From Pirellulales bacterium (GTDB lineage: Bacteria > Planctomycetota > Planctomycetia > Pirellulales > PALSA-1355): a stretch of DNA of 64,000 nucleotides. The notes under the pieces are model-generated. The model saw only the letters and a program-made list of their open reading frames with translations, had not been told where the DNA came from and did not search any database. The position numbers and the translations under genes are program-made. The DNA lies in the NCBI GenBank assembly GCA_963733035.1, contig CAVTBU010000007.1, positions 640,001-704,000 of the forward strand, in the 5' to 3' direction. This document shows positions 1-64,000 of this stretch, piece by piece; positions within the stretch are counted from its first letter, which is position 1, and every line of letters starts with the position of its first letter.

Positions 1-172
1 GGTTGGCCGTCGGTTCGATTCGGAACGGAATTGTAAAAGCGTTCTGGCGCGTGGCCGTGACGATGGGGACAACTGGTTGAGGGGACCCCGTTGTGGACGG
101 TTGCGCAGCACCGACAGCCGGCCAGGTTGCGGCCAGTAGCAGGAAGGCGGCGGTAATAGGGCGCAGCCACAT
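1..172 (-). CDS. N-terminal part of a putative secreted protein (runs off window start)
   Basis: Manual translation from ATG at 172 gives MWLRPITAAFLLLAATWPAVGAAQP...RQNAFTIPFRIEP, open to position 1, with a signal-peptide-like N-terminus. Not in the ORF track because no stop is inside the window. Confidence 0.55.
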   Translation of the reverse strand, partial: MWLRPITAAFLLLAATWPAVGAAQPSTTGSPQPVVPIVTATRQNAFTIPFRIEPTAN

Positions 173-405
173 GGTGCTCGCTCGTGCACTTCTCCTGTCA
201 CGCGGGCAAAGGTTTCCCGCGCGGGTAACCGTGGGCGGCGCAGACGGACCGGTGGCGCCCCCTGAAGTGCTTATCGCCCCCAGCGATCTTACCGCTTGAG
301 CAAGAGTTGTCGGCACTGTGAGGGTAGCTGGACGAGGCAAGCTCCAACGCCATTGTGGCCGGCGTTGGGTGCGGCCAGTTTGCCGACTTTGTCAAATCGT
401 CAAAC

Positions 406-1053
406 TCAACCGCTACGGGTCTGACGTACGATTTCCACGTACTGGGCAGCCAAAGTTTCGATTCTCTTAAGATCCCCGGAGGCGACTGCCGTCGGCTCGA
501 CGAGCGAACTTCCGATACCCAACGCAAACGCGCCCGCTCGCAAGAAGGTTGCCGCAGTCTGCAGATTTACCCCGCCAGTGGGCATCATGCGGACTTGGGG
601 AAGCGGACCGGCCAGGGCCTTTAGGTACCCCGGTCCCGTCAGGTCCGAAGGGAATATCTTCACGATGTCCGCCCCGGCCTCCCAGGCGGTTAGCACCTCG
701 GTAGGCGTCAACGCGCCGGGCATTACGAGCTTGCCATACCGTCGACAGAGGGCGATTACTTCGACGTTCACAGTCGGTGAAACGATGAATTCGGCACCTG
801 AAAGCAGTGCCATACGTGCCGTTTCCGTATCGAGCACCGTGCCAGCCCCCAACAGCAGGCGATCGCCCAGCCGCTCCGCGACACGTTGTAAAACGTCAGT
901 TGCACGTGGCACGGTGAATGTGACTTCCATCACGTCGATTCCACCGGTCAACAAGGCCTCGGCGACGTCGGCCAATAGCTCGCCATTTGCGGCACGAATG
1001 ACGGCGACGATACCGGTGGAGTGGATCCGAGTTAGGGAATTCTGCTTCTGCAT
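406..1053 (-). CDS. eda: KDPG/KHG aldolase
   Basis: IVAVIR, EVT, GAGTVLD, FIVSP, PGALTPTE, Schiff-base KIFP and PTGGV motifs; 215 aa. Confidence 0.93.
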   Translation of the reverse strand: MQKQNSLTRIHSTGIVAVIRAANGELLADVAEALLTGGIDVMEVTFTVPRATDVLQRVAERLGDRLLLGAGTVLDTETARMALLSGAEFIVSPTVNVEVIALCRRYGKLVMPGALTPTEVLTAWEAGADIVKIFPSDLTGPGYLKALAGPLPQVRMMPTGGVNLQTAATFLRAGAFALGIGSSLVEPTAVASGDLKRIETLAAQYVEIVRQTRSG

Positions 1054-1401
1054 GGGGATGCTTGTCCAAACGATCGGAAACCGGATTTAGAGGCTCTAAG
1101 CTAAGTTTGCCGCATGTCCCGTGTCAACGAGACCTCCGATGACCATTGCGGTGTCCCGGTTCATGAAAATGACACGATTTGCACATCTCGGGGCGTACTT
1201 CGAAGTTTGTCCAGTGATAGCCCACGATTTGGCATGCGACAGAAAAACCACCAATCTCCCGGCCAAATGCGGTGTGGGGATGGGTTGACATCCGGTCGAC
1301 GAATCTGGACTGGACGGGCGCACACGTGCATAATAGTTGGCAGTAAGTGGGCTGCCGGTGGGGGACGTTAGCGACAGACTGCCCAGCTTCGATTGCGTGT
1401 C

Positions 1402-1674
1402 ATGGCCGAGTTTGCCGAATTCCTGTCGAGCCCTGTGGCGTCGATTGTGTTCCTATTGGCTTTGTCGGCCACGTTAGTCGCTGTAGGCGTCTACGTGATC
1501 GGCAAATTCCGCGCAGGAATTCGCGATCGTGAACCGCAATCGAGCGAATGGTTGACGAATTTTCAGGAAATGCATGACCAAGGAGAGCTAAACGAAGAGG
1601 AATTCCGAACTATAAAGGCGATGCTGGCAGCGCGGCTGCAGCAGGAGTTAAACGATACGGACGAAACAAGTTAG
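1402..1674 (+). CDS. Small membrane-anchored protein (one TM helix plus SHOCT-like C-terminus) upstream of clpX
   Basis: Hydrophobic IVFLLALSATLVAVGVYVI followed by LTNFQEMHDQGELNEEEFRTIK. Confidence 0.7.
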   Translation: MAEFAEFLSSPVASIVFLLALSATLVAVGVYVIGKFRAGIRDREPQSSEWLTNFQEMHDQGELNEEEFRTIKAMLAARLQQELNDTDETS

Positions 1675-1947
1675 CCACATGGTTCCGCCGCCGGGTCAAG
1701 CTTCGGCGGGGAGAGAAGCTGTGCCGGCTTGCGTGGTTTTTGCGACGGTGCTAGCCAGGCGCCCCTGCGGCACTTTGGCTGTGACAAGCGGGTTCGACCG
1801 CTCGAAATAACTTCGGTCAGGGAAGCTGGATCGGCCAATGCAATGACGCGCCCGAATGGCCACTTCGAGTGACACCTTGGGATTTCCCCTTGCCGACTGA
1901 ACGTGGCGACGCCGCGGCAGCGTGAGGGACACTAAGAAGGAGTAGAC

Positions 1948-3233
1948 ATGCCCTCAGGTAGGGACATTGGCGCGGGTCGACGAGGCGGTGGTACCACGAA
2001 AAAGAACGCATTCTGTTCTTTCTGTCGCAAAAGCTACCGCGACGTTGGGCCTTTGGTCGAAGGACCCGGCGACGTTTACATTTGCGGCGAGTGCATCGAG
2101 CTCTGCCAGTCGATCCTCGAACAGGAGCGACGGCGCCGCGGCACCAGCAAACAGCTATTTACGAAGATCCCTACGCCGCGAGAAATTGTCGGTCAGCTTG
2201 ACGATTACGTCATCGGCCAGGATCATGCTAAAAAAGTGCTGGCCGTGGCCGTGCACAGCCACTACAAGCGGCTGATGCTGGGTGCCGAGGGGGGAGACGT
2301 CGAGATCGAGAAATCGAATATCTTGCTCATCGGCCCGACCGGTTGCGGCAAGACCCTGCTAGCGCGCACGCTGGCAAAGATTCTCAACGTGCCATTTGCC
2401 ATCGGCGACGCGACCACGCTTACCGAGGCCGGGTACGTCGGCGAAGACGTCGAAAACCTGCTTTTGAAACTTCTGCATGCCGCCGACTTCGACCTGGAAG
2501 CGGCCCAGCGCGGCGTGCTCTATATCGACGAGATCGACAAGATTGGCAAGACGAGCCAGAATGTCTCGATTACCCGCGACGTATCGGGCGAGGGCGTTCA
2601 ACAGGCTCTGCTGAAGATGCTTGAAGGTACGCTGGCCAACGTGCCTCCGCAGGGTGGCCGCAAACATCCCGAGCAGCAATACATCCAGATGGACACGAGC
2701 AATATCCTGTTCATCTGCGGCGGGACGTTCGTGAACATTGACAAGATCATCGGCAAGCGTCTCGGCAAACGGACCATCGGTTTCGGCCAGGAGGCTGGCG
2801 AGCAAGCGAACCAGGACATGCAAAAGCTGCTGCCTCAGGTGACAAGTGACGACGTTTTGGAATTTGGTCTGATTCCAGAACTCGTCGGTCGACTTCCCGT
2901 GATCTCGGCCCTCACGCCGCTCGATAGTGACGCTTTGGTACGCGTTCTAACGGAGCCGAAGAATGCTCTGATCAAACAATATCAGCGGCTATTTTCCATG
3001 GAAAATGCCGATTTGCAGTTCACCGACGAGGCGCTGCAGGCAATTGCCCGTCGGGCGCAGGAAAAAGATACCGGTGCCCGCGGCCTGCGGTCGATTATCG
3101 AAGAGGTAATGCTCGACATTATGTTTGATTTGCCGGAGCGAGGACCAGGCAATCGATACGTGATCAATCAGGACGTGATCGAGGGCGCAAGCCTAAGTTA
3201 TCGATCGTCGAGCCCAAGAACAAAAGCGCGTAA
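1948..3233 (+). CDS. clpX: ATP-dependent Clp protease ATP-binding subunit ClpX (1-nt indel near 3186; likely true C-terminus ...[17 protein letters not shown])
   Basis: C4 zinc finger CSFC...ICGEC, Walker [17 protein letters not shown], Walker B IDEIDK, RKHP, IGF loop, GARGL; AGGAG RBS. Confidence 0.97.
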
Positions 3234-3289
3234 CGTTCAAGCCCGTCCCCTGGAAAGGCCGGCGGGATCTTCGAGTTTCGCGCTCTACT

Positions 3290-3329
3290 AAAAAGTCCGG
3301 GACGCGCACGGCCGCGTCCCGGACTTTTT
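3290..3329 (+). terminator. Rho-independent, potentially bidirectional terminator after clpX
   Basis: AAAAAGTCCGGGACGCG-cacggc-CGCGTCCCGGACTTTTT perfect stem flanked by A and T tracts. Confidence 0.85.
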
Positions 3330-3385
3330 GCATCTAGGTCCTTTTGTCTCTTGCGTACAGGTGCCCGCGGCTAGAATAGCAAACC

Positions 3386-5614
3386 ATGACGTTTACGTGT
3401 CCCATGCATCCTGAAGTGCGCCAGGATCATCCTGGTAGTTGCCCGAAGTGCGGAATGGCTCTCGAAGCGATTGAGCAAGCGGCGTCCCCTGCGGAAGCGA
3501 CGCAGTACACGTGCCCGATGCATCCCCAGATCGTACGCGATGAACCTGGGCAATGTCCGATTTGCGGCATGGACTTGGAGCGCCGCGTCGTCTTAGCAGC
3601 GGCCGAAGATAGCAATCCTGAACTCGAGTCGATGACACGGCGATTCTCGTTGGGAGTCGTGCTGTGCGTTCCGCTCCTTGTCCTGACGATGGGCGAAATG
3701 GTCGTCGGACACCAACTCAGGTTTGTAGGTCCGCGCGCGATGGCCTGCCTGCAGTTCGTGCTGGCAACGCCTGTCGTTGTTTGGGGAGGGTGGCCGTTTT
3801 TTGATCGGGCCTGGCGGTCGGTCGTTTACCGCAGTTTGAATATGTTTACGCTCATTGCATTGGGGACTGGTGCCGCCTACGGCTTCAGCGTGCTGGCCAC
3901 GATCGTGCCCAGCGTCTTTCCAGAATCATTTCGTGGACCGAAAGGTGAGGTCGCGCTTTACTACGAGCCGGCCGCCGTAATTGTCACGCTCGTGCTCTTA
4001 GGCCAAGTGCTGGAGCTGCGAGCCCGCGGCCAGACGAGTTCTGCAATTCGCGGACTCCTGGGCCTGGCTCCAAAAATGGCCAGGCGGATTGCCGATGATG
4101 GCCAGGAACAGGACGTGCCGCTCGACGACGTGCACCCCGGCGATCGACTGAGAGTGCGGCCGGGCGAAAAGGTGCCCGTTGACGGCCAGGTTTTGGAGGG
4201 GACCAGCTTCATTGATGAATCGATGATTTCTGGCGAACCGGTGCCGGTTGAGAAACAGCCCGGCGACAAGGTCACCGGGGCCACGGTCAACGGACAAGGC
4301 TCGCTGGTGATGCGTGCCGAACGTGTTGGTAGTGAGACCTTGCTCGCACAAATTGTCAAAATGGTCAGTGACGCCCAGCGCAGTTGCGCGCCGATCCAGC
4401 GTTTGGCCGATGTCGTGTCGGGCTTCTTCGTTCCGGCGGTCGTACTCACGGCCGTGATTACGTTTGTCGCGTGGGCTGTCTTGGGCCCACCGCCGCGGTT
4501 CGCCCACGCACTGGTCAACGCAGTCGCCGTGCTGATCATCGCCTGTCCGTGCGCTTTGGGGTTGGCGACGCCCATGTCCATCATGGTCGGCACGGGGCGC
4601 GGTGCTCGGGCTGGCGTCCTACTAAAAGACGCAGAAGCCCTGGAGACGCTCGAAAAGGTCGACACGCTGGTGGTCGACAAGACCGGCACGTTAACGGCGG
4701 GTAGGCCGAGACTGCAATCGATCTTCACCAACGGCACGATAAAGGAAATGGAATTCCTGCGATTGGCCGCAAGCCTTGAGCAAGGCAGCGAACATCCGCT
4801 GGGTGCCGCGATCGTCAGCGGTGCCCGCGAGCGCGGAGTGGAAATCTCGAAGTCGAGCGATTTCGAATACATCACCGGAAAGGGTCTTCGCGGCAAGGTC
4901 GGTTCAAGCGGCGTGGCGCTTGGCAACCGTGCTCTGATGGATGCCTTGAACGTCGACGTTCGTCCGCTCGTTGTACAGGCGGAAAAGCTTCGCGGCACGG
5001 GGCAGACGGCGATGTTCGTCGCCATCAACGGTCAGGCCGCTGGATTGTTAGGCGTGGCTGATCCCATTAAGGAATCGACGGTCGAGGCGCTGCAGCTGTT
5101 ACGGGCGGAAGGGATCCAGGTCGTAATGCTCACGGGCGACAGCCACACGACCGCAGAAGCCGTGGCTGCTCAGCTGGAAATCGCCAAGGTCTGGGCCGAA
5201 GTGCTACCCGAGAACAAACAGCAAGTTGTCACCGAACTGCGCGACAAGGGGCACGTTGTGGCCATGGCTGGTGATGGCATTAACGATGCCCCAGCATTGG
5301 CGGCCGCGCACGTGGGTATTGCGATGGGAACCGGAACCGACGTAGCGATGGAAGCGGCCGGCGTAACGCTCGTCCAAGGTGATCTGCGTGGTGTCGCGCG
5401 CGCCGTGCGGTTGAGTCGCGCGACCATGCGCAACATTCGGCAGAACCTGTTTTTTGCATTTGCCTACAACGCCCTAGGCGTGCCCATTGCGGCCGGTGTG
5501 CTTTATCCCTGGACCGGGTGGCTCTTAAGCCCGATGATTGCCAGTGCGGCGATGAGCTTCAGTTCGGTATCGGTTATCGGGAACTCACTTCGGCTGAGAC
5601 GCGTTGCGCTCTAA
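3386..5614 (+). CDS. copA: Cu(I)/Ag(I)-translocating P1B-type ATPase with two N-terminal TCPMHP heavy-metal-binding domains
   Basis: TCPMHP...CPxCGM twice, SGE, CPC, DKTGT, EHP, GDGIND, YN and MxxS transmembrane motifs. Confidence 0.94.
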
Positions 5615-5746
5615 CGGCTTCGGCATGCTAGCAACGGCGCTCTTGATTGGCACCGACAAAGCAGGTACGCTGCCGCCCCTTTCCGTGCGCCGAGCCCGTT
5701 TCTGACGCCACATTCGTCGGCCGATACGAAACTCCGTCGATCTCAA

Positions 5747-6793
5747 ATGAACGCACGAACTCGCCGGATGCGCTGCCATTCGTTAGGTCTACTGTGCGCG
5801 CAGTTGACCCTGGTTTGGAGCTGCGCGGCGGGGCCCTATCATTACGGCAAGAACCGGGACTCGTCCAATGCTGCCGTCAATGGTAGTGCGACAGGCCAGG
5901 TGGCATTCAAGTATGGAAAACCACAAAAGACGCTCGATCGCATGTCCGACATCGTCTCGTGGCCAAGGCGTGTTTTTCGACCGGATACTCCGGACAAACG
6001 GACGATCACATCCGAAACGACGGACAAGCTGCGAGAATACCTATCAAAGAACGACCTCATGGACGTGGAAGTTACCGTTCGAGACTACGACCCCGGCGAG
6101 CAATGGAGCAGGTTACGCGACAATCGCATTGTACCTGGTCTCTCCCGCTACACACTCGGCGTTTTCAGCATGTTGAACTACGCGTTGATTCCGGGACGTG
6201 TGTTTGGTCGAAACGAATACAATCCCTACACAAACACGCTGTACGTCAACTCCGAGGCACCGGCCCTCGTAGTACACGAAGCGGCCTTTGCCAAGAATCT
6301 GCGCGCCAGACCATGGCCGGGTGTCTATGCGGTTGCCAGCAGCCTGCCGTTTCTATCGGCATTGCACGAGATCGACAGCGCACGCGAGGTCGTTGCATAT
6401 GCTCGCGCCGAAGAGGATTGGGCCCTAGAGCAAGAATCCTATCGCGAAATCTATCCACGCGTTGGATCAGAGGCCACCGGTGGCATGGCGGCGCTTGTGC
6501 CTGTCTGGTGGGGAGGTCCGGTGCTCGGTTTGGCCGGGTCGGCAATGGGAAGCGTGGCTGGCCGCACGGTGCTTGCCCGCCGGCAACACGAGCGGGACCA
6601 AGCGTTGGACGCGCGTGTGACAAGAGAGGTTACCGGCGTACAGCAGGCAACGTACGAAGAGCCTGTTGGATCAAAGCCGGAGGCCCGACGCACGGTCGCG
6701 AGTACCACCGCTTCGCGCCAAGCTCGCCGTGAGGTGCGAACCCGCGGAAGTCGGGCAAAAGACGCATCATTTGACCCGCAACGGTCGAACTGA
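5747..6793 (+). CDS. Hypothetical putative lipoprotein with degenerate HExxH-like motif and C-terminal glycine-zipper-like segment
   Basis: 348-aa ORF; LVWSC lipobox-like; YNPYTNTLYVNS...VHEAAFAK; GGPVLGLAGSAMGSVAG. Confidence 0.65.
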   Translation: MNARTRRMRCHSLGLLCAQLTLVWSCAAGPYHYGKNRDSSNAAVNGSATGQVAFKYGKPQKTLDRMSDIVSWPRRVFRPDTPDKRTITSETTDKLREYLSKNDLMDVEVTVRDYDPGEQWSRLRDNRIVPGLSRYTLGVFSMLNYALIPGRVFGRNEYNPYTNTLYVNSEAPALVVHEAAFAKNLRARPWPGVYAVASSLPFLSALHEIDSAREVVAYARAEEDWALEQESYREIYPRVGSEATGGMAALVPVWWGGPVLGLAGSAMGSVAGRTVLARRQHERDQALDARVTREVTGVQQATYEEPVGSKPEARRTVASTTASRQARREVRTRGSRAKDASFDPQRSN

Positions 6794-6870
6794 CGAATCC
6801 CAGAGCCTTTGCCTGGGGCCGTTTACTTCTGGCGGGCCCGAGCAATTTAGCGCTCAAGATGATTTGTCGA

Positions 6871-7558
6871 TTAGAGCCCAAGGGTGAGTTCAAGGTTCAA
6901 GGGCACTCGTACTGTATCGGCATCGGCCCCTAGGCCGCAGACGAGATGCACTTCGCCTTTGAGGGCCAGCCGCACACTCTTTTGGGCGGGCAGGTTGGGA
7001 ACGTGAATCGTGACCAAGCCCCCCTTTCCATCCGACGATGCCTCGAACGAAAACGGTTCGGTTGCGCCGCCTTCAAGCAAGTCCGTGTTCTTGTTGTCCG
7101 TAAATGACGCGATCTTGCTCTTCTCGGCATCGAGGCTGACAATGCTCAATTCTGGATCAGAAAACATCAGTCGTACGTGCGTACCGGGAGAAAACAAGCC
7201 GCCTTCCTCGCTCGACTGTTGGGCGACGGGTTTCACAATTGCCAAGCCGACCACCTCGGGCTTGGGCGCTCCCTTCTTGCCGCTTGGCGAGCTCTTCGCG
7301 GCCATCTTGCCATCAGGATAGGTCTTCTTCAAATAGGCCCGATCTTCCTCGCTTAGCTTTTCGACCGGAATGTTGACGGCCACGCCTTGTTCCAGCGCGA
7401 GCCGCAAAACCTTGCCGTCATAGGATACGACTTCGCCCTTAACCTTGAAGTTACCCGTGAAGTCAGACCATTCGCGCGGTTACAAACGGAGCCCAAGAGA
7501 GCGACAACAGCACAAGGAGAACAAATCGAAAATGGAAGCGACAAGAAATGCGATTCAT
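6871..7558 (-). CDS. Secreted SHD1 (SLA1 homology domain 1)-containing protein, frameshift near 7472
   Basis: Signal peptide MNRISCRFHFRFVLLVLLSLSWAPFVTA joins, after a frame change, EWSDFTGNFKVKGEVVSYDGKVLRL...IPVEKLSEEDRAYL (SHD1 pattern). Confidence 0.72.
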
Positions 7559-7668
7559 CGTTCTCGCTCCTAAACTGGAATCGGACGGCCCAACGACCAA
7601 TCTATCAAGACGATTTATACGGATCAACGTACGGGCCAAAATGCCCCAGGCGATGCGGGCGACTCTGT

Positions 7669-8784
7669 TCAAGGTTTCTCTTGGGCCAGCTTTTTGAGCA
7701 CTTCGAGGCCGCGGCCAATGGTGGCGTCGTCGGCTGCATACGATATGCGGAAATGGGTGTCCTGACTGCTGAAAATGTTGCCCGGAATAATCAGCACCTT
7801 GTTCTCAATTGCCCGATGCACGAATTGCTCGCCGGTGCCCCAGGGGACCTTGGGAAAGACGTAGAATGCGCCTCCGGGCGCGACCACTTCGTAATCTTCC
7901 TTTAGCGCGGCCACAACTCGGTCGCGCTTGCCGCGATAGGCGGCGATCTGATCGCTGGTGTCGACGTCTAACGCAGTCAGGCCTGCCCATTGAGCCGGCT
8001 GCGGTGCACAAACGAACGTGTACTGCTGCAACTTGATCATCTGTTGGATGAGTTCCGCAGGCCCGTGTGCCCATCCCAGTCGCCAACCGGTCATCGCGTG
8101 GCTCTTTGAGAAACCGTCGATGACAAGGGTTTGGGGATTGTACCTAGCCGGCGACAGAAACGGTGCATCATACGAATAGCGGCTGTATATCTCGTCGCTG
8201 ATCAACGCGATATTGCGTTCAGCCGCCAATTGTGCCAGCCCACGAATTTCCGCCTCGCTCGCCGTGACACCGGTCGGGTTGGCCGGGCTGTTAAACAGAA
8301 TTGCCTTGGTTCGCTTCGTGATGGCCGCGGCCACTTTGTCTGAGTCGATTCGAAAGTCGGGATAGGTATCGATGACGACGCTCTTACCGCCCACCAGCCC
8401 GACCAGCGACTTGTACATGACGAAATAGGGGTCAAACACAATCACTTCGTCGCCCGGGTTGACCAGTGCCATCATCGCCAGTACGAGACCGCCGCTGGTG
8501 CCGCTGGTGACGAATACTTGGCGTGTGGAGTGGGTGTACTGAGAGGCAATCCGTTCGGCCAGCTTCTCGCGCAGCGGGGCAATTCCCTGAGTGGGTGAAT
8601 AGCCATTCTTGCCGTCGCGAATCGCTTTGATTGCAGCTTCTTGGACGGGCTCGGGCACGGGGAAATCCGGCTGACCGATCGACAGATTAATCGGGTCGGG
8701 CATGTTAGCCGCCAAGTCAAACACTTTGCGAATGCCCGAACTGTCAAAATACTGCATCCGTTCGGCGATCCACGGGTGATTCAT
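7669..8784 (-). CDS. PLP-dependent class I/II aminotransferase (AspC-like)
   Basis: INLSIGQPDF, NSPANPTG, SDEIY, GFSKSHAMTGWRLG; start taken at MNHPWIAERM. Confidence 0.93.
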   Translation of the reverse strand: MNHPWIAERMQYFDSSGIRKVFDLAANMPDPINLSIGQPDFPVPEPVQEAAIKAIRDGKNGYSPTQGIAPLREKLAERIASQYTHSTRQVFVTSGTSGGLVLAMMALVNPGDEVIVFDPYFVMYKSLVGLVGGKSVVIDTYPDFRIDSDKVAAAITKRTKAILFNSPANPTGVTASEAEIRGLAQLAAERNIALISDEIYSRYSYDAPFLSPARYNPQTLVIDGFSKSHAMTGWRLGWAHGPAELIQQMIKLQQYTFVCAPQPAQWAGLTALDVDTSDQIAAYRGKRDRVVAALKEDYEVVAPGGAFYVFPKVPWGTGEQFVHRAIENKVLIIPGNIFSSQDTHFRISYAADDATIGRGLEVLKKLAQEKP

Positions 8785-8851
8785 CGAATTAATGTTCCGC
8801 AAGTGGCCAGTGGGTGGGACATTGCGAGCGACCGCAGGCAACGATACCTTT

Positions 8852-10168
8852 TTACCCCTCGGCATGCGCCGCGTCGAGAACATCCGAGAGCGGTCGGTCT
8901 GACTCACTGAGTAGCTTGAGGAGCAAGCACAAGGTCGCCAAAGCATCCGGGACACATGCCTGGCCGCCCAGCCAATATCGATCTCCTCCGCTGCCGAAGG
9001 TCGCTTGTTTCCGTGTCATTTGCTCAGCCATTTGCTGACGAGTGACGTGCATGTTCACGCTGGCAGATTCGAGATCGCGAATAAACGTGGCTTGTGGATT
9101 GTGTCTTTTTAGAAAGCTTTCCAACGTTCGGGATGCATTTTCCCCGACGACCAATTCGCCTCGTTCGTCGATCAAGTGACATCGCTCCCCGCAACCGTCG
9201 ATCCACATCCCAAAATGCGAACCCTCGATGATCACTTGGCGAGCAACGGCATCGAGATGCCCTGTATCAGGTGAACCTGAGGAGATGAAGTTCGCTAAGC
9301 CTGCACATTGGACGTGCACAGCTCGGCAGGCCGATGCGGTGCTGAGCCGCTGCCAATACCGCATGAACGTTTCGGACATTGTGGCCACAACAATGTTCAG
9401 CGGTCGCAAGCCATGAAACAGGTTTTCCAAGCTGGCGAGATAGGCGTCTTCGGGTTGGAAGCGTCGCAAGATACCGCCATTCCGCTTGAACCGAACCGGC
9501 CCCGCCTCAAACCTGGCTCGCACGGCATCGAGCATACCGGGCGACGAAGCAGGCAGGCCACCAGCGGTGTACGCTTGAATTGCCAACGAGTGAGGTTCTC
9601 CAATCGCATTGCCGATCCACAACGCAGCGGACGCTTGTTGGTGGGCTGTTGCCATGGCAAGGCACGGAGACGTCACCGCTCCAACCTCGACGGCAATGCA
9701 GCCAGCCAGTTGCAATGCACGACAAATTGCGGGCACCAAGTCGGCGGTTGTCCAGCCGCCATCGCTGCCGACAAATACCGTGGGCTGCGTCGATCGTGAC
9801 CCCCAAATTTCCGCCGCGAATGCCGAGGCGAATCGCATTGGCAAATCACGATTAACACCTCCGCGGGTTGTCCCTTTGAGACCCTCCGAGTCCCACTGCC
9901 AACTGCGAGGGTGAGATCGTTCAACCTCGGCGCGAGCTTCCAATTGCAGTGAAGTTAGGCCCGCGTTTTCATCGCGAGCGGGGCACTTGAGGCAGGCAGG
10001 ATAGAATGACGCCAGTCGCTTAAGATGCGTCGCGCGGTCGATGGGCCGGGTTTCGCCGGGACATTGAAATGCCCTGCAGGGGTCGCCGAGGCGGGTATCG
10101 TTGTCGTCCATGACATGCCTCGCAATGTGCGATTCCTGCACGGGTGGTGACCGGTTGCTCGCCGACAC
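8852..10168 (-). CDS. Phosphohexomutase (PGM/PMM)-fold protein with degenerate active site and Cys/His-rich N-terminus
   Basis: Domain-1 pattern FVGSDG...GAVTSPCL; DGCGERCHLIDERGE at the DxDxDR loop; DALATL; TASHNP absent. Start uncertain (10168 or 10111). Confidence 0.72.
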   Translation of the reverse strand: MSASNRSPPVQESHIARHVMDDNDTRLGDPCRAFQCPGETRPIDRATHLKRLASFYPACLKCPARDENAGLTSLQLEARAEVERSHPRSWQWDSEGLKGTTRGGVNRDLPMRFASAFAAEIWGSRSTQPTVFVGSDGGWTTADLVPAICRALQLAGCIAVEVGAVTSPCLAMATAHQQASAALWIGNAIGEPHSLAIQAYTAGGLPASSPGMLDAVRARFEAGPVRFKRNGGILRRFQPEDAYLASLENLFHGLRPLNIVVATMSETFMRYWQRLSTASACRAVHVQCAGLANFISSGSPDTGHLDAVARQVIIEGSHFGMWIDGCGERCHLIDERGELVVGENASRTLESFLKRHNPQATFIRDLESASVNMHVTRQQMAEQMTRKQATFGSGGDRYWLGGQACVPDALATLCLLLKLLSESDRPLSDVLDAAHAEG

Positions 10169-10187
10169 CGCATTGACCGAGGCTGGT

Positions 10188-10763
10188 CTATGCCTTCTCT
10201 TCGGCGCTCATTCGCATCTTGCGGCGTGCGCGGCTTAACGTTGGGCCGACACTATTCTCGGGCATGCCGACGGCGGAACTGATCTCCTGGTAACTTTTGC
10301 CTTCCAGGTGGTACATCCGCACGATACTGGCTTCGGCCGTGTCGAGTTGGGCCATCATCCGTTCGACCTCTTCCCGGTTGCTTACACGTTGCTCGACTTC
10401 AATGGCGGCCATGGCCATCTCGGCTCGGGCATGGTGCCCGTTTTCCTGCCGTGTACTCACCCGCTGACGGAGCAGTTCGGTAACAACCACCCGACGGGCG
10501 ATAACGGTCAGATACGTGGCGAGACTGCTCTCGCCGCGGAACTGCCGGAGCACCGATAGGTCGTCCTTGATGATCGTCAAGAATACCTGGGCGATCAGAT
10601 CCTCGCGATCCTCGGGGGTCAGCCTGAGGGATCGACACTGGGCCGAATGGTTGACCACATGCACCACTAGCCCCATAAATCGATCGACAAAGTCTTCCCA
10701 GGCCCTCGGTTTGCGGGCCAAGCAGCGTTGCAGCAGACTGCGGTCAATTTCAGACAGTGCCAC
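10188..10763 (-). CDS. ECF-family RNA polymerase sigma factor
   Basis: AWEDFVDRF, EDLIAQVF, FRGESSLATYLTVIARR (region 2); GKSYQEIS...SVGPTLSRARRKM (region 4). Confidence 0.92.
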   Translation of the reverse strand: MALSEIDRSLLQRCLARKPRAWEDFVDRFMGLVVHVVNHSAQCRSLRLTPEDREDLIAQVFLTIIKDDLSVLRQFRGESSLATYLTVIARRVVVTELLRQRVSTRQENGHHARAEMAMAAIEVEQRVSNREEVERMMAQLDTAEASIVRMYHLEGKSYQEISSAVGMPENSVGPTLSRARRKMRMSAEEKA

Positions 10764-11078
10764 ACTCGCGATCCTTATGGATACAGCCGACAGAGGCCGG
10801 TAGCGGGCTCCGCGAGGAACCTGGACGTTCCAGACATGCGTTCCGAAAAGCCTTAACTCCTTTGATTTTAAGTAGAGCTCACGATCCAGGCAAGTCGGAG
10901 TTGGCTCTCAGCCGATGATGGCAATGGAGCGTCGCTTGACAGTGAGAATAGCCAGCACTAGAATTCGCGCGACGGACCCAGGAATGGCCTTCAAGTGCTT
11001 GTGTTTTAAGGGGTTTAAGTCTGTGTTCCGCGGGGATTGGAAGTCCACCGCGGGATGCCAGTATGGAGAGCAGTGTCA

Positions 11079-11357
11079 ATGACTCACGTTGTTGCCGAAC
11101 CGTGCTTCGCCTGCAAATACACCGACTGTGTGGTGGTTTGCCCCGTGGAGTGTTTCTACGAGGGAGAAAAGATGCTTTACATCCATCCGGATGAATGCAT
11201 CGACTGTGAAGCGTGCGTTCCGGAATGTCCGGTCGAAGCGATTTTTCACGAAGACAACCTTCCGGAAGAGTGGAAGGAATTTACGGCTCTGAACGCCGAA
11301 ATGGCACCACAGTGCCCAGTTATCACTGAAAAGAAAGAGCCGCTGGCAGGCAGTTAG
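11079..11357 (+). CDS. fdxA: 7Fe-type ferredoxin ([3Fe-4S]/[4Fe-4S])
   Basis: [26 protein letters not shown]...[23 protein letters not shown]. Confidence 0.95.
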
Positions 11358-11674
11358 TCGCGCCGACTGTCGCTGAGAATGGTTTACGTCTCGCAGCTAC
11401 AAGGGGTCCGGCGTCGCCAGCGCCAAGCCGGTCACTCCCGCGGCGCTCGCGCGAAAGTCAATCGGAAACGGCCAACAGTCTCCGGCACATCGCTGGGTTT
11501 CTTGCGCGGCTGAGTCGTCCGCGATCACAGTGCTCCGCCTTCACGCGAAATACGCCGTTTCGCCTGTTCTCCGCGTAGCGTGGTTGGGCATGACCTGCGG
11601 CACCACCACCCTTGCAAAGAGTTCGGCGACTCCTTGGCCGACGAGGTGCGAACACCTCTGCGTGATCGCGGCGC

Positions 11675-11893
11675 TTATGCTGACATCGAGGTTGTAAACC
11701 CGTGCGGCGTTAAGGAGTACGCATGGCGGTGCCTTTCCTTGACCACCAAACCGTCGCGGATAAGGGACGACATCGCGGATTGGAATTTGGGCGAGTTTGA
11801 ATTTGCCATCGTCGTGTTGAAGCACAGCATCTCATTGATGCCGATGCGATATTGACGGAAATGTCGCAAGATGTCTCTCTCGGTCTTCGTCAT
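11675..11893 (-). CDS. Small hypothetical protein, winged-helix-like
   Basis: GGAGG RBS 7 nt before ATG; MTKTERDILRHF...AMSSLIRDGLVVKE...YSLTPHG resembles a wHTH C-terminal wing. Confidence 0.62.
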   Translation of the reverse strand: MTKTERDILRHFRQYRIGINEMLCFNTTMANSNSPKFQSAMSSLIRDGLVVKERHRHAYSLTPHGFTTSMSA

Positions 11894-12135
11894 GGGTTTA
11901 CCTCCAGCCTCGTGAGTCTGAAGCAACCCATTGTAGCGAATTTTTGAATCCGCCGGGCGATTCTCTGCGGAAGTCAGCAAAGAAATCGCGAAAAACACCA
12001 AAAGACGCCCGCGAAATCGCCGTTTTTTGCGTATCCTCCGGTCGTCTTCGGCGAAAGCCGTATTCAACCGAGGATCCGCCGATTCAATATCGGCCGCGAA
12101 TTTCTGGCGAGGTTCTGCCAGCCAACGGCGACAGC

Positions 12136-12789
12136 CTACTTCAGATCAACCGACCAATACGCGCTGTCAAGAAATGTCTTCCAGCTCTCATATTTCGGAT
12201 TGCCGAGTTTGATTGCGAGTAGCGGGCTGCGCTTTGGTTTGGCCGGTTGGCGAATCAGTTTCATATGTGCTTCTTGAGGTGTGCGCCCCCCCTTGCGGAC
12301 ATTGCAAGTGACGCAGGCACACACGATATTTTCCCAGCAGGTCGCACCCGCGCGGCTCTTGGGAACCACGTGGTCAAGGCTCAACTCGCTGGTCGGAAAA
12401 CTGCGGCCGCAGTATTGGCAACGATTTCCGTCGCGGGCAAAAATGTTGCGACGATTAAAGCGGATCGTCTGTTTAGGCACCCGATCGAACGTAAGCAGGC
12501 GAATGACGCGAGGCACCTGGATTTCAAAGTTGACCGACGAAATCCAGTCTTCATTCGGTTCCTTGAACGAGGCGCGCAGTTCGCTGATTTCTCGCCACGA
12601 CTCGAAATTGTAGTTGGCGAATTGGCCCTGATCGAGGTGGATCACCTCGGCCAACTCTCGACACAGTAGCCCTAAGGCACGCCGCACGTTGACCACGTGC
12701 ACTGCCATATAAAAGCGATTGAGCACCAGCACGCTGGCGCTCAAAGGACTCGCTGCGCCAGCCGGAGCCGTCAACGCCGAACTCGCCAT
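12136..12789 (-). CDS. HNH endonuclease (McrA-like, VLVLN-type)
   Basis: VLVLN; RRNIFARDGNRCQYCG...DHVVPKSRAG...WENIVCACVTCNVRKG. Confidence 0.9.
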   Translation of the reverse strand: MASSALTAPAGAASPLSASVLVLNRFYMAVHVVNVRRALGLLCRELAEVIHLDQGQFANYNFESWREISELRASFKEPNEDWISSVNFEIQVPRVIRLLTFDRVPKQTIRFNRRNIFARDGNRCQYCGRSFPTSELSLDHVVPKSRAGATCWENIVCACVTCNVRKGGRTPQEAHMKLIRQPAKPKRSPLLAIKLGNPKYESWKTFLDSAYWSVDLK

Positions 12790-13345
12790 GGGCATGCTCC
12801 CAAAGTATGGGGATTCTCCCACACTGTCCGTGCGCCGCGCCAATCGCCAGAATCAACGGCCAACCGACGCACAGCCAGCAGACTTTGCTTTTAGGCGGAT
12901 GTGGGCATGCTTCCGCCCCGCATAAAATTATTGTAATCGTCACCAATGGCGTCGCCTAGGGCATGGAGGCGTCCAAACATTGGTCTGGCCATGGGATTTC
13001 CGTGTTCGTCCGCTTCCTTTTTCGTGTCGCCGTCTCCTTATAAGCCAACCGAGGAAGGTGGCCTGCGGGCACATGCCAGCGTGTTTGTCAAGCAATCTGG
13101 CACGCGATTTTCCCGACGGACAAAGATTGCGGAAATTGCCTCAACATCACTTGCTGTGGCGCGCGCAACCACATTAGGATGGGAAGCGGCGGTGATGCTT
13201 GGTGTCGAAAACCGGGCAGCAAACGGAACGGAGAGCGTTGCGATTCCTTCAGTGACGCAGGGCATTAGTTCGTTTTCTGTAAGGATTCGATTCCAAGTGT
13301 TCAGAATGGAAGCCTCAGAATTATTTTGCCGCGGGGAACGTGTTG

Positions 13346-13651
13346 ATGATTCATTACTCGTGTGATTGCTGCAAGCGGACCTTCGATTCGGAGGATCTGC
13401 GCTACGTTGTAAAGATGGAAGTGTACGCGGCGATCGACCCGGATTCCGTGAACAACATGGACGACGACCGCGATCATTTGCAGGAAATTCAAGAAATCCT
13501 GCAGCGCTCCGGCGAGGCGGTCGACCCACAGATCGGCGACGACGTTTATGAGCAAATGCGGTTTGACCTCTGTCCCGAGTGCCGCAAAAAGTTCCTCAAG
13601 AACCCAGTCGGGCGCGAGCTCTCCAAGCAGTTCGATTTCAGCGAAAACTAG
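13346..13651 (+). CDS. Small acidic protein with split CxxC...CxxC zinc-binding motif
   Basis: MIHYSCDCCK ... FDLCPECRKKF; protein-like composition. Confidence 0.75.
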   Translation: MIHYSCDCCKRTFDSEDLRYVVKMEVYAAIDPDSVNNMDDDRDHLQEIQEILQRSGEAVDPQIGDDVYEQMRFDLCPECRKKFLKNPVGRELSKQFDFSEN

Positions 13652-13757
13652 GTTGAGCGTCGCCTCCAGCGGTCATAACGTCGGTTCGTTGCGGTGAGTC
13701 GACCTTTGGCATCGGAAAGTTTCGGGATTCGCGGGAGCGCAAGCCACGAACCGCCCC

Positions 13758-14291
13758 ATGCGACGATTTCGTCGTCGACCGTACCGTGCTCTGATGTTAG
13801 GCGCGGCGATCGTGATCTTGCTACTTGCTCGGCAGTTCTGGGATCGCCCACGGGCTTCCGTTCCAAGCGACCCGCCCGCCGCTGGTTCGTATGAAGTGCT
13901 TCGCGTTGTTGACGGGGATACGATTCTCTTTGTTCCCGATATGCGTGTGCGCTTGATCGGCGTCAATACACCCGAAAGTGTCAAACCCGATCATCCCATC
14001 GAGCCGTGGGGTCCGGAGGCCAGCCAGTTTACGCACGATTTCTTGGCGGGCGGCACAGCGCGGCTGGAATTCGACCGCGAACGCTTCGACCAATACGGTC
14101 GCTTCCTAGCCTACGTCTGGGTGGGCAACCAGATGCTAAACGAAGAGTTACTTCGCGCCGGACTCGCTCGTTGGGAACCCAACTACAACTACTCCGGCGA
14201 AAAGAAAGACCGCTTTCGCAAAGCCCAGGACCAGGCCCGCGACGAGGGGCGAGGCGTGTGGTCGAGCAAAGCGCGAGCCGGGACGAGGTAG
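13758..14291 (+). CDS. Thermonuclease (SNase) family protein, membrane-anchored
   Basis: RVVDGDT, VRLIGVNTPE, DQYGRFLAYV, NEELLRAGLA; N-terminal TM. Confidence 0.92.
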   Translation: MRRFRRRPYRALMLGAAIVILLLARQFWDRPRASVPSDPPAAGSYEVLRVVDGDTILFVPDMRVRLIGVNTPESVKPDHPIEPWGPEASQFTHDFLAGGTARLEFDRERFDQYGRFLAYVWVGNQMLNEELLRAGLARWEPNYNYSGEKKDRFRKAQDQARDEGRGVWSSKARAGTR

Positions 14292-14698
14292 GCAGTTTCA
14301 AGGCTATGCTGGATCCAGTGTTCTTTCGGTCTACGGGCGGGATTTCGTCTGCCTGCGACTGACCGACCCACAAAGTCTGCTGAGCACGGCGGGACGCGAG
14401 AATCTTGTCACCAGAAGCCGGGGTAGATCATTCTGGCCTCGAGCCTTTGGTCTGCTCACGCTCCGAGTGCACTGGCACTCGTCGTTTGGACATTCTTGAA
14501 CGCGACCGACTCGAGCCTTGCAACTCGACGGCTAATTTTTCCGCCGCCATCGCGTGCGCGCCACCTCGAACATTCCGGGCCCATTTTGATTCGCGAGATG
14601 GTGCGGCCGCTCTACTCACCTTGGCAACTTGAGACGCTGGCTCGCCACTGCTAGAATCCTCGTTTTCGTTCGTTACGGTCACTACCCCGGGGGGTCCA

Positions 14699-15772
14699 TT
14701 GAACGCCAACCGATCACTTAAAATCGCCGTCGTAGGCGGAGATGGCACCGGCCCGGAAGTGGCCGCCGAGGGCATCAAGGTCCTCCGGGCTGTCGCCAAA
14801 CTTGACGGTTTCAAGTTTGAAACGACCGACTTTGATTTTGGCGGCGATCGCTACCTGCGAACCGGCGAGATCCTGCCCGAGGGGGCTGTCGAGAAGCTCA
14901 AGAAGTTCGATGCCATTTACCTCGGCGCGGTCGGTCACCCGGAGGTAAAGCCCGGCGTCTTGGAAAAGGGCTTGTTGCTCGAGCTTCGTTTTCAACTCGA
15001 TCAATACATCAATCTCCGCCCGGTGAAGCTCTTCCCCGGCGTCGAGACCCCACTCCGCGATAAGGGACCCGACGACATCGACTTCGTCGTCGTCCGCGAG
15101 AACACCGAGGATCTGTACTGCGGTGTGGGCGGTTTTCTAAAGAAGAACACCCCCGACGAGGTGGCGATGCAATCGGCCGTCTATACTCGCAAGGGCTGCG
15201 AGCGTTGCATCCGCTGGGCCTTCGAATTCACGCGCAAGCGAAACAATCCCAAAAAGATGCTCACGCTAGTGGCCAAGACCAACGTGCTCACTTACGGGCA
15301 CGACTTGTGGTGGCGCACATTTCAAGACGTGGCCCAGGAGTATCCGGACATCAAGCCGGACTACAACCACGTTGACGCCTGCTGCATGTGGATGGTGAAA
15401 AATCCCGAATACTACGACGTCATCGTCACCACGAACATGTTCGGCGACATTATCACCGACCTGGCCGGTATCCTACAGGGCGGTATGGGCGTCGCAGCGG
15501 GCGGGAATATTAATCCCGATCCGGGCGGCACCAGCATGTACGAACCGATGGGCGGCAGCGCACCCAAGTACACCGGTACCGGAAAAATCAACCCCATTGC
15601 GGCCATTAACGCCATGAGCATGCTGCTCGAGCACTCCGGCCAGCCCAAAGCCGCCCAGCGGATTCAATCGGCGATTCAGGTCGTAACGGGCACCAAAATG
15701 AAGAGCCAGGCTGCTGGCAAGATGGGCTATAGCACGTCCGATGTCGGCGATTTGGTGTGCGAGGCACTGTAG
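14699..15772 (+). CDS. leuB: 3-isopropylmalate dehydrogenase
   Basis: [54 protein letters not shown] start. Confidence 0.88.
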
Positions 15773-15861
15773 CGCAATCCGAGGCGACCGGGGGATAGCC
15801 ACACCGTGTGGCTGCCTTTTCCCCTTTCTGGCGAACCCACGTTCTGCAAGGAGACTTCATC

Positions 15862-16629
15862 ATGCATCCGCTGTTCGACCTTTCGGGACGTGTTGCACTG
15901 GTAACTGGTGGCAGTAAGGGGCTTGGTAAGGCGATGGCCCGTGTGTTTGTCGAAGCGGGCGCCGACGTCGTGATTTCGAGCCGGCACGAAGACGAGCTCA
16001 AAAAAACACAGGCGGAAATTCAAGATGGTACCAAGGCAAAAGTCGTGTACGTCGTCGCCGATATGACCAATCGCGATCAGGTGAAGGGGCTTGCCGAACG
16101 GACCTTGGCCGAGATGGGCCGCGTCGACATTCTGGTTAACAATGCGGGCAGCAACGTGCCTCAAGCAATCGATCAAATTACCGACGAAGCTTGGGATCGG
16201 ATTGTCGAGCTTAATCTCACCTCATGTATGTTGCTTACCCGGGCGCTGGTGCCGCAAATGAAAGCGCGAAAATGGGGCCGCGTAATCCACATCTCGTCGA
16301 TCATGGGCCTGGCCTCGAAGGACGCCCGCAACTCGTACTCGGCCACCAAGAGCGCGTTGTTGGGGCTAGCCCGCGCCAGCGCACTCGACCTCGGCGCATT
16401 CAACATCACGGTCAATTGCATTGCCCCGGGACCATTTCTTACCGACCTGCCTGGGTCACTGCTGTCCCCCGAACAGAAGAAGGCGCTGGCCGCACGCACG
16501 GCGCTGGAACGGTGGGGCGACCCGCGGGAACTGGCCGGTCCCGCTTTGCTGCTGGCAAGTGAGGCAGGCAGCTACATTACCGGAGAAGTTTTGGTGGTCG
16601 ACGGCGGCTCTCTGGCCAAGACGTTCTAG
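15862..16629 (+). CDS. SDR family oxidoreductase (gluconate 5-dehydrogenase-like)
   Basis: TGGSKGLG, NNAG, YSATK; AGGAG RBS. Confidence 0.92.
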   Translation: MHPLFDLSGRVALVTGGSKGLGKAMARVFVEAGADVVISSRHEDELKKTQAEIQDGTKAKVVYVVADMTNRDQVKGLAERTLAEMGRVDILVNNAGSNVPQAIDQITDEAWDRIVELNLTSCMLLTRALVPQMKARKWGRVIHISSIMGLASKDARNSYSATKSALLGLARASALDLGAFNITVNCIAPGPFLTDLPGSLLSPEQKKALAARTALERWGDPRELAGPALLLASEAGSYITGEVLVVDGGSLAKTF

Positions 16630-16710
16630 AACGCAGTTCAGCTCGCACCGTTTTGAGACGTTGCTGATCCGCAGCGGCCCCCACTTCTGCCGCGTTCGTT
16701 TATGCCAGCG

Positions 16711-16890
16711 CTATTTGCGGAGAATGAGCTTGCCGCTGCGCGTGACGCTTAGCCGGTAAGCCTCGGTGCCGTGGCGAATCACGATCTCGCGATTGCCTTG
16801 CATCAACTCCCGCGAGTTGACTTCACGCCGGCAAGCTCCCGCATCAACGGGGTTTGAAGTGCTGTCAGGTCTGATTGGTTCGGTGTTCAC
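16711..16890 (-). CDS. hemP: Hemin uptake protein HemP/HmuP
   Basis: VNSRELMQGNREIVIRHGTEAYRLSVTRSGKLILRK matches the HemP family pattern, including the C-terminal KLILxK; GTG start inferred. Confidence 0.85.
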   Translation of the reverse strand: MNTEPIRPDSTSNPVDAGACRREVNSRELMQGNREIVIRHGTEAYRLSVTRSGKLILRK

Positions 16891-16936
16891 CGCACACCAG
16901 CAGAGTTTAAGTCGCCAGGTTGAGTCATGGCGACTA

Positions 16937-16968
16937 GTTCTACGTTTATTGAGACTATATGTCAATAA
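16937..16968 (-). promoter_or_regulatory. hemP promoter (TTGACA-17-TAGAAC) overlapped by Fur-like palindrome TATTGAGA-CTATA-TGTCAATA (16947-16967)
   Basis: Inverted repeat TTATTGA...TCAATAA contains a perfect -35 hexamer on the minus strand; same geometry as the box at 17098. Confidence 0.65.
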
Positions 16969-17063
16969 CGTGGCCAGGTGAAGTGAATCGGTCAGCATTT
17001 TTTCAATGTAAACTATAGTAAATAAATGCTTTACGACAACGCACTTTTTTTCCGAGACGCGGA

Positions 17064-17118
17064 TTGACGCCGCGCAAGAAACGGTTAATATGACACTAAT
17101 TGAGACGCGATCTCAATT
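17064..17118 (+). promoter_or_regulatory. Promoter (TTGACG-16-TAATAT) followed by perfect palindrome AATTGAGA-CGCGA-TCTCAATT (17098-17118), Fur-like operator
   Basis: 8-5-8 inverted repeat at the expected +1 position in an AT-rich intergenic region. Confidence 0.65.
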
Positions 17119-17336
17119 TCTAGAGCTAGCCCGCCTCCTGGCACGTGCTCGTGCCGATTCGCCCGCCACGCTCAATGGCTTGGGCTGTCTGTCCGTTCTG
17201 CGAGATTTCTCGCCGCGCAGGCCGCCGATTCACCCCGAGTGCCGAGAAAGGAGCAGCTGCTGAATTGTTTTGAGCGTAGGTATTGGGAACCCGTTGTGTT
17301 TGAGATCCGCATTTCACAACCGAGGAAAGAATCGAC

Positions 17337-18038
17337 ATGAACCGCCATTTGTTTTTCACCTTGATTGCAGTTGCCGCCGGTCTGACCGCACATGCGGTGC
17401 ACGGCGCGTCGCTGCTGCCGACCGACGATGGTTTTGGCTATCAGTTTCTAGGCACGACACCGCTTAATGGTTCGCCACCATTTTCCGAGTACCTGCCCGC
17501 TGGTGCGACGACCACGGGTCACAACACCAAGTCGGCATTGAGATTCGACCTGTCCGGCGTGGGACTCGGGGCCGCCGACGTTACGTCGGCCACGCTGAGT
17601 TTATATGTGATCGACACCACGGTTACGGGCTTTGGTGCCAGCCCCGCGCCCGCTAGTCCGATTGTCGTCAGTCTGTTCGCGTTGGGGGCCGGCATCTGGG
17701 ATGAGGCGACACTAACATATGACAACATGCCCTCCACGACCGGTCCCGCCTACGATTCGATTTCCATCGACGGGGTTGATCAGAGCGTGTCATTCGACGT
17801 GACGGCGCTTGTCAAGGATTGGCTCGACGGCAGTGTGGCAAACAATGGGCTGGCACTTGTCGTCGACGTTCCGGTGGGCGCGTTGCCCAATTGGGTGTAT
17901 GCCGTGTTCAGTTCTTCCGAGTCTCAGACTTCACCTGAGCTTACCGTCGTACCCGAACCGGCAAGCGCGTTGATTGCGTTTCTTGCCGTCCCGGCGCTCG
18001 TGTGGTTTGGCCGTTGCCGAATCGAAAGTCGCAAGTAG
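17337..18038 (+). CDS. Secreted PEP-CTERM surface protein with DNRLRE-like beta-sandwich domain
   Basis: Signal peptide; SALRFDLS...VTSATLSLY...WDEATLTY...FDVTALVKDWL...NNGL...FSSSE...PELTV; VPEP + TM + basic tail. Confidence 0.88.
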   Translation: MNRHLFFTLIAVAAGLTAHAVHGASLLPTDDGFGYQFLGTTPLNGSPPFSEYLPAGATTTGHNTKSALRFDLSGVGLGAADVTSATLSLYVIDTTVTGFGASPAPASPIVVSLFALGAGIWDEATLTYDNMPSTTGPAYDSISIDGVDQSVSFDVTALVKDWLDGSVANNGLALVVDVPVGALPNWVYAVFSSSESQTSPELTVVPEPASALIAFLAVPALVWFGRCRIESRK

Positions 18039-18128
18039 ACGAAAAATCTCCCACCAGGCGGCGAGCCGGCGTGCCCCTTCGGCGGCCCGCCGCCAGCGTG
18101 TTGATTCAATTCGCTGACGAAGGCGCGA

Positions 18129-19076
18129 ATGAGGAACAGAATGGTTCGGTCACGCTTAATGCTCTCGGCCCGTCGCGCCGGCTTCTCGCTCGTGGAGTTA
18201 CTGGTCGTCATTGCGATCATCGGCGTGCTGGTGGCAATCATGTTGCCAGCCATCCAAGCCGCGCGAGAGGCTGCCCGCAGTGCTTCCTGTCGGAATAACC
18301 TGCGACAAATTAGCACCGCCATCCACCTGTATCACGACACTTGCCGTCATTTGCCCCCCGCACGCATCGACCAGGGCACGGTTGGTGCCGGGACCAGTAC
18401 GTTTTACATTATTCTTCCCTTCTTGGAGGAAGGAAACTTAGCCGACGGCTACGACAAATCGGCCGATTATCGCGACGGCGATAATCTGAAAGTTTCTAGC
18501 ACGATTGTCTCTCCGTACCTCTGTCCCTCAATGGTGCTGCCGCGTGACGTGCCCGACCCGGACCCGGCCTGCGCGGAGAAAGGTGCCCCGGGAAGCTATG
18601 CCGTATCGACGAGTTCGGACGTTTGCTTCATCCAACTGAACCTGATTCCAAAGCACAACGGCGCAATCGTCCACCCGCGATTTGGCCGGACGTCGATTGC
18701 CAAGATTTCCGCAGGCGACGGCTCTTCGAAGACGTTCATGGTTGGTGAAATGGACTATGGCCTGACGGACTACTATTGGACCACCTGTCATTCCGCGAAT
18801 TCCGTCCGCGGGGGCGCTATGCGCTGGGCCGTGGGCTATGCCGGAGTTACCTGGGGGTCAACGGTCGGTCCGATCAACAGCGCGACCGTCGGTGCGATAA
18901 AGTACGGGTTTTACAATGTTGGTTACGAGGCCTTCCGCAGCGATCACGCAGGTGGCGTGAACTTCGCCTTTGTTGACGGCAGCGTCCGCTTCATCAGCGA
19001 CGAGATTGATCCAAACCTGTACAAAGCCCTGGCGACTCGCGAAGGTGGAGAAATGATCGACAACTCGGCCTACTGA
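18129..19076 (+). CDS. DUF1559 prepilin-type N-terminal cleavage/methylation protein (H-X9-DG)
   Basis: GFSLVELLVVIAIIGVLVAIMLPAIQAAREAARSASCRNNLRQ; FRSDHAGGVNFAFVDGSV. Confidence 0.93.
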   Translation: MRNRMVRSRLMLSARRAGFSLVELLVVIAIIGVLVAIMLPAIQAAREAARSASCRNNLRQISTAIHLYHDTCRHLPPARIDQGTVGAGTSTFYIILPFLEEGNLADGYDKSADYRDGDNLKVSSTIVSPYLCPSMVLPRDVPDPDPACAEKGAPGSYAVSTSSDVCFIQLNLIPKHNGAIVHPRFGRTSIAKISAGDGSSKTFMVGEMDYGLTDYYWTTCHSANSVRGGAMRWAVGYAGVTWGSTVGPINSATVGAIKYGFYNVGYEAFRSDHAGGVNFAFVDGSVRFISDEIDPNLYKALATREGGEMIDNSAY

Positions 19077-19191
19077 ACGACGCGCCGTCCGATTCGCTGA
19101 AATTCCAACAACAACCGATTGCCGACGACGGATCGCCGGCCCAACAATTTGATAGTGATGCCGTCCGTTTCGCTTTGAAAGGAAACCAGCA

Positions 19192-20549
19192 ATGCTTCGC
19201 AATGTATGCTTGGGCCTCGTTTGTGCCGCCGCGCTCGGCACGCCCGCTTGGGCGCACTTTATTTGGCTTGACTTGAGGCCGAGTGTCGGTGGAAAGGGCC
19301 AGGCGAGACTCTATTTTTCCGAGGAGCCCGCTCCCGGCGAGGCCGACTTGATCGGCAAGGCCGCCAAGGCTCAGGTCTGGCTCCGTAAAGCCGACGGAAC
19401 CACTGCGGAATTAAAACTCGATTCCTCGACAGAAGATGAAGCCGTGTTGGTGGCCGAATGTGCATGCGACGGTGCCAGCCTGGAAGGTGTTTGGGATTAT
19501 GGTGTTTACTCGCGCGGACCGGTGGCAGGGCCGCTGCTGCAGTACTATGCGAAGGGGCTCACCGGAGATTGGGTGAAACACCCCAGTTTGTCCCACTCCA
19601 AAAAATTGAAACTCGACATTGTTCCTTCGCTTCAAGATCGGAAGCTATCCATTCAGGTGCTTTACGATGGCGAGTCGATCAAGGATTGCGACGTACTGTT
19701 CGTAGACCCCACCGGCCAGCAGCACGAGTTGACCACCGACGACCAGGGACGGGCGGAGGTCGAAGTCACGCCCGGTCAATGGGCCGTGCGTACCGCGAAG
19801 ATCGATGCCGACAACAGCGGCGAGCGCGACGGCAAGAAGTTCAGCCAAACCTGGCACTTTGCGACACTCACCGTTGACGTTCCCAGCCGTACACCAGCCG
19901 AAGAACAGGCCGTTGAGTCTGTCTCCGCCATCAACGCTTTGGTGCGGGCACGTAAACACCGAGCGGTCTGGCAGGACTTCCCCGGTTTCAAGGCCGACCT
20001 GACTGTTCTCTCGGACGAGAAGGTCATCAAGGGTACGATGGAGATCGATCGCGATGGTGTGGTGACACTCGATATGCCAAAGTCGAACATTGCCGACTGG
20101 GTGGAGGAACAGCTCAACTCAATGGTTCAGCACCGCATGCCGGACGGCGAAGTTTCTGAGGGCAACGTGACTTGGGCCCAAGAGGAAGGCGTGCATCCAC
20201 TGGGACGCAAGATCGATTTGGGCGATCCGAGACTGCAGAGCACTACCGCATCAAAGACGACGTCATCATGGAAGTGAACCGTTCGGCGGGTCCGACGATG
20301 CGGTTCACGATCAGCGTGTTGGAGATCGAGCGGAATCCGGAAGGGAAGTATCTTCCCCGTTCCTTTACCATGAATTTCTTCGATTCCAAGACCGGCGAAC
20401 TGCAGACGAGCCTTGGCTACCTAAATGCCTGGCAGCGGGTCGACGGCTTTGATTTACCTCGAACGATTGTCGAAGTCGACGCCCATCGGGGAGGCGCGAG
20501 CACCAGGCAAATTACCTTCAGCAACTGCCGACTACTCTCAGCCAGGTAG
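19192..20549 (+). CDS. Secreted DUF4198-like + DUF3386 fusion protein (frameshift near 20240)
   Basis: Signal ...AWA then HFIWL; QYYAK, LDIVP, TTDDQGRA, ATLT (DUF4198-like). ARKHRAVWQDFPGFKADL...SMVQHR, continuing in another frame as YRIKDDVIMEVNR...RFTISVL...GKYLP (DUF3386-like). Confidence 0.75.
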
Positions 20550-20589
20550 AGGCCACTGGGAAAGCTTCGCGGCTTCCGCGGGTGGAGCA

Positions 20590-21412
20590 TCACTTTCCGC
20601 TCGTGGTGGCCGCACCAGAAAGGTTGCGCGAGGCAATCATTTTCAGCACGCGCCACGGGCATCAAACGCTTGAGTCGCCAGAAGAACGTGGCCTCGCGCG
20701 GCACCGTGACGTACAGTTGCTTGCGATCGACGGCCTGGAGAATCTTCTGCGCCACGTGTTCGGCCGTGCATTTCGCGTCGGCCATCAGCTTGGTGGCGAC
20801 CTCGCGTTGTGCGTCTCCCTGAAAGCGGCCACTCTTGACAATGCTCGTGGGAAAGAACGAAGGGCAGACACCAGTCACGCCGACATGATGTGGCAACAAC
20901 TCGCCGTAAAGCGTTTCCGAGAGCGAGAGCACGCCGGCCTTGGTGACGTTGTAGGGCGCCATGCTGGGGGCCGATACGATCGCGGCCATCGACGCGATGT
21001 TCACGATGTGGGCGCCGCGCGGATTCGCCTTCAGCCATTCGACCATCGTGTGGCAGCCGTAGATCACACCCCACAGGTTGATATTGACGATCCATTGCCA
21101 GTCTTCCAGCGGAAGTTTGCCCACTTCGCCGCCCACACCGACTCCGGCGTTGTTCACCAGCAGGTCAAGCTGCGGCCAATCGGCTTGCAGCCGGTCGCGC
21201 AACGCTTCCCATTGTTCGACTTTTGTCACGTCCAAGTGTTCGACGCGCCCGTCTCCGCCCGCGGCTCGAACGAGCTTCAGGGTTTCTTCGCCGCCCGCGT
21301 CGTTGATATCGGCAACGGCGATGTGCCAACCGCGCTGGGCGAGCGCGACGGAAAGCGCGCGGCCCAATCCGCTGCCGGCTCCGCTGATCAATGCATACCT
21401 GGTCTGGCTCAT
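20590..21412 (-). CDS. SDR family oxidoreductase (indel near 20652; stop inferred at 20590)
   Basis: SGAGSGLG, NNAG, YNVTK. Confidence 0.88.
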
Positions 21413-21606
21413 CCTGGCAATCGTCCCGCGTTGGGTGGTGTGTGGGCGCCGCGGGCCAGTCGACTGCGACCGTTCCGCCACCGCGGTATTTGCAGATACG
21501 CGCATCGTTGGCCCGTGAGGTGCCCCGAGTGTAACGACAATGGACGTCCCGGCGAAAGAGGCGCCCGTGTCATTGCGGCTGGCGGGCGAAGGTGCAAGTC
21601 CGAATG

Positions 21607-22443
21607 CTACGTCGCAAGGGGGCTGTCCGGCGGCGATTTCCCGGCCTGGTGGAGCTGCCACAACAGCTCGGCGGTTTGAAACGGCTTGGAAATCACGCTG
21701 GCGACTCCCGCCGCACAAGCGGCACGCACATCGTCCGGACGCGGAAAGCTCGTGATTGCCAGGATCGGTGTCCCTGGCGATTGTTCTCGTATGCGACCGA
21801 TTCGTTCGTCATCCTGTAGCGCGGCGGCGTGCGTATCCCACAGTATGGCGTGGAATCGTATCGAGGGGGCGGGAGCGGCAGCTCCGGCGACGAACGTCTG
21901 GTAACCGGCGCGGCGGCAGACTTCGCAAAGGGCACGGCTGGCGGCCGAAGTCGGAGCCCGAACGAGAATCGCGCCGGATTGATCTACGTTTCCCAACGAA
22001 AGCGAATCACCCGCCAAGAGCTGTTCTTCCGGGGTTGCCGTAAGAGGCTGCGACCAACTTGGACGGCGACCGTCCAGGGAGGCTTCGAGCTCGATGGCCA
22101 TGCGCGAGGGCCACCGGTGCCAGTAGATTGCCGGACAACCCGAGGGTGGCCGCCCGCTTCGCGATTGGCCCTCGCACCAGCTTCCCGAGAGCCGGAGCAG
22201 GCGAGCCAAGGGAGCGGCCGCGCGGAGCGTGGCGACCGCCGCTTCACTCCAGACGCCGGGCCGCCTCTCGCAGAGGACAATGAGCGAGGGTGCGTATGCC
22301 ACGGCGTCGCCGAGCACGTTAAGAGCGCGCGACAAATCGGCGACTCGGCGCGCGCCCGGCACCCAGGCGGTTAGCTCCGTGCCGTCATAACCGCTGGTCG
22401 AGCGGGGCAGTTCGCCAACGAGCAGGACGTCGTGTGGATCCAT
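21607..22443 (-). CDS. Atypical response-regulator-like protein with C-terminal receiver domain
   Basis: AILWDT...PILAITSFPRPDDVRAACAAGVASVISKPF; N-terminal GSWCEGQSRSGRP segment. Confidence 0.65.
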   Translation of the reverse strand: MDPHDVLLVGELPRSTSGYDGTELTAWVPGARRVADLSRALNVLGDAVAYAPSLIVLCERRPGVWSEAAVATLRAAAPLARLLRLSGSWCEGQSRSGRPPSGCPAIYWHRWPSRMAIELEASLDGRRPSWSQPLTATPEEQLLAGDSLSLGNVDQSGAILVRAPTSAASRALCEVCRRAGYQTFVAGAAAPAPSIRFHAILWDTHAAALQDDERIGRIREQSPGTPILAITSFPRPDDVRAACAAGVASVISKPFQTAELLWQLHQAGKSPPDSPLAT

Positions 22444-22577
22444 GAAGGTGCGGTTCCAGTCTGCGTTTTCGACTGAGATTGGCGGGCGAACCAATAACGG
22501 ATTGGCAGCCCTGGTCGCAGTGTAGCGTAGAGCGTCTTGTCGGCTAAGAGTGACGCACGTCTGTACTCCGCGGGCGC

Positions 22578-22610
22578 AAAAAAAGCCCCGCGCTGCTGCG
22601 CGGGGCTTTT
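22578..22610 (-). terminator. Rho-independent terminator of the DUF1559 gene
   Basis: AAAAAAAGCCCCGCGC-tgct-GCGCGGGGCTTTT stem-loop with a T7 tract on the minus strand. Confidence 0.85.
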
Positions 22611-22633
22611 GAGGGGCTCGCTTGGTTTAGCAA

Positions 22634-23860
22634 CTATTCCGGAAGGTCAACGACGTCGTCCGCTCTCATGGTCGACAACCGCTGGTAGGTGAGCATGTCG
22701 ATGTCGTCGCCCAAGAAGTGCACGGAGCCGTCGGCAAACAGGAAGTTGCCTCCGCCACTATGATCGCTCCTGAAGTTGGCGGTAGAGAACTGCCACATGC
22801 CGGTCGGATTTGACTTGGAGTAGCTTGAATTCAATATTTTCGGGCCTAGGGTCATGGTTGGCGAACCAGGACCAGCCGGCGGCAATATGCCATTCGCCGG
22901 TGGTATCGAAATAAAATCTTCCTGGCCCGCTCCGTTATTGGGGCTCCAGCACTGGGTCACCGGATTTTTGTTCATCGGTTCGAGCGTGCAGGCATAGATC
23001 CCCGTCTCGAAGAGGGCAATGGCACCGGTAGCCACTTGCGTAAACGCGACCTGCCCGCAAATCCAGCCGGCCCAGGGCTTGTAAGGAAGTCCATTGTTCG
23101 ATTTGGTCGTCGGAACGTAGCGATTGTTGCTAGGCGCATTCAGGCTCGTGATCGACCAGGCGGAACCGTCGGCTCCCTCACCCATGGCAATCGTGTGCGA
23201 CGTGCCGTCGGTGATCTTGCGGATCGGCGCGCCCCAGTTCACGTCAAAAATGCCACGGTAGTACTTCGTTTGGTTTCCGGGAGCTCTGCACCACGTGTCG
23301 GAAATACCCTTGCAGAGGATGTAGTTTGTCGTGCCGTACCCCTGGTTCTTTAGCTGATAGCTGGGATTGCCGCTTTTATTAACCGCGATCAGAAATACCG
23401 TCGACAATTGTATGTCTTCATGGGGATTTTCGCCGTCGGCGCTCGGACAATTAAACACGGGGATCACCGTGGCCGGAACCGTGAAGTAGTAGTAACCGCC
23501 CGACGATTTCGTAACATCCCAAACCCCGGTCTGATGCTGCCAGTCGGTCGTCTGGTTGTAAAGACTTTTGAGAGCTGCTTCCTCGAAGTAAGGCAGCATC
23601 ATCGCATAGAAGGACGAATACGTTTGATTCTGATCGAAGGTGGTACCAGTGTCGATGGCGCCAGGCGGGAACGTTTTCAGCGCGTCGTGATAGGTTTGCA
23701 TCGCGATGCCGAACTGCTTGATGTTGTTCGTGCACTTCGACCGCCGAGCGGCCTCTCGCGCGGCCTGAATGGCCGGCAGCAACAGCGCCACGAGCACGCC
23801 GATGATGGCGATCACCACCAGCAGCTCCACCAGGGTAAATCCACGTTTTCTGCCCGTCAT
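22634..23860 (-). CDS. DUF1559 prepilin-type protein (H-X9-DG)
   Basis: MTGRKRGFTLVELLVVIAIIGVLVALLLPAIQAAREAARRSKCTNN; FRSDHSGGGNFLFADGSV. Confidence 0.93.
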   Translation of the reverse strand: MTGRKRGFTLVELLVVIAIIGVLVALLLPAIQAAREAARRSKCTNNIKQFGIAMQTYHDALKTFPPGAIDTGTTFDQNQTYSSFYAMMLPYFEEAALKSLYNQTTDWQHQTGVWDVTKSSGGYYYFTVPATVIPVFNCPSADGENPHEDIQLSTVFLIAVNKSGNPSYQLKNQGYGTTNYILCKGISDTWCRAPGNQTKYYRGIFDVNWGAPIRKITDGTSHTIAMGEGADGSAWSITSLNAPSNNRYVPTTKSNNGLPYKPWAGWICGQVAFTQVATGAIALFETGIYACTLEPMNKNPVTQCWSPNNGAGQEDFISIPPANGILPPAGPGSPTMTLGPKILNSSYSKSNPTGMWQFSTANFRSDHSGGGNFLFADGSVHFLGDDIDMLTYQRLSTMRADDVVDLPE

Positions 23861-24108
23861 AACCTGCACCCCCTTGTCATGGATGGGACACCACGCGTCG
23901 ATCGCAGCCGTGGTCACTAAAAGATAATAAGAGAATTGCCGGCGCCGACACTCCTGGCCAGCGCCCGAACCCTAGTATCTGCTTTTACGCTTCCTTTGTC
24001 AAAGGATTTCCCCAGGATTCGAACCAACCCAATTCAGCCCCGCCAGTAGGCCCCCGGCAACGTGCCGGCATCAGGGGGCCGCGGGCGCGGCGAGCGCAGA
24101 TTAGCTCG

Positions 24109-24813
24109 TCAAATCAGGCCCCTTTCGCACTCCAGCAGCGCTTCACGAACGGCCGCCGCATCACTGGCCGACCGCAGTTGGTCGATCAAACCGGGGTCCG
24201 AGAGCAACCGGCTGAGCCTTGCCAATACGCGCAAATGTCCGCGGTCGTCGACCGACAGGATAAGAAAAAAAAGATCGGTCAGTGCTCGGCCTCCGAACGG
24301 AATGCCCGTGGCCGTGCGGCCAAAGGCGACGAACGGCTGCGCGAGAATGCTGGCCAGCGGGCGGCGGGGATGCAGCAGCGCCACTCCGCCGTCGAGCGCC
24401 GTGGGGAGCATATCCTCGCGGGCACGCACCGCCTCGGCCAGCTTGGCCGTATCCCACAGCCAGCCGGTCCGCGCGGCCACGTCGACCAGCGAGGTGATGA
24501 CGCTGCCGCGGGTCCGCGCGGGCAGCGGCACGGCAATCGCCTCGAGCGGCAGTAGGTCGGCAAACGAGATGGCCGCCTCGCCGGCCGCGGTGGCGGCCTT
24601 GTCGAGCACCCCTTCCATCTGCACGAGCTCGGCGTCGGTCGAGAGGCCGATCTGCTCTTCCAGCCAATGATGAATCTCGGGCTGCGCGAATCGCCACTGC
24701 CCGGCCACCTTGCGGCCCGGCAACTTTCCCCGCTCGACCAGCTTGAGCACCTGCGCCGGATCGAGGTGCAAATAAGCCGCCAGGCTCTCAATACCAAAGT
24801 CGTCGTCAGACAT
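24109..24813 (-). CDS. Excisionase-type HTH fused to a PTS EIIA(Ntr/Fru) domain
   Basis: LAAYLHL...GKLPGRKVAGQWRF; REDMLPTALDGGVALLHPR (phospho-His); HLRVLARLSR. Confidence 0.88.
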   Translation of the reverse strand: MSDDDFGIESLAAYLHLDPAQVLKLVERGKLPGRKVAGQWRFAQPEIHHWLEEQIGLSTDAELVQMEGVLDKAATAAGEAAISFADLLPLEAIAVPLPARTRGSVITSLVDVAARTGWLWDTAKLAEAVRAREDMLPTALDGGVALLHPRRPLASILAQPFVAFGRTATGIPFGGRALTDLFFLILSVDDRGHLRVLARLSRLLSDPGLIDQLRSASDAAAVREALLECERGLI

Positions 24814-25145
24814 GGAAACAATTTCGCCGCTGATGAGGGTGTCGTGCAGTCGCCAGCTCCGGCTGGCATCCTGTCGAGCATGATTCGCAACCAATGAACA
24901 ATCCACCCATACTCTAACCTTTGTCGTGGCGGCCGCCATCAAAAACCGGACGTTCTTGCCAGGTGATCCGGACCGTGCACGGCAATCGGGGGTATCACCG
25001 CTGGGCAGGCCCGAGGTTGTACCCGAAGCGCGCCGACTTCGCGGCTCCCCGTTCCTCGGCCGCGTGGCACTCCACTGCGAGAGTCACTCCAATTTCGAGG
25101 TCGTAGTGAGCGCGAACGTGTCCGGACGTCGCTGCTTTTTTCCGT

Positions 25146-25650
25146 CTTTGTGTCCTTGGTGCCTTGGTGGTTGATTCTTCTGTCGCAGTTGCGAAACCGG
25201 GGATTCACCACGAAGGCACGAAGACACAAAGGAGCGGAGAACAGGAAGCTTGGCTTGCTTGGTGAACTCCGCGGCCGATTCGGTTGCTTGTTGGAGATCG
25301 AGGGACGCGCGACTGGCTTTTGCTTTTGGTGCTTTGTGTTCTTGGTGCCTTTGTGGTTGATTCTTGCGTTGTCGTTCCGAAACCGGGGATTCACCACAAA
25401 GGCACGAAGACACAAAGGAGTGGAGAACAGGAGGCATGGCTTGGTCGGTGAACTCCGCGGCCGATTCGGTTGCTTGTTGAAGGCCCGACAAGGCCGTGCT
25501 TGGTACCGTTCCGAAATTGGTCCTTATCACTGGCATTGAACTCGACTGGTTTTTGCTTTTCCTTCTTTGTGTTCTTGGTGCCTTGGTGGTTGATTCTTCT
25601 TTCGTAGAGTCCAAGCAAGGGATTCGCCACCAAGACACGAAGGCACAAAG
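25146..25650. repeat. Array of three 86-bp imperfect hairpin units (REP/BIME-like)
   Basis: Units 25146-25231, 25332-25417 and 25565-25650: CTTTGTGTyCTTGGTGCCTTkGTGGTTGA, 29-nt loop, TTCrCCACvAAGrCACGAAGrCACAAAG. The inter-unit spacers are also homologous. Confidence 0.9.
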
Positions 25651-26505
25651 TGAGGAGGCAAGGGATACGGGCGCGGAGCAAGCGCGCAGCGGCGCGCTGG
25701 CGAAGCAATAAAAATGGTGCCGCTGGCCCGGTTGAGCCGGGATTGGACTCTGAAACGCTTGTTAAGGGTTAGTTGACCACTCCTCGACCATCGACCGAGA
25801 ACAGCGGCACGCGGAACGGCCACCCGTTTTTGCTCAGGCGGTCGTTTCCAACCGTACGCCGTTCCCGCCGATCGGGACCCGCCTGAGACTTGGGCAAAGC
25901 TCCCGCGGCACGACCTCCCACACCGAGCGCTATCTGCAGCTAGCGCGAGTGATCGGAGGAGCATGGGTCGAGGACATAAGCGGCCGCGAAACGTTGTTCA
26001 CGGAAATCACGTGCCGCTTGCGCCGGGGCTCAGACAAGCCGATCCTACGCCCCGGGATTAACGTCCCCACTTGGCCACGCAGGCCACCGGACTGCTCGCG
26101 ATTGTGCACCAGGTGCTGGCCCGAATTCAAGCGAGCAATTTCCGCGGACGAAAATCAGGCGGCAATTTCCAGATCTCGAGGTGGGACACAGACCAACAGC
26201 AGATCGAAGCAAGCAAGGGCGCAATGGAGGCGACAACCCTGGGTATTTCCTGCGGATCCACTCCAGAACGAGGTGCGCATCGCCGCTATCCAGTCCACCT
26301 TGCGGCCGAAGACGATCTTGGAACGGAATGCCCCCCGGGATGATCTCTATCGCGGTCCGGGGCAGGTGAGAAACCAGTCGAACCAAGCGATGTGCAGGGG
26401 CAATTCAACGCGTGCAAGCGTCATGCGTGTCGAGCAACAGTGATTGGTCTGCTAGCGTGCTTCGTTCCAGAACATCCGCGCTCCGCCCTCCTAGATAAAC
26501 CCGCC

Positions 26506-26533
26506 TTGACAGGTCTCGGGAAATCGCCAGAAT
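26506..26533 (+). promoter_or_regulatory. Putative sigma70 promoter of the mur cluster
   Basis: TTGACA-16 nt-CAGAAT about 150 nt upstream of murE. Confidence 0.4.
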
Positions 26534-26680
26534 CCCGCCACGCTGTTTTCTGAAACGGGTGGTTCTGGTGGGAGGTCTTCCCGCGGAACGCTTTATTAAA
26601 TAGAGATGCGCCGGGCAGGCTGGTGAGGCCGCCGAAGCGCGTCTTGGTGGCAACGGCTTTGGCACGGAGGCCAGGCTCTC

Positions 26681-28192
26681 ATGTCGCGGTTGGGTTCGTC
26701 GAGCGAGCCACTGAGCTTGCGCGAGATGCTTTCCGGGGCCGTCATCGACGGTTCAGGTGAGCTGCGCGTGACGGGCTGTTCGTGCGATTCGCGCGCCTGC
26801 CACCCCGGCGATGCCTTCGTTGCCATCCGTGGCACACACGTCGACGGCCACGACCATCTTGCCGAGGCCGTGGCCCGCGGCGCGACGGCTGTCGTTGCCG
26901 AGAGGCCGGTGAAGGCCGCCGTGCCGGTGTACGTGGTGCCGGACTCGCGGCAGGCGCTGGGTGCGCTGTGCCAGGCGATTGCCGGACATCCGAGCCGCAA
27001 GTTGCGCACGATCGGAGTGACGGGCACCAACGGCAAGACCACCACCACGCACCTGGTCGCCAGCGTGCTGGAAGCCGCCGGCTATGGCGCGGGGCTGCTG
27101 GGGACGCTCAAATGCTTTGACGGATTGGAGACGACGCCCGCGGAGTTGACCACGCCGACTGCGCCGGAGATTGCCGCCTGGATGCGGCGGATGGTCGAAA
27201 ACGGCTGCTCGCACGCCGTGCTGGAGATTTCCAGCCATGCGATTGCCCAGCGGCGGATCGCCGGCATCGAACTGGCCGCGGCGTGCCTGACGAACTTGCG
27301 TCGCGATCACCTCGACTACCACCCAACGCTCGTCCACTACCACCAGACCAAGAGCCGGATCTTCGAAGCGCTAGGGCCAGCCGGCCTGGCGGTCGTCAAC
27401 GCCGACGATCCGGCAAGCCGCGAGTACGCCCCGCTGGTTCCAGGCGGCGTATTGACGGTGGGCATGCATTCGATGGCCAACGTGACGGCCCAATTGCTCG
27501 ATCGATCGAAGAGCGAACAAACATTTTTGCTGACGGCCGGCGACATGACCGCGGCCGTGCGGACCGCGATGATCGGTGACCACCACGTGCACAATTGCCT
27601 GATTGCCGCGGCCGTGGGCCTGGCCGAGGGGATCGACCTGCCGACGATTGTCCGCGGACTGGAAAACGTCAGCCGCGTGCCGGGCCGGCTCGAGCGGATC
27701 GAATGCGGACAGCCGTTTGGCGTCTATGTTGACTACGCCCACACGCCCGATGCCCTGGAGACGGCGCTGGAGACGATTCGCGCGGTCGCGGCTGGGCGAT
27801 TGATTTGCGTGTTTGGCGCCGGTGGCAATCGCGACGTGGTCAAGCGGCCCTTGATGGGACGCGCCGTCGAGCAGCGTGCCGACGTGGCCGTTGTGACCAC
27901 CGACAACCCACGGCACGAGGATCCCGGTTCGATTGCGTCCGACATCCTCGCCGGCTGTCAGCGGCGCGAGGCGGTGCGTTACGTGCCCGATCGGTCGGAA
28001 GCGATTCGGTATGCCCTGTCGCTGGCCGGTCCGGATGATTGCGTGCTGATCGCAGGCCGCGGACACGAAGCCTTTCAGATCGTGGGCGAGCGGCGGCTCG
28101 CGCTCGACGACCGCGAAGTGGCGCGGCGGTACTTGTACAACCTGGAGCCCGCATCGCCGTATGGCGCGCTGGCCAGCGTATCGAACTCATAA
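26681..28192 (+). CDS. murE: UDP-MurNAc-dipeptide:meso-DAP ligase
   Basis: GVTGTNGKTTT, TTP, EISSH, DHLDYH, DYAHTPD, DAP-specific DNPR. Confidence 0.95.
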   Translation: MSRLGSSSEPLSLREMLSGAVIDGSGELRVTGCSCDSRACHPGDAFVAIRGTHVDGHDHLAEAVARGATAVVAERPVKAAVPVYVVPDSRQALGALCQAIAGHPSRKLRTIGVTGTNGKTTTTHLVASVLEAAGYGAGLLGTLKCFDGLETTPAELTTPTAPEIAAWMRRMVENGCSHAVLEISSHAIAQRRIAGIELAAACLTNLRRDHLDYHPTLVHYHQTKSRIFEALGPAGLAVVNADDPASREYAPLVPGGVLTVGMHSMANVTAQLLDRSKSEQTFLLTAGDMTAAVRTAMIGDHHVHNCLIAAAVGLAEGIDLPTIVRGLENVSRVPGRLERIECGQPFGVYVDYAHTPDALETALETIRAVAAGRLICVFGAGGNRDVVKRPLMGRAVEQRADVAVVTTDNPRHEDPGSIASDILAGCQRREAVRYVPDRSEAIRYALSLAGPDDCVLIAGRGHEAFQIVGERRLALDDREVARRYLYNLEPASPYGALASVSNS

Positions 28193-28253
28193 AGCTGGAA
28201 GATAGACGTCAAACCGGTGCGGGCGAAGCAGGCCCGGCCAGCAGGTGAAGTGC

Positions 28254-29656
28254 ATGGTGGATGTAACCGTCAAGCAATTGCATGAAATCGTGGGTGGTCG
28301 CTTGCGGCTGGCGACGCTTGCACCACGTCATGGCGAAATGGCGCGCGTGGGCCGAGTCGTCACCGACAGCCGGCAGGTACAGCATGGCGATGTCTTCTGG
28401 GGGCTGCCGGGAAGTCAGTTCGACGGAGCCCAATTTGTCGGCGATGGGTTCGCTCGCGGCGCCGAAGGCGTGGTCGTGGGTCAGAAATACGTTCAACCGG
28501 CGCCAGGATGCTGGAGCCTGGAAGTCGATGACGCGCGGCAGTCGCTGGTGAAGCTGGCCTGCTGGAACCGAGGCCGCTCGAGTGGCCGCGTGGTGGCGGT
28601 GACCGGCAGCGTCGGCAAGACAACGACCCGGCAGATGATTCGAGCCGTACTCGAACAACAATTTTGCGGCATCGGCAGCCCGAAGAACTACAACAACCAC
28701 GTGGGCGTACCGCTCTCGATGCTGGCGATGGAACCGCGGCATGATTTTGCCGTGTTGGAATTGGCCGCCAGCGCTGCCGGCGAAATTGGCTGTTTGGCGG
28801 AACTGTGCCGGCCGCAGGTCGGTGTGATCACGCGGATTGGCGACGCGCACCTGGGCGGCTTTGGTTCGCTCGACGCAGTCGCGGCCGCCAAGGCCGAACT
28901 ACTCGCGACCCTGCCAAGCGACGGCTACGCCGTGCTGGCCGGCGACGACGCGCGACTGCGAAGACTCGCGTCGGGCTGCCGGGCGAAGGTCGTGTGGTTT
29001 GGCCGATCGCTCGAGAATGATCTGGTTGCAACCAACGTCGAGAGTCGCGACGGCCGGCTGAGTTTCGACGTCGACGGCACGCACATGTCGGTGGCCGTTT
29101 GGGGCCGCCATCACTTGTGTAGCGCACTGGCCGCCGTGGCCGTCGGCCGGATCTTTGGCATGCGCGACGTGGAGATCAGTCGCGGGCTATGCGATTTCGA
29201 GCCACCTCCGATGCGGTGTCAGATTTTCAAAGTCGGCGGCGCCACGATCATCGACGACTCGTACAACGCCAGCCCCGTTGCGATGCGGGCCGCGCTGGAA
29301 CTGCTGCGCAACATCAACGCGCCGGGCCGCCGGATCGTCGTTTGCGGCGACATGCGTGAACTCGGCGAAGCGGCCGGTCGCTTGCACCGGCACCTGGGCG
29401 ACCAGGTGGTGACGGTGTGCGGAGCCGACATGTTGTTAGCCTGCGGGAAGTATCGCGACGAAGTAGTCGACGGCGCGCGGACCGCTGGCATGCCAATGTC
29501 GCGGGCCGTGGCCGTGACCGACGTGGAACAACTGATGGTGCACTGTCAGGACGTCGTGCAGCCGGGAGACGTACTTCTGATCAAGGGATCGCGCGCCTGG
29601 CGATGGAACGGCTCGTCGAGCTGCTGGCACGGCGCGAAGTGAGTTGCGTGGCCTAG
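28254..29656 (+). CDS. murF: UDP-MurNAc-tripeptide:D-Ala-D-Ala ligase (indel near 29596)
   Basis: TGSVGKTTT, NYNNHVGVPLS, DDSYNASP, GDMRELG, KGSR(A)-LAMERLV after the frame change. Confidence 0.93.
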
Positions 29657-30018
29657 CGGTGTGACGAACAAAGGAACAATCAACCCGATACATTTGTGAG
29701 CTCCATCGAAGGTGTAGAGTTTGCGGGAACTCGACACTACCCTCCCTCCTGGGTAGGAGCATTGGCTCGCTGGATCACGCGGTTACTGGGTCGACCGCGC
29801 CGGTGAGTGCTTCGCGATGGAACTCAAGCACTGAGCGTCGGGGCGGCGGTAAAACGCCGCTCCGACGGCTCAGGGAACACGCCGAGGCCGAGTGAAATCG
29901 GCTGCCGGCACAAAGTTTTAAGACGCCGGCCACGGGCGGGGCCGGCGCACTTGCCCCAAGAGCGCCAGCCCCTCACGCGACACCGCCACATTTCACTGGT
30001 TCATTCGAGCAGTTGTCC

Positions 30019-31215
30019 ATGTTTGTCTTGCTGGCTCAGCGTTTGTCTGCTGCCTGGCCGGGACTTCTCGGGCCTGTTCCGCCGGGTGAACACAACCTCG
30101 GCTTATCAACGCGCGCCGTGCTGGCGGCCGTCGCGAGCTTTCTGTTGGCAATGCTTTGCGCCCGCGCTGCATTGCCTGGCTGCGGGTCCGCTATCGCGAA
30201 CCGGTCAAGACGGCGTCGGCCGAGGTGGCCCGCCTGCACGCGAAAAAACAAAACACGCCCACGATGGGCGGCGTGTTCTTGACGGGGTTGGTGGTTGCCG
30301 TGGCACTCGCGTTCGGCGATCGCGACAATGCGTATTTGCGAATCACGCTAGTCACCGCCGCCGCGCTTTGCGGGCTGGGGACGATCGACGATTGGATCAA
30401 GTTGCGCACCGCGCAACGGGGACTTTCCGCCCGAAGCAAGCTGGCAGCGCAAGCCGTCATCGCAATCGCCGCGACCACACTTATCTACTCGGTGCATCTG
30501 CACGTTCCGGACGCGACGAAACTGAACCTGCCTTGGGTGGGTAGCTTTGAAATGGGGTGCTGGTTCGTGCCGTGGGCGGCGCTCGTTGTTATCGCTTCGT
30601 CGAACGCCGTGAATCTGACGGACGGGCTCGACGGTCTGGCGGGCGGATGTCTGGTTTGGTCGGCCGCGGCATTGAGTTTGGTTGCCTTCATTGCCGGGCG
30701 GGCGGACTTGGCCGCGGCGCTGGGCGCCGTACGTTCCTGGTACGGGAGAGATGGTCGTCGTTTGCGCGGCTTTCGGTGGCGGTGTCCTGGCGTTCCTCTG
30801 GTTCAATTGTCATCCGGCATCCGTATTCATGGGAGACGCAGGGTCGCTGCCGCTCGGCGGGGTGTTGGGGCTCGTCGCCGTCATCACGCGGCAAGAGTTG
30901 TTGCTCGTCGTGATCGGCGGTGTATTTGTCGTCGAAGCATTGAGTGTGATCATACAGGTCGGGTCGTATCGATGGATGCGTCGACGCGTGTTCTTGTGCG
31001 CGCCACTGCATCACCACTTTCAATTGCGAGGTTGGCCCGAGGACAAGATCGTGGTGCGGTTCTGGATTGCGGCCGGCTTATGCGCCGTGGCCGGCCTGGC
31101 GACGCTCGCAACGGGGGCGACCGGGTTTGCCCGACCCGGACAATCGGCATTTTTGCCTTCCGAGGGGGCCAGGGCGTTGAACCAAGAACCGCCAACTTTC
31201 GCCGAACTATTTTGA
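30019..31215 (+). CDS. mraY: Phospho-MurNAc-pentapeptide transferase (indels near 30162 and 30727)
   Basis: [48 protein letters not shown] spread over three frames. Confidence 0.92.
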
Positions 31216-31296
31216 AGAGGATCGTGTCCTAGTAGCATTCACCGCCCGAGCCGCATCGGACGACTCGCGCGGCGGATTGAATCTTGGACCAGTGTC

Positions 31297-32430
31297 ATGA
31301 ACGAGTTACGCAATCACATCCTGTTTACCGGCGGCGGCACCGCGGGGCATTTATTTCCGGGCCTGGCCGTGGCCGACTATTTGCACCGCCACGCGCCGCA
31401 GCTACGTATTTCCTTTGCAGGAACTGGCAAAAGTTTCGAGGCGCGCTACACCGAACAAGCGGGCTTCGCCTATTTGAGGCTTCCTAGCCGGCCGTTCCCA
31501 CGACGCGCGGCCGAAGCGCTGCGCTTCGTGACCGAGAATGTGGCGGGCTACTATGCGGCACGACGTCATCTGCGCGAGCAACAGGTCGGACTCGTCGTCG
31601 GGCTGGGCGGCTACGCCAGTGTGCCCGCGGCGCGAGCTGCCGCGGCGGCAGGCATCCCCTATCTATTGCTCGAGCAAAACGCCGTGCCGGGACGTGCCAC
31701 ACGGTGGCTGGCACCGGGGGCGAGCGGTGTCTGTTCCGCATTCGATGGGATTCGGCCCTATTTGAAGCACGGCTCGCGCGTTCGCGTGACGGGGAATCCG
31801 CTCCGGCGCCCTTTCCTCGAACGTGCCTTCCAACCGCGAAACCTTCCTGACCGTTTCGCCGGCAGGCGAACACTGTTGGTGATGGGGGGCAGCGGTGGCG
31901 CGCAGACATTGAACGAACAAGTTCCTCGGGCGCTTTACAAGGCTGGTGCCGTGCTGCATGGGTGGCAGGTCGTGCATCAAACCGGCCAGCGCGACGTCGG
32001 TCGGACGGCCGAACTGTATCGCAAGCTGGGCATTGCTGCGAAGGTGGCGCCATTCCTTGAGGAACTGCCGCAACTAATGCGTGAAAGCCAACTGGCAATC
32101 TGCCGCGCTGGCGGAACAACACTGGCTGAACTTGCCGCCAGTGGACTGCCGGCGATCGTACTCCCCTACCCTGCGGCCAAGGACGATCATCAGCGCAAAA
32201 ACGCCGACGTGTTCGCCGCGGCCGGCGGTTGCCGGATTCTCGACGAGCGCGACGTGCAAGGTCGTCTCGACAACCGACTCGCGCAATTGACAATCGAACT
32301 GGCAAGCGACCATCGTCAGCGCGTGCGCATGGCCCAGGCCATCGCGGCACTCGCCCGACCGCACGCGACACGTCGCGTTGCCCGCTGGATCGCGGCCTTG
32401 CTACAAGCACGACAACTGACCGCCGCATAG
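31297..32430 (+). CDS. murG: Lipid I GlcNAc transferase
   Basis: GGGTAGHLFP, GGYASVP, EQNAVPG, GNPLR, GGSGGA, RAGGTTLAE, HQRKNA. Confidence 0.95.
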   Translation: MNELRNHILFTGGGTAGHLFPGLAVADYLHRHAPQLRISFAGTGKSFEARYTEQAGFAYLRLPSRPFPRRAAEALRFVTENVAGYYAARRHLREQQVGLVVGLGGYASVPAARAAAAAGIPYLLLEQNAVPGRATRWLAPGASGVCSAFDGIRPYLKHGSRVRVTGNPLRRPFLERAFQPRNLPDRFAGRRTLLVMGGSGGAQTLNEQVPRALYKAGAVLHGWQVVHQTGQRDVGRTAELYRKLGIAAKVAPFLEELPQLMRESQLAICRAGGTTLAELAASGLPAIVLPYPAAKDDHQRKNADVFAAAGGCRILDERDVQGRLDNRLAQLTIELASDHRQRVRMAQAIAALARPHATRRVARWIAALLQARQLTAA

Positions 32431-32634
32431 TTGCAGCCAAGGAGCGGAGATTCGCAGCGCTGTCAACGAAGCCGACGTCGTTTCTGCAAGGCGCCATTGG
32501 TTTGCTGATCGCGGAGCCGCTAAAGTGGCGGCGATCCAGCACCAGCATGCTAGCATTCCTTGCATTGACATACTTCGCCCCTGGCTCGTATCATCCCGCG
32601 CGGCTTGCACACATTCGGGCTACCAGGGATGGGG

Positions 32635-34067
32635 ATGACTTCGACGAATACTTCCTGCCACGAGCGGCTGATCGGAACCCGCGCGGAAGGCCGAACGCTG
32701 AAGCTGCGCACCTGGTGGGTATTGCCGGCGCCGGCATGCGGTCGTTGGCCGACATGCTCGACGAGGCTGGATGGCACGTGAGTGGATCCGATCTGGCCGG
32801 AGAGTCACTGGTCGGCACGCCGTTTGACGTGTGGCCGACTCACGACGCGGCGCATATCGACGAATCGATCGACGTGGTCATCCACAGTGACGCGGTGCCT
32901 CGGTCGAACCCCGAGCTGAACCGTGCCCGGCAACTTGGCATACGCTTGCTGAGCTATCCGCAAATGCTGGGTTGGCTAATGCAATCGCGCCAAGGCGTTG
33001 CGGTGGCTGGCACGCACGGCAAGAGCACGACCACCGCCATGGTTGGGTCCATTCTGACGGCGTCCGGAGATGATCCGGCAGTGATCGTCGGCGCGGCGCC
33101 AATCGGAGCCACATCCGGCGGACGCTTTGGCGGCAGTCGCTGGTTGGTGGTTGAAGCCTGCGAATATCGGAGTAACTTTCATCATCTCCATCCCGAGTTG
33201 GCGGCCATCTTGAACGTAGAGGCAGATCATTTCGATTGCTTTGCCACGCAAGCGGACTTGGAACACGCTTTTTGGCAATTCGCGCGAAACGTACCGCCGG
33301 AGGGAACAATGGTGGCGCGACACGATTGCTCCGCAACCATGCGGATCGTGGCCGAATTGAGTTGCCAAGTCGAAACCTTCGGCTGCACCGCCGCGGCCAC
33401 CTGGAGGGCGAGCGAGTTGGGCGAGCGGCGAGGTTACTATTCCTTTCGCCTTCGTTATCGCGATCTGCATGTTTGTGACGTGAAATTGCCAGTGCCGGGA
33501 GTTCACAACGTAATGAACGCGGTCGCGGCTGCCGCCCTGGCGAGCCATTGCGGAGCCGACGCTCAGGCGATTCGGGCAGGCCTGGAGAGTTTCATCGGCT
33601 TGCGGCGTCGGTTGCAATTGTTGGGCGAGGTGCGGGACATCGTCCTCGTCGACGACTACGCCCACCACCCGACCGAAGTGGCGGCATCCTTGACAACCTT
33701 GCGACAGATGTATCCTGGCCGCAGGCTCGTCTGCGTGTTTCAACCGCACCAGGCATCTCGCCTGGCAAGACTGCTGGACGGGTTCGCCCGGAGTTTGCAC
33801 AATGCCGATATGGTGATCGTGACCGACGTGTTTACCGCGCGCGAATCGGCGGATGGCGGCTCGGCAGTCACATCCCGGGAATTGCGTGAACGGCTGGTGG
33901 CGGCGGGCCGAGAGGCTCTGCACCTGCCCGGCGCCGGCCTTATTCAGAACCACTTGCGGCAATCGCTCCGGCCAGGTGACGTGCTAGTGACCATGGGGGC
34001 CGGAGATATCGGAACGGTAGCGCATGAGCTTGGCAAAGGGCTTCGAACATTTCGTAAAGCAGGCTGA
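32635..34067 (+). CDS. murC: UDP-MurNAc:L-Ala ligase (start inferred at 32635 with an indel near 32706)
   Basis: HLVGIAGAGM, AGTHGKSTTT, VVEACEY, DHFD, DDYAHHPTE, FQPH, MGAGDI. Confidence 0.93.
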
Positions 34068-34902
34068 ACCGCTTGCGCCGCATACATGGTTTCACCTGGG
34101 TGGTCCGGCCGAACTTTTTGCCGAGCCCGAAACGGTGGAGGACTTGCGGGGCATCGTGCGCCGTGCCCGCGAGGAAAATACGCCGGTGCGCCTGCTGGGT
34201 GGCGGTTCGAATATTCTCGTGCGCGACGAAGGCGTGTCCGGACTCGTGATCCGGCTGTCGGCGCCCGTGTTCAATGAAATCGCGGTTTCCAACCGAACCG
34301 TCACGGTCGGTGGCGGCGCGAAACTCGGGCACGCGATTGCCACGTCGGTACGCGAAGGGCTCGCGGGACTCGAAACGCTCGTCGGCATTCCCGGCACAAT
34401 CGGTGGCGCGTTGCACGGCAACGCAGGGAGCCGAGGCGGCGACATCGGCCAATGGACCTGCCAGGCCACCGTCATGACGCGGGCCGGCGAGATCCACACC
34501 CGCTCGGGCGAGGAATTGGTATTCGCCTATCGAGAAAGCTCGCTGGATGAACTCGTGATTCTGGGAGCCAAATTCGAACTTGAACAGGAAGATCCCGAGG
34601 AACTGACCAAGCGGATGCAGAAACAGTGGATCATCAAGAAGGCCGGCCAACCGCTTGGGCATCAGAGTGCGGGTTGCATCTTCAAGAATCCCCGCGGCAT
34701 GAGTGCCGGAATGCTGATCGAACAAGCCGGTCTGAAAAATACTCGCATGGGCGGGGCTGAAGTCAGCCAGCGGCACGCGAATTTTATCGTCGCAAACGAG
34801 GGAGCTACCAGCGCGGACGTACTCCAGCTGATCGATCTGGTGCGCGAGCGGGTACAAGAGCGTCTGGGCATCACGCTCGAAACGGAAATCGAGGTTTGGT
34901 GA
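34024..34902 (+). CDS. murB: UDP-N-acetylenolpyruvoylglucosamine reductase
   Basis: GGPAE, LGGGSNILV, GIPGTIGGA, NAG, YRES, SAGCIFKNP, HANF; overlaps the murC end by 44 nt. Confidence 0.95.
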   Translation: MSLAKGFEHFVKQAEPLAPHTWFHLGGPAELFAEPETVEDLRGIVRRAREENTPVRLLGGGSNILVRDEGVSGLVIRLSAPVFNEIAVSNRTVTVGGGAKLGHAIATSVREGLAGLETLVGIPGTIGGALHGNAGSRGGDIGQWTCQATVMTRAGEIHTRSGEELVFAYRESSLDELVILGAKFELEQEDPEELTKRMQKQWIIKKAGQPLGHQSAGCIFKNPRGMSAGMLIEQAGLKNTRMGGAEVSQRHANFIVANEGATSADVLQLIDLVRERVQERLGITLETEIEVW

Positions 34903-34977
34903 AAAAAGGGGGAACCGTGCCGATTCACGTGAGAGCCGGCGTGGGTTCCTTGTTCGAGGTCAGGAGGACCTGCCAGG

Positions 34978-35922
34978 ATGATGCTCAATCAGCAGGAGCA
35001 GTTGCGCGTTGCGGTGCTTGCCGGCGGAGAATCCGCCGAGCGAATCGTGAGCCAGCGTAGTGGATTGGGGGTTGCTGCCGCACTTGTGGACGGCGGTCAT
35101 CAGGCCGCGCTCATCGATCCGGCGGAGGTGTCTCTCGACGCGGTCGATTGGTCCGCCTACGACGCATGCTTCATCGCGCTGCATGGAGGCGCCGGCGAGG
35201 ACGGACGCGTACAGGAGGAGCTCGCGCGGTTGGGCGTGCCGTTTACCGGCAGCGGACCGGAGGCTTGCCACTTGGCGATGAGTAAGCGGGCGAGCAAATT
35301 GAGGTGCCTTGGCCGCGGAGTGCCGACGCCGCCTCACGTTTTCATCGATGCGGACGATAAACTGGCTGACGTCGCTCGTCGCGTTGCGACGCTTGGCTAT
35401 CCGCTGATCCTCAAGCCGGACGATCAGGGATCCAGCGTTGGTGTGGCGATTGCCGCCGATACGGCCGATCTGCCGCGGGCGCTTGCAGAGGCGCGCACGT
35501 ATGGCGGAGCCTGCCTGGCCGAACCGTTCATTTGCGGCCGCGAGTTTACGGTGGCCATGCTCGACGATACGCCGTTGCCGCTCATTGAAATCGTCAAACC
35601 TGAGCAGTTGTTTTCCTATGACGCCAAGTACCACAGCTCACTTACGGAATACCGATTTGAGTTTTCCTTGGCCGATCCGGTGCGCCAGAGAATTGAACGT
35701 GCGGCTGTCGGCGCGGCGCGGGCCATCGGTACGCAAGGGCTCTCGCGGGTCGATCTGATGGTGGGGCAGGACGACGACGTATGGGTGCTGGAGATCAATA
35801 CGATTCCGGGAATGACCGTTCGCAGCCTGGCACCGTTGGCGGCTGGCAGGGCAGGAATCGACATGCCTGAGTTGTGCCAGTTGCTTGTGCGACGTTGCTT
35901 GGCTTCGGTGGGTGCTCTGTGA
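34978..35922 (+). CDS. ddl: D-alanine--D-alanine ligase
   Basis: GGESAER, LHGGAGEDG, KPDDQGSSVG, YDAKY, EINTIPGMT. Confidence 0.95.
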   Translation: MMLNQQEQLRVAVLAGGESAERIVSQRSGLGVAAALVDGGHQAALIDPAEVSLDAVDWSAYDACFIALHGGAGEDGRVQEELARLGVPFTGSGPEACHLAMSKRASKLRCLGRGVPTPPHVFIDADDKLADVARRVATLGYPLILKPDDQGSSVGVAIAADTADLPRALAEARTYGGACLAEPFICGREFTVAMLDDTPLPLIEIVKPEQLFSYDAKYHSSLTEYRFEFSLADPVRQRIERAAVGAARAIGTQGLSRVDLMVGQDDDVWVLEINTIPGMTVRSLAPLAAGRAGIDMPELCQLLVRRCLASVGAL

Positions 35923-36922
35923 GTGCAAAGAAACGACTCGGCGACGACAATAGTGCACCGGGCGCTCGCCGCGGACTGCGCTTGATCATCGTTGCGGCAA
36001 TTCTGGTGCTCGCTGTTGGCGGTACGTGCCTGGCCGTTTGGCATCACGTCAGTGCGCACGTCTTGGGGGGCGAGCAATATCAGGTACACTCCGAACACAT
36101 TTCCATTTCACCCACTCCGGAATGGATTCGGCCTGATGAGGGGAGCGAAAAATCCGAAGATCGCATCAAGACAGAAGTGCTGCGCGATCTGACCCGATCC
36201 GGACCGCTGTCACTCTTGGATACCGACCTGACGGTACGCTTGGCCGAGGCGTTTTCGTCGCATCCGTGGATCGCGAGGGTCGATCGGGTGAGCAAACGCT
36301 TTCCGTCCGGCGTCGAGGTATCGGTCGCCTATCGCGTGCCGGTGGCAATGGTCGAAGTCCACGACGGATCCGGCGTCTTGCCAGTCGACGAGCAAGCGGT
36401 TCTGTTGCCCACACGCGATTTTTCGGTCGATGAGGCCGAACGTTACCCGCGAATCGCCGAGATCTATTCTGCGCCGCCCGACGTCGTGGGCAAACGTTGG
36501 GGGGATGCGGCGGTGCTCGGAGGCGCGCAAATCGCCGCGGCGCTCGGTTCCGACTGGCAGCAGCTCGGGCTAGCGCGCATTGTGCCTGTCGAACGAAAGC
36601 CAGCCCGCAGCGGCTTTGAATACACTTACCGCTTGTTCACGCATTCGGGAACGACGGTCGATTGGGCGGCGCCCCGGGTACCGATCTGCCGGGCGAGATT
36701 CCGGCAGCGGAAAAGATCGCCCAACTCAAGCGGTATCTCATTCAGAAGGGTGGCACCCTCGATGGCCAGGACGGCCCTCAAGCCATTGTGATCGATCAGC
36801 AGGGCGCGCTGTTGCGAAAAGAGCGTCCGGAAGTTGCGCCCTTGCCCCCCACTTCCAACTCGCGGTTGCGGTCGGCCAGCGATCGTTCAGCCGGCGCCGA
36901 GGACGAGCTCGAACCCGACTGA
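35919..36922 (+). CDS. ftsQ: Divergent FtsQ/DivIB-like bitopic protein (indel near 36666)
   Basis: Position after ddl; one N-terminal TM; HPWIARVDRVSKRFPSGVEVSVAYRVPVAMV...VDEQAVLL resembles the POTRA/beta-domain junction. Confidence 0.65.
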
Positions 36923-36966
36923 GATGCTTTCTCATTCAAGAACCGGGTCGTCGGCAAATATTTCGC

Positions 36967-38364
36967 CTATGGGCCAACCTTCGCGATGGCCGCTACCCAG
37001 CCCCCGCTCGCCGGCGCGGCGATGCGAGCTTTTTCGTTGCCCGCCTGTGTTTGTTCGGCCCCCCAGTCGCCGGTGGAGATATTGATCCATCGCAGCTGAA
37101 ACTGCCCAGCGTGTCCCTGCAGATCGAGTGTCACATCGCCCCCATCAGGGAAGTACAACGCGTAGTCCCGGCCAGGCGAGGCTGCCAGGTACGCTTCGTT
37201 GTTGCCCCGCTCACCCAGCAAATCGAGAGTCGGCGATAGATCCCAGAGCTTGACGATCGATTCCAGCTTGCGTGCGGCCGCGATCGATGCGACTGCCGGG
37301 GGCGAAAGTCCCAGTCCAGAATCAGGACGATGAAAACGGGCAGACGCGGCCCCACCGATCACGCTTCTCCAGAATCGCTCGACGCCGTCGCGCGTGGTTC
37401 CGAATCGCCCTCCGTCAGCGCCGTACGTCTTGACGGTATTCAAGGGACGGGGATGATCGGCCACATACTGGCGAACCCATTGGAAATTGTCCCAGTGGGC
37501 CTGACCCTTTTGATGGTTGTTTTGCGAAACATCGCAAAAGTCGTATTGATCGGGATGGTCAAACGTGCGGCGATGTCGCGGCGCCCGCAAGTTCCAGTCG
37601 TCCCACATTTCGGTGACGTAGATCCGTTTGCCGCGGTCGGCGGCGTGGCGGTGAAGATAGTCTGCCCAGTACGCTCCCCAAGCTTCCTCCGCGCCCGTTT
37701 CGTTGTCCATGCAATACAGCACGTGGTCGAACTTGAGCGTGTGCTCGAGCATCTTGTCGACAAACCGCTGCTGGTATCCGAGCAACAATTCGTTGTTGCG
37801 CTGTTTGGGGGTAGTGAAGAACAGTGGCTGGCGATTGCTGCCTGGATGATCCGGATAATCGAAGGCCAACCCGGACGACTCCCGGGTGTAATTGACATTG
37901 TTCCGCGGGTTGAATGGGTGCAGCGCCCAGTTCTTGGCGAAGAAGTCAAAGCGATCCCAGACTTCGATTTGCACGATGATCTGGCGCTCTTGAGTCCAAC
38001 GCAGCATCCGGGCCAGCCGTTGCCAGTACTCATCATTCCAGCGTTCGAGATCGTATTTGCCATCGGCATTCTTGGCGTATGCGTAAACCTCAGAGCCACG
38101 GTCGGGCCGATCGCTCATCGTATTGCGAATGTAGTTGCCACCGGCTTTACGAATTGCATCGAGGTGCTCTTTGAGTTCGGGCAGTTGAAACAGATTGTCG
38201 TCGTCGCTGCCACCCAGCAACAACACCGGCTGGCCGTGATACTGCCAGTAGCGCGGGTTCTTCGCATAAGGGGTGATGCCATCGGCTGAGTCGGCCGCGT
38301 TTGCGACTGCGCAACAAGATGCACCTAGCAAAATGACAGCAAACTGAATCGACGACGCTTTCAT
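36967..38364 (-). CDS. Secreted glycoside-hydrolase-like (TIM-barrel) protein with C-terminal putative collagen-binding domain
   Basis: Signal peptide; [34 protein letters not shown]-terminal YALYFPDGG...LRWINISTG. Confidence 0.7.
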
Positions 38365-38825
38365 GGTTTGGCACCGTCTTTCGTGTCTCGCTGGTGGTTT
38401 ACACTTTCAGCCGATGCAAGCGTGAGGCAATAGTCAACAAAGCCGAGTGACCGCCAAAAGGCAATCGCCGGGGTGTTGCCAACGAGCACGTCCACGCGGA
38501 GCCGGAAGTGGCCGCAAAAGAACTCGTCCGACAAGCGAGCCATCGCGTCGCGGCCGATTCCTTCGCGGCGCCGCTCTTTGCGAACGAAAAAATGGCGCAA
38601 ATACACATACTCTGGCTCACGGCGAAAGAGCGCATAGCCAACCGCGCTCGATTTGTCCTCAAACACGACGGCCCAATATTCTCCGGCCAGCCACTGGCGC
38701 ATGCGGGCCGTTAATTCGTCGAGCGTCATGGCGTTTCGGTGACCCTCGTCACGGATGAGTTGTTCGTTCATCTCGGCGAGTGTCAGAGCGTCCTCAGCGC
38801 GAGCCAAGCGATATCGCATCGGCAT
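38361..38825 (-). CDS. GNAT family N-acetyltransferase
   Basis: [14 protein letters not shown] (motif A); [13 protein letters not shown]. Confidence 0.85.
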
Positions 38826-38830
38826 CCCGA

Positions 38831-40020
38831 CTAGTTTTGGCGGTAAATGGCCGTGGCGGCGGCAATTGATGCGCCGTGGTCGAATTTGTGCTTTTGTTCG
38901 GCCAGCAACTGCTCGAGCGCCGAGAGCAACACGAATACGTTGTTGGGTCGCGATCCGTATCCCATCAAACCAATTCGCCACACCTTGCCTTTGAAGTCTC
39001 CCAGCCCACCGCCGATTTCAATGCCGAAGCGATTGAGCAGTGCTCCGCGCACGGTTGCATCGTCGACGCCAGTGGGAATCCGCACGGCATTGAGCATCGG
39101 CAATTGGTGACCTTCGGCCGCGGCATACTCCATTCCCAGTGCGGCCAGGCCTGCCTTGAGCGCCCGGTGATTGAGCATGTGGCGCGAGAAACAGGCTTCG
39201 AGGCCTTCCTCGTGAATCAATTGCAGGGCCTCGTACAGGGCGTAGGTCATATTGATGGGGGCCGTGTGATGGTAGACCCTTTCAGAACCCCAGTACTTTG
39301 CCAGCATCGTCAGGTCGAGATACCAACTCTGAACTTTCGATTTGCGCCCCAGCACAACATCCATCGCCCGCGAGTTGAACGACGCGGCGCAAGCCCCGGG
39401 GGGCAGCTCAGGCACTTTTGGGTGCCGGAGTAAATGATGTCAATATCCCAGTCGTCCACTTCCACCGGCACACCCCCCAGCGAGGTGACGGCGTCCACGA
39501 GCAGCATCGCTCCGGCATCGTGTACCAGCTTGGAAATCTCTTCGATTGGCTGCCAGGCACCGGTTGAGGTCTCGGCCATCACGATGCCGACGACTTTGGG
39601 CTTGGCTTTGGCCAGGGCGTCCTTCAGATCGGCGGGTGAAAAAACTTCGCCCCAGGGCCTGTCAACTCTGGTGACGTTGGCGCCGGCACGCGCCGCGACA
39701 TCGACCATACGTCCTCCGAATACGCCATTCACGCAAATGACCATCGAATCACCCGGCTCGATGACATTGACGACGGCCGCTTCCATGCCGGCCGAGCCTG
39801 TGCCACTGATGGCGAGCGTCATTTCATTCTTGGTGCGAAATACCCCCTGCATCATCACCCGCATCTGGTTCATCAACTCGAGATAGTACGGATCGAGATG
39901 GCCGACGGTCGGCTTGCCGATCGCCTGCAGCACGCGGGGATGAATGTCGCTGGGACCGGGGCCCATCAGAATGCGAACGGGGGGGTTGAGCACCGGGGCA
40001 GTTTTGGCGGAAGAGTTCAT
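38831..40020 (-). CDS. Alanine-glyoxylate/serine-pyruvate aminotransferase, class V (indel near 39386)
   Basis: LMGPGPS, GTGSAGME, AETSTG, VDAVTSLGG, SGTQKCLSCPPG, YHHTAP, WRIGLMG. Confidence 0.92.
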
Positions 40021-40094
40021 CGCGAGTTCCGTTGGGCAGGTTCCGTTTGGCGTGGAGTGGGGTAGCGTCGTGCAAGTCCACCGGATGAGAGCGG

Positions 40095-40682
40095 TTACTC
40101 TTGCGGCGGTTGCTCTCGCACGAGGGCACTGATTTTTTTGAACGTGGGCGTGCCAGACAGCTGGCACCATTCGAATAGGGCCGACTCGGTGGTCGTGAGC
40201 GTGGCCCCTGAAGACTCCATGCGGCGAAGTCCGGTTTCGTAGTCGATTTCGTACCGCGAACCGATCGCGTCGACGGGCACATAGACGCGGTAGCCCGCCG
40301 CCAGGAGGTCGAGCACGGTTTGTTGCACGCAGACGTGGGCTTCGATGCCGGCCACGAGCACTTTGCTCGCGCCGGACGCTTGCAGCTTGCCGAAGAACGG
40401 TTCACAGCCGGCACAACTAAACGCCGCCTTACTTGGGACTTCGCCCAAGCGGGCTGCCAGTTCGGGTACGGTTGGCCCCAGGCCTTGGGGGTATTGTTCG
40501 GTGGCCAAAACCTTGACGCCAGTCGCCTCGGCCCCGTCGAGCAGGCGGCGTAAGTTCCACAAGATGCGGTTCTGGCCACGAATGAGGGGCATCAACTTTA
40601 CCTGGACGTCGACGATCGTGAGAACCGTGTCCTCGGCCGACATCAACTCCGGGCTACGGCTGTAGGGATTCGTCGTGCTCAT
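40095..40682 (-). CDS. Isochorismatase-family hydrolase
   Basis: VDVQ, TEQYPQGLG, KAAFSC, GIEAHVCVQQT. Confidence 0.92.
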   Translation of the reverse strand: MSTTNPYSRSPELMSAEDTVLTIVDVQVKLMPLIRGQNRILWNLRRLLDGAEATGVKVLATEQYPQGLGPTVPELAARLGEVPSKAAFSCAGCEPFFGKLQASGASKVLVAGIEAHVCVQQTVLDLLAAGYRVYVPVDAIGSRYEIDYETGLRRMESSGATLTTTESALFEWCQLSGTPTFKKISALVREQPPQE

Positions 40683-40920
40683 GGCGTTTGAGCATAGCGG
40701 AAAACGACGTGGGGGACTATTGGCCCGGTGCGCGTTGTCGCACAGAGTTTCCGGTCGGGAATTCGTCCCCCAGGCCGGCCATCAACATATGCACAAACTC
40801 CGATAAATCTGCTTGCAAGTTCTTAATATGCTTGGGATAATCACGTGCAGCCGCGAAGGACCCCGCGGCTCCCCGCGAACCTCCCTCCCGAATTGCACCC
40901 CTACCTCGAGGAGATGCATC

Positions 40921-43434
40921 ATGACGAGTCGGATTGCTCGGCTTGCTGCCATCACACTGACGCTTACCGCCTGGTCGATCGCTCCAACTTTCGCGAACAC
41001 GCCCGATCCGGCCGCCCAGACGCAGAAGACTCCCGGTCTCGGCGATCCAGGGCAACTCAGCGAGGTTTCCATCGAGAGTGGCCAGACCGTCGACGGGGTG
41101 TTCACGCTCAACGGTCAGGACGCCCGCCAGCAACTTGTCGTAACGGGAAAATACAGCACAGGCCAGCTCCGCGATCTGACCAGCCAAGTCAGCTACCAGA
41201 CGCAGCCCGAAGGCATCGTCAGCATCAGTCCTTCGGGCTACGTGATTCCGCGGGGCGACGGTACGGCCACGATTACGGCCCAGATTGCAGACGGCCCGGC
41301 CGGCTCGACCCAAGTGACCGTCGCTCACTTTGGCAACGATCCGCTCGTGAATTTCCCGAATCAGATTGTGCCGATCTTCACCAAGCTCGGCTGCAACAGT
41401 GGCGGCTGTCACGGTAAGGCCAGCGGGCAAAACGGCTTCAAGTTGTCGCTATTGGGCTTCGAACCTACGGAAGACTACGAACACCTGGTAAAGGAAGGTC
41501 GCGGTCGCCGATTGTTTCCGGCATCGCCGGATAAGAGCCTGCTGTTGCTCAAGCCGATCGGCGTCGTACCCCACGGCGGCGGCACGCGTATGGAAGTCGA
41601 TACGCATTCCTACCGCTTGATGCGTCGCTGGATCATGCAGGGCATGCCCTACGGCAAGGATTCCGATCCGACCGTGGCCCGGATCGAAGTCTTTCCCAAG
41701 GAGCGGACGATGCCGCAAGGGGGTGAGCAGCAGTTACTTGTGATTGCTCACTACACGGACGGCTCGACCGAGGATGTCACCAGCACGGTAAAATTCGAAC
41801 CGAATAATCCGGAGATGGCCGAAGTCAGCGTGACTGGGCTGGTCAAAACTCTCGACCTTGCCGGTGACGTCGCGATCATGGCCCGCTATCAGGGACAAGT
41901 GGCGGTGTTCCGTGCCACGGTGCCGCTGGGAGTGCCCGTGGAAACGACGCCCACGCCCAAGAACTTCATCGACGAGCTCGTATTCGCCAAGCTGACGACG
42001 TTGGGTGTTCCGCCGTCGGGCAGATGCGACGATGCGACTTTTGTTCGTCGTGTCGCGGTAGACATTGCCGGCCGCTTGCCGACGCCAGAAGAGACCGAAA
42101 AGTTCCTGGCCGATCAGAGCCCGGACAAGCGTGAGCGCTGGATCGATACTCTGTTGGCCAGCACCGACTATGCGGACTTTTTTGCCAACAAGTGGAGCGC
42201 GATCCTGCGGAACAAGCGGCGCGATCAGACCTACGCTCGCGGCACGCGAATTTTCCACGACTGGATTCGCGACAGCCTGCACGAGAACGTCTCGTACGAC
42301 CAGTTCGTTCGGCAATTGTTGACCGCCAGCGGCGAAATCGGTCACAATCCACCGGTGGCCTGGTATCGCGAGGTCGACGACATCAACGAACAGGTCGAGG
42401 ACTCGGCGCAATTGTTCCTTGGGCTGCGGATCCAATGTGCCCGCTGTCATCACCATCCGTTCGAAAAGTGGAGCCAACAGGACTACTACGGCTTCGCGGC
42501 GTTCTTTTCGCGGATCGGGCGCAAGCCGGGTGCGCAATTTGGCGAAGAACGCGTCGTCTATAACCGCGGAACTCCCGCCGCCAAAAATCCCAAGACCGGC
42601 CAGAATGTGGCCGCGGCCGGATTGGGAGCGAAGCCCGCCGAAGTTTCGCTGGAAGACGATCCTCGCCAGGCCCTGGTCGATTGGATGGTCGAAAAGGACA
42701 ATCCATTCTTTGCGCCAGCCCTGGTAAACCGTTACTGGAAGCACTTCTTCAGTCGCGGTTTGGTGGATCCGGAAGACGATATGCGGGTCACGAACCCGGC
42801 GACGAATCAGGCGCTGCTCGAAGCGCTGTCGAAGCACTTCATCGAGAGTGGCTTTGATTTGAAGGACCTCGTGCGGACGATTTGTAATTCGCAGACATAT
42901 CAATTGTCGTCACTGCCCAACGACTACAACGCCGGCGATAAGCAGAACTACTCGCGCTATTATCCGAAGCGCTTGCCGGCCGAAGTGTTGCTGGATGCCA
43001 TCGACGCGGTGACCGAGTCGAAAACGAATTTCGGGGGTGTGCCCCAGAGCGTCAAAGCGGTGCAACTGCCGGATACCGGCTTCAATTCGTATTTCTTGAC
43101 TGTCTTCGGGAAGCCCGAGAATTCGAGCGCCTGCGAGTGCGAGCGATCAAGCGAAGCGAACCTCGCCCAAAGCCTGCACCTGCTCAATAGCTCGGAGGTT
43201 CAGGGGAAGCTGTCGGCCGGTGGCGGCCGGGCCGCGCTGTTGGCCGGTCAGAAGGATCGGTCGCGCGAAGATAAGGTCCGCGAAATCTACTTGCGGGTTT
43301 ACTCGCGAGAGCCGCAGGCCGATGAGATGGCCGTGGCGCTGGCGCACCTGGAAAAATCGAAGGACGAAAAGTTGGCCTTCGAGGACATTCTATGGGCCCT
43401 GGTGAACACGAAAGAGTTTTTGTTCAACCACTAG
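40921..43434 (+). CDS. Secreted DUF1549/DUF1553 protein with Ig-like (Big_2) domains
   Basis: Signal peptide; GCNSGGCHG; NFIDELV; FVRRVAVDIAGRLPT; CARCHHHPFEKW; NRYW; LVNTKEFLFNH. Confidence 0.9.
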   Translation: MTSRIARLAAITLTLTAWSIAPTFANTPDPAAQTQKTPGLGDPGQLSEVSIESGQTVDGVFTLNGQDARQQLVVTGKYSTGQLRDLTSQVSYQTQPEGIVSISPSGYVIPRGDGTATITAQIADGPAGSTQVTVAHFGNDPLVNFPNQIVPIFTKLGCNSGGCHGKASGQNGFKLSLLGFEPTEDYEHLVKEGRGRRLFPASPDKSLLLLKPIGVVPHGGGTRMEVDTHSYRLMRRWIMQGMPYGKDSDPTVARIEVFPKERTMPQGGEQQLLVIAHYTDGSTEDVTSTVKFEPNNPEMAEVSVTGLVKTLDLAGDVAIMARYQGQVAVFRATVPLGVPVETTPTPKNFIDELVFAKLTTLGVPPSGRCDDATFVRRVAVDIAGRLPTPEETEKFLADQSPDKRERWIDTLLASTDYADFFANKWSAILRNKRRDQTYARGTRIFHDWIRDSLHENVSYDQFVRQLLTASGEIGHNPPVAWYREVDDINEQVEDSAQLFLGLRIQCARCHHHPFEKWSQQDYYGFAAFFSRIGRKPGAQFGEERVVYNRGTPAAKNPKTGQNVAAAGLGAKPAEVSLEDDPRQALVDWMVEKDNPFFAPALVNRYWKHFFSRGLVDPEDDMRVTNPATNQALLEALSKHFIESGFDLKDLVRTICNSQTYQLSSLPNDYNAGDKQNYSRYYPKRLPAEVLLDAIDAVTESKTNFGGVPQSVKAVQLPDTGFNSYFLTVFGKPENSSACECERSSEANLAQSLHLLNSSEVQGKLSAGGGRAALLAGQKDRSREDKVREIYLRVYSREPQADEMAVALAHLEKSKDEKLAFEDILWALVNTKEFLFNH

Positions 43435-43659
43435 ACGGTCGCGATGGGAGCCGGCGCGTCCGGAGTGGACGAAAGACCGGCCTCTCCGCGCGATCCTGCT
43501 GAAATCCGGCTACTTAGATTCCCACCCGACGTTATTCGTAACTATGATGGAACCGGACGCCTGACCGGTCTTGCCGGCTGGGCATTCGCTACCGATTTCG
43601 CGGCGAGTTCTCACCGGGAGCTGGCCGTCACGCCAACCATCCTGCCCAGGTAACCAGTT

Positions 43660-46653
43660 GTGAAAGTCATTCGCACTCTTGCCGCGATCGTAGTCGGTCT
43701 GGCCGTTCTGTCGTCGCAACGCATCGTGGCTGACGATGAAATCAAACCCATCGCTATTACCGAGATCAAACGCGATGCGCCGGTCGATTTCGAAAAAGAA
43801 GTGCTGCCGGCCCTGACGAAGAACTGCGTTGCCTGCCACAACGCCAAGGAGGCGGAGTCCGACCTGGTACTGGAAACTCCGCAGTCGATTCTCAAAGGCG
43901 GCTACTCGGGCCCCGCCATCGTGCCTGGCAAGAGCGGGGAAAGTCTGCTGCTCAAACTCGCCTCGCACCAAGATGAGCCACTAATGCCTCCGGCGGATAA
44001 CGGCGTCGATGCCGTCGCGCTGTCGAGCGAACAACTCGGTCTCATCAAACGCTGGATCGACGAGGGAGCTAAAGGGGAAGTCACGGCGAAGGACGCCCCG
44101 CTCGCATGGCAGTCGTTGCCGCCCGGGATGAACCCAATCTATGCCGTGGCCGTGACGCCGGACGGTCAATACGCCGCCTGTGGCCGCGCGAACCAGATCT
44201 TCATCTACCATGTCGCGTCCGGACAACTGCTCACGCGGCTGACCGATCCATCTTTGGTTGAAAGGGGCCTGTACAAGAGTCACGGTGTGGCCCACCTCGA
44301 CCTGGTGCAATCCCTGGCCTTTAGTCCGGACGGTCAGACGCTGGCTTCCGGCGGCTTTCGCGAAGTGAAACTTTGGCATCGACCCAGCGACGTGCGCATT
44401 GCGGACTTACCCGCCAGCGGCAGCGCGGTGCGATCGCTGGCCGTTCGTGCTGACGGTCAATGGGTTGCCATGGGTGAAGCCTCCGGCGAAATCAAGCTCT
44501 GGGATCTCAGCACCCTTAAAGATCCCAAGACACTCGCCGGACATAGCGCCGCGGTCACTTCGGTGGCCTTCCTTCCCGATAGCGGCAGACTCGTTTCGGG
44601 TTCGGAAGACAAGACCGCGCGATTGTGGAACGTGGCGGACGGAGGCCTAATCGCCCAAGTGGAAACGCCGGCGGCAATTCTTTCGTTGGCCGTGATTGCC
44701 GACGGGGCACAAGTGGCCTCTGGCCATGCCGACAACCTGATTCGCCGCTGGACGTTGCCCGCCGGTGAAGCCAAGGAAATCGTCGCGGCGGGCGAAATCA
44801 GCGGACACACCGGCGCGGTGACTGGGCTGGCCGCGTCGCCCGCCGAGAAGACGCAGCTTGTTTCCGGTTCCGCCGATGGCACGGTGCGGCAATGGAACCT
44901 GGAAAAGAACGAACAAATTCGAGAGATCAAGCACGGGGCGGCAGTCACGGCATTGGCGGTCCGACCAGACGGAAAACAGATCGCCTCGGCCGCAGCCGAC
45001 AACTTGATCAAACTCTGGAACGCTGCGGACGGCAGTCCTTGGGCGTCGCCCGACAAGCAGCCGATTGCCGAAATGAAGGGGGACTTTCGAGCCCAATTTC
45101 ATCTTGCCCAACTCGATCGAGACCTGGCGGCGATGAATGCTCGGGTGGCCGATCACAAAAAGGCGCTCGCTGACGCCGAGGCCAAGATTATCAGTTCGGC
45201 CAATGCCGTCACGTCGACGCAGACGGCCAAGGACACGTCCGCCAAGACACTCAAGGAAAAGCAAGACGCCGTTAAGGCACCGACGGACGCCAAGGCCGCA
45301 GCCGACAAGGCGCTAGCCGATGCGAACGTTGCCGCCAAGGCCGCATCCGACAGTGCCGCGCAGGCCAAGGCTGCCGCGGACGCGGACGCAAAGAATGCCG
45401 ACCTGGCCAAGGCCGCGGAGGAAGCCAAAAAAGCTGCCGATGCGGCGGCGGCCGCGGTGAAAGAAGCGGAGAAAAAAGCCACCGAGGCAGACGCCGCACT
45501 GAAGAAAGCCAATCAGGAAGTTGCGTCGGCCGATGCCGCCAACACGGCCGCAGTGCAAGCGGCAGCCACGGCCGTTGTGAACGTCAAGAAGGCCGTCAAT
45601 GAGGTACCCCGGGCGGAACAAACGCTGAAGGAAACCGAAGCCGCACTTGCCACGGTGCAAGCCGCCGATGAAGCGGCCAAGGTAGCGGCAACCGCGGCCG
45701 ACAAGCCGGTTCGGTCGCTCGTCTATTCCGCCGACGGACAACAACTTCTCAGCGCCGGCGAGAACAATTTGGTTCGCACCTGGATGAGTGACACGGGGGC
45801 TCCGGTCGATACCTTTGCGGGCCATGCCGGCGCTGTGCTTGCCGCGGCCTACACGCCGCAAGGCATTCTCTCCACCTCGGAGGACGGCGCTGCGATCGTC
45901 TGGAATGCCAATCCTGGCTGGTCGCTAGCACGCACCATCGGCAATTCCGACGATCCATCGACATTTGGCGATCGAGTGACCGCCCTGGCCTTCAGTCCTG
46001 ACGGCAAGCTTCTTGCCACCGGCGGCGGTGAGCCGTCGCGCGCTGGCGAATTAAAGCTGTTCAATGTGGCCGACGGTACGCTCGCCTTGGAAATCCCTGA
46101 CGCGCACAGCGACACCGTCTTCGGACTGGAATTCTCGCCCGATGGTCAGTATCTCGCCTCGTCGGCTGCCGACCGTTTCGTCAAGGTGTTCAAGCTGGCC
46201 GACGGCAAGCTGTCCAAGAGCTTCGAAGGCCACACCCATCACGTGCTCGACGTGTCTTGGAAGTCGGACGGCAAGGTGCTTGCCAGCGGTGGTGCGGACA
46301 ACGTGATCAAAGTCTGGAACTTCGAAACGGGCGATCAGATTCGCACGACCGCCGGCTTTGACAAAGAAGTCACGTCGCTGGCTTTTGTCGGTACTTCGCC
46401 GCAGGTATTGGCCAGCTCGGGCGACAAGACCGTGAGACTGGTGAACACCGACAACGGCAAGATGGATCGGACATATTCCGGTTCGCAGGACTTCATGTAC
46501 TCGACCGCCACCACGGCCGACGGTCGGTTGGCGATCTCCGGCGGACAGGACAGCACGTTGTTTATCTGGCTGGTTGGAGACGGGCAGCTACTTAAGTCGT
46601 TCGCGGCCCCCAAGCCGGACGATGCCACGGCGGAACAAACGGCCGGCAATTAG
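43660..46653 (+). CDS. Secreted planctomycete cytochrome c + WD40-repeat protein with Ala/Lys-rich coiled-coil insertion
   Basis: VDFEKEVLP..CVACH..IVPGKSGESLL..MPP..WIDEGA; many GH...WD/WN repeats; AK-rich segment at about 45110-45700. Confidence 0.9.
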   Translation: MKVIRTLAAIVVGLAVLSSQRIVADDEIKPIAITEIKRDAPVDFEKEVLPALTKNCVACHNAKEAESDLVLETPQSILKGGYSGPAIVPGKSGESLLLKLASHQDEPLMPPADNGVDAVALSSEQLGLIKRWIDEGAKGEVTAKDAPLAWQSLPPGMNPIYAVAVTPDGQYAACGRANQIFIYHVASGQLLTRLTDPSLVERGLYKSHGVAHLDLVQSLAFSPDGQTLASGGFREVKLWHRPSDVRIADLPASGSAVRSLAVRADGQWVAMGEASGEIKLWDLSTLKDPKTLAGHSAAVTSVAFLPDSGRLVSGSEDKTARLWNVADGGLIAQVETPAAILSLAVIADGAQVASGHADNLIRRWTLPAGEAKEIVAAGEISGHTGAVTGLAASPAEKTQLVSGSADGTVRQWNLEKNEQIREIKHGAAVTALAVRPDGKQIASAAADNLIKLWNAADGSPWASPDKQPIAEMKGDFRAQFHLAQLDRDLAAMNARVADHKKALADAEAKIISSANAVTSTQTAKDTSAKTLKEKQDAVKAPTDAKAAADKALADANVAAKAASDSAAQAKAAADADAKNADLAKAAEEAKKAADAAAAAVKEAEKKATEADAALKKANQEVASADAANTAAVQAAATAVVNVKKAVNEVPRAEQTLKETEAALATVQAADEAAKVAATAADKPVRSLVYSADGQQLLSAGENNLVRTWMSDTGAPVDTFAGHAGAVLAAAYTPQGILSTSEDGAAIVWNANPGWSLARTIGNSDDPSTFGDRVTALAFSPDGKLLATGGGEPSRAGELKLFNVADGTLALEIPDAHSDTVFGLEFSPDGQYLASSAADRFVKVFKLADGKLSKSFEGHTHHVLDVSWKSDGKVLASGGADNVIKVWNFETGDQIRTTAGFDKEVTSLAFVGTSPQVLASSGDKTVRLVNTDNGKMDRTYSGSQDFMYSTATTADGRLAISGGQDSTLFIWLVGDGQLLKSFAAPKPDDATAEQTAGN

Positions 46654-46672
46654 GGAGGCGCTTCGGTCGAGC

Positions 46673-47926
46673 TTACTTGGCTTCGCCCAGCAGTTCCAGG
46701 CGCAGCAGGTTGAGCGCGGCTTTGGCGGCTCGCGGAATCCAGATCGACGGGTGTCCGGCCAAGGTCGAGGCCTTGACCGTGACCTTGTCAGGTGTTGCCA
46801 GCGCGAAGTAGTACGGCGTTTCAGGGTCGTTGGCTCCCTCGGCCGGAAAAGGTCCGACCGCTAGCGCATAGTCCGCACCGCTGTGCTTGCGGCACATGGC
46901 AGCCATCGCTTCGGCCACTTCTCGCGACTCCGCCCCACAACGGTCGATTAGATCGCCCGAGTCTCCCAGTTCACGTCCCAACATCGCGGAGCTGCAAACC
47001 ACGTGTCCGCCGAGGTAGTGCGGGTCCGCGCAGCCGGCACGGCTCAGCCACTGTGCAATGGCGCCCTCGGTGCCGGATTCAATCGTGCAGAGCGTCTTGT
47101 CCGTGCTGGCCAGTAGCCGTACGACGGCGTCTTCCAGTTCCTCGTCTTCCTCGCCAAACACGAGGTTGCCCAAGCACTCGTGGATGGTCGTCACCGTCGG
47201 TTCGATCGCTGCCAGGCATTCCTCGGGCGTGCTGCCAGCGGCCGTGATGCGGAGCGTAATCGTCGCTGCCGAAACGGTGATGCCCACCGCGGGGCTCCGG
47301 CCACGCCGAATCAAGTCGGGTAGCATCTGTTCGACGTGACTTTCGCCCGCGCCGAACACCTTGACCCGCCGGTGGCGAATGACCCTTGGCACTTCACTGG
47401 AGGACAATACGGCCGGCGCGACGGTTGCACGAAACATCTCAAACATTTCGGCTGGCACACCTGGCAATGCGAAGACATGACACGTACGGCCCGCCGCCCG
47501 CTCAATATCGAGCCAAATGCCGGGAGCCGTGCCGTTTGGGTTGTGGATGATCCGACTTCCTTCGGGAAACATTGCCTGCACTCGGTTACGCTCGGGCATG
47601 TCTCGTTTGAATCGAGCGAACAGTCCCTTGATGTACTCGAGCGATGCTTCGTCCAGCACAAGCGGCCGTTGAACGACAGCCGACAGAGCTTCGCGCGTCA
47701 GATCGTCCGCCGTGGGACCTAGCCCGCCCGTCGCAACGACAATGTCGGCACGGCCGGCAGCCGTTTGAAACACGTCAATATTCGCCTGGAGGTCATCGGC
47801 GACCGTCGTGTGGTACAGGACGCGCACGCCGAGTTCACCAAGTCGTTCACTGATCCATTGACTGTTGGTGTCGAGGCGCTGTCCACTGGTAAGTTCGTCG
47901 CCAATTGAGATCACTTCGGCAATCAT
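46673..47926 (-). CDS. cinA: CinA-family protein (MoCF-like domain + degenerate PncC domain)
   Basis: IGDELTSG..DTNS, GGLGPTADDLT, GTAPG, LPGVPAEM; C-terminal domain ESGTEG. Confidence 0.88.
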   Translation of the reverse strand: MIAEVISIGDELTSGQRLDTNSQWISERLGELGVRVLYHTTVADDLQANIDVFQTAAGRADIVVATGGLGPTADDLTREALSAVVQRPLVLDEASLEYIKGLFARFKRDMPERNRVQAMFPEGSRIIHNPNGTAPGIWLDIERAAGRTCHVFALPGVPAEMFEMFRATVAPAVLSSSEVPRVIRHRRVKVFGAGESHVEQMLPDLIRRGRSPAVGITVSAATITLRITAAGSTPEECLAAIEPTVTTIHECLGNLVFGEEDEELEDAVVRLLASTDKTLCTIESGTEGAIAQWLSRAGCADPHYLGGHVVCSSAMLGRELGDSGDLIDRCGAESREVAEAMAAMCRKHSGADYALAVGPFPAEGANDPETPYYFALATPDKVTVKASTLAGHPSIWIPRAAKAALNLLRLELLGEAK

Positions 47927-47960
47927 GGAATGCTTTCACGTGAATAGATCGGATGATTTG

Positions 47961-48623
47961 TCATGAGGTGTTGGACTTTGCCGCAATGGTATCCAGAAAG
48001 TCCTGGCCGTGGGCGTATTGGGTGTTGATTGGCACGCCCGCCTTGCAGAGGGGGCAGTGGGCCGCGGGCCAGCTGGGAATGTCGTGTTCCAGTAGAAAAA
48101 GATAGCGCTCGACTCCAAGGCTAGCGGCATCGACGTTTCCGCGGTCGACAATGGCGGCCGCCCCCACCACATTGCCACCGCACTGTTCGACTGCCTTCAC
48201 GGTTTGACGGATCGAGTAACCGGTGTTCACGACATCGTCGACGACGAGCACGTTTTTCCCTTTGATCATCTGATCGTATCCGCGATGCAACGCGAATCTT
48301 CCGCGCAACTCGCTTGGAGAGCGCGGAGAATTGTGCTCGGCAAACACGGCTGGCAAATGGAGTGCGTGCCCCGTCCACTGGGCCACGATGAGGCCGCCGG
48401 TCGCCGGACCGCAGAGCATGTCCGCGCCGAGATCCTGAACAGCACCGGCCAGCAGTTGCCCCAATCGTGCGGTGCGGGTCAAATCGACGAAGATCACGTC
48501 CTTGTCGATCCAGCCGCTGCCGTGGTCGCCGGAAACGTAAACAAAATGGTCGTTCGCCAGGATCGCCTCTGCCGTCGTAAGTATCTGGCGGGTTTCGTCG
48601 GCGGCTGATGAATTGGAAGGCAT
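47961..48623 (-). CDS. Type I phosphoribosyltransferase, orotate PRT-like
   Basis: HFVYVSGDH, GPATGG, PRPP loop VVDDVVNTGYS, C-terminal CPLC. Confidence 0.82.
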   Translation of the reverse strand: MPSNSSAADETRQILTTAEAILANDHFVYVSGDHGSGWIDKDVIFVDLTRTARLGQLLAGAVQDLGADMLCGPATGGLIVAQWTGHALHLPAVFAEHNSPRSPSELRGRFALHRGYDQMIKGKNVLVVDDVVNTGYSIRQTVKAVEQCGGNVVGAAAIVDRGNVDAASLGVERYLFLLEHDIPSWPAAHCPLCKAGVPINTQYAHGQDFLDTIAAKSNTS

Positions 48624-48765
48624 CGGCTTGCGGCTCCAGGAGTTCTCCATTGTGCCAAGTGCGGGTGTCGTTGGCCAAGGGGCTGCGGTGAAGCGGCCAC
48701 CAGGCGTATAACGCTTGCGCACACGGGGGGTGGGCCGGTATACTGTTGCGTAAAGGGCAAGGCGT

Positions 48766-51296
48766 ATGGCACGGGTCGAACTACCGATCGAAGGCATGAC
48801 GTGCAGCCACTGCGTGCGCACGGTGGTCGATGCCCTGCAGAAGGTGCCCGGCGTTCGCTCGGCCACCGTGAGCCTGGCGGATAAGAAAGCCGTTGTCGAC
48901 GTGGAGAACGGTCAGGTTTCTCGCGGCGATCTGGCTGCGGCCGTTGCCCTGGCCGGCTATCGAGTACGCGGCGCGCAGCCGCCGAGCACTGTGCAGATAT
49001 CGAGTGGTCCACCCTCGCCGTCGGCCCTGGTGAAAGACATCGAACCACTGGCGGCGCCAGCGGCTTCGCCCAAACAAAGACGCCCGGCCGACGCCAACGA
49101 GCCTGGCGTGATGTTGAACATCGACGGAATGACGTGCGCGAGTTGCGTGGCAAGAGTCGAGAAAGCGCTCGCAGCGGTTTCTGGTGTCAGCGCCGCACGC
49201 GTCAATCTGGCGACCAACCAGGCTTCCGTCCAATTTGGCGACAAACCGGCCTCGCTGGCGGACTTGATATCCGCGGTGGAGCGGGTTGGCTATGAAGCCG
49301 CGCCGGCAGGCACGCCGGCGGACGCGGGGGCCGATCTGGCCGATCGCTCAGAACGTGAGCTCTTCCGTTGGCGCTGGCGCCTGTGGGTGGGTGCGGCATT
49401 GCTCCTTCCGCTCGTGGCGTTGCACTTTTGGAAACCGTCTGGCCCAGCGGCGACGTGGGTGCAGTTTGTTTGCGCCACCTTGCTGCAAGTGGTTGTCGGG
49501 TGGCCGTATTATGTCGGCGCCCTCAAGCGGGCTCGATACCTGTCGACGAACATGGATACGCTGGTCACGATCGGCACGTTGGCCGCTTATGGAGCCGGGG
49601 TCTTTGGGCTGTTTGCATCTGAGCACGCGGCGCACGGCCGGCCGATGTATTTGATGGACGCTGGCATGATCCTTGTGTTCATTACGCTGGGCAAGTATCT
49701 CGAAGCCCGCGCCAAGGGACGTGCATCGGCGGCGATTCGCAAACTACTTGATCTCGCACCGCCCGAGGCATTCGTCAGGCGAGGCGGCCAACTTGTGGGC
49801 GTGACGCCCGCTCAGGTCCGCGTGGGTGAAATTCTCGTCGTGCGGCCGGGTGAAAAGGTACCGCTCGATGCCGAAGTGACCAGCGGCAGTTCGAGCGTCG
49901 ACGAGTCGTGGTTGACGGGCGAGTCGTTGCCCGTCGACAAGAGCCCAGGCAGCGAAATCCTGGCGGGAACGATCAACGGACAAGGTTCGCTCACTGCCCG
50001 AGTTGTTAGGCCCGCAGGTAAGACGGCGCTGGCGCAAGTCATCGACCTGGTTCGCCGCGCGCAGGAATCGAAGACTGAAATCCAACGGCTGGCCGATCGT
50101 GTCGTAGCCGTGTTCGTGCCGTTTGTCCTGCTGGTCGCCGCGATTACGCTGTTGACCTGGGGATTGGCCGCCACCGATTGGTTCGGTGGCTTGAGTGCCA
50201 TGGTCGCGGTACTCGTCGTGGCCTGTCCCTGCGCCTAGGGTTGGCAACGCCAACGGCGATTCTCGTGGCCAGCGGTCGCGGGGCCGAGATGGGAGTGCTC
50301 GTCAAAGAAGCCCACGCCCTGGAAATCGCCGGACGCGTGTCGACGGTCGTGCTCGATAAGACCGGCACGATCACAACGGGAAAACCGCAAGTGACACACG
50401 TTCTGGCTGCGAAGGGTGTGACTCCCGACCTTCTGCTGTCGACCGCCGCGGCGGCCGAACAACTCAGCCAGCATCCCTTGGCCGAACCGATCGTCGCGGC
50501 GGCCCGTCGCGAACGCCTGCAACTGCCTTCGGCCAGCGACCTGGAAGTCGTTCCGGGCCAAGGCATCCGGGTGCAAGGTCGCGACGAAATAATCTATGTG
50601 GGAAACGAACAGCTGATGGCGCTGGCCGGTGTAAATCTGGGCGCTCAGCTTGCCCAATTGAAGACCGTTCGTGCCGGTGGCGAAACACCACTCGTAGTCG
50701 CGTCTGGCAAACGCTATCTGGGCATGCTCGTGGTGGCCGACGTCATTGCACCGCACAGTCAGGAAGCCGTCGCGCAGCTCAAGAAGTTGGGCGTCGAGGT
50801 CTGGCTGCTCTCGGGTGACCACCGGACAATTGCCGAACGTATTGCCCGCGAAGTCGGCATCGAACGGTTTCGCGCCGAGGTGTTGCCGCAGGACAAGCAG
50901 GCCATGGTCGCTCAGCTACAGTCGGCTGGGCACGTCGTGGCCATGGTCGGAGACGGCATCAACGATGCACCGGCCCTCGCGGCCGCGGACTTGGGAATTG
51001 CGGTCGGAACGGGCTCCGACGTCGCGATTGAAGCCGCCGAGGTTGTCATCACGGGCGGAGATCTGCGCTCCGTGCCCAAAACGCTCCTGTTGGCCCGGGC
51101 AACGCTACGCACAATTCGACAGAACCTGGCCTGGGCCTTCCTTTACAACGTGCTGCTGATTCCGCTGGCGGCGGGAGTGTTGGTGCCGCTGGGCGGCTTT
51201 CAATTACCGAGCGTGGCCGCGGCGGGTGCGATGGCGCTATCGAGCGTTTCGGTCGTCACCAACAGCTTGTTGCTCAGAGCACGTAAGCTGAAGTAA
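48766..51296 (+). CDS. copA: Cu(I)-translocating P1B ATPase with two HMA domains (indel near 50235)
   Basis: GMTCSHC, GMTCASC, TGE, CPC(A)LGLATP across the frame change, DKTGT, HP, GDGIND, YN, MALSS. Confidence 0.92.
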
Positions 51297-51304
51297 TTGC
51301 GAGA

Positions 51305-52537
51305 TCAGCCGATTAGCCGCGCGGCGGGGTTCTCGATCGCTTGCACGACAGCCTGCAGGAATCGCGCGGCCGGTCCGCCATCGACCAAGCGGTGGTCGAA
51401 CGTCAGACTCAGCGTCAATTGCTCTCGCGGCTCGACCTTGCCGTTGACGCAGGCGGGAACCGATTGGATACGGCCCAAGCCGAGAATTGCACATTGTCGC
51501 CCGTTGATGATTGGCGTGAAGGCGTCGATGCCGTAGGCTCCCAGGTTGCTGATGGTAAACGTGCCTCCCTGCATTTCATCGGCGGACACTTGTCGTGCAA
51601 TTGCGCGAGTGACCAGATCTTTGGAACGGCGTGACAATTCGCGCAGCGACAGCTGATCTGCATTGTGAATCACCGGCACCATCAATCCTGCATCGGTATC
51701 GACGGCGACGCCCAGGTGCACTTCCGCAAACTGCACGCTGCCGGTATCGTCCCAGCGCGCATTGAGCGCGGGAAACTCGACCAACACCAAGGCCGTGAGC
51801 TTGCCGATCAGATCCGTGTAAGTTGGCGCGGGGACATCGGCCGACGTCTGAGAGCGAAACTGCTTGCGCAGGTTGACCAGGTTCGTGGCATCTGCCGTCG
51901 TCGTCAACGTGACCGGAGCAGTCGTTTGCCGGCTTTCGAGCATTCGGGCGGCAATCGTGCGGCGCGTGGCGGAATGCGGGACGAGATTCTCGGTCGCCGC
52001 TGTCGGCTTGCCGTTTGGTTTGGCGGCCGCGACAACGTCGCGTTCGACGACGCGGCCTGATCGGCCGGTTCCCTCCAGCGAGGTCCAGTCGACGCCCAGT
52101 TCTTTCGCCCGACGTCGGGCTCGCGGCGAACTGGGGCCTTGGGTAACTCGCGGCATAAGCGGTTCAGTCGCTGCCGCGGCGACCGCTGCCTGCTGCTTCC
52201 GAGCTTGGCGGCGCGCACTAGGACTGGCGGCTGGCGTCATCGAGCGCTTTGCCGGTGGTTTGGGTTTAGGCGTTACTTCGGCCGGTGATTCGTTTTCAGC
52301 CACGAGCAGTGCGATGACCTGGCCAACCTTCACCGTGTCGCCAGGTTGCGGCCCATCGGGCAGAAACTGCAGGATGCCCTCATCGAAGCTCTCGATCTCC
52401 TGGGCCGCTTTGTCCCCTTCGAGGACGAACAGCAGGTCTCCCTTGTTGACGCGGTCGCCGGCGGCTTTGAGCCACTCGGTAAGAGTGCCCTCTTCCATCG
52501 ACCAGCCCAGCCGCGGTACCGTTACTTCAATGGCCAT
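51305..52537 (-). CDS. Dihydrolipoamide acyltransferase (E2)
   Basis: Lipoyl EGDKA; PSBD SSPRARRRAKELGVD...GTGRSGRV; GGTFTISNLG; DHRLVDG. Confidence 0.93.
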   Translation of the reverse strand: MAIEVTVPRLGWSMEEGTLTEWLKAAGDRVNKGDLLFVLEGDKAAQEIESFDEGILQFLPDGPQPGDTVKVGQVIALLVAENESPAEVTPKPKPPAKRSMTPAASPSARRQARKQQAAVAAAATEPLMPRVTQGPSSPRARRRAKELGVDWTSLEGTGRSGRVVERDVVAAAKPNGKPTAATENLVPHSATRRTIAARMLESRQTTAPVTLTTTADATNLVNLRKQFRSQTSADVPAPTYTDLIGKLTALVLVEFPALNARWDDTGSVQFAEVHLGVAVDTDAGLMVPVIHNADQLSLRELSRRSKDLVTRAIARQVSADEMQGGTFTISNLGAYGIDAFTPIINGRQCAILGLGRIQSVPACVNGKVEPREQLTLSLTFDHRLVDGGPAARFLQAVVQAIENPAARLIG

Positions 52538-52557
52538 CGCATTCGCTCCCGGGCGGC

Positions 52558-54626
52558 TTACTCTTTCAGCAATTCGGTGATGGCCGCTTGAATTTGCTCG
52601 ACGCCGGGTACGACGGCGGCCTCCAGGGTCGGGCTGTACGGTGTCGGCGAAAACGCGCCATTGAGACGCTTGATCGGAGCGTCGAGATCATTGAAGCCAA
52701 GGTCCACCACGCGGGCCGCGATCTCCGCCCCCAGGCCAAACGGAGCGAAAGCTTCATCGACGACGAGCAGTCGGCCCGTCTTGTGGACCGATTGCAGGAT
52801 CGTATCTTCGTCGAGCGGCGATACCGTACGCGGATCAATGACTTCGATGGATAAGCCGCCGCTTTCCATCGCTTGACAAGCGGCCAGTGCTTTGGGAACC
52901 ATTGCTCCCAGAGCGACGATAGTTGCATCGCTTCCCTGTCGCAGAACCGCCGCGCGGCCGAACGGAATCTCGTAGTCTTCCTCAGGCACCGGACCGCTGA
53001 GCGCCAGCAGTTCCCGCGGTTCCAAGAACAACACCGGATCGTGTGAACGGAGGGCATGGGCCAGCAGTCCCTTGGCGTCGTAGGGCGTTGAAGGCACGAC
53101 CACCCGCAGCCCCGGAAAATGGGCGTACATCGGGTAATAGTTACCCGAGTGATGCGTGGCGGCCGAATGGCCGATGCCAATGCAACCGCGAAGCAAAATC
53201 GGCATCGTAATGCGACCGCTTGACATGTACTGGATCTTGGCGATCTGGTTGATGATCTCTCCAACGGCATCGAGGACGAAGTCAGCAAACATGAAGTCCA
53301 CGACCGGCCGCGTGCCGGACATGGCGGCGCCGCCCGCCAGACCGACAAAACCGCGTTCGGCAATCGGCGTATCGCGGAGCCGTTCGGCGCCGTACAGGTC
53401 GAAAAGACCATAGGTTGTCTTGAAGTTGCCGCCTCGTTTTCCGATGCCTTCGCCGAGGACGAAGATCGCCGGATCGCGCTGCATGGCCGATGAAAGCGCC
53501 TCCCACGTGGCTTGCATATAAGTAGCTTCACGCGGGCACGAATCGTGCGCGGGAGCGGCCGGCGGGACGCGCGGAGTCGCGTAGACGTGCGTCGTGGCGG
53601 AATCTGCCGTCGGCCACTGGCTCGCTTCCGCAAAGGCATGGGCTTCGGCCACTTCGACGGCAAGCTCGGCGTCGATGGCATCGAGCACGTCGACGTCGAC
53701 CGTCGCCCCCTGCTCTGCTTGGGGACCAGTTAACTGCCGCCGCAACGCGGCGATCGGGCAGCGCTGCTTCCAGGCATCCACTTCTTCGCGTGTGCGATAG
53801 GTAAAATCGCCCATCCCTTCCGCGTGCGGTCGGGTGCGATATGTACGACACTCAATAAGCGTCGGCCCTTCGCCGGCGCGTGCGCGTCGCACTGCCTCGT
53901 CAGCCACACGGTAAACGGCCGCCACATCGTTGCCGTCGACGGCAATGCCTGGCATGTTGTAGATGACGCCGCGAGACGCGACGTCAGGATTCGCCGCCGA
54001 ATAGGAAAACAGCACCTCGGTCGCCACCTGATTGTTTTCGCAGACGAACAAAACTGGCAGCTTCCAGATCGAGGCCAGATTCAGGCCCTCGTGGAAAGCC
54101 CCGTTGTTCGCGGCGCCATCGCCAAAAAACGCCACGGCCACGCGGTCCGTCTTCAAGAGCTGGAAACTATAGCCCGCCCCTGCCGCCTGCAAAATGCAGG
54201 GGCCGACGATACCGCTGGTACCCATCATGCCGATCTCGGCGCGAACAGGTGCATACTGCCACCTCGGCCTCGCGAGCATCCGGTGTCGCGCCCGTAGAGT
54301 TCGGCGAACAGTTCGCGCGGCGGCAGACCCTTGGCCAAAGCGTGTCCATGCCCGCGGTGCGTACTGAACACGGCGTCGTCGGTGTTGAGATGGGCACAGA
54401 CGCCTGTGGCCACTGCTTCTTCGCCGACGTAGGTATGGCAAGCACCATGTACGAGTCCGCGGCCAAATGATTTGGCCAGTTGCTCCTCAGACAGACGAAT
54501 ACGCTGCATCGTGCGGTAGAGCTCAATCAGCGTTTCGGCAGGCAGTTCGCCGGACGTCTGCGCAACGTGAGTGACGGCTGGGCCATGTGAATGTGCTTTG
54601 CGTGCGTCGGTTGTGGATTGAGACAT
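52558..54626 (-). CDS. Fused E1 alpha/beta ThDP-dependent dehydrogenase, acetoin/pyruvate dehydrogenase-like (indel near 54238)
   Basis: STHRGHGH, GRGGSMH, GDGAANNG...ENN, TYRTRPH; beta part DTPIAE, ATHHS. Confidence 0.92.
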
Positions 54627-54628
54627 GG

Positions 54629-55438
54629 TCACTTTCCGGCGGAATCGAGAGGAGCGCGAATGGTGCCGCCTGCGTTGACGGCCAGGTTGCCGCCGTCCAT
54701 GGGAATCAGGGCGCCAGTGATCCAAGACGACGCATCCGAGGCCAACAGCACGGCCAGGCCGCGAATATCGTCTGGATGTCCGAGCCGGCCGCGAGGGATG
54801 CCCGTGAGCCATTTGTCCTTGAGCGTGGGGTCGGCGGCCATTCTTTTTTCGAGCCCAGGATTCACGACTTGTGCCGGCAGGATGGCGTTCACGCGCACGC
54901 CGCGGCCGGCCCATTCGGTGCTTAGCTCGCGTGTCATCTGAGCGACCGACCCCATCGCCATGCTGTAGGCGATGTGCCCACGCCCGAGAGCGGTGATGCT
55001 GGCCAATGAGCCGATGTTGACAATACTGCCGCGGCCGGCCTTTAGCATTCGCCGGCCTGCTTCCTGGCACATGCAGAACCGTCCGAAGACAAGATTCTGA
55101 AACACCTGTTGCACTTGTTCGAGGGTGATCTCATCGGGTGGGCACAGGAACCCTTCGCCAGCGACATTGCCCAGGAAGTCGATCTGGCCAAATTCGCGAT
55201 CCAGCGTTGCGAACAAACCGACAACCGCGGCCGGTTGCGAGACGTCGCATTGGTTCGCGATCGCGCGACGGCCCATTGATTCGACCTCGGCGGCCGTGCG
55301 TTTGGCGCCGTCAAGGTTCAAGTCGGCAAGTAGCAGGTCGGCGCCCTGTTCGGCGAGCGCAAGGGACATCGCGCGGCCCATCCCACTGGCGGCGCCGGAA
55401 ACGAGCGCCACGCGCCCGGCCAAATCAAACATGGACAT
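54629..55438 (-). CDS. SDR family oxidoreductase with atypical YxxxM motif
   Basis: SGAASGMG, NIGS, AYSMAMG, GVRVNAI, ITG..DGG. Confidence 0.9.
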   Translation of the reverse strand: MSMFDLAGRVALVSGAASGMGRAMSLALAEQGADLLLADLNLDGAKRTAAEVESMGRRAIANQCDVSQPAAVVGLFATLDREFGQIDFLGNVAGEGFLCPPDEITLEQVQQVFQNLVFGRFCMCQEAGRRMLKAGRGSIVNIGSLASITALGRGHIAYSMAMGSVAQMTRELSTEWAGRGVRVNAILPAQVVNPGLEKRMAADPTLKDKWLTGIPRGRLGHPDDIRGLAVLLASDASSWITGALIPMDGGNLAVNAGGTIRAPLDSAGK

Positions 55439-55553
55439 GCGAGAACTCGCTGCGCGCTGATGCTGAAAACGGTTGGCCTACTGAAGCGTACCCACAGCCC
55501 AACCCGTAATAAATGACTTCGGGGGCTGCGCCTTGACGCCACTAGCTTGACGC

Positions 55554-55578
55554 TGCTAGATTGTCTGATAATCTAGCA
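55554..55578. promoter_or_regulatory. FadR/GntR-type operator palindrome between divergent operons
   Basis: TGCTAGATTGTC-T-GATAATCTAGCA (11/12 symmetric) with core TTGTCTGATAA; overlaps a candidate TTGACG-16-TAATCT promoter (55547-55574). Confidence 0.7.
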
Positions 55579-55615
55579 AGGAGTTACCCTGCCTGCAACC
55601 CGCCTGGAATTTTCC

Positions 55616-56302
55616 ATGTTGAAAACTGTCGCTCGCGCCAAAATCCGCGATGTCGTTGCCGCGCAGCTCAAGAGCTACATCGCCCGGGAAAATCTAAGAC
55701 CTGGGGATCGCTTACCGACGGAAACGGAATTGGCCACGCGTTTCGGCGTCAATCGCCTCAGTCTTCGCGAGGCCACCAAGGCCCTCGAATTCCTAGGAAT
55801 CGTCGAGGCCAAGCCCGGCCGCGGTCTGACGGTCGGGCAGATCGACATGCAGCGCGTGACCGACCACCTAGGGTTTCACCCCGCGCTGCACGACGTGGAT
55901 CCGGGTGAACTGATCGACACCCGGATCGTAATTGAAACCGGCGCATTGCCGTTCGCCGCTCGACGGATGCAGCGCGATTCCTCGATTTACGTCCGGCTCG
56001 ATGCAATCAACGCGGAGCTTCGTCAGGCCCGCAGCTTGCAGCGGTTTGTCGAACTGGACATCCGATTTCATCGCGAGTTGATTCAGGCCGGCGGATTGGC
56101 CCCGCTGATGGCATTTAGCGATGTGCTGGTGGTTTTCTTTCGTCGGTTCCGCGAGAGTGTGAAGATGGCGGAATGGCAGGGTGGAATCGATGCCCATCAG
56201 CGGGTGATTGACGCCTTACGCGACGCTGATGTGAAAACGGCCGATTCGCTGTTACGAAGTCATATTGAGGTCCACCGAAAGCGCATGAACGTGGCGAAAT
56301 AG
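55616..56302 (+). CDS. FadR/GntR-family transcriptional regulator
   Basis: LRPGDRLPTETELATRFGVNRLSLREA...G.G; FCD domain DIRFH...H...HI. Confidence 0.93.
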   Translation: MLKTVARAKIRDVVAAQLKSYIARENLRPGDRLPTETELATRFGVNRLSLREATKALEFLGIVEAKPGRGLTVGQIDMQRVTDHLGFHPALHDVDPGELIDTRIVIETGALPFAARRMQRDSSIYVRLDAINAELRQARSLQRFVELDIRFHRELIQAGGLAPLMAFSDVLVVFFRRFRESVKMAEWQGGIDAHQRVIDALRDADVKTADSLLRSHIEVHRKRMNVAK

Positions 56303-56333
56303 CGGCGTCCCGATTTTTAGGCCGGTAGGCGTT

Positions 56334-59300
56334 ATGGATCTCACCAAAGCACGCACGAGTCAGCGACGACGCACCTCGCGGCGACGGGGGTGGATGCTGC
56401 TGTTGCTGGTTGGGGCCTGTTGGTGGACGCTGCCCGAAAGTTGCGCTCGCGCCGAGGTCGATGAAGCCTTCTTTGAGCAACGAATCCGGCCCGTTTTGGC
56501 GGACGTGTGCTTCCGCTGCCACGGCGAGGCAAAAGCTTCGGGCGGGCTGCGGGTTGACTCCCGCGAGGCGCTTTTCCGCGGCGGCGACTCTGGCCCGGCG
56601 ATCGTTCCGGGCAAGCCGGACGAGAGCCTGCTGGTACGTGCAATTCGACACGCCGACGATGTGTCAGCCATGCCTGTTGATGGCGAATTGGACGACGGGC
56701 AGATCGAGGCCATGGTTGCCTGGGTTTCCGACGGCGCGCCTTGGCCGGCGAAAACGGCACGCTTCGAAAGTGCCCGGCATTGGGCTTTCGAGCCAGTGCA
56801 AACAGTACCGGTGCCGACCGTTGCGGATCGGGCTTGGGTGAGAACGAGTGTGGACGCCTTCATTCGGGCGCAACAGGAATCGGCCGGATTGAACCCTGGC
56901 CCGGCGGCCGACCGGCGAGCGCTCATTCGCCGCGCAACTTTTGACTTGACGGGGCTGCCCCCGACTCCGGAAGAGGTGGCTGCGTTCGAAGCCGACGCTT
57001 CACCCACGGCCTTCGACAAAGTCGTTGAGCGACTCTTGCATTCGCCCCACTACGGCGAACAGTGGGGGCGTCACTGGCTCGACGTGGTGCGCTACGCCGA
57101 CACGGCGGGCGAAAACACGGATCACCCGCTGCCGCATGCCTGGCGATATCGAAATTGGGTCCTCAATGCGTTCAATGCCAACTTGCCATACGACGCATTC
57201 ATTCGCCAGCAAATTGCCGGTGACTTACTGGCGGCGAACGGACCGGCCGAACAATATGCGGATCGCGTCGTCGCCACGGGGTATTTAGCAATTGCTCGTC
57301 GGTTTGGACACGACATCGACCAAGACATTCACCTGACGATCGAAGACACGATCGACACGATGTGTAAGTCGGTGTTGGGGCTGACGGTTGCGTGCGCTCG
57401 TTGCCACGATCACAAGTTCGACCCTCTGACCCGGGCCGACTATTACGGATTGTACGGCATTCTGGCCAGCACGAAGTTTGCCTTTCCTGGTTGCGAACCG
57501 AAGCAACAACCGCGGGATCTGGTTCCGCTTGTCTCCGCTGCGGAATATGCGGAAAGGTTCAAGCCACTGGAAGACCAAATGGCCGCGCTTGATGCCGAGG
57601 TTGCGCGACTGACGGCTGCTCAGCCCGAGCGCGCCGCGCATTGCAGCAGGCCGCACGTCGGCAAGCAGTCGTCCTTTCGGCAGGCGACCTGGCAGATGCG
57701 ACCGCGACCGAACTTTCGGTTGGGGCCAAGGTACCGCTCGACCAAATCACCGTCCATCGTGGCGATGTCTTGCAATTGGCGATCGGCCCGCGTGGCAATC
57801 ATGGTGCCGATTCAACGCAAGTGGAACTTGGCATCGAGGAAGTTGGCGCGGGAGGCCGGCGCTGGAGTTCGAACGACCTGGTGAGCGGCTTTGCCGAAGG
57901 GCGTCCACACGCTGACGCGTACGGTAACGACGTGGCCTGGTGTTTTCTGGACACGCGCGATGGTTTTGCCCTGCTTTCCGAGAACCTCGACATGGTCGAT
58001 GGGCGGAGCGAACTCAAGGCATGCCGCGCAGGCGACACCCCCTCGGTGTTGGTTAATACGTCCGAGTACGCAGTCGACGTTTGGACCCGTCTGCCGGCCA
58101 GGTCGTTCTTCATGCACCCTGGGCCCGAAGGTCCAGTCGCCCTGGCGTGGCTGTGTCCGTTGGACGGCACGGTTCGCGTCTCGGGGCGCATTGCCGATGC
58201 GCATCCCGGTGGCGACGGCGTGTCGTGGACACTGGAACATTTTGCATCGAACTTGGAGGGGAGCGGTCTGGCGGCGCAATATGTTGCCGCCGAGCAAAGC
58301 ATTGAAAGTGTGCAAGCGGCGATGGCGCGGAAGCGCGAGCTGGCCGGACAAGTCGTCGTTCCTGTGGGATACGCGGTTAGCGAGGGGGAGGCCCACGACG
58401 CGCGCATTCAAAAACGTGGCGATCCGGCCGACCTGGGGGGCGAGGTGCCGAGAAAGTTCCTGGATGTACTCGGCGGACAGCATGTGCAAAACACGGAGTC
58501 GAGCGGCCGGCTTGAACTCGCCAACTGGCTGACGCAGCCCGATAACCCCCTCACTGCCCGGGTATTCTCGAATCGCGTATGGCAGTGGCATTTCGGACGC
58601 GGCCTGGTGTCGACGCCAAACGACTTCGGTACGCGAGGTAGTCCTCCGACGCATCCCGAACTGCTTGACCATCTGGCAGCGGAATTCATCTCGAGCGGTT
58701 GGGATATTCGCGCGCTGCACCGGCTCATCATGCTCAGCGCGACCTACCAGCTGGCTTCACCGCAAACGGAGACTGCGTCGACCGCCACTTCTCCGGATGC
58801 GTATACGACGTTTGCTCGCCGACGCCTGACCGCCGAGGAGTTACGCGATGCCTTGCTTGTCGCTAGCGGCGAGCTCGACCTAGCGCCCGGTGGTGCACAT
58901 CCGTTTCCGCCGGAGTCCTCCTGGTCGTTCACGCAGCATAGTCCGTTTGCCGCTGAATACGAGACCTTCGGTCGGTCGGTCTACGTGATGCAAAAGCGAA
59001 ATCGCCGGGGCCGTTTCTACCAGCTGTTTGACGGGGCCGATCCGAACGCCAGCACGCCACGTCGTGACATCACGACCGTGCCGACCCAAGCCTTGTATTT
59101 TCTCAACGATCCGTTCGTACACGAACGTGCCGCGCGATTCGTTGAATTGCTCTTTAGTTGCCCTGGTGACGAGTCCGAACGATTGGATCTGGCCTACTGG
59201 CGATTGTTTGGCCGAAGTCCCAGTGAGGCGGAAACGAACGAAGCCGTTGCTTTCTTGAAAGACTACGCGTCCGGACTTTCCGCTGCGGACGCATCGCATC

Positions 59301-59371
59301 GTCAACAGCAGAGTTGGGCTGCCTTTGCCCGCGTGTTGATGAGCAGCAACGAATTCCTGTATGTAGATTGA
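56334..59371 (+). CDS. Planctomycete cytochrome c + DUF1549 + DUF1553 protein (indel near 57635)
   Basis: FFEQRIRPVL..CFRCHG; HWAF; LIRRATFDLTGLPPT; YGEQWGRHWLDVVRY; CARCHDHKFDP; NPLTARV..NRVWQWHFG; SNEFLYVD. Confidence 0.9.
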
Positions 59372-59397
59372 GGTGGGCAGTCGATTGCCAGGCAGCC

Positions 59398-60810
59398 ATG
59401 AAACCAAACGTTCTTCCAACGCGACGCAACTTCGTGCAGTCTGCCGTGGCGGGCTCGATGTTGATGCCCGGGATCTTGCATCGGCTGTTGGCCGAAGACG
59501 CGGCGCGAGCCGGCACCGTGGATCCGCTCGCACCCAGGCCGTCGCACTTTCCGGCAGCTGCCAAACACGTGATCTTTCTGTTCATGACGGGCGGAGTTTC
59601 GCACGTCGATTCGTTCGATCACAAACCGCGGCTGTTTACGGACGTTGGAAAAGAGGTCAAGCTCGATCACCCGGAGATTCGAAATCGCCCCGGCTATGAG
59701 CGAATCTTTCTCAAGCGGCCGCAATGGGACTTCCACAAGCACGGCGCGTGTGGCACGGAAGTCAGCACGCTGTTTCCGCACCTTGCCGAGTGCGTAGACG
59801 ATATTGCCGTGATCCGGTCGCTACATACCGACCACTCGAACCACTACAACGCCACGCTGGGCATGCACACGGGTTCGTTTGCCGCGGCGCGCCCCAGCAT
59901 CGGATCGTGGGTGAGCTATGGTCTTGGAACCGAGAATCACAACCTGCCGTCGTTCATGACCATCGCGCCGGCTCAAACCTACGCAGGTACGCAGGTCTAC
60001 GCAAGCGACTTCCTCCCCGGAGCCCATCAAGGAACCTTGGTGGTTCCCGGCGATGAACCGATCGCCAACGTTCGGCCGCAAGTCACGCGCGATTCGCAAC
60101 AACTCGAGTTGGCGGCGCTGGAACGCATGAACGGCCGGCATTTGGCGACTCGGGCGGCCGATCCGCAGTTGACGGCTCGCATCAAAACGTTCGAAACGGC
60201 ATTTGGAATGCAAACCGCCGTGCCGGAGTGCTTCGACCTGTCTCGCGAGTCCGGTGAGACATTGGCCATGTACGGACTCGAGCCGGGTAGCACGAGCGGG
60301 TTTGCCTGGCAATGCATGATGGCCCGGCGATTGGTCGAGCGCGGTGTGCGATTCGTCGAATTGATCGACACCGGCTCATCTGGGAATTGGGATTCCCATG
60401 GCGACATGATGGACCATGGCCGATTGGCGAAAAATGTCGACCAGCCAATTGCGGCACTCCTAAAGGACCTCAAACAACGTGGCCTGTTTGACGAGACGCT
60501 GGTGGTCTGGACGACCGAGTTCGGCCGCACGCCGTTCAACAACCAGGCCGACGCCAAGGGTCGCGAGCACCATAACTGGGCGTTCAGTTCCTGGCTGGCT
60601 GGAGCCGGCGTGCGCCGCGGAGTCGTGCATGGCGAAACGGACGAGTACGGCATTCGCGTCGCGCGCGATCCGGTGCATGTGCACGATTTTCATGCCACGA
60701 TTCTGCACCTGATGGGCCTCGATCACACGAGGCTTACTTATCGTCACAGCGGCCGCGATTTTCGCTTGACCGACGTGCACGGCAATGTCGTCCACGATAT
60801 TCTGATATAA
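59398..60810 (+). CDS. DUF1501 protein with Tat signal
   Basis: TRRNFV; AKHVIFLFMTGGVSHVDSFD; ARRLVERGVRFV; WDSH; EFGRTP; GREH; HDFHATILHLMG. Confidence 0.93.
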   Translation: MKPNVLPTRRNFVQSAVAGSMLMPGILHRLLAEDAARAGTVDPLAPRPSHFPAAAKHVIFLFMTGGVSHVDSFDHKPRLFTDVGKEVKLDHPEIRNRPGYERIFLKRPQWDFHKHGACGTEVSTLFPHLAECVDDIAVIRSLHTDHSNHYNATLGMHTGSFAAARPSIGSWVSYGLGTENHNLPSFMTIAPAQTYAGTQVYASDFLPGAHQGTLVVPGDEPIANVRPQVTRDSQQLELAALERMNGRHLATRAADPQLTARIKTFETAFGMQTAVPECFDLSRESGETLAMYGLEPGSTSGFAWQCMMARRLVERGVRFVELIDTGSSGNWDSHGDMMDHGRLAKNVDQPIAALLKDLKQRGLFDETLVVWTTEFGRTPFNNQADAKGREHHNWAFSSWLAGAGVRRGVVHGETDEYGIRVARDPVHVHDFHATILHLMGLDHTRLTYRHSGRDFRLTDVHGNVVHDILI

Positions 60811-60868
60811 GCCCTCCGATTGCATCCTGCCCCGCCAACCTACCTACAGTAAGCAGCGAGATTTTCCG

Positions 60869-63800
60869 ATGTCGAAGCAACTTTTAGCTGCCTGGATGTT
60901 CGTAATGGCGTGTGTCTCGGCGACTCGCGCGGACCAACCGGCCGCGGATGCCTTCGTGAAACTCGGCACCGAATACACCGAGCAAACGCACGCGCTGCTG
61001 GCGACATACTGTCTCGATTGTCACGCCACGGCGAGTCCCGAAGGAGAACTGGACCTGGAGCAATTCGCAAGCCTGGGAGATGTCCGCCGGCAGACCAGGG
61101 TTTGGCTCAAAGTGGCAGAGATGCTCGACAATGGCGAAATGCCCCCCAAGGACGCCGAACAGCCATCGGCCGAACAAAGGCAGCAACTGCGCGGCTGGGT
61201 CAAGCGGTATCTGGACGCCGAGGCGCTGGCCAGCGCCGGGGATCCTGGCCCGGTCGTGCTGCGGAGGTTGAACAATGCCCAATACACCTACACGGTTCGC
61301 GATCTGACCGGAGTCGCGCTCGACCCGGCGAAAGAGTTCCCGACCGACAGTGCCGCGGGCGAGGGCTTCACGAACACCGGCGCGGCGCTGGTTATGTCCC
61401 CTGCCCTGCTCACAAAGTATCTCGATGCCGGGAAAAAGATCGCCGAGCACGCGGTGCTCCTTCCAGATGGTTTCGGTTTTTCGCCCGCCACCTCCCGGCG
61501 CGACTGGACTAATGAAAGGCTGGCGGGCATTCGAGAGATCTATCGTCGCTATACCGAAGACGCCGGCGCCACCGAGGTGCACTTACAGGGGCTGGCCTGG
61601 GAAACAAACAAAGGCGGTCGCTTGCCGCTCGAAAAATATTTGAGCGCCACCCTTGCCGAACGCGAGGCGTTGGATGCCGGCAACAAGACGATTGCTGATG
61701 TCGCCAGCGCGCGGCCTGAATGCCAAGTACCTGGCGTCGCTATGGAATTTGCTGCACGCCGACGACGAGTCGCAACTCGTTGCCGCGATTCGCAAACGTT
61801 GGCGCACCGCTAAAGTCGAGGATGCCGGGGCACTGACGGCGGAGATTGCCCGTTGGCAGCAGGCGCTCGTCAACTTCCAAAGCGTGGGACACATGAAGTC
61901 GTGGATGCACCCCGTCGACCCACTCGTCGGCCGGCAAGAGGTGCGCGTCAAGATTTCGCAGCCAGCCAATGGAAATGAGGTAACGCTGTACCTGGCCGCG
62001 GGTACGGCGGCTGACGGTTCCGAGTCGGATCTCGTCGTCTGGGAAAGCCCACGGCTGGTTGCACCGGGCAGGCCAGACCTGCTGCTCCGCGACGTACGGA
62101 GCGTGGCTCACATCTTGGCTGGGCACCGCGAGCGTTTTTTTAAAGCGACCGCGCAAGCCCTGGTAGCCGTCGACGAGGTGGTTAGATCGAACGACGAGGC
62201 GAATGTCAGCGAATTGGCGAGGAAACACAAGGTTGACGACGATGTTCTCACCGCGTGGCTCAACTATCTGGGAGTCGGCGTGGTGGGTGAGTTGAAGCTC
62301 GAGCACTTGACCGGTCGCATCGAATCGTCGGCCGGATATGAATTTGCCAAAGGCTGGGGATCCAACGCAACGCCAAATCTTGTGGCAAACTCGTCCGATC
62401 AGCACGTGCGGATTCCCGGCAACCTCAAGCCACACGGCGTCGTCGTGCATCCCTCGCCCACGCTCTATGTGGCGGCGGGCTGGCAGAGCCCGATCACCGA
62501 CACGATCAAAATCGCCGGGCAAGTTACGCACGCCCATCCCGAGTGCGGCAATGGGGTTACCTGGACCCTGGAACTCATGCGCGGCCGCACTCGACAAACG
62601 CTGGCCAATGGTGTCGCAGCTGGCGGAAAACCAGTCGACTTTGGGCCGATTGAAAACCTTGCCGTACGAACGGGCGATCTTGTGTCGCTGCTTATCGGGC
62701 CGCGCGACGGCAATCACTCCTGTGATTTGACTGACATCGAACTAACGCTCGCGAGCATCGACGGCCAGAAGGCGTGGAGTCTTGCCGAGGATGTTTCCGG
62801 CGACGTGCTCGCGGGCAACCCGCACGCTGACCGGCAGGGCAACGCGGGAGTGTGGCATTTCTACACGCGCGCCGTGCAAGGGGGTGATACCGGGGCGACG
62901 ATCCCGGCCGGCTCACTCTTGGCACGGTGGCAAGCCGCGGCGTCGATCGCTGAAAAGCAAACGCTTGCCGAGCAGGTACAGACGCTTTTGACTGGAGGAC
63001 CGCCCGCAGAGCCAGACCACCCTGACGCCCAACTCTACCGGCAGCTTACGTCTCTTGGGGGCCCCTTATTTGCCGAAGCTCTGGCGGAATCCGTTGCGTC
63101 GACAAGCGCAGCCCCACTTGCCGCGGACGCCACGTTCGGTCTCGATCCGCGAAAGTTTGGCCATCGCGACGACGGGTCCGCAATCGAGCCGGCGAGTCTT
63201 TCAATGCGAGCGCCTGACGTTCTGGAAATTAAACTCCCGGCCGACCTGGTGGCTGATTCGGAGTTTATTGCAACGGCGGTCATCGATCCCACCACGGCGG
63301 CCAATGGAGCCGTGCAAGTCGTGGCCAGCCTGACGAAACCAGAGGATTTGGACTCGCTTCGCCCGGACGCGCCGGTTCTGGCGGCCGACGGAACGCCGGC
63401 CCGCAAACGGTTTGAACAGGCGTTCGCCGATTTTCGCGAGTGGTTCCCGCGGGCACTTTGCTACGTGCAAATCGTACCCGTCGATGAAGTGATCACCCTC
63501 ACGTTGTTCCATCGCGAGGACGAGCCGTTGCAACGGCTGATGTTGAGCGACGAGGAGCGGACGCAGCTCGATCGGCTGTGGACTGAGTTACACTTCGTCA
63601 GCCAGGATGCGTTTATGCGGGTGGATGCTTTTCAGCAACTTTTGGAATACGCCTCGCAAGACAGCGATCCGGGATTGTTCGAACAATACCGCAAGCCGAT
63701 TTATGATCGAGCAGCCGCCTATCGGCAGGAACTGATCGACGCTGAACCGCGGCAGCTGGAAAAGCTGATCGAATTTGCCGCCCAAGCCTACCGGCGTCCG

Positions 63801-64000
63801 CTTTCCGAGCAAGAAACTGCCGAGTTTCGAGCGCTCTACAAGGAACTTCGCGAGGAGGAATTGCCGCACGACGAGGCGTTCCGCTTCCTGATGGCTCGAG
63901 TGTTTGTATCGCCGGCATTTCTCTATCGATTGGAACAGGCCGCGCCGGGCACTGAGCCGGGACCGGTGTCTGACTGGGAACTGGCCAGTCGACTCAGCTA
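60869..64000 (+). CDS. Large planctomycete cytochrome c + DUF1587/DUF1595/DUF1592-type protein (indel near 61710; runs off window end)
   Basis: YCLDCH..GEMPP; LRRLNNAQYTYTVRDLTG; GFTN; after the frame change open to the end with AYRRP...SPAFLYR...WELASRLS. Confidence 0.87.

Follow-up and report, generated by a model that had tools for sequence, protein, structure and literature searches.

A hemP gene and a divergent operon of exported proteins probably form an iron-starvation system in a Pirellulales bacterium

What does a hemP gene do back to back with an operon of exported proteins in a soil or freshwater planctomycete? The question arises from a window of 64,000 nucleotides, the whole stretch of Pirellulales DNA that was analysed. 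In the original prediction, hemP and three exported proteins would together serve haem or iron uptake, in a relay from surface to pilus to chaperone that may replace the classical receptor. Profile searches confirmed that hemP and the three divergent genes are real, and the palindrome reported at both promoters was found in two copies (Table 1). Between positions 14000 and 24000, as had been stated, neither the ORF list nor profile searches revealed a TonB-dependent receptor or an ABC transporter, nor did they show any Hmu gene or inner-membrane haem transporter. Since hemP and the operon share their box with iron-transport genes, we conclude that the locus is probably an undescribed iron-starvation system.

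Table 1 Features of the hemP locus, in window coordinates.
Feature	Position	Strand	Details
hemP, HemP/HmuP-family small protein	16711..16893	-	~60 aa from GTG at 16893; PF10636
Box 1, ATTGAGACTATATGTCAAT	16948..16966	.	overlaps predicted -10 (TATAGT, 16959-16954) of hemP promoter
Predicted operon promoter TTGACG-16-TAATAT	17064..17091	+	promoter prediction
Box 2, ATTGAGACGCGATCTCAAT	17099..17117	.	at predicted operon transcription start
Conserved 5' leader	17118..17336	+	alignment of 12 loci; ~240 nt
Leader invariant block GAGCTAGCCCGCC	17123-17135	+	alignment of 12 loci
Leader invariant block CCGATTCGCCCGCCACGCTC	17154-17173	+	alignment of 12 loci
Leader invariant block GAGCGT	17272-17277	+	alignment of 12 loci
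Leader invariant block GAGG..GAATCGACATG	17322-17339	+	alignment of 12 loci
Exported DNRLRE/CBM96-domain protein, PEP-CTERM-like tail	17337..18038	+	233 aa; profile matches
DUF1559 / H-X9-DG pseudopilin-like protein	18129..19076	+	315 aa; profile matches
Fusion, first frame: signal peptide, His1 DUF4198, first half of DUF3386	19192..20241	+	ORF list, profiles, ortholog alignment
Frame break	20242..20243	+	two bases where orthologs have an Ala or Val codon after Ser and before Tyr
Fusion, second frame: C-terminal half of DUF3386	20244..20549	+	PF11866 52.8 bits, profile 111-211; alignment

The window holds two copies of the box form ATTGAGA-N5-TnTCAAT against 0.05 expected, a count reached in none of 100 shuffles. 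Promoter-like sites numbered 4, versus 0.3 in shuffles, and the -35 TTGAC of the operon promoter is invariant across 12 orthologous loci. The box is laid out as a 7-1-7 inverted repeat (consensus TGAGACT-n-AGTCTCA), in agreement with the literature description of the Fur box, and, like such a box, lies over iron-uptake promoters, themselves predicted. Across the genome, six sites reached a PWM score of at least 17, compared with none in the reversed control; they include both window boxes, a site 171 bp upstream of feoA-feoB and one at a second DUF1559 gene, and two of these six strongest sites adjoin genes without a link to iron. Among relatives, 26 of 30 loci carry the box upstream of feoAB, and order-wide it adjoins hemP in 21/30. 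The exact form TTGAGA-N5-TCTCAA occurs at 38 places in 19 of the 33 family genomes (2 in the backwards control), with flanking genes that include those for Bfd [2Fe-2S], PepSY_TM (two genomes), DUF1559 and PEP-CTERM proteins, and no zinc or nickel gene was found among the 29 box-flanking ORFs scanned. A box shared by feoAB, bfd, PepSY_TM and hemP suggests iron regulation and supports the iron link of the original prediction. Co-regulation of hemP and the operon is likewise suggested by the paired boxes: of the 14 relatives' loci that hold hemP, 13 have two boxes at a spacing of 145-165 bp. None of the RNA runs searched contains the stretch. A Fur-family repressor would probably bind both boxes; the genome encodes two Fur-family proteins, one of them Fur-like, and the box was found upstream of neither gene. 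Because the boxes cover the hemP -10 and the operon start, we propose that iron scarcity induces both units along with feoAB.

The first operon product is a DNRLRE/CBM96 protein (NF033679, 88 bits; PF24517, 48.3 bits). It had been described as a PEP-CTERM surface protein: it is exported, it has a VPEP, hydrophobic and Arg tail (VPEP...RCR), and the genome carries two EpsH exosortase genes (215 and 195 bits), but the last 33 residues score 15.8 bits with PF07589, below the cut-off of 20.7, and orthologs score 14.6-17.0 bits. The second product is, as predicted, a prepilin-like member of the DUF1559 family, matching PF07596 (153.8 bits), the N_methyl profile PF07963 (30 bits) and TIGR04294 (36.7 versus 19), with an N-terminal helix that matches type IV pilins.

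The third product, proposed to be a secreted protein starting with His, has the expected DUF4198 and DUF3386 domains and mature start (AWA/HFIW), but its gene is frame-broken, which the original prediction had missed. Positions 19192-20549 are not a single frame: a first ORF runs from 19192 to 20277, with an out-of-frame end, and a second from 20172 to 20549. The fusion is split in this way because one base is missing near 20242; orthologs read ...LQS-A/V-YRIKDD... within one ORF, and no slippery sequence is present at the break, a site that the reads searched did not span. This one-base break is either an error of this assembly or a recent inactivation. Of the 19 orthologous ORFs, 18 keep the motif AHF[IVL]W, and the mature N-terminal His (H1) is invariant in the ortholog alignment. 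With PF10670, the DUF4198 profile, the window's piece scores 32.5 bits against a threshold of 34, and precomputed matches exist for most of at least 120 homologs. Membership of DUF4198 is supported by the fold: the model of an ortholog (pLDDT 89.3) adopts the three-layer beta fold of solved members and matches Ni-bound 9gcb (E 3.1e-10, TMt 0.62) and Zn-bound 9mhl_B (TMt 0.69, rmsd 3.9). Together with the N-terminal His, reported for 79% of the family, these matches support the predicted metal-binding role of the domain. As to a second ligand, the HMM alignment covers only residues 113-178, and the ortholog alignment gives E22, Y82 and Y97 as invariant candidates.

Two solved DUF4198 proteins offer a comparison. 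Zcp of Neisseria gonorrhoeae (NGO1049, PDB 9MHI-9MHN) is a periplasmic metal-capture protein that binds Zn, is controlled by Zur and showed no Fe density in its crystals; in IsDUF4198 of Ideonella sakaiensis (PDB 9GCB), encoded near NikR, His1 chelates Ni. Both share with the fusion's N-terminal domain the fold, Sec export, an N-terminal His exposed once the signal peptide is cleaved and a metal-responsive operator of Fur-family type, here predicted from the box. By contrast, the domain is here fused to a DUF3386 domain, its operator is common to iron rather than zinc or nickel genes, and its neighbours encode a pseudopilin and a PEP-CTERM-type protein instead of TonB receptors or NikR. Neither the His triad of Zcp (H29/H31/H142) nor His18 of IsDUF4198, the second Ni ligand, is evidently kept, and an invariant Glu lies near the latter position. 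A further comparison is with Caulobacter crescentus CC2193, beside a hemin receptor gene, and CC3061, DUF4198 genes that were the most Fur-derepressed of that study, with strong derepression by iron limitation or fur deletion and Fur sites over the promoter. Those single-domain proteins, however, are encoded either next to a TonB-dependent receptor or among a DUF2271/ApbE/flavoprotein set, whereas regulation here is deduced from conserved boxes.

For DUF3386, no paper was found in the literature searched. PF11866 matches the two pieces at 45.2 bits (profile 4-90) and 52.8 bits (cut-off 25), and the atlas matches of this half are DUF3386 clusters. The predicted structure (pLDDT 91.3) is an open beta-barrel with helices that resembles the LolA/LolB superfamily, with a Foldseek probability of 1.0 and Z scores of 9.3 for LolB 9tpm, 9.2 for 3bk5 and 9.1 for the DUF1329 protein 4z48; over the superfamily, which includes 3buu, Z is 8.2-9.3 and rmsd 3.5-3.8 Å over 147-160 residues. 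Identity is 8-12%, however, a fold match only, without sign of a lipoprotein-sorting role, and the domain is here the C-terminal half of a predicted metal-binding fusion.

All four genes, hemP divergent from the PEP-CTERM-type, DUF1559 and fusion genes, occur together in 10 of 20 relatives' loci, and two more such loci were found. The neighbourhood is thus conserved, but the exported trio is not an obligatory unit, which weakens its treatment as one: three same-genus relatives keep hemP and the fusion without the other two genes, and in another family (f2) only PEP-CTERM genes lie opposite hemP. Three other families also have the DUF1559-fusion pair, DUF1559 adjoins hemP in 7/30 order-wide loci, and elsewhere hemP neighbours encode exported proteins bearing Dockerin or Kelch domains.

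On balance, and without strong confidence, we favour an iron-starvation divergon of the Pirellulales whose envelope proteins capture or buffer iron or an iron chelate. Low iron would switch on the DNRLRE protein with its PEP-CTERM-type anchor, the DUF1559 pseudopilin and the Sec-exported two-domain protein. In the last of these, metal chelation is predicted for the free N-terminal His, and the LolA/LolB-like half-barrel could accommodate a hydrophobic ligand or serve as a docking site for a partner. The most likely job is capture or buffering in the periplasm or at the surface, in a cell without TonB-type import: the genome has no TonB_C match, and its single receptor-like gene carries no box, in support of an absence of classical TonB machinery.

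An unlikely alternative is that low iron remodels the surface, for instance for adhesion, and that the fusion merely buffers metal for envelope enzymes, much as Zcp, which is not needed for uptake, helps to keep the envelope intact. The carbohydrate-binding-type DNRLRE/CBM96 domain of the first gene would suit such a role, as would the PEP-CTERM, Dockerin and Kelch neighbours of hemP in other lineages. Yet the fusion appears co-regulated with feoAB through the shared box, all orthologs retain the His1 domain, and the hemP-fusion pair persists without surface genes in three relatives.

The product of hemP matches PF10636 at 51.8 bits in the window (cut-off 25) and 52.9 bits in the genome scan, which found a single hemP; its PDB relatives are 2jra and 4ynx. 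The mechanical ORF (95 aa, 16711-16998) overruns box 1, and the GTG start gives a 60-aa product resembling the 60-73-aa orthologs. The gene is present in 66 of 101 Pirellulales genomes. HemP relatives are described as regulators rather than uptake proteins, which weakens the proposed place of hemP in an uptake module: ChuP and Burkholderia multivorans HemP bind haem and activate target genes, and HmuP and ChuP work through C-rich 5'-UTR elements. The present gene resembles HemP/HmuP/ChuP as a small PF10636-motif protein with a Fur-type box and adjoining genes putatively under its control. It differs in that these putative targets are not TonB-dependent receptors, that it is divergent rather than first in an operon, and that it comes from Pirellulales, the family being described from Proteobacteria.

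HemP probably provides a second, positive input through the operon's conserved leader with its GCCnGCCAC repeats. This C-rich GCC[C/A]GCCAC repeat is reminiscent of the proteobacterial HmuP-responsive element (HPRE), quoted as AGCCAGCC repeats. In RNAalifold, the block at 17154 has two pairing partners, GAGCGTG and the ribosome-binding region; 94% of cells in the leader helices pair, and covariation was not above shuffles (42/500). Rfam gave no match at E<=1, and sequestration of the ribosome site did not recur in loci outside the family. The genome holds a single copy of the double motif; order-wide, the leader motif accompanies only 3 of 30 hemP loci, and the leader is missing in the three same-genus relatives that also lack the PEP-CTERM-type and DUF1559 genes.

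We consider a haem route doubtful, less probable than surface remodelling. Here the PEP-CTERM-type protein would bind haem, a DUF1559 pseudopilus pass it inward and DUF3386 carry it, in place of a TonB-dependent haem receptor. HemP family members bind haem and control haem receptors, the LolA-like fold suits hydrophobic ligands and the domain keeps invariant His, Tyr and Arg residues, no TonB_C was found in the genome, and two of 30 order-wide hemP loci adjoin a cobA/hemD tetrapyrrole gene. Since ChuP also governs a siderophore receptor, however, the presence of hemP does not imply haem, and hemP is not co-encoded with a haem receptor or hmu genes in 14000-24000. The 92%-complete genome yielded neither a canonical haem oxygenase (PF01126) nor HemS (PF05171), the structure matches of both domain models include no haem-binding fold, and the locus has no inner-membrane haem transporter, all of which weakens the original haem-uptake reading. 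It is improbable that a Zur-, Nur- or Mur-like regulator owns the box and that the module serves zinc, nickel, cobalt or manganese like Zcp/NikK-type DUF4198 proteins: the solved relatives bind Zn or Ni, the 7-1-7 layout is common to Fur-family boxes of different metals and neither Fur-family gene can be assigned to the box, but the genes that it adjoins, feoAB, bfd, PepSY_TM and hemP, are typical of iron regulons, and the 29 flanking ORFs scanned include no zinc or nickel gene.

Within the iron-starvation reading, a bolder and rather unlikely version is a Fur-repressed, HemP-activated envelope relay in Pirellulales mostly without TonB-type import. A PEP-CTERM binder and the DUF1559 pseudopilin would hand over to the His1-DUF4198/LolA-like carrier and this to FeoAB or another permease, with HemP acting on the HPRE-like leader RNA. 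If true, it would give first concrete functions to DUF3386, planctomycete HemP and DUF1559, which is among the largest unexplained planctomycete protein families; the literature searched gave no description of iron uptake without TonB systems in planctomycetes. Short of this, the locus links DUF1559, DUF3386 and a HemP from outside the Proteobacteria to a conserved operator common to feoAB, an iron-linked handle on both domain families through what may be Fur-controlled periplasmic metal capture. It predicts, testably, low-iron induction and a fusion protein that binds metal or haem, and yields a candidate order-wide iron box with a short list of regulon genes. Another gene flanking the box encodes a Kelch-repeat protein whose AHFLF-type N-terminus resembles that of the fusion.

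The hemP gene and the operon of exported proteins that faces it constitute a real, conserved module. ORF listing and family scans bore out the four gene types of the original prediction, hemP, a PEP-CTERM-type gene, a DUF1559 gene and a DUF4198-DUF3386 fusion, although the VPEP-hydrophobic-Arg tail of the PEP-CTERM-type protein scored 15.8 bits against a cut-off of 20.7 and is thus sub-threshold; two exosortase genes are present in the genome. Starting hemP at the GTG at 16893 yields a 60-aa product, in line with orthologs of 60-73 aa, and places the first of two palindromes (box 1) within its promoter. The flanking genes encode dehydrogenases, another DUF1559 protein and a protein with a degenerate receiver domain, and the same listing and scans found neither a TonB receptor nor an ABC transporter among them, as had been proposed.

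Features of the hemP locus and its flanks (window coordinates)
Feature	Position	Strand	Evidence or remark
hemP (mechanical ORF)	16711-16998	minus	PF10636, 51.8 bits
Box 1	16948-16966		palindrome copy
Box 2	17099-17117		palindrome copy
Exported DNRLRE/CBM96-domain protein, 233 aa	17337-18038		NF033679, 88 bits
DUF1559 pseudopilin	18129-19076		PF07596, 153.8 bits; N-methylation motif; H-X9-DG motif
Fusion	19192-20549		signal peptide, then DUF4198-like domain and DUF3386 (family scans)
Short-chain dehydrogenase ORF	20417-21718	minus	convergent with the fusion
Partial receiver domain only	21607-22494	minus	PF00072, 26.4 bits, below cut-off
Second, longer DUF1559 gene, 427 aa	22634-23917	minus	adjoins the partial-receiver gene

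Among 20 loci of relatives, hemP diverges from the complete PEP-CTERM-type, DUF1559 and fusion set in 10, and this four-gene form recurs at two further loci. In the others, hemP faces the fusion only (three loci, all same-genus) or is followed by the DUF1559-fusion pair (one locus), the pair lacks hemP (two loci), or the fusion stands alone (four loci, two of them cut by a contig end). Order-wide, hemP is present in 66 of 101 genomes, and a survey within 1.5 kb of 30 hemP genes found a DUF1559 neighbour at seven, CBM96/PEP-CTERM neighbours at two, dockerin-type exported proteins at two, a cobA/hemD fusion at two, and a DUF4198-Kelch fusion and TonB_C at one each. The predicted co-occurrence is seen as a full set in half of the relatives' loci, and across the order the exported partners vary. 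Since these neighbours differ among hemP loci, the constant core is hemP with its boxes. The cobA/hemD (TP_methylase plus HEM4) and TonB_C neighbours, in two genomes and one respectively, are those of loci L184, L203 and L194 of other Pirellulales.

The two boxes, consensus TGAGACT-n-AGTCTCA, far exceed the chance expectation of 0.05, and the same palindrome does lie at both promoters, as first noted. A promoter scan placed box 1 over the predicted -10 of hemP, and box 2 at the predicted start site of a TTGACG-16-TAATAT promoter whose -35 is invariant across 12 loci. Scanning with a weight matrix (PWM) built from 13 sites in relatives showed the pair spaced by 145-165 bp in 13 of 14 hemP-holding loci. 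In the window's own genome, the refined PWM returned six sites scoring at least 17, versus none in the reversed control: the window's two, one 171 bp upstream of feoA-feoB (genes identified by Pfam), one roughly 45 bp ahead of a different DUF1559 gene, and two without iron-linked neighbours. Beyond this genome, the box precedes feoAB at 26 of 30 feoB loci (30 genomes of the order) and is found at 21 of 30 fetched hemP loci order-wide. A search of 33 family genomes for the exact TTGAGA-N5-TCTCAA gave 38 places, spread over 19 of them, versus two for the backwards control. The 29 flanking ORFs scanned at 25 of these places, outside hemP and feoAB loci, include a Bfd-type [2Fe-2S] ferredoxin, seen on two contigs of a single genome, PepSY_TM proteins in two genomes, a DUF1559 protein, PEP-CTERM proteins, and a fusion-like AHFLF-type N-terminus joined to Kelch repeats. 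The 7-1-7 layout of the consensus also agrees with published descriptions of Fur operators (PMC11353095). These comparative data suggest that the palindrome serves as an iron box of the Fur type, and the module is probably iron-repressed.

The two strong boxes of this genome without iron-linked neighbours, C5:442695 and C8:428752 (contig:position; PWM 27.2 and 22.6), lie beside a TPR protein and an FN3 protein, and beside a small membrane protein encoded ahead of a LemA-like gene, respectively. Autoregulation was rejected for the one Fur-like (C7:410376-410735) and one PerR-like gene, neither being preceded by a box even at PWM >= 4. The genome's best approximation of the classical Fur box, AAATGATAATCATTGTCATGC, lies at C5:250522, with at most two mismatches to the 15-mer, and may belong to the second Fur-family regulator. 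A one-mismatch match at C5:914327, 1.6 kb from a paralogous fusion, was read as chance because it lies inside a dehydrogenase gene and below the refined PWM. In the window, no box is found near the partial-receiver and longer DUF1559 gene pair.

The approximately 238 nt from box 2 to the ATG of the operon are unusually conserved, with two invariant C-rich blocks, GAGCTAGCCCGCC and CCGATTCGCCCGCCACGCTC. This double motif occurs once in the window's genome, and it recurs in three other families of the order (f2, f9 and f14) where hemP and boxes adjoin it; in f2, it precedes an operon solely of PEP-CTERM proteins, and in f11 the boxes are present and the contig ends before any hemP. A loose pattern (AGCTAGC-N12-42-GCCnGCCAC) run over 201 genomes gave more noise than its backwards control; hits were retained only with an adjacent box (loci L137, L171, L172 and L173), and those at L167-L170 were discarded as coding-region noise. 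RNAalifold predicted that block 2 pairs with the ribosome-binding region and also with a GAGCGTG farther downstream; 94% of cells pair in the leader helices, and covariation did not exceed shuffles (42/500). Sequestration of the ribosome-binding site was rejected, as duplex z-scores (-3.3 to +2.2) were inconsistent outside f1, the window's family. Rfam gave no match at E<=1 across 16500-20700. The leader repeats resemble the HmuP-responsive elements of Chromobacterium, which carry AGCCAGCC repeats and through which ChuP/HmuP is proposed to act post-transcriptionally (bioRxiv 10.1101/2022.02.10.479982). By this likeness, HemP would act on the operon leader. In a same-genus relative (L026:6200-6800), the leader of the fusion gene lacks the conserved GCCnGCCAC type and instead repeats a 15-nt unit (CATGAATTCGCCGCA) about 3.5 times in tandem.

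Of 19 orthologous ORFs, 18 keep AHF[IVL]W at the predicted mature N-terminus of the fusion protein. Across DUF4198 proteins, 79% are reported to start with His once cleaved, and IsDUF4198 holds Ni through His1 and His18 (PMC12537917). When an intact ortholog was modelled with AlphaFold from a 16-row alignment (pLDDT 89.3), domain 1 gave fold matches to IsDUF4198 with Ni bound (9gcb, E 3e-10) and to Zcp with Zn bound (9mhl, TMt 0.69). Zcp captures zinc in the periplasm under Zur control and is not required for uptake; its crystals incorporated Zn, Cu, Co and Ni, and not Fe (PMC12663993). In Caulobacter, two DUF4198 genes, one of them adjoining a hemin receptor, are the most strongly Fur-derepressed genes of the study (PMC3751524). 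The DUF3386 half, modelled separately (pLDDT 91.3, pTM 0.86), is predicted to form a LolA/LolB-superfamily half-barrel (Foldseek probability 1.0; 9tpm, Z 9.3; 3bk5, 9.2; 4z48, 9.1). We conclude that the putative function of the module is Fur-controlled periplasmic metal capture of a new form, to which two families of uncharacterised proteins and a candidate leader element are attached.

The fusion had been taken as one protein; in the window it is in fact split into two frames, 19192-20277 and 20172-20549, with an open frame of 372 aa versus 438-558 aa in relatives. Their proteins read ...LGDPsLQS-A/V-YRIKDD... within a single frame, and two bases (20242-20243) stand in place of their codon between LQS and YRI. 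A programmed frameshift was ruled out by these single-frame orthologs and because a slippery site is absent. Three other incidentally inspected genes of this genome are also split, including the paralogous DUF4198-DUF3386 gene (C5:915895-917245; L047:2396-3746) and the only TonB-dependent-receptor-like gene (C3:78222-80373), each in two frames, suggesting either frequent assembly indel errors or several pseudogenes. Split genes were seen in several few-contig relatives as well. Together, these observations make us lean towards an assembly indel in the fusion over a real pseudogene. Four public DNA runs and no listed RNA run contain parts of the stretch (DNA shares 0.05-0.14), with contigs not reaching 20242. 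The dehydrogenase ORF overlaps the fusion 3' end by 133 nt (20417-20549), and apparent tblastn matches in relatives to the tail of this ORF come from the strand opposite the fusion's conserved C-terminus.

The original prediction further proposed TonB-independent haem uptake by a relay among the three exported proteins. TonB independence fits the genome (92% complete), in which TonB_C was not found; the sole receptor-like gene has no box. By contrast, neither a PF01126 haem oxygenase nor HemS was found there. We consider haem use and a hand-over between the three proteins unlikely, and retain metal capture as the likelier role. The predicted complex of the fusion with the DUF1559 globular part scored 0.01 and gave no verdict.

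The fusion has 215 homologs at E<=1e-5, annotated among the matches listed only as 'DUF3386 family protein'; the 22 loci in species genomes come from Pirellulales, other Planctomycetota or uncultured-bacterium MAGs, or Schlesneria MAGs. An NCBIfam scan assigned the fusion no family, and our literature search found no mention of DUF3386. In two relatives' genomes, an AHFL[FW]-type N-terminus like that of the fusion occurs on exported proteins that carry Kelch repeats in place of DUF3386 (L190:3-1361 in G037 and L116:1-1308 in G001); PF10670 scores 38.3 bits in the former, and the latter matches Kelch families only. One of them neighbours hemP, where a box and the leader motif are also present, and the other follows a box. 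An N-terminus of this type joined to Kelch would be a second fusion architecture of the same regulon.
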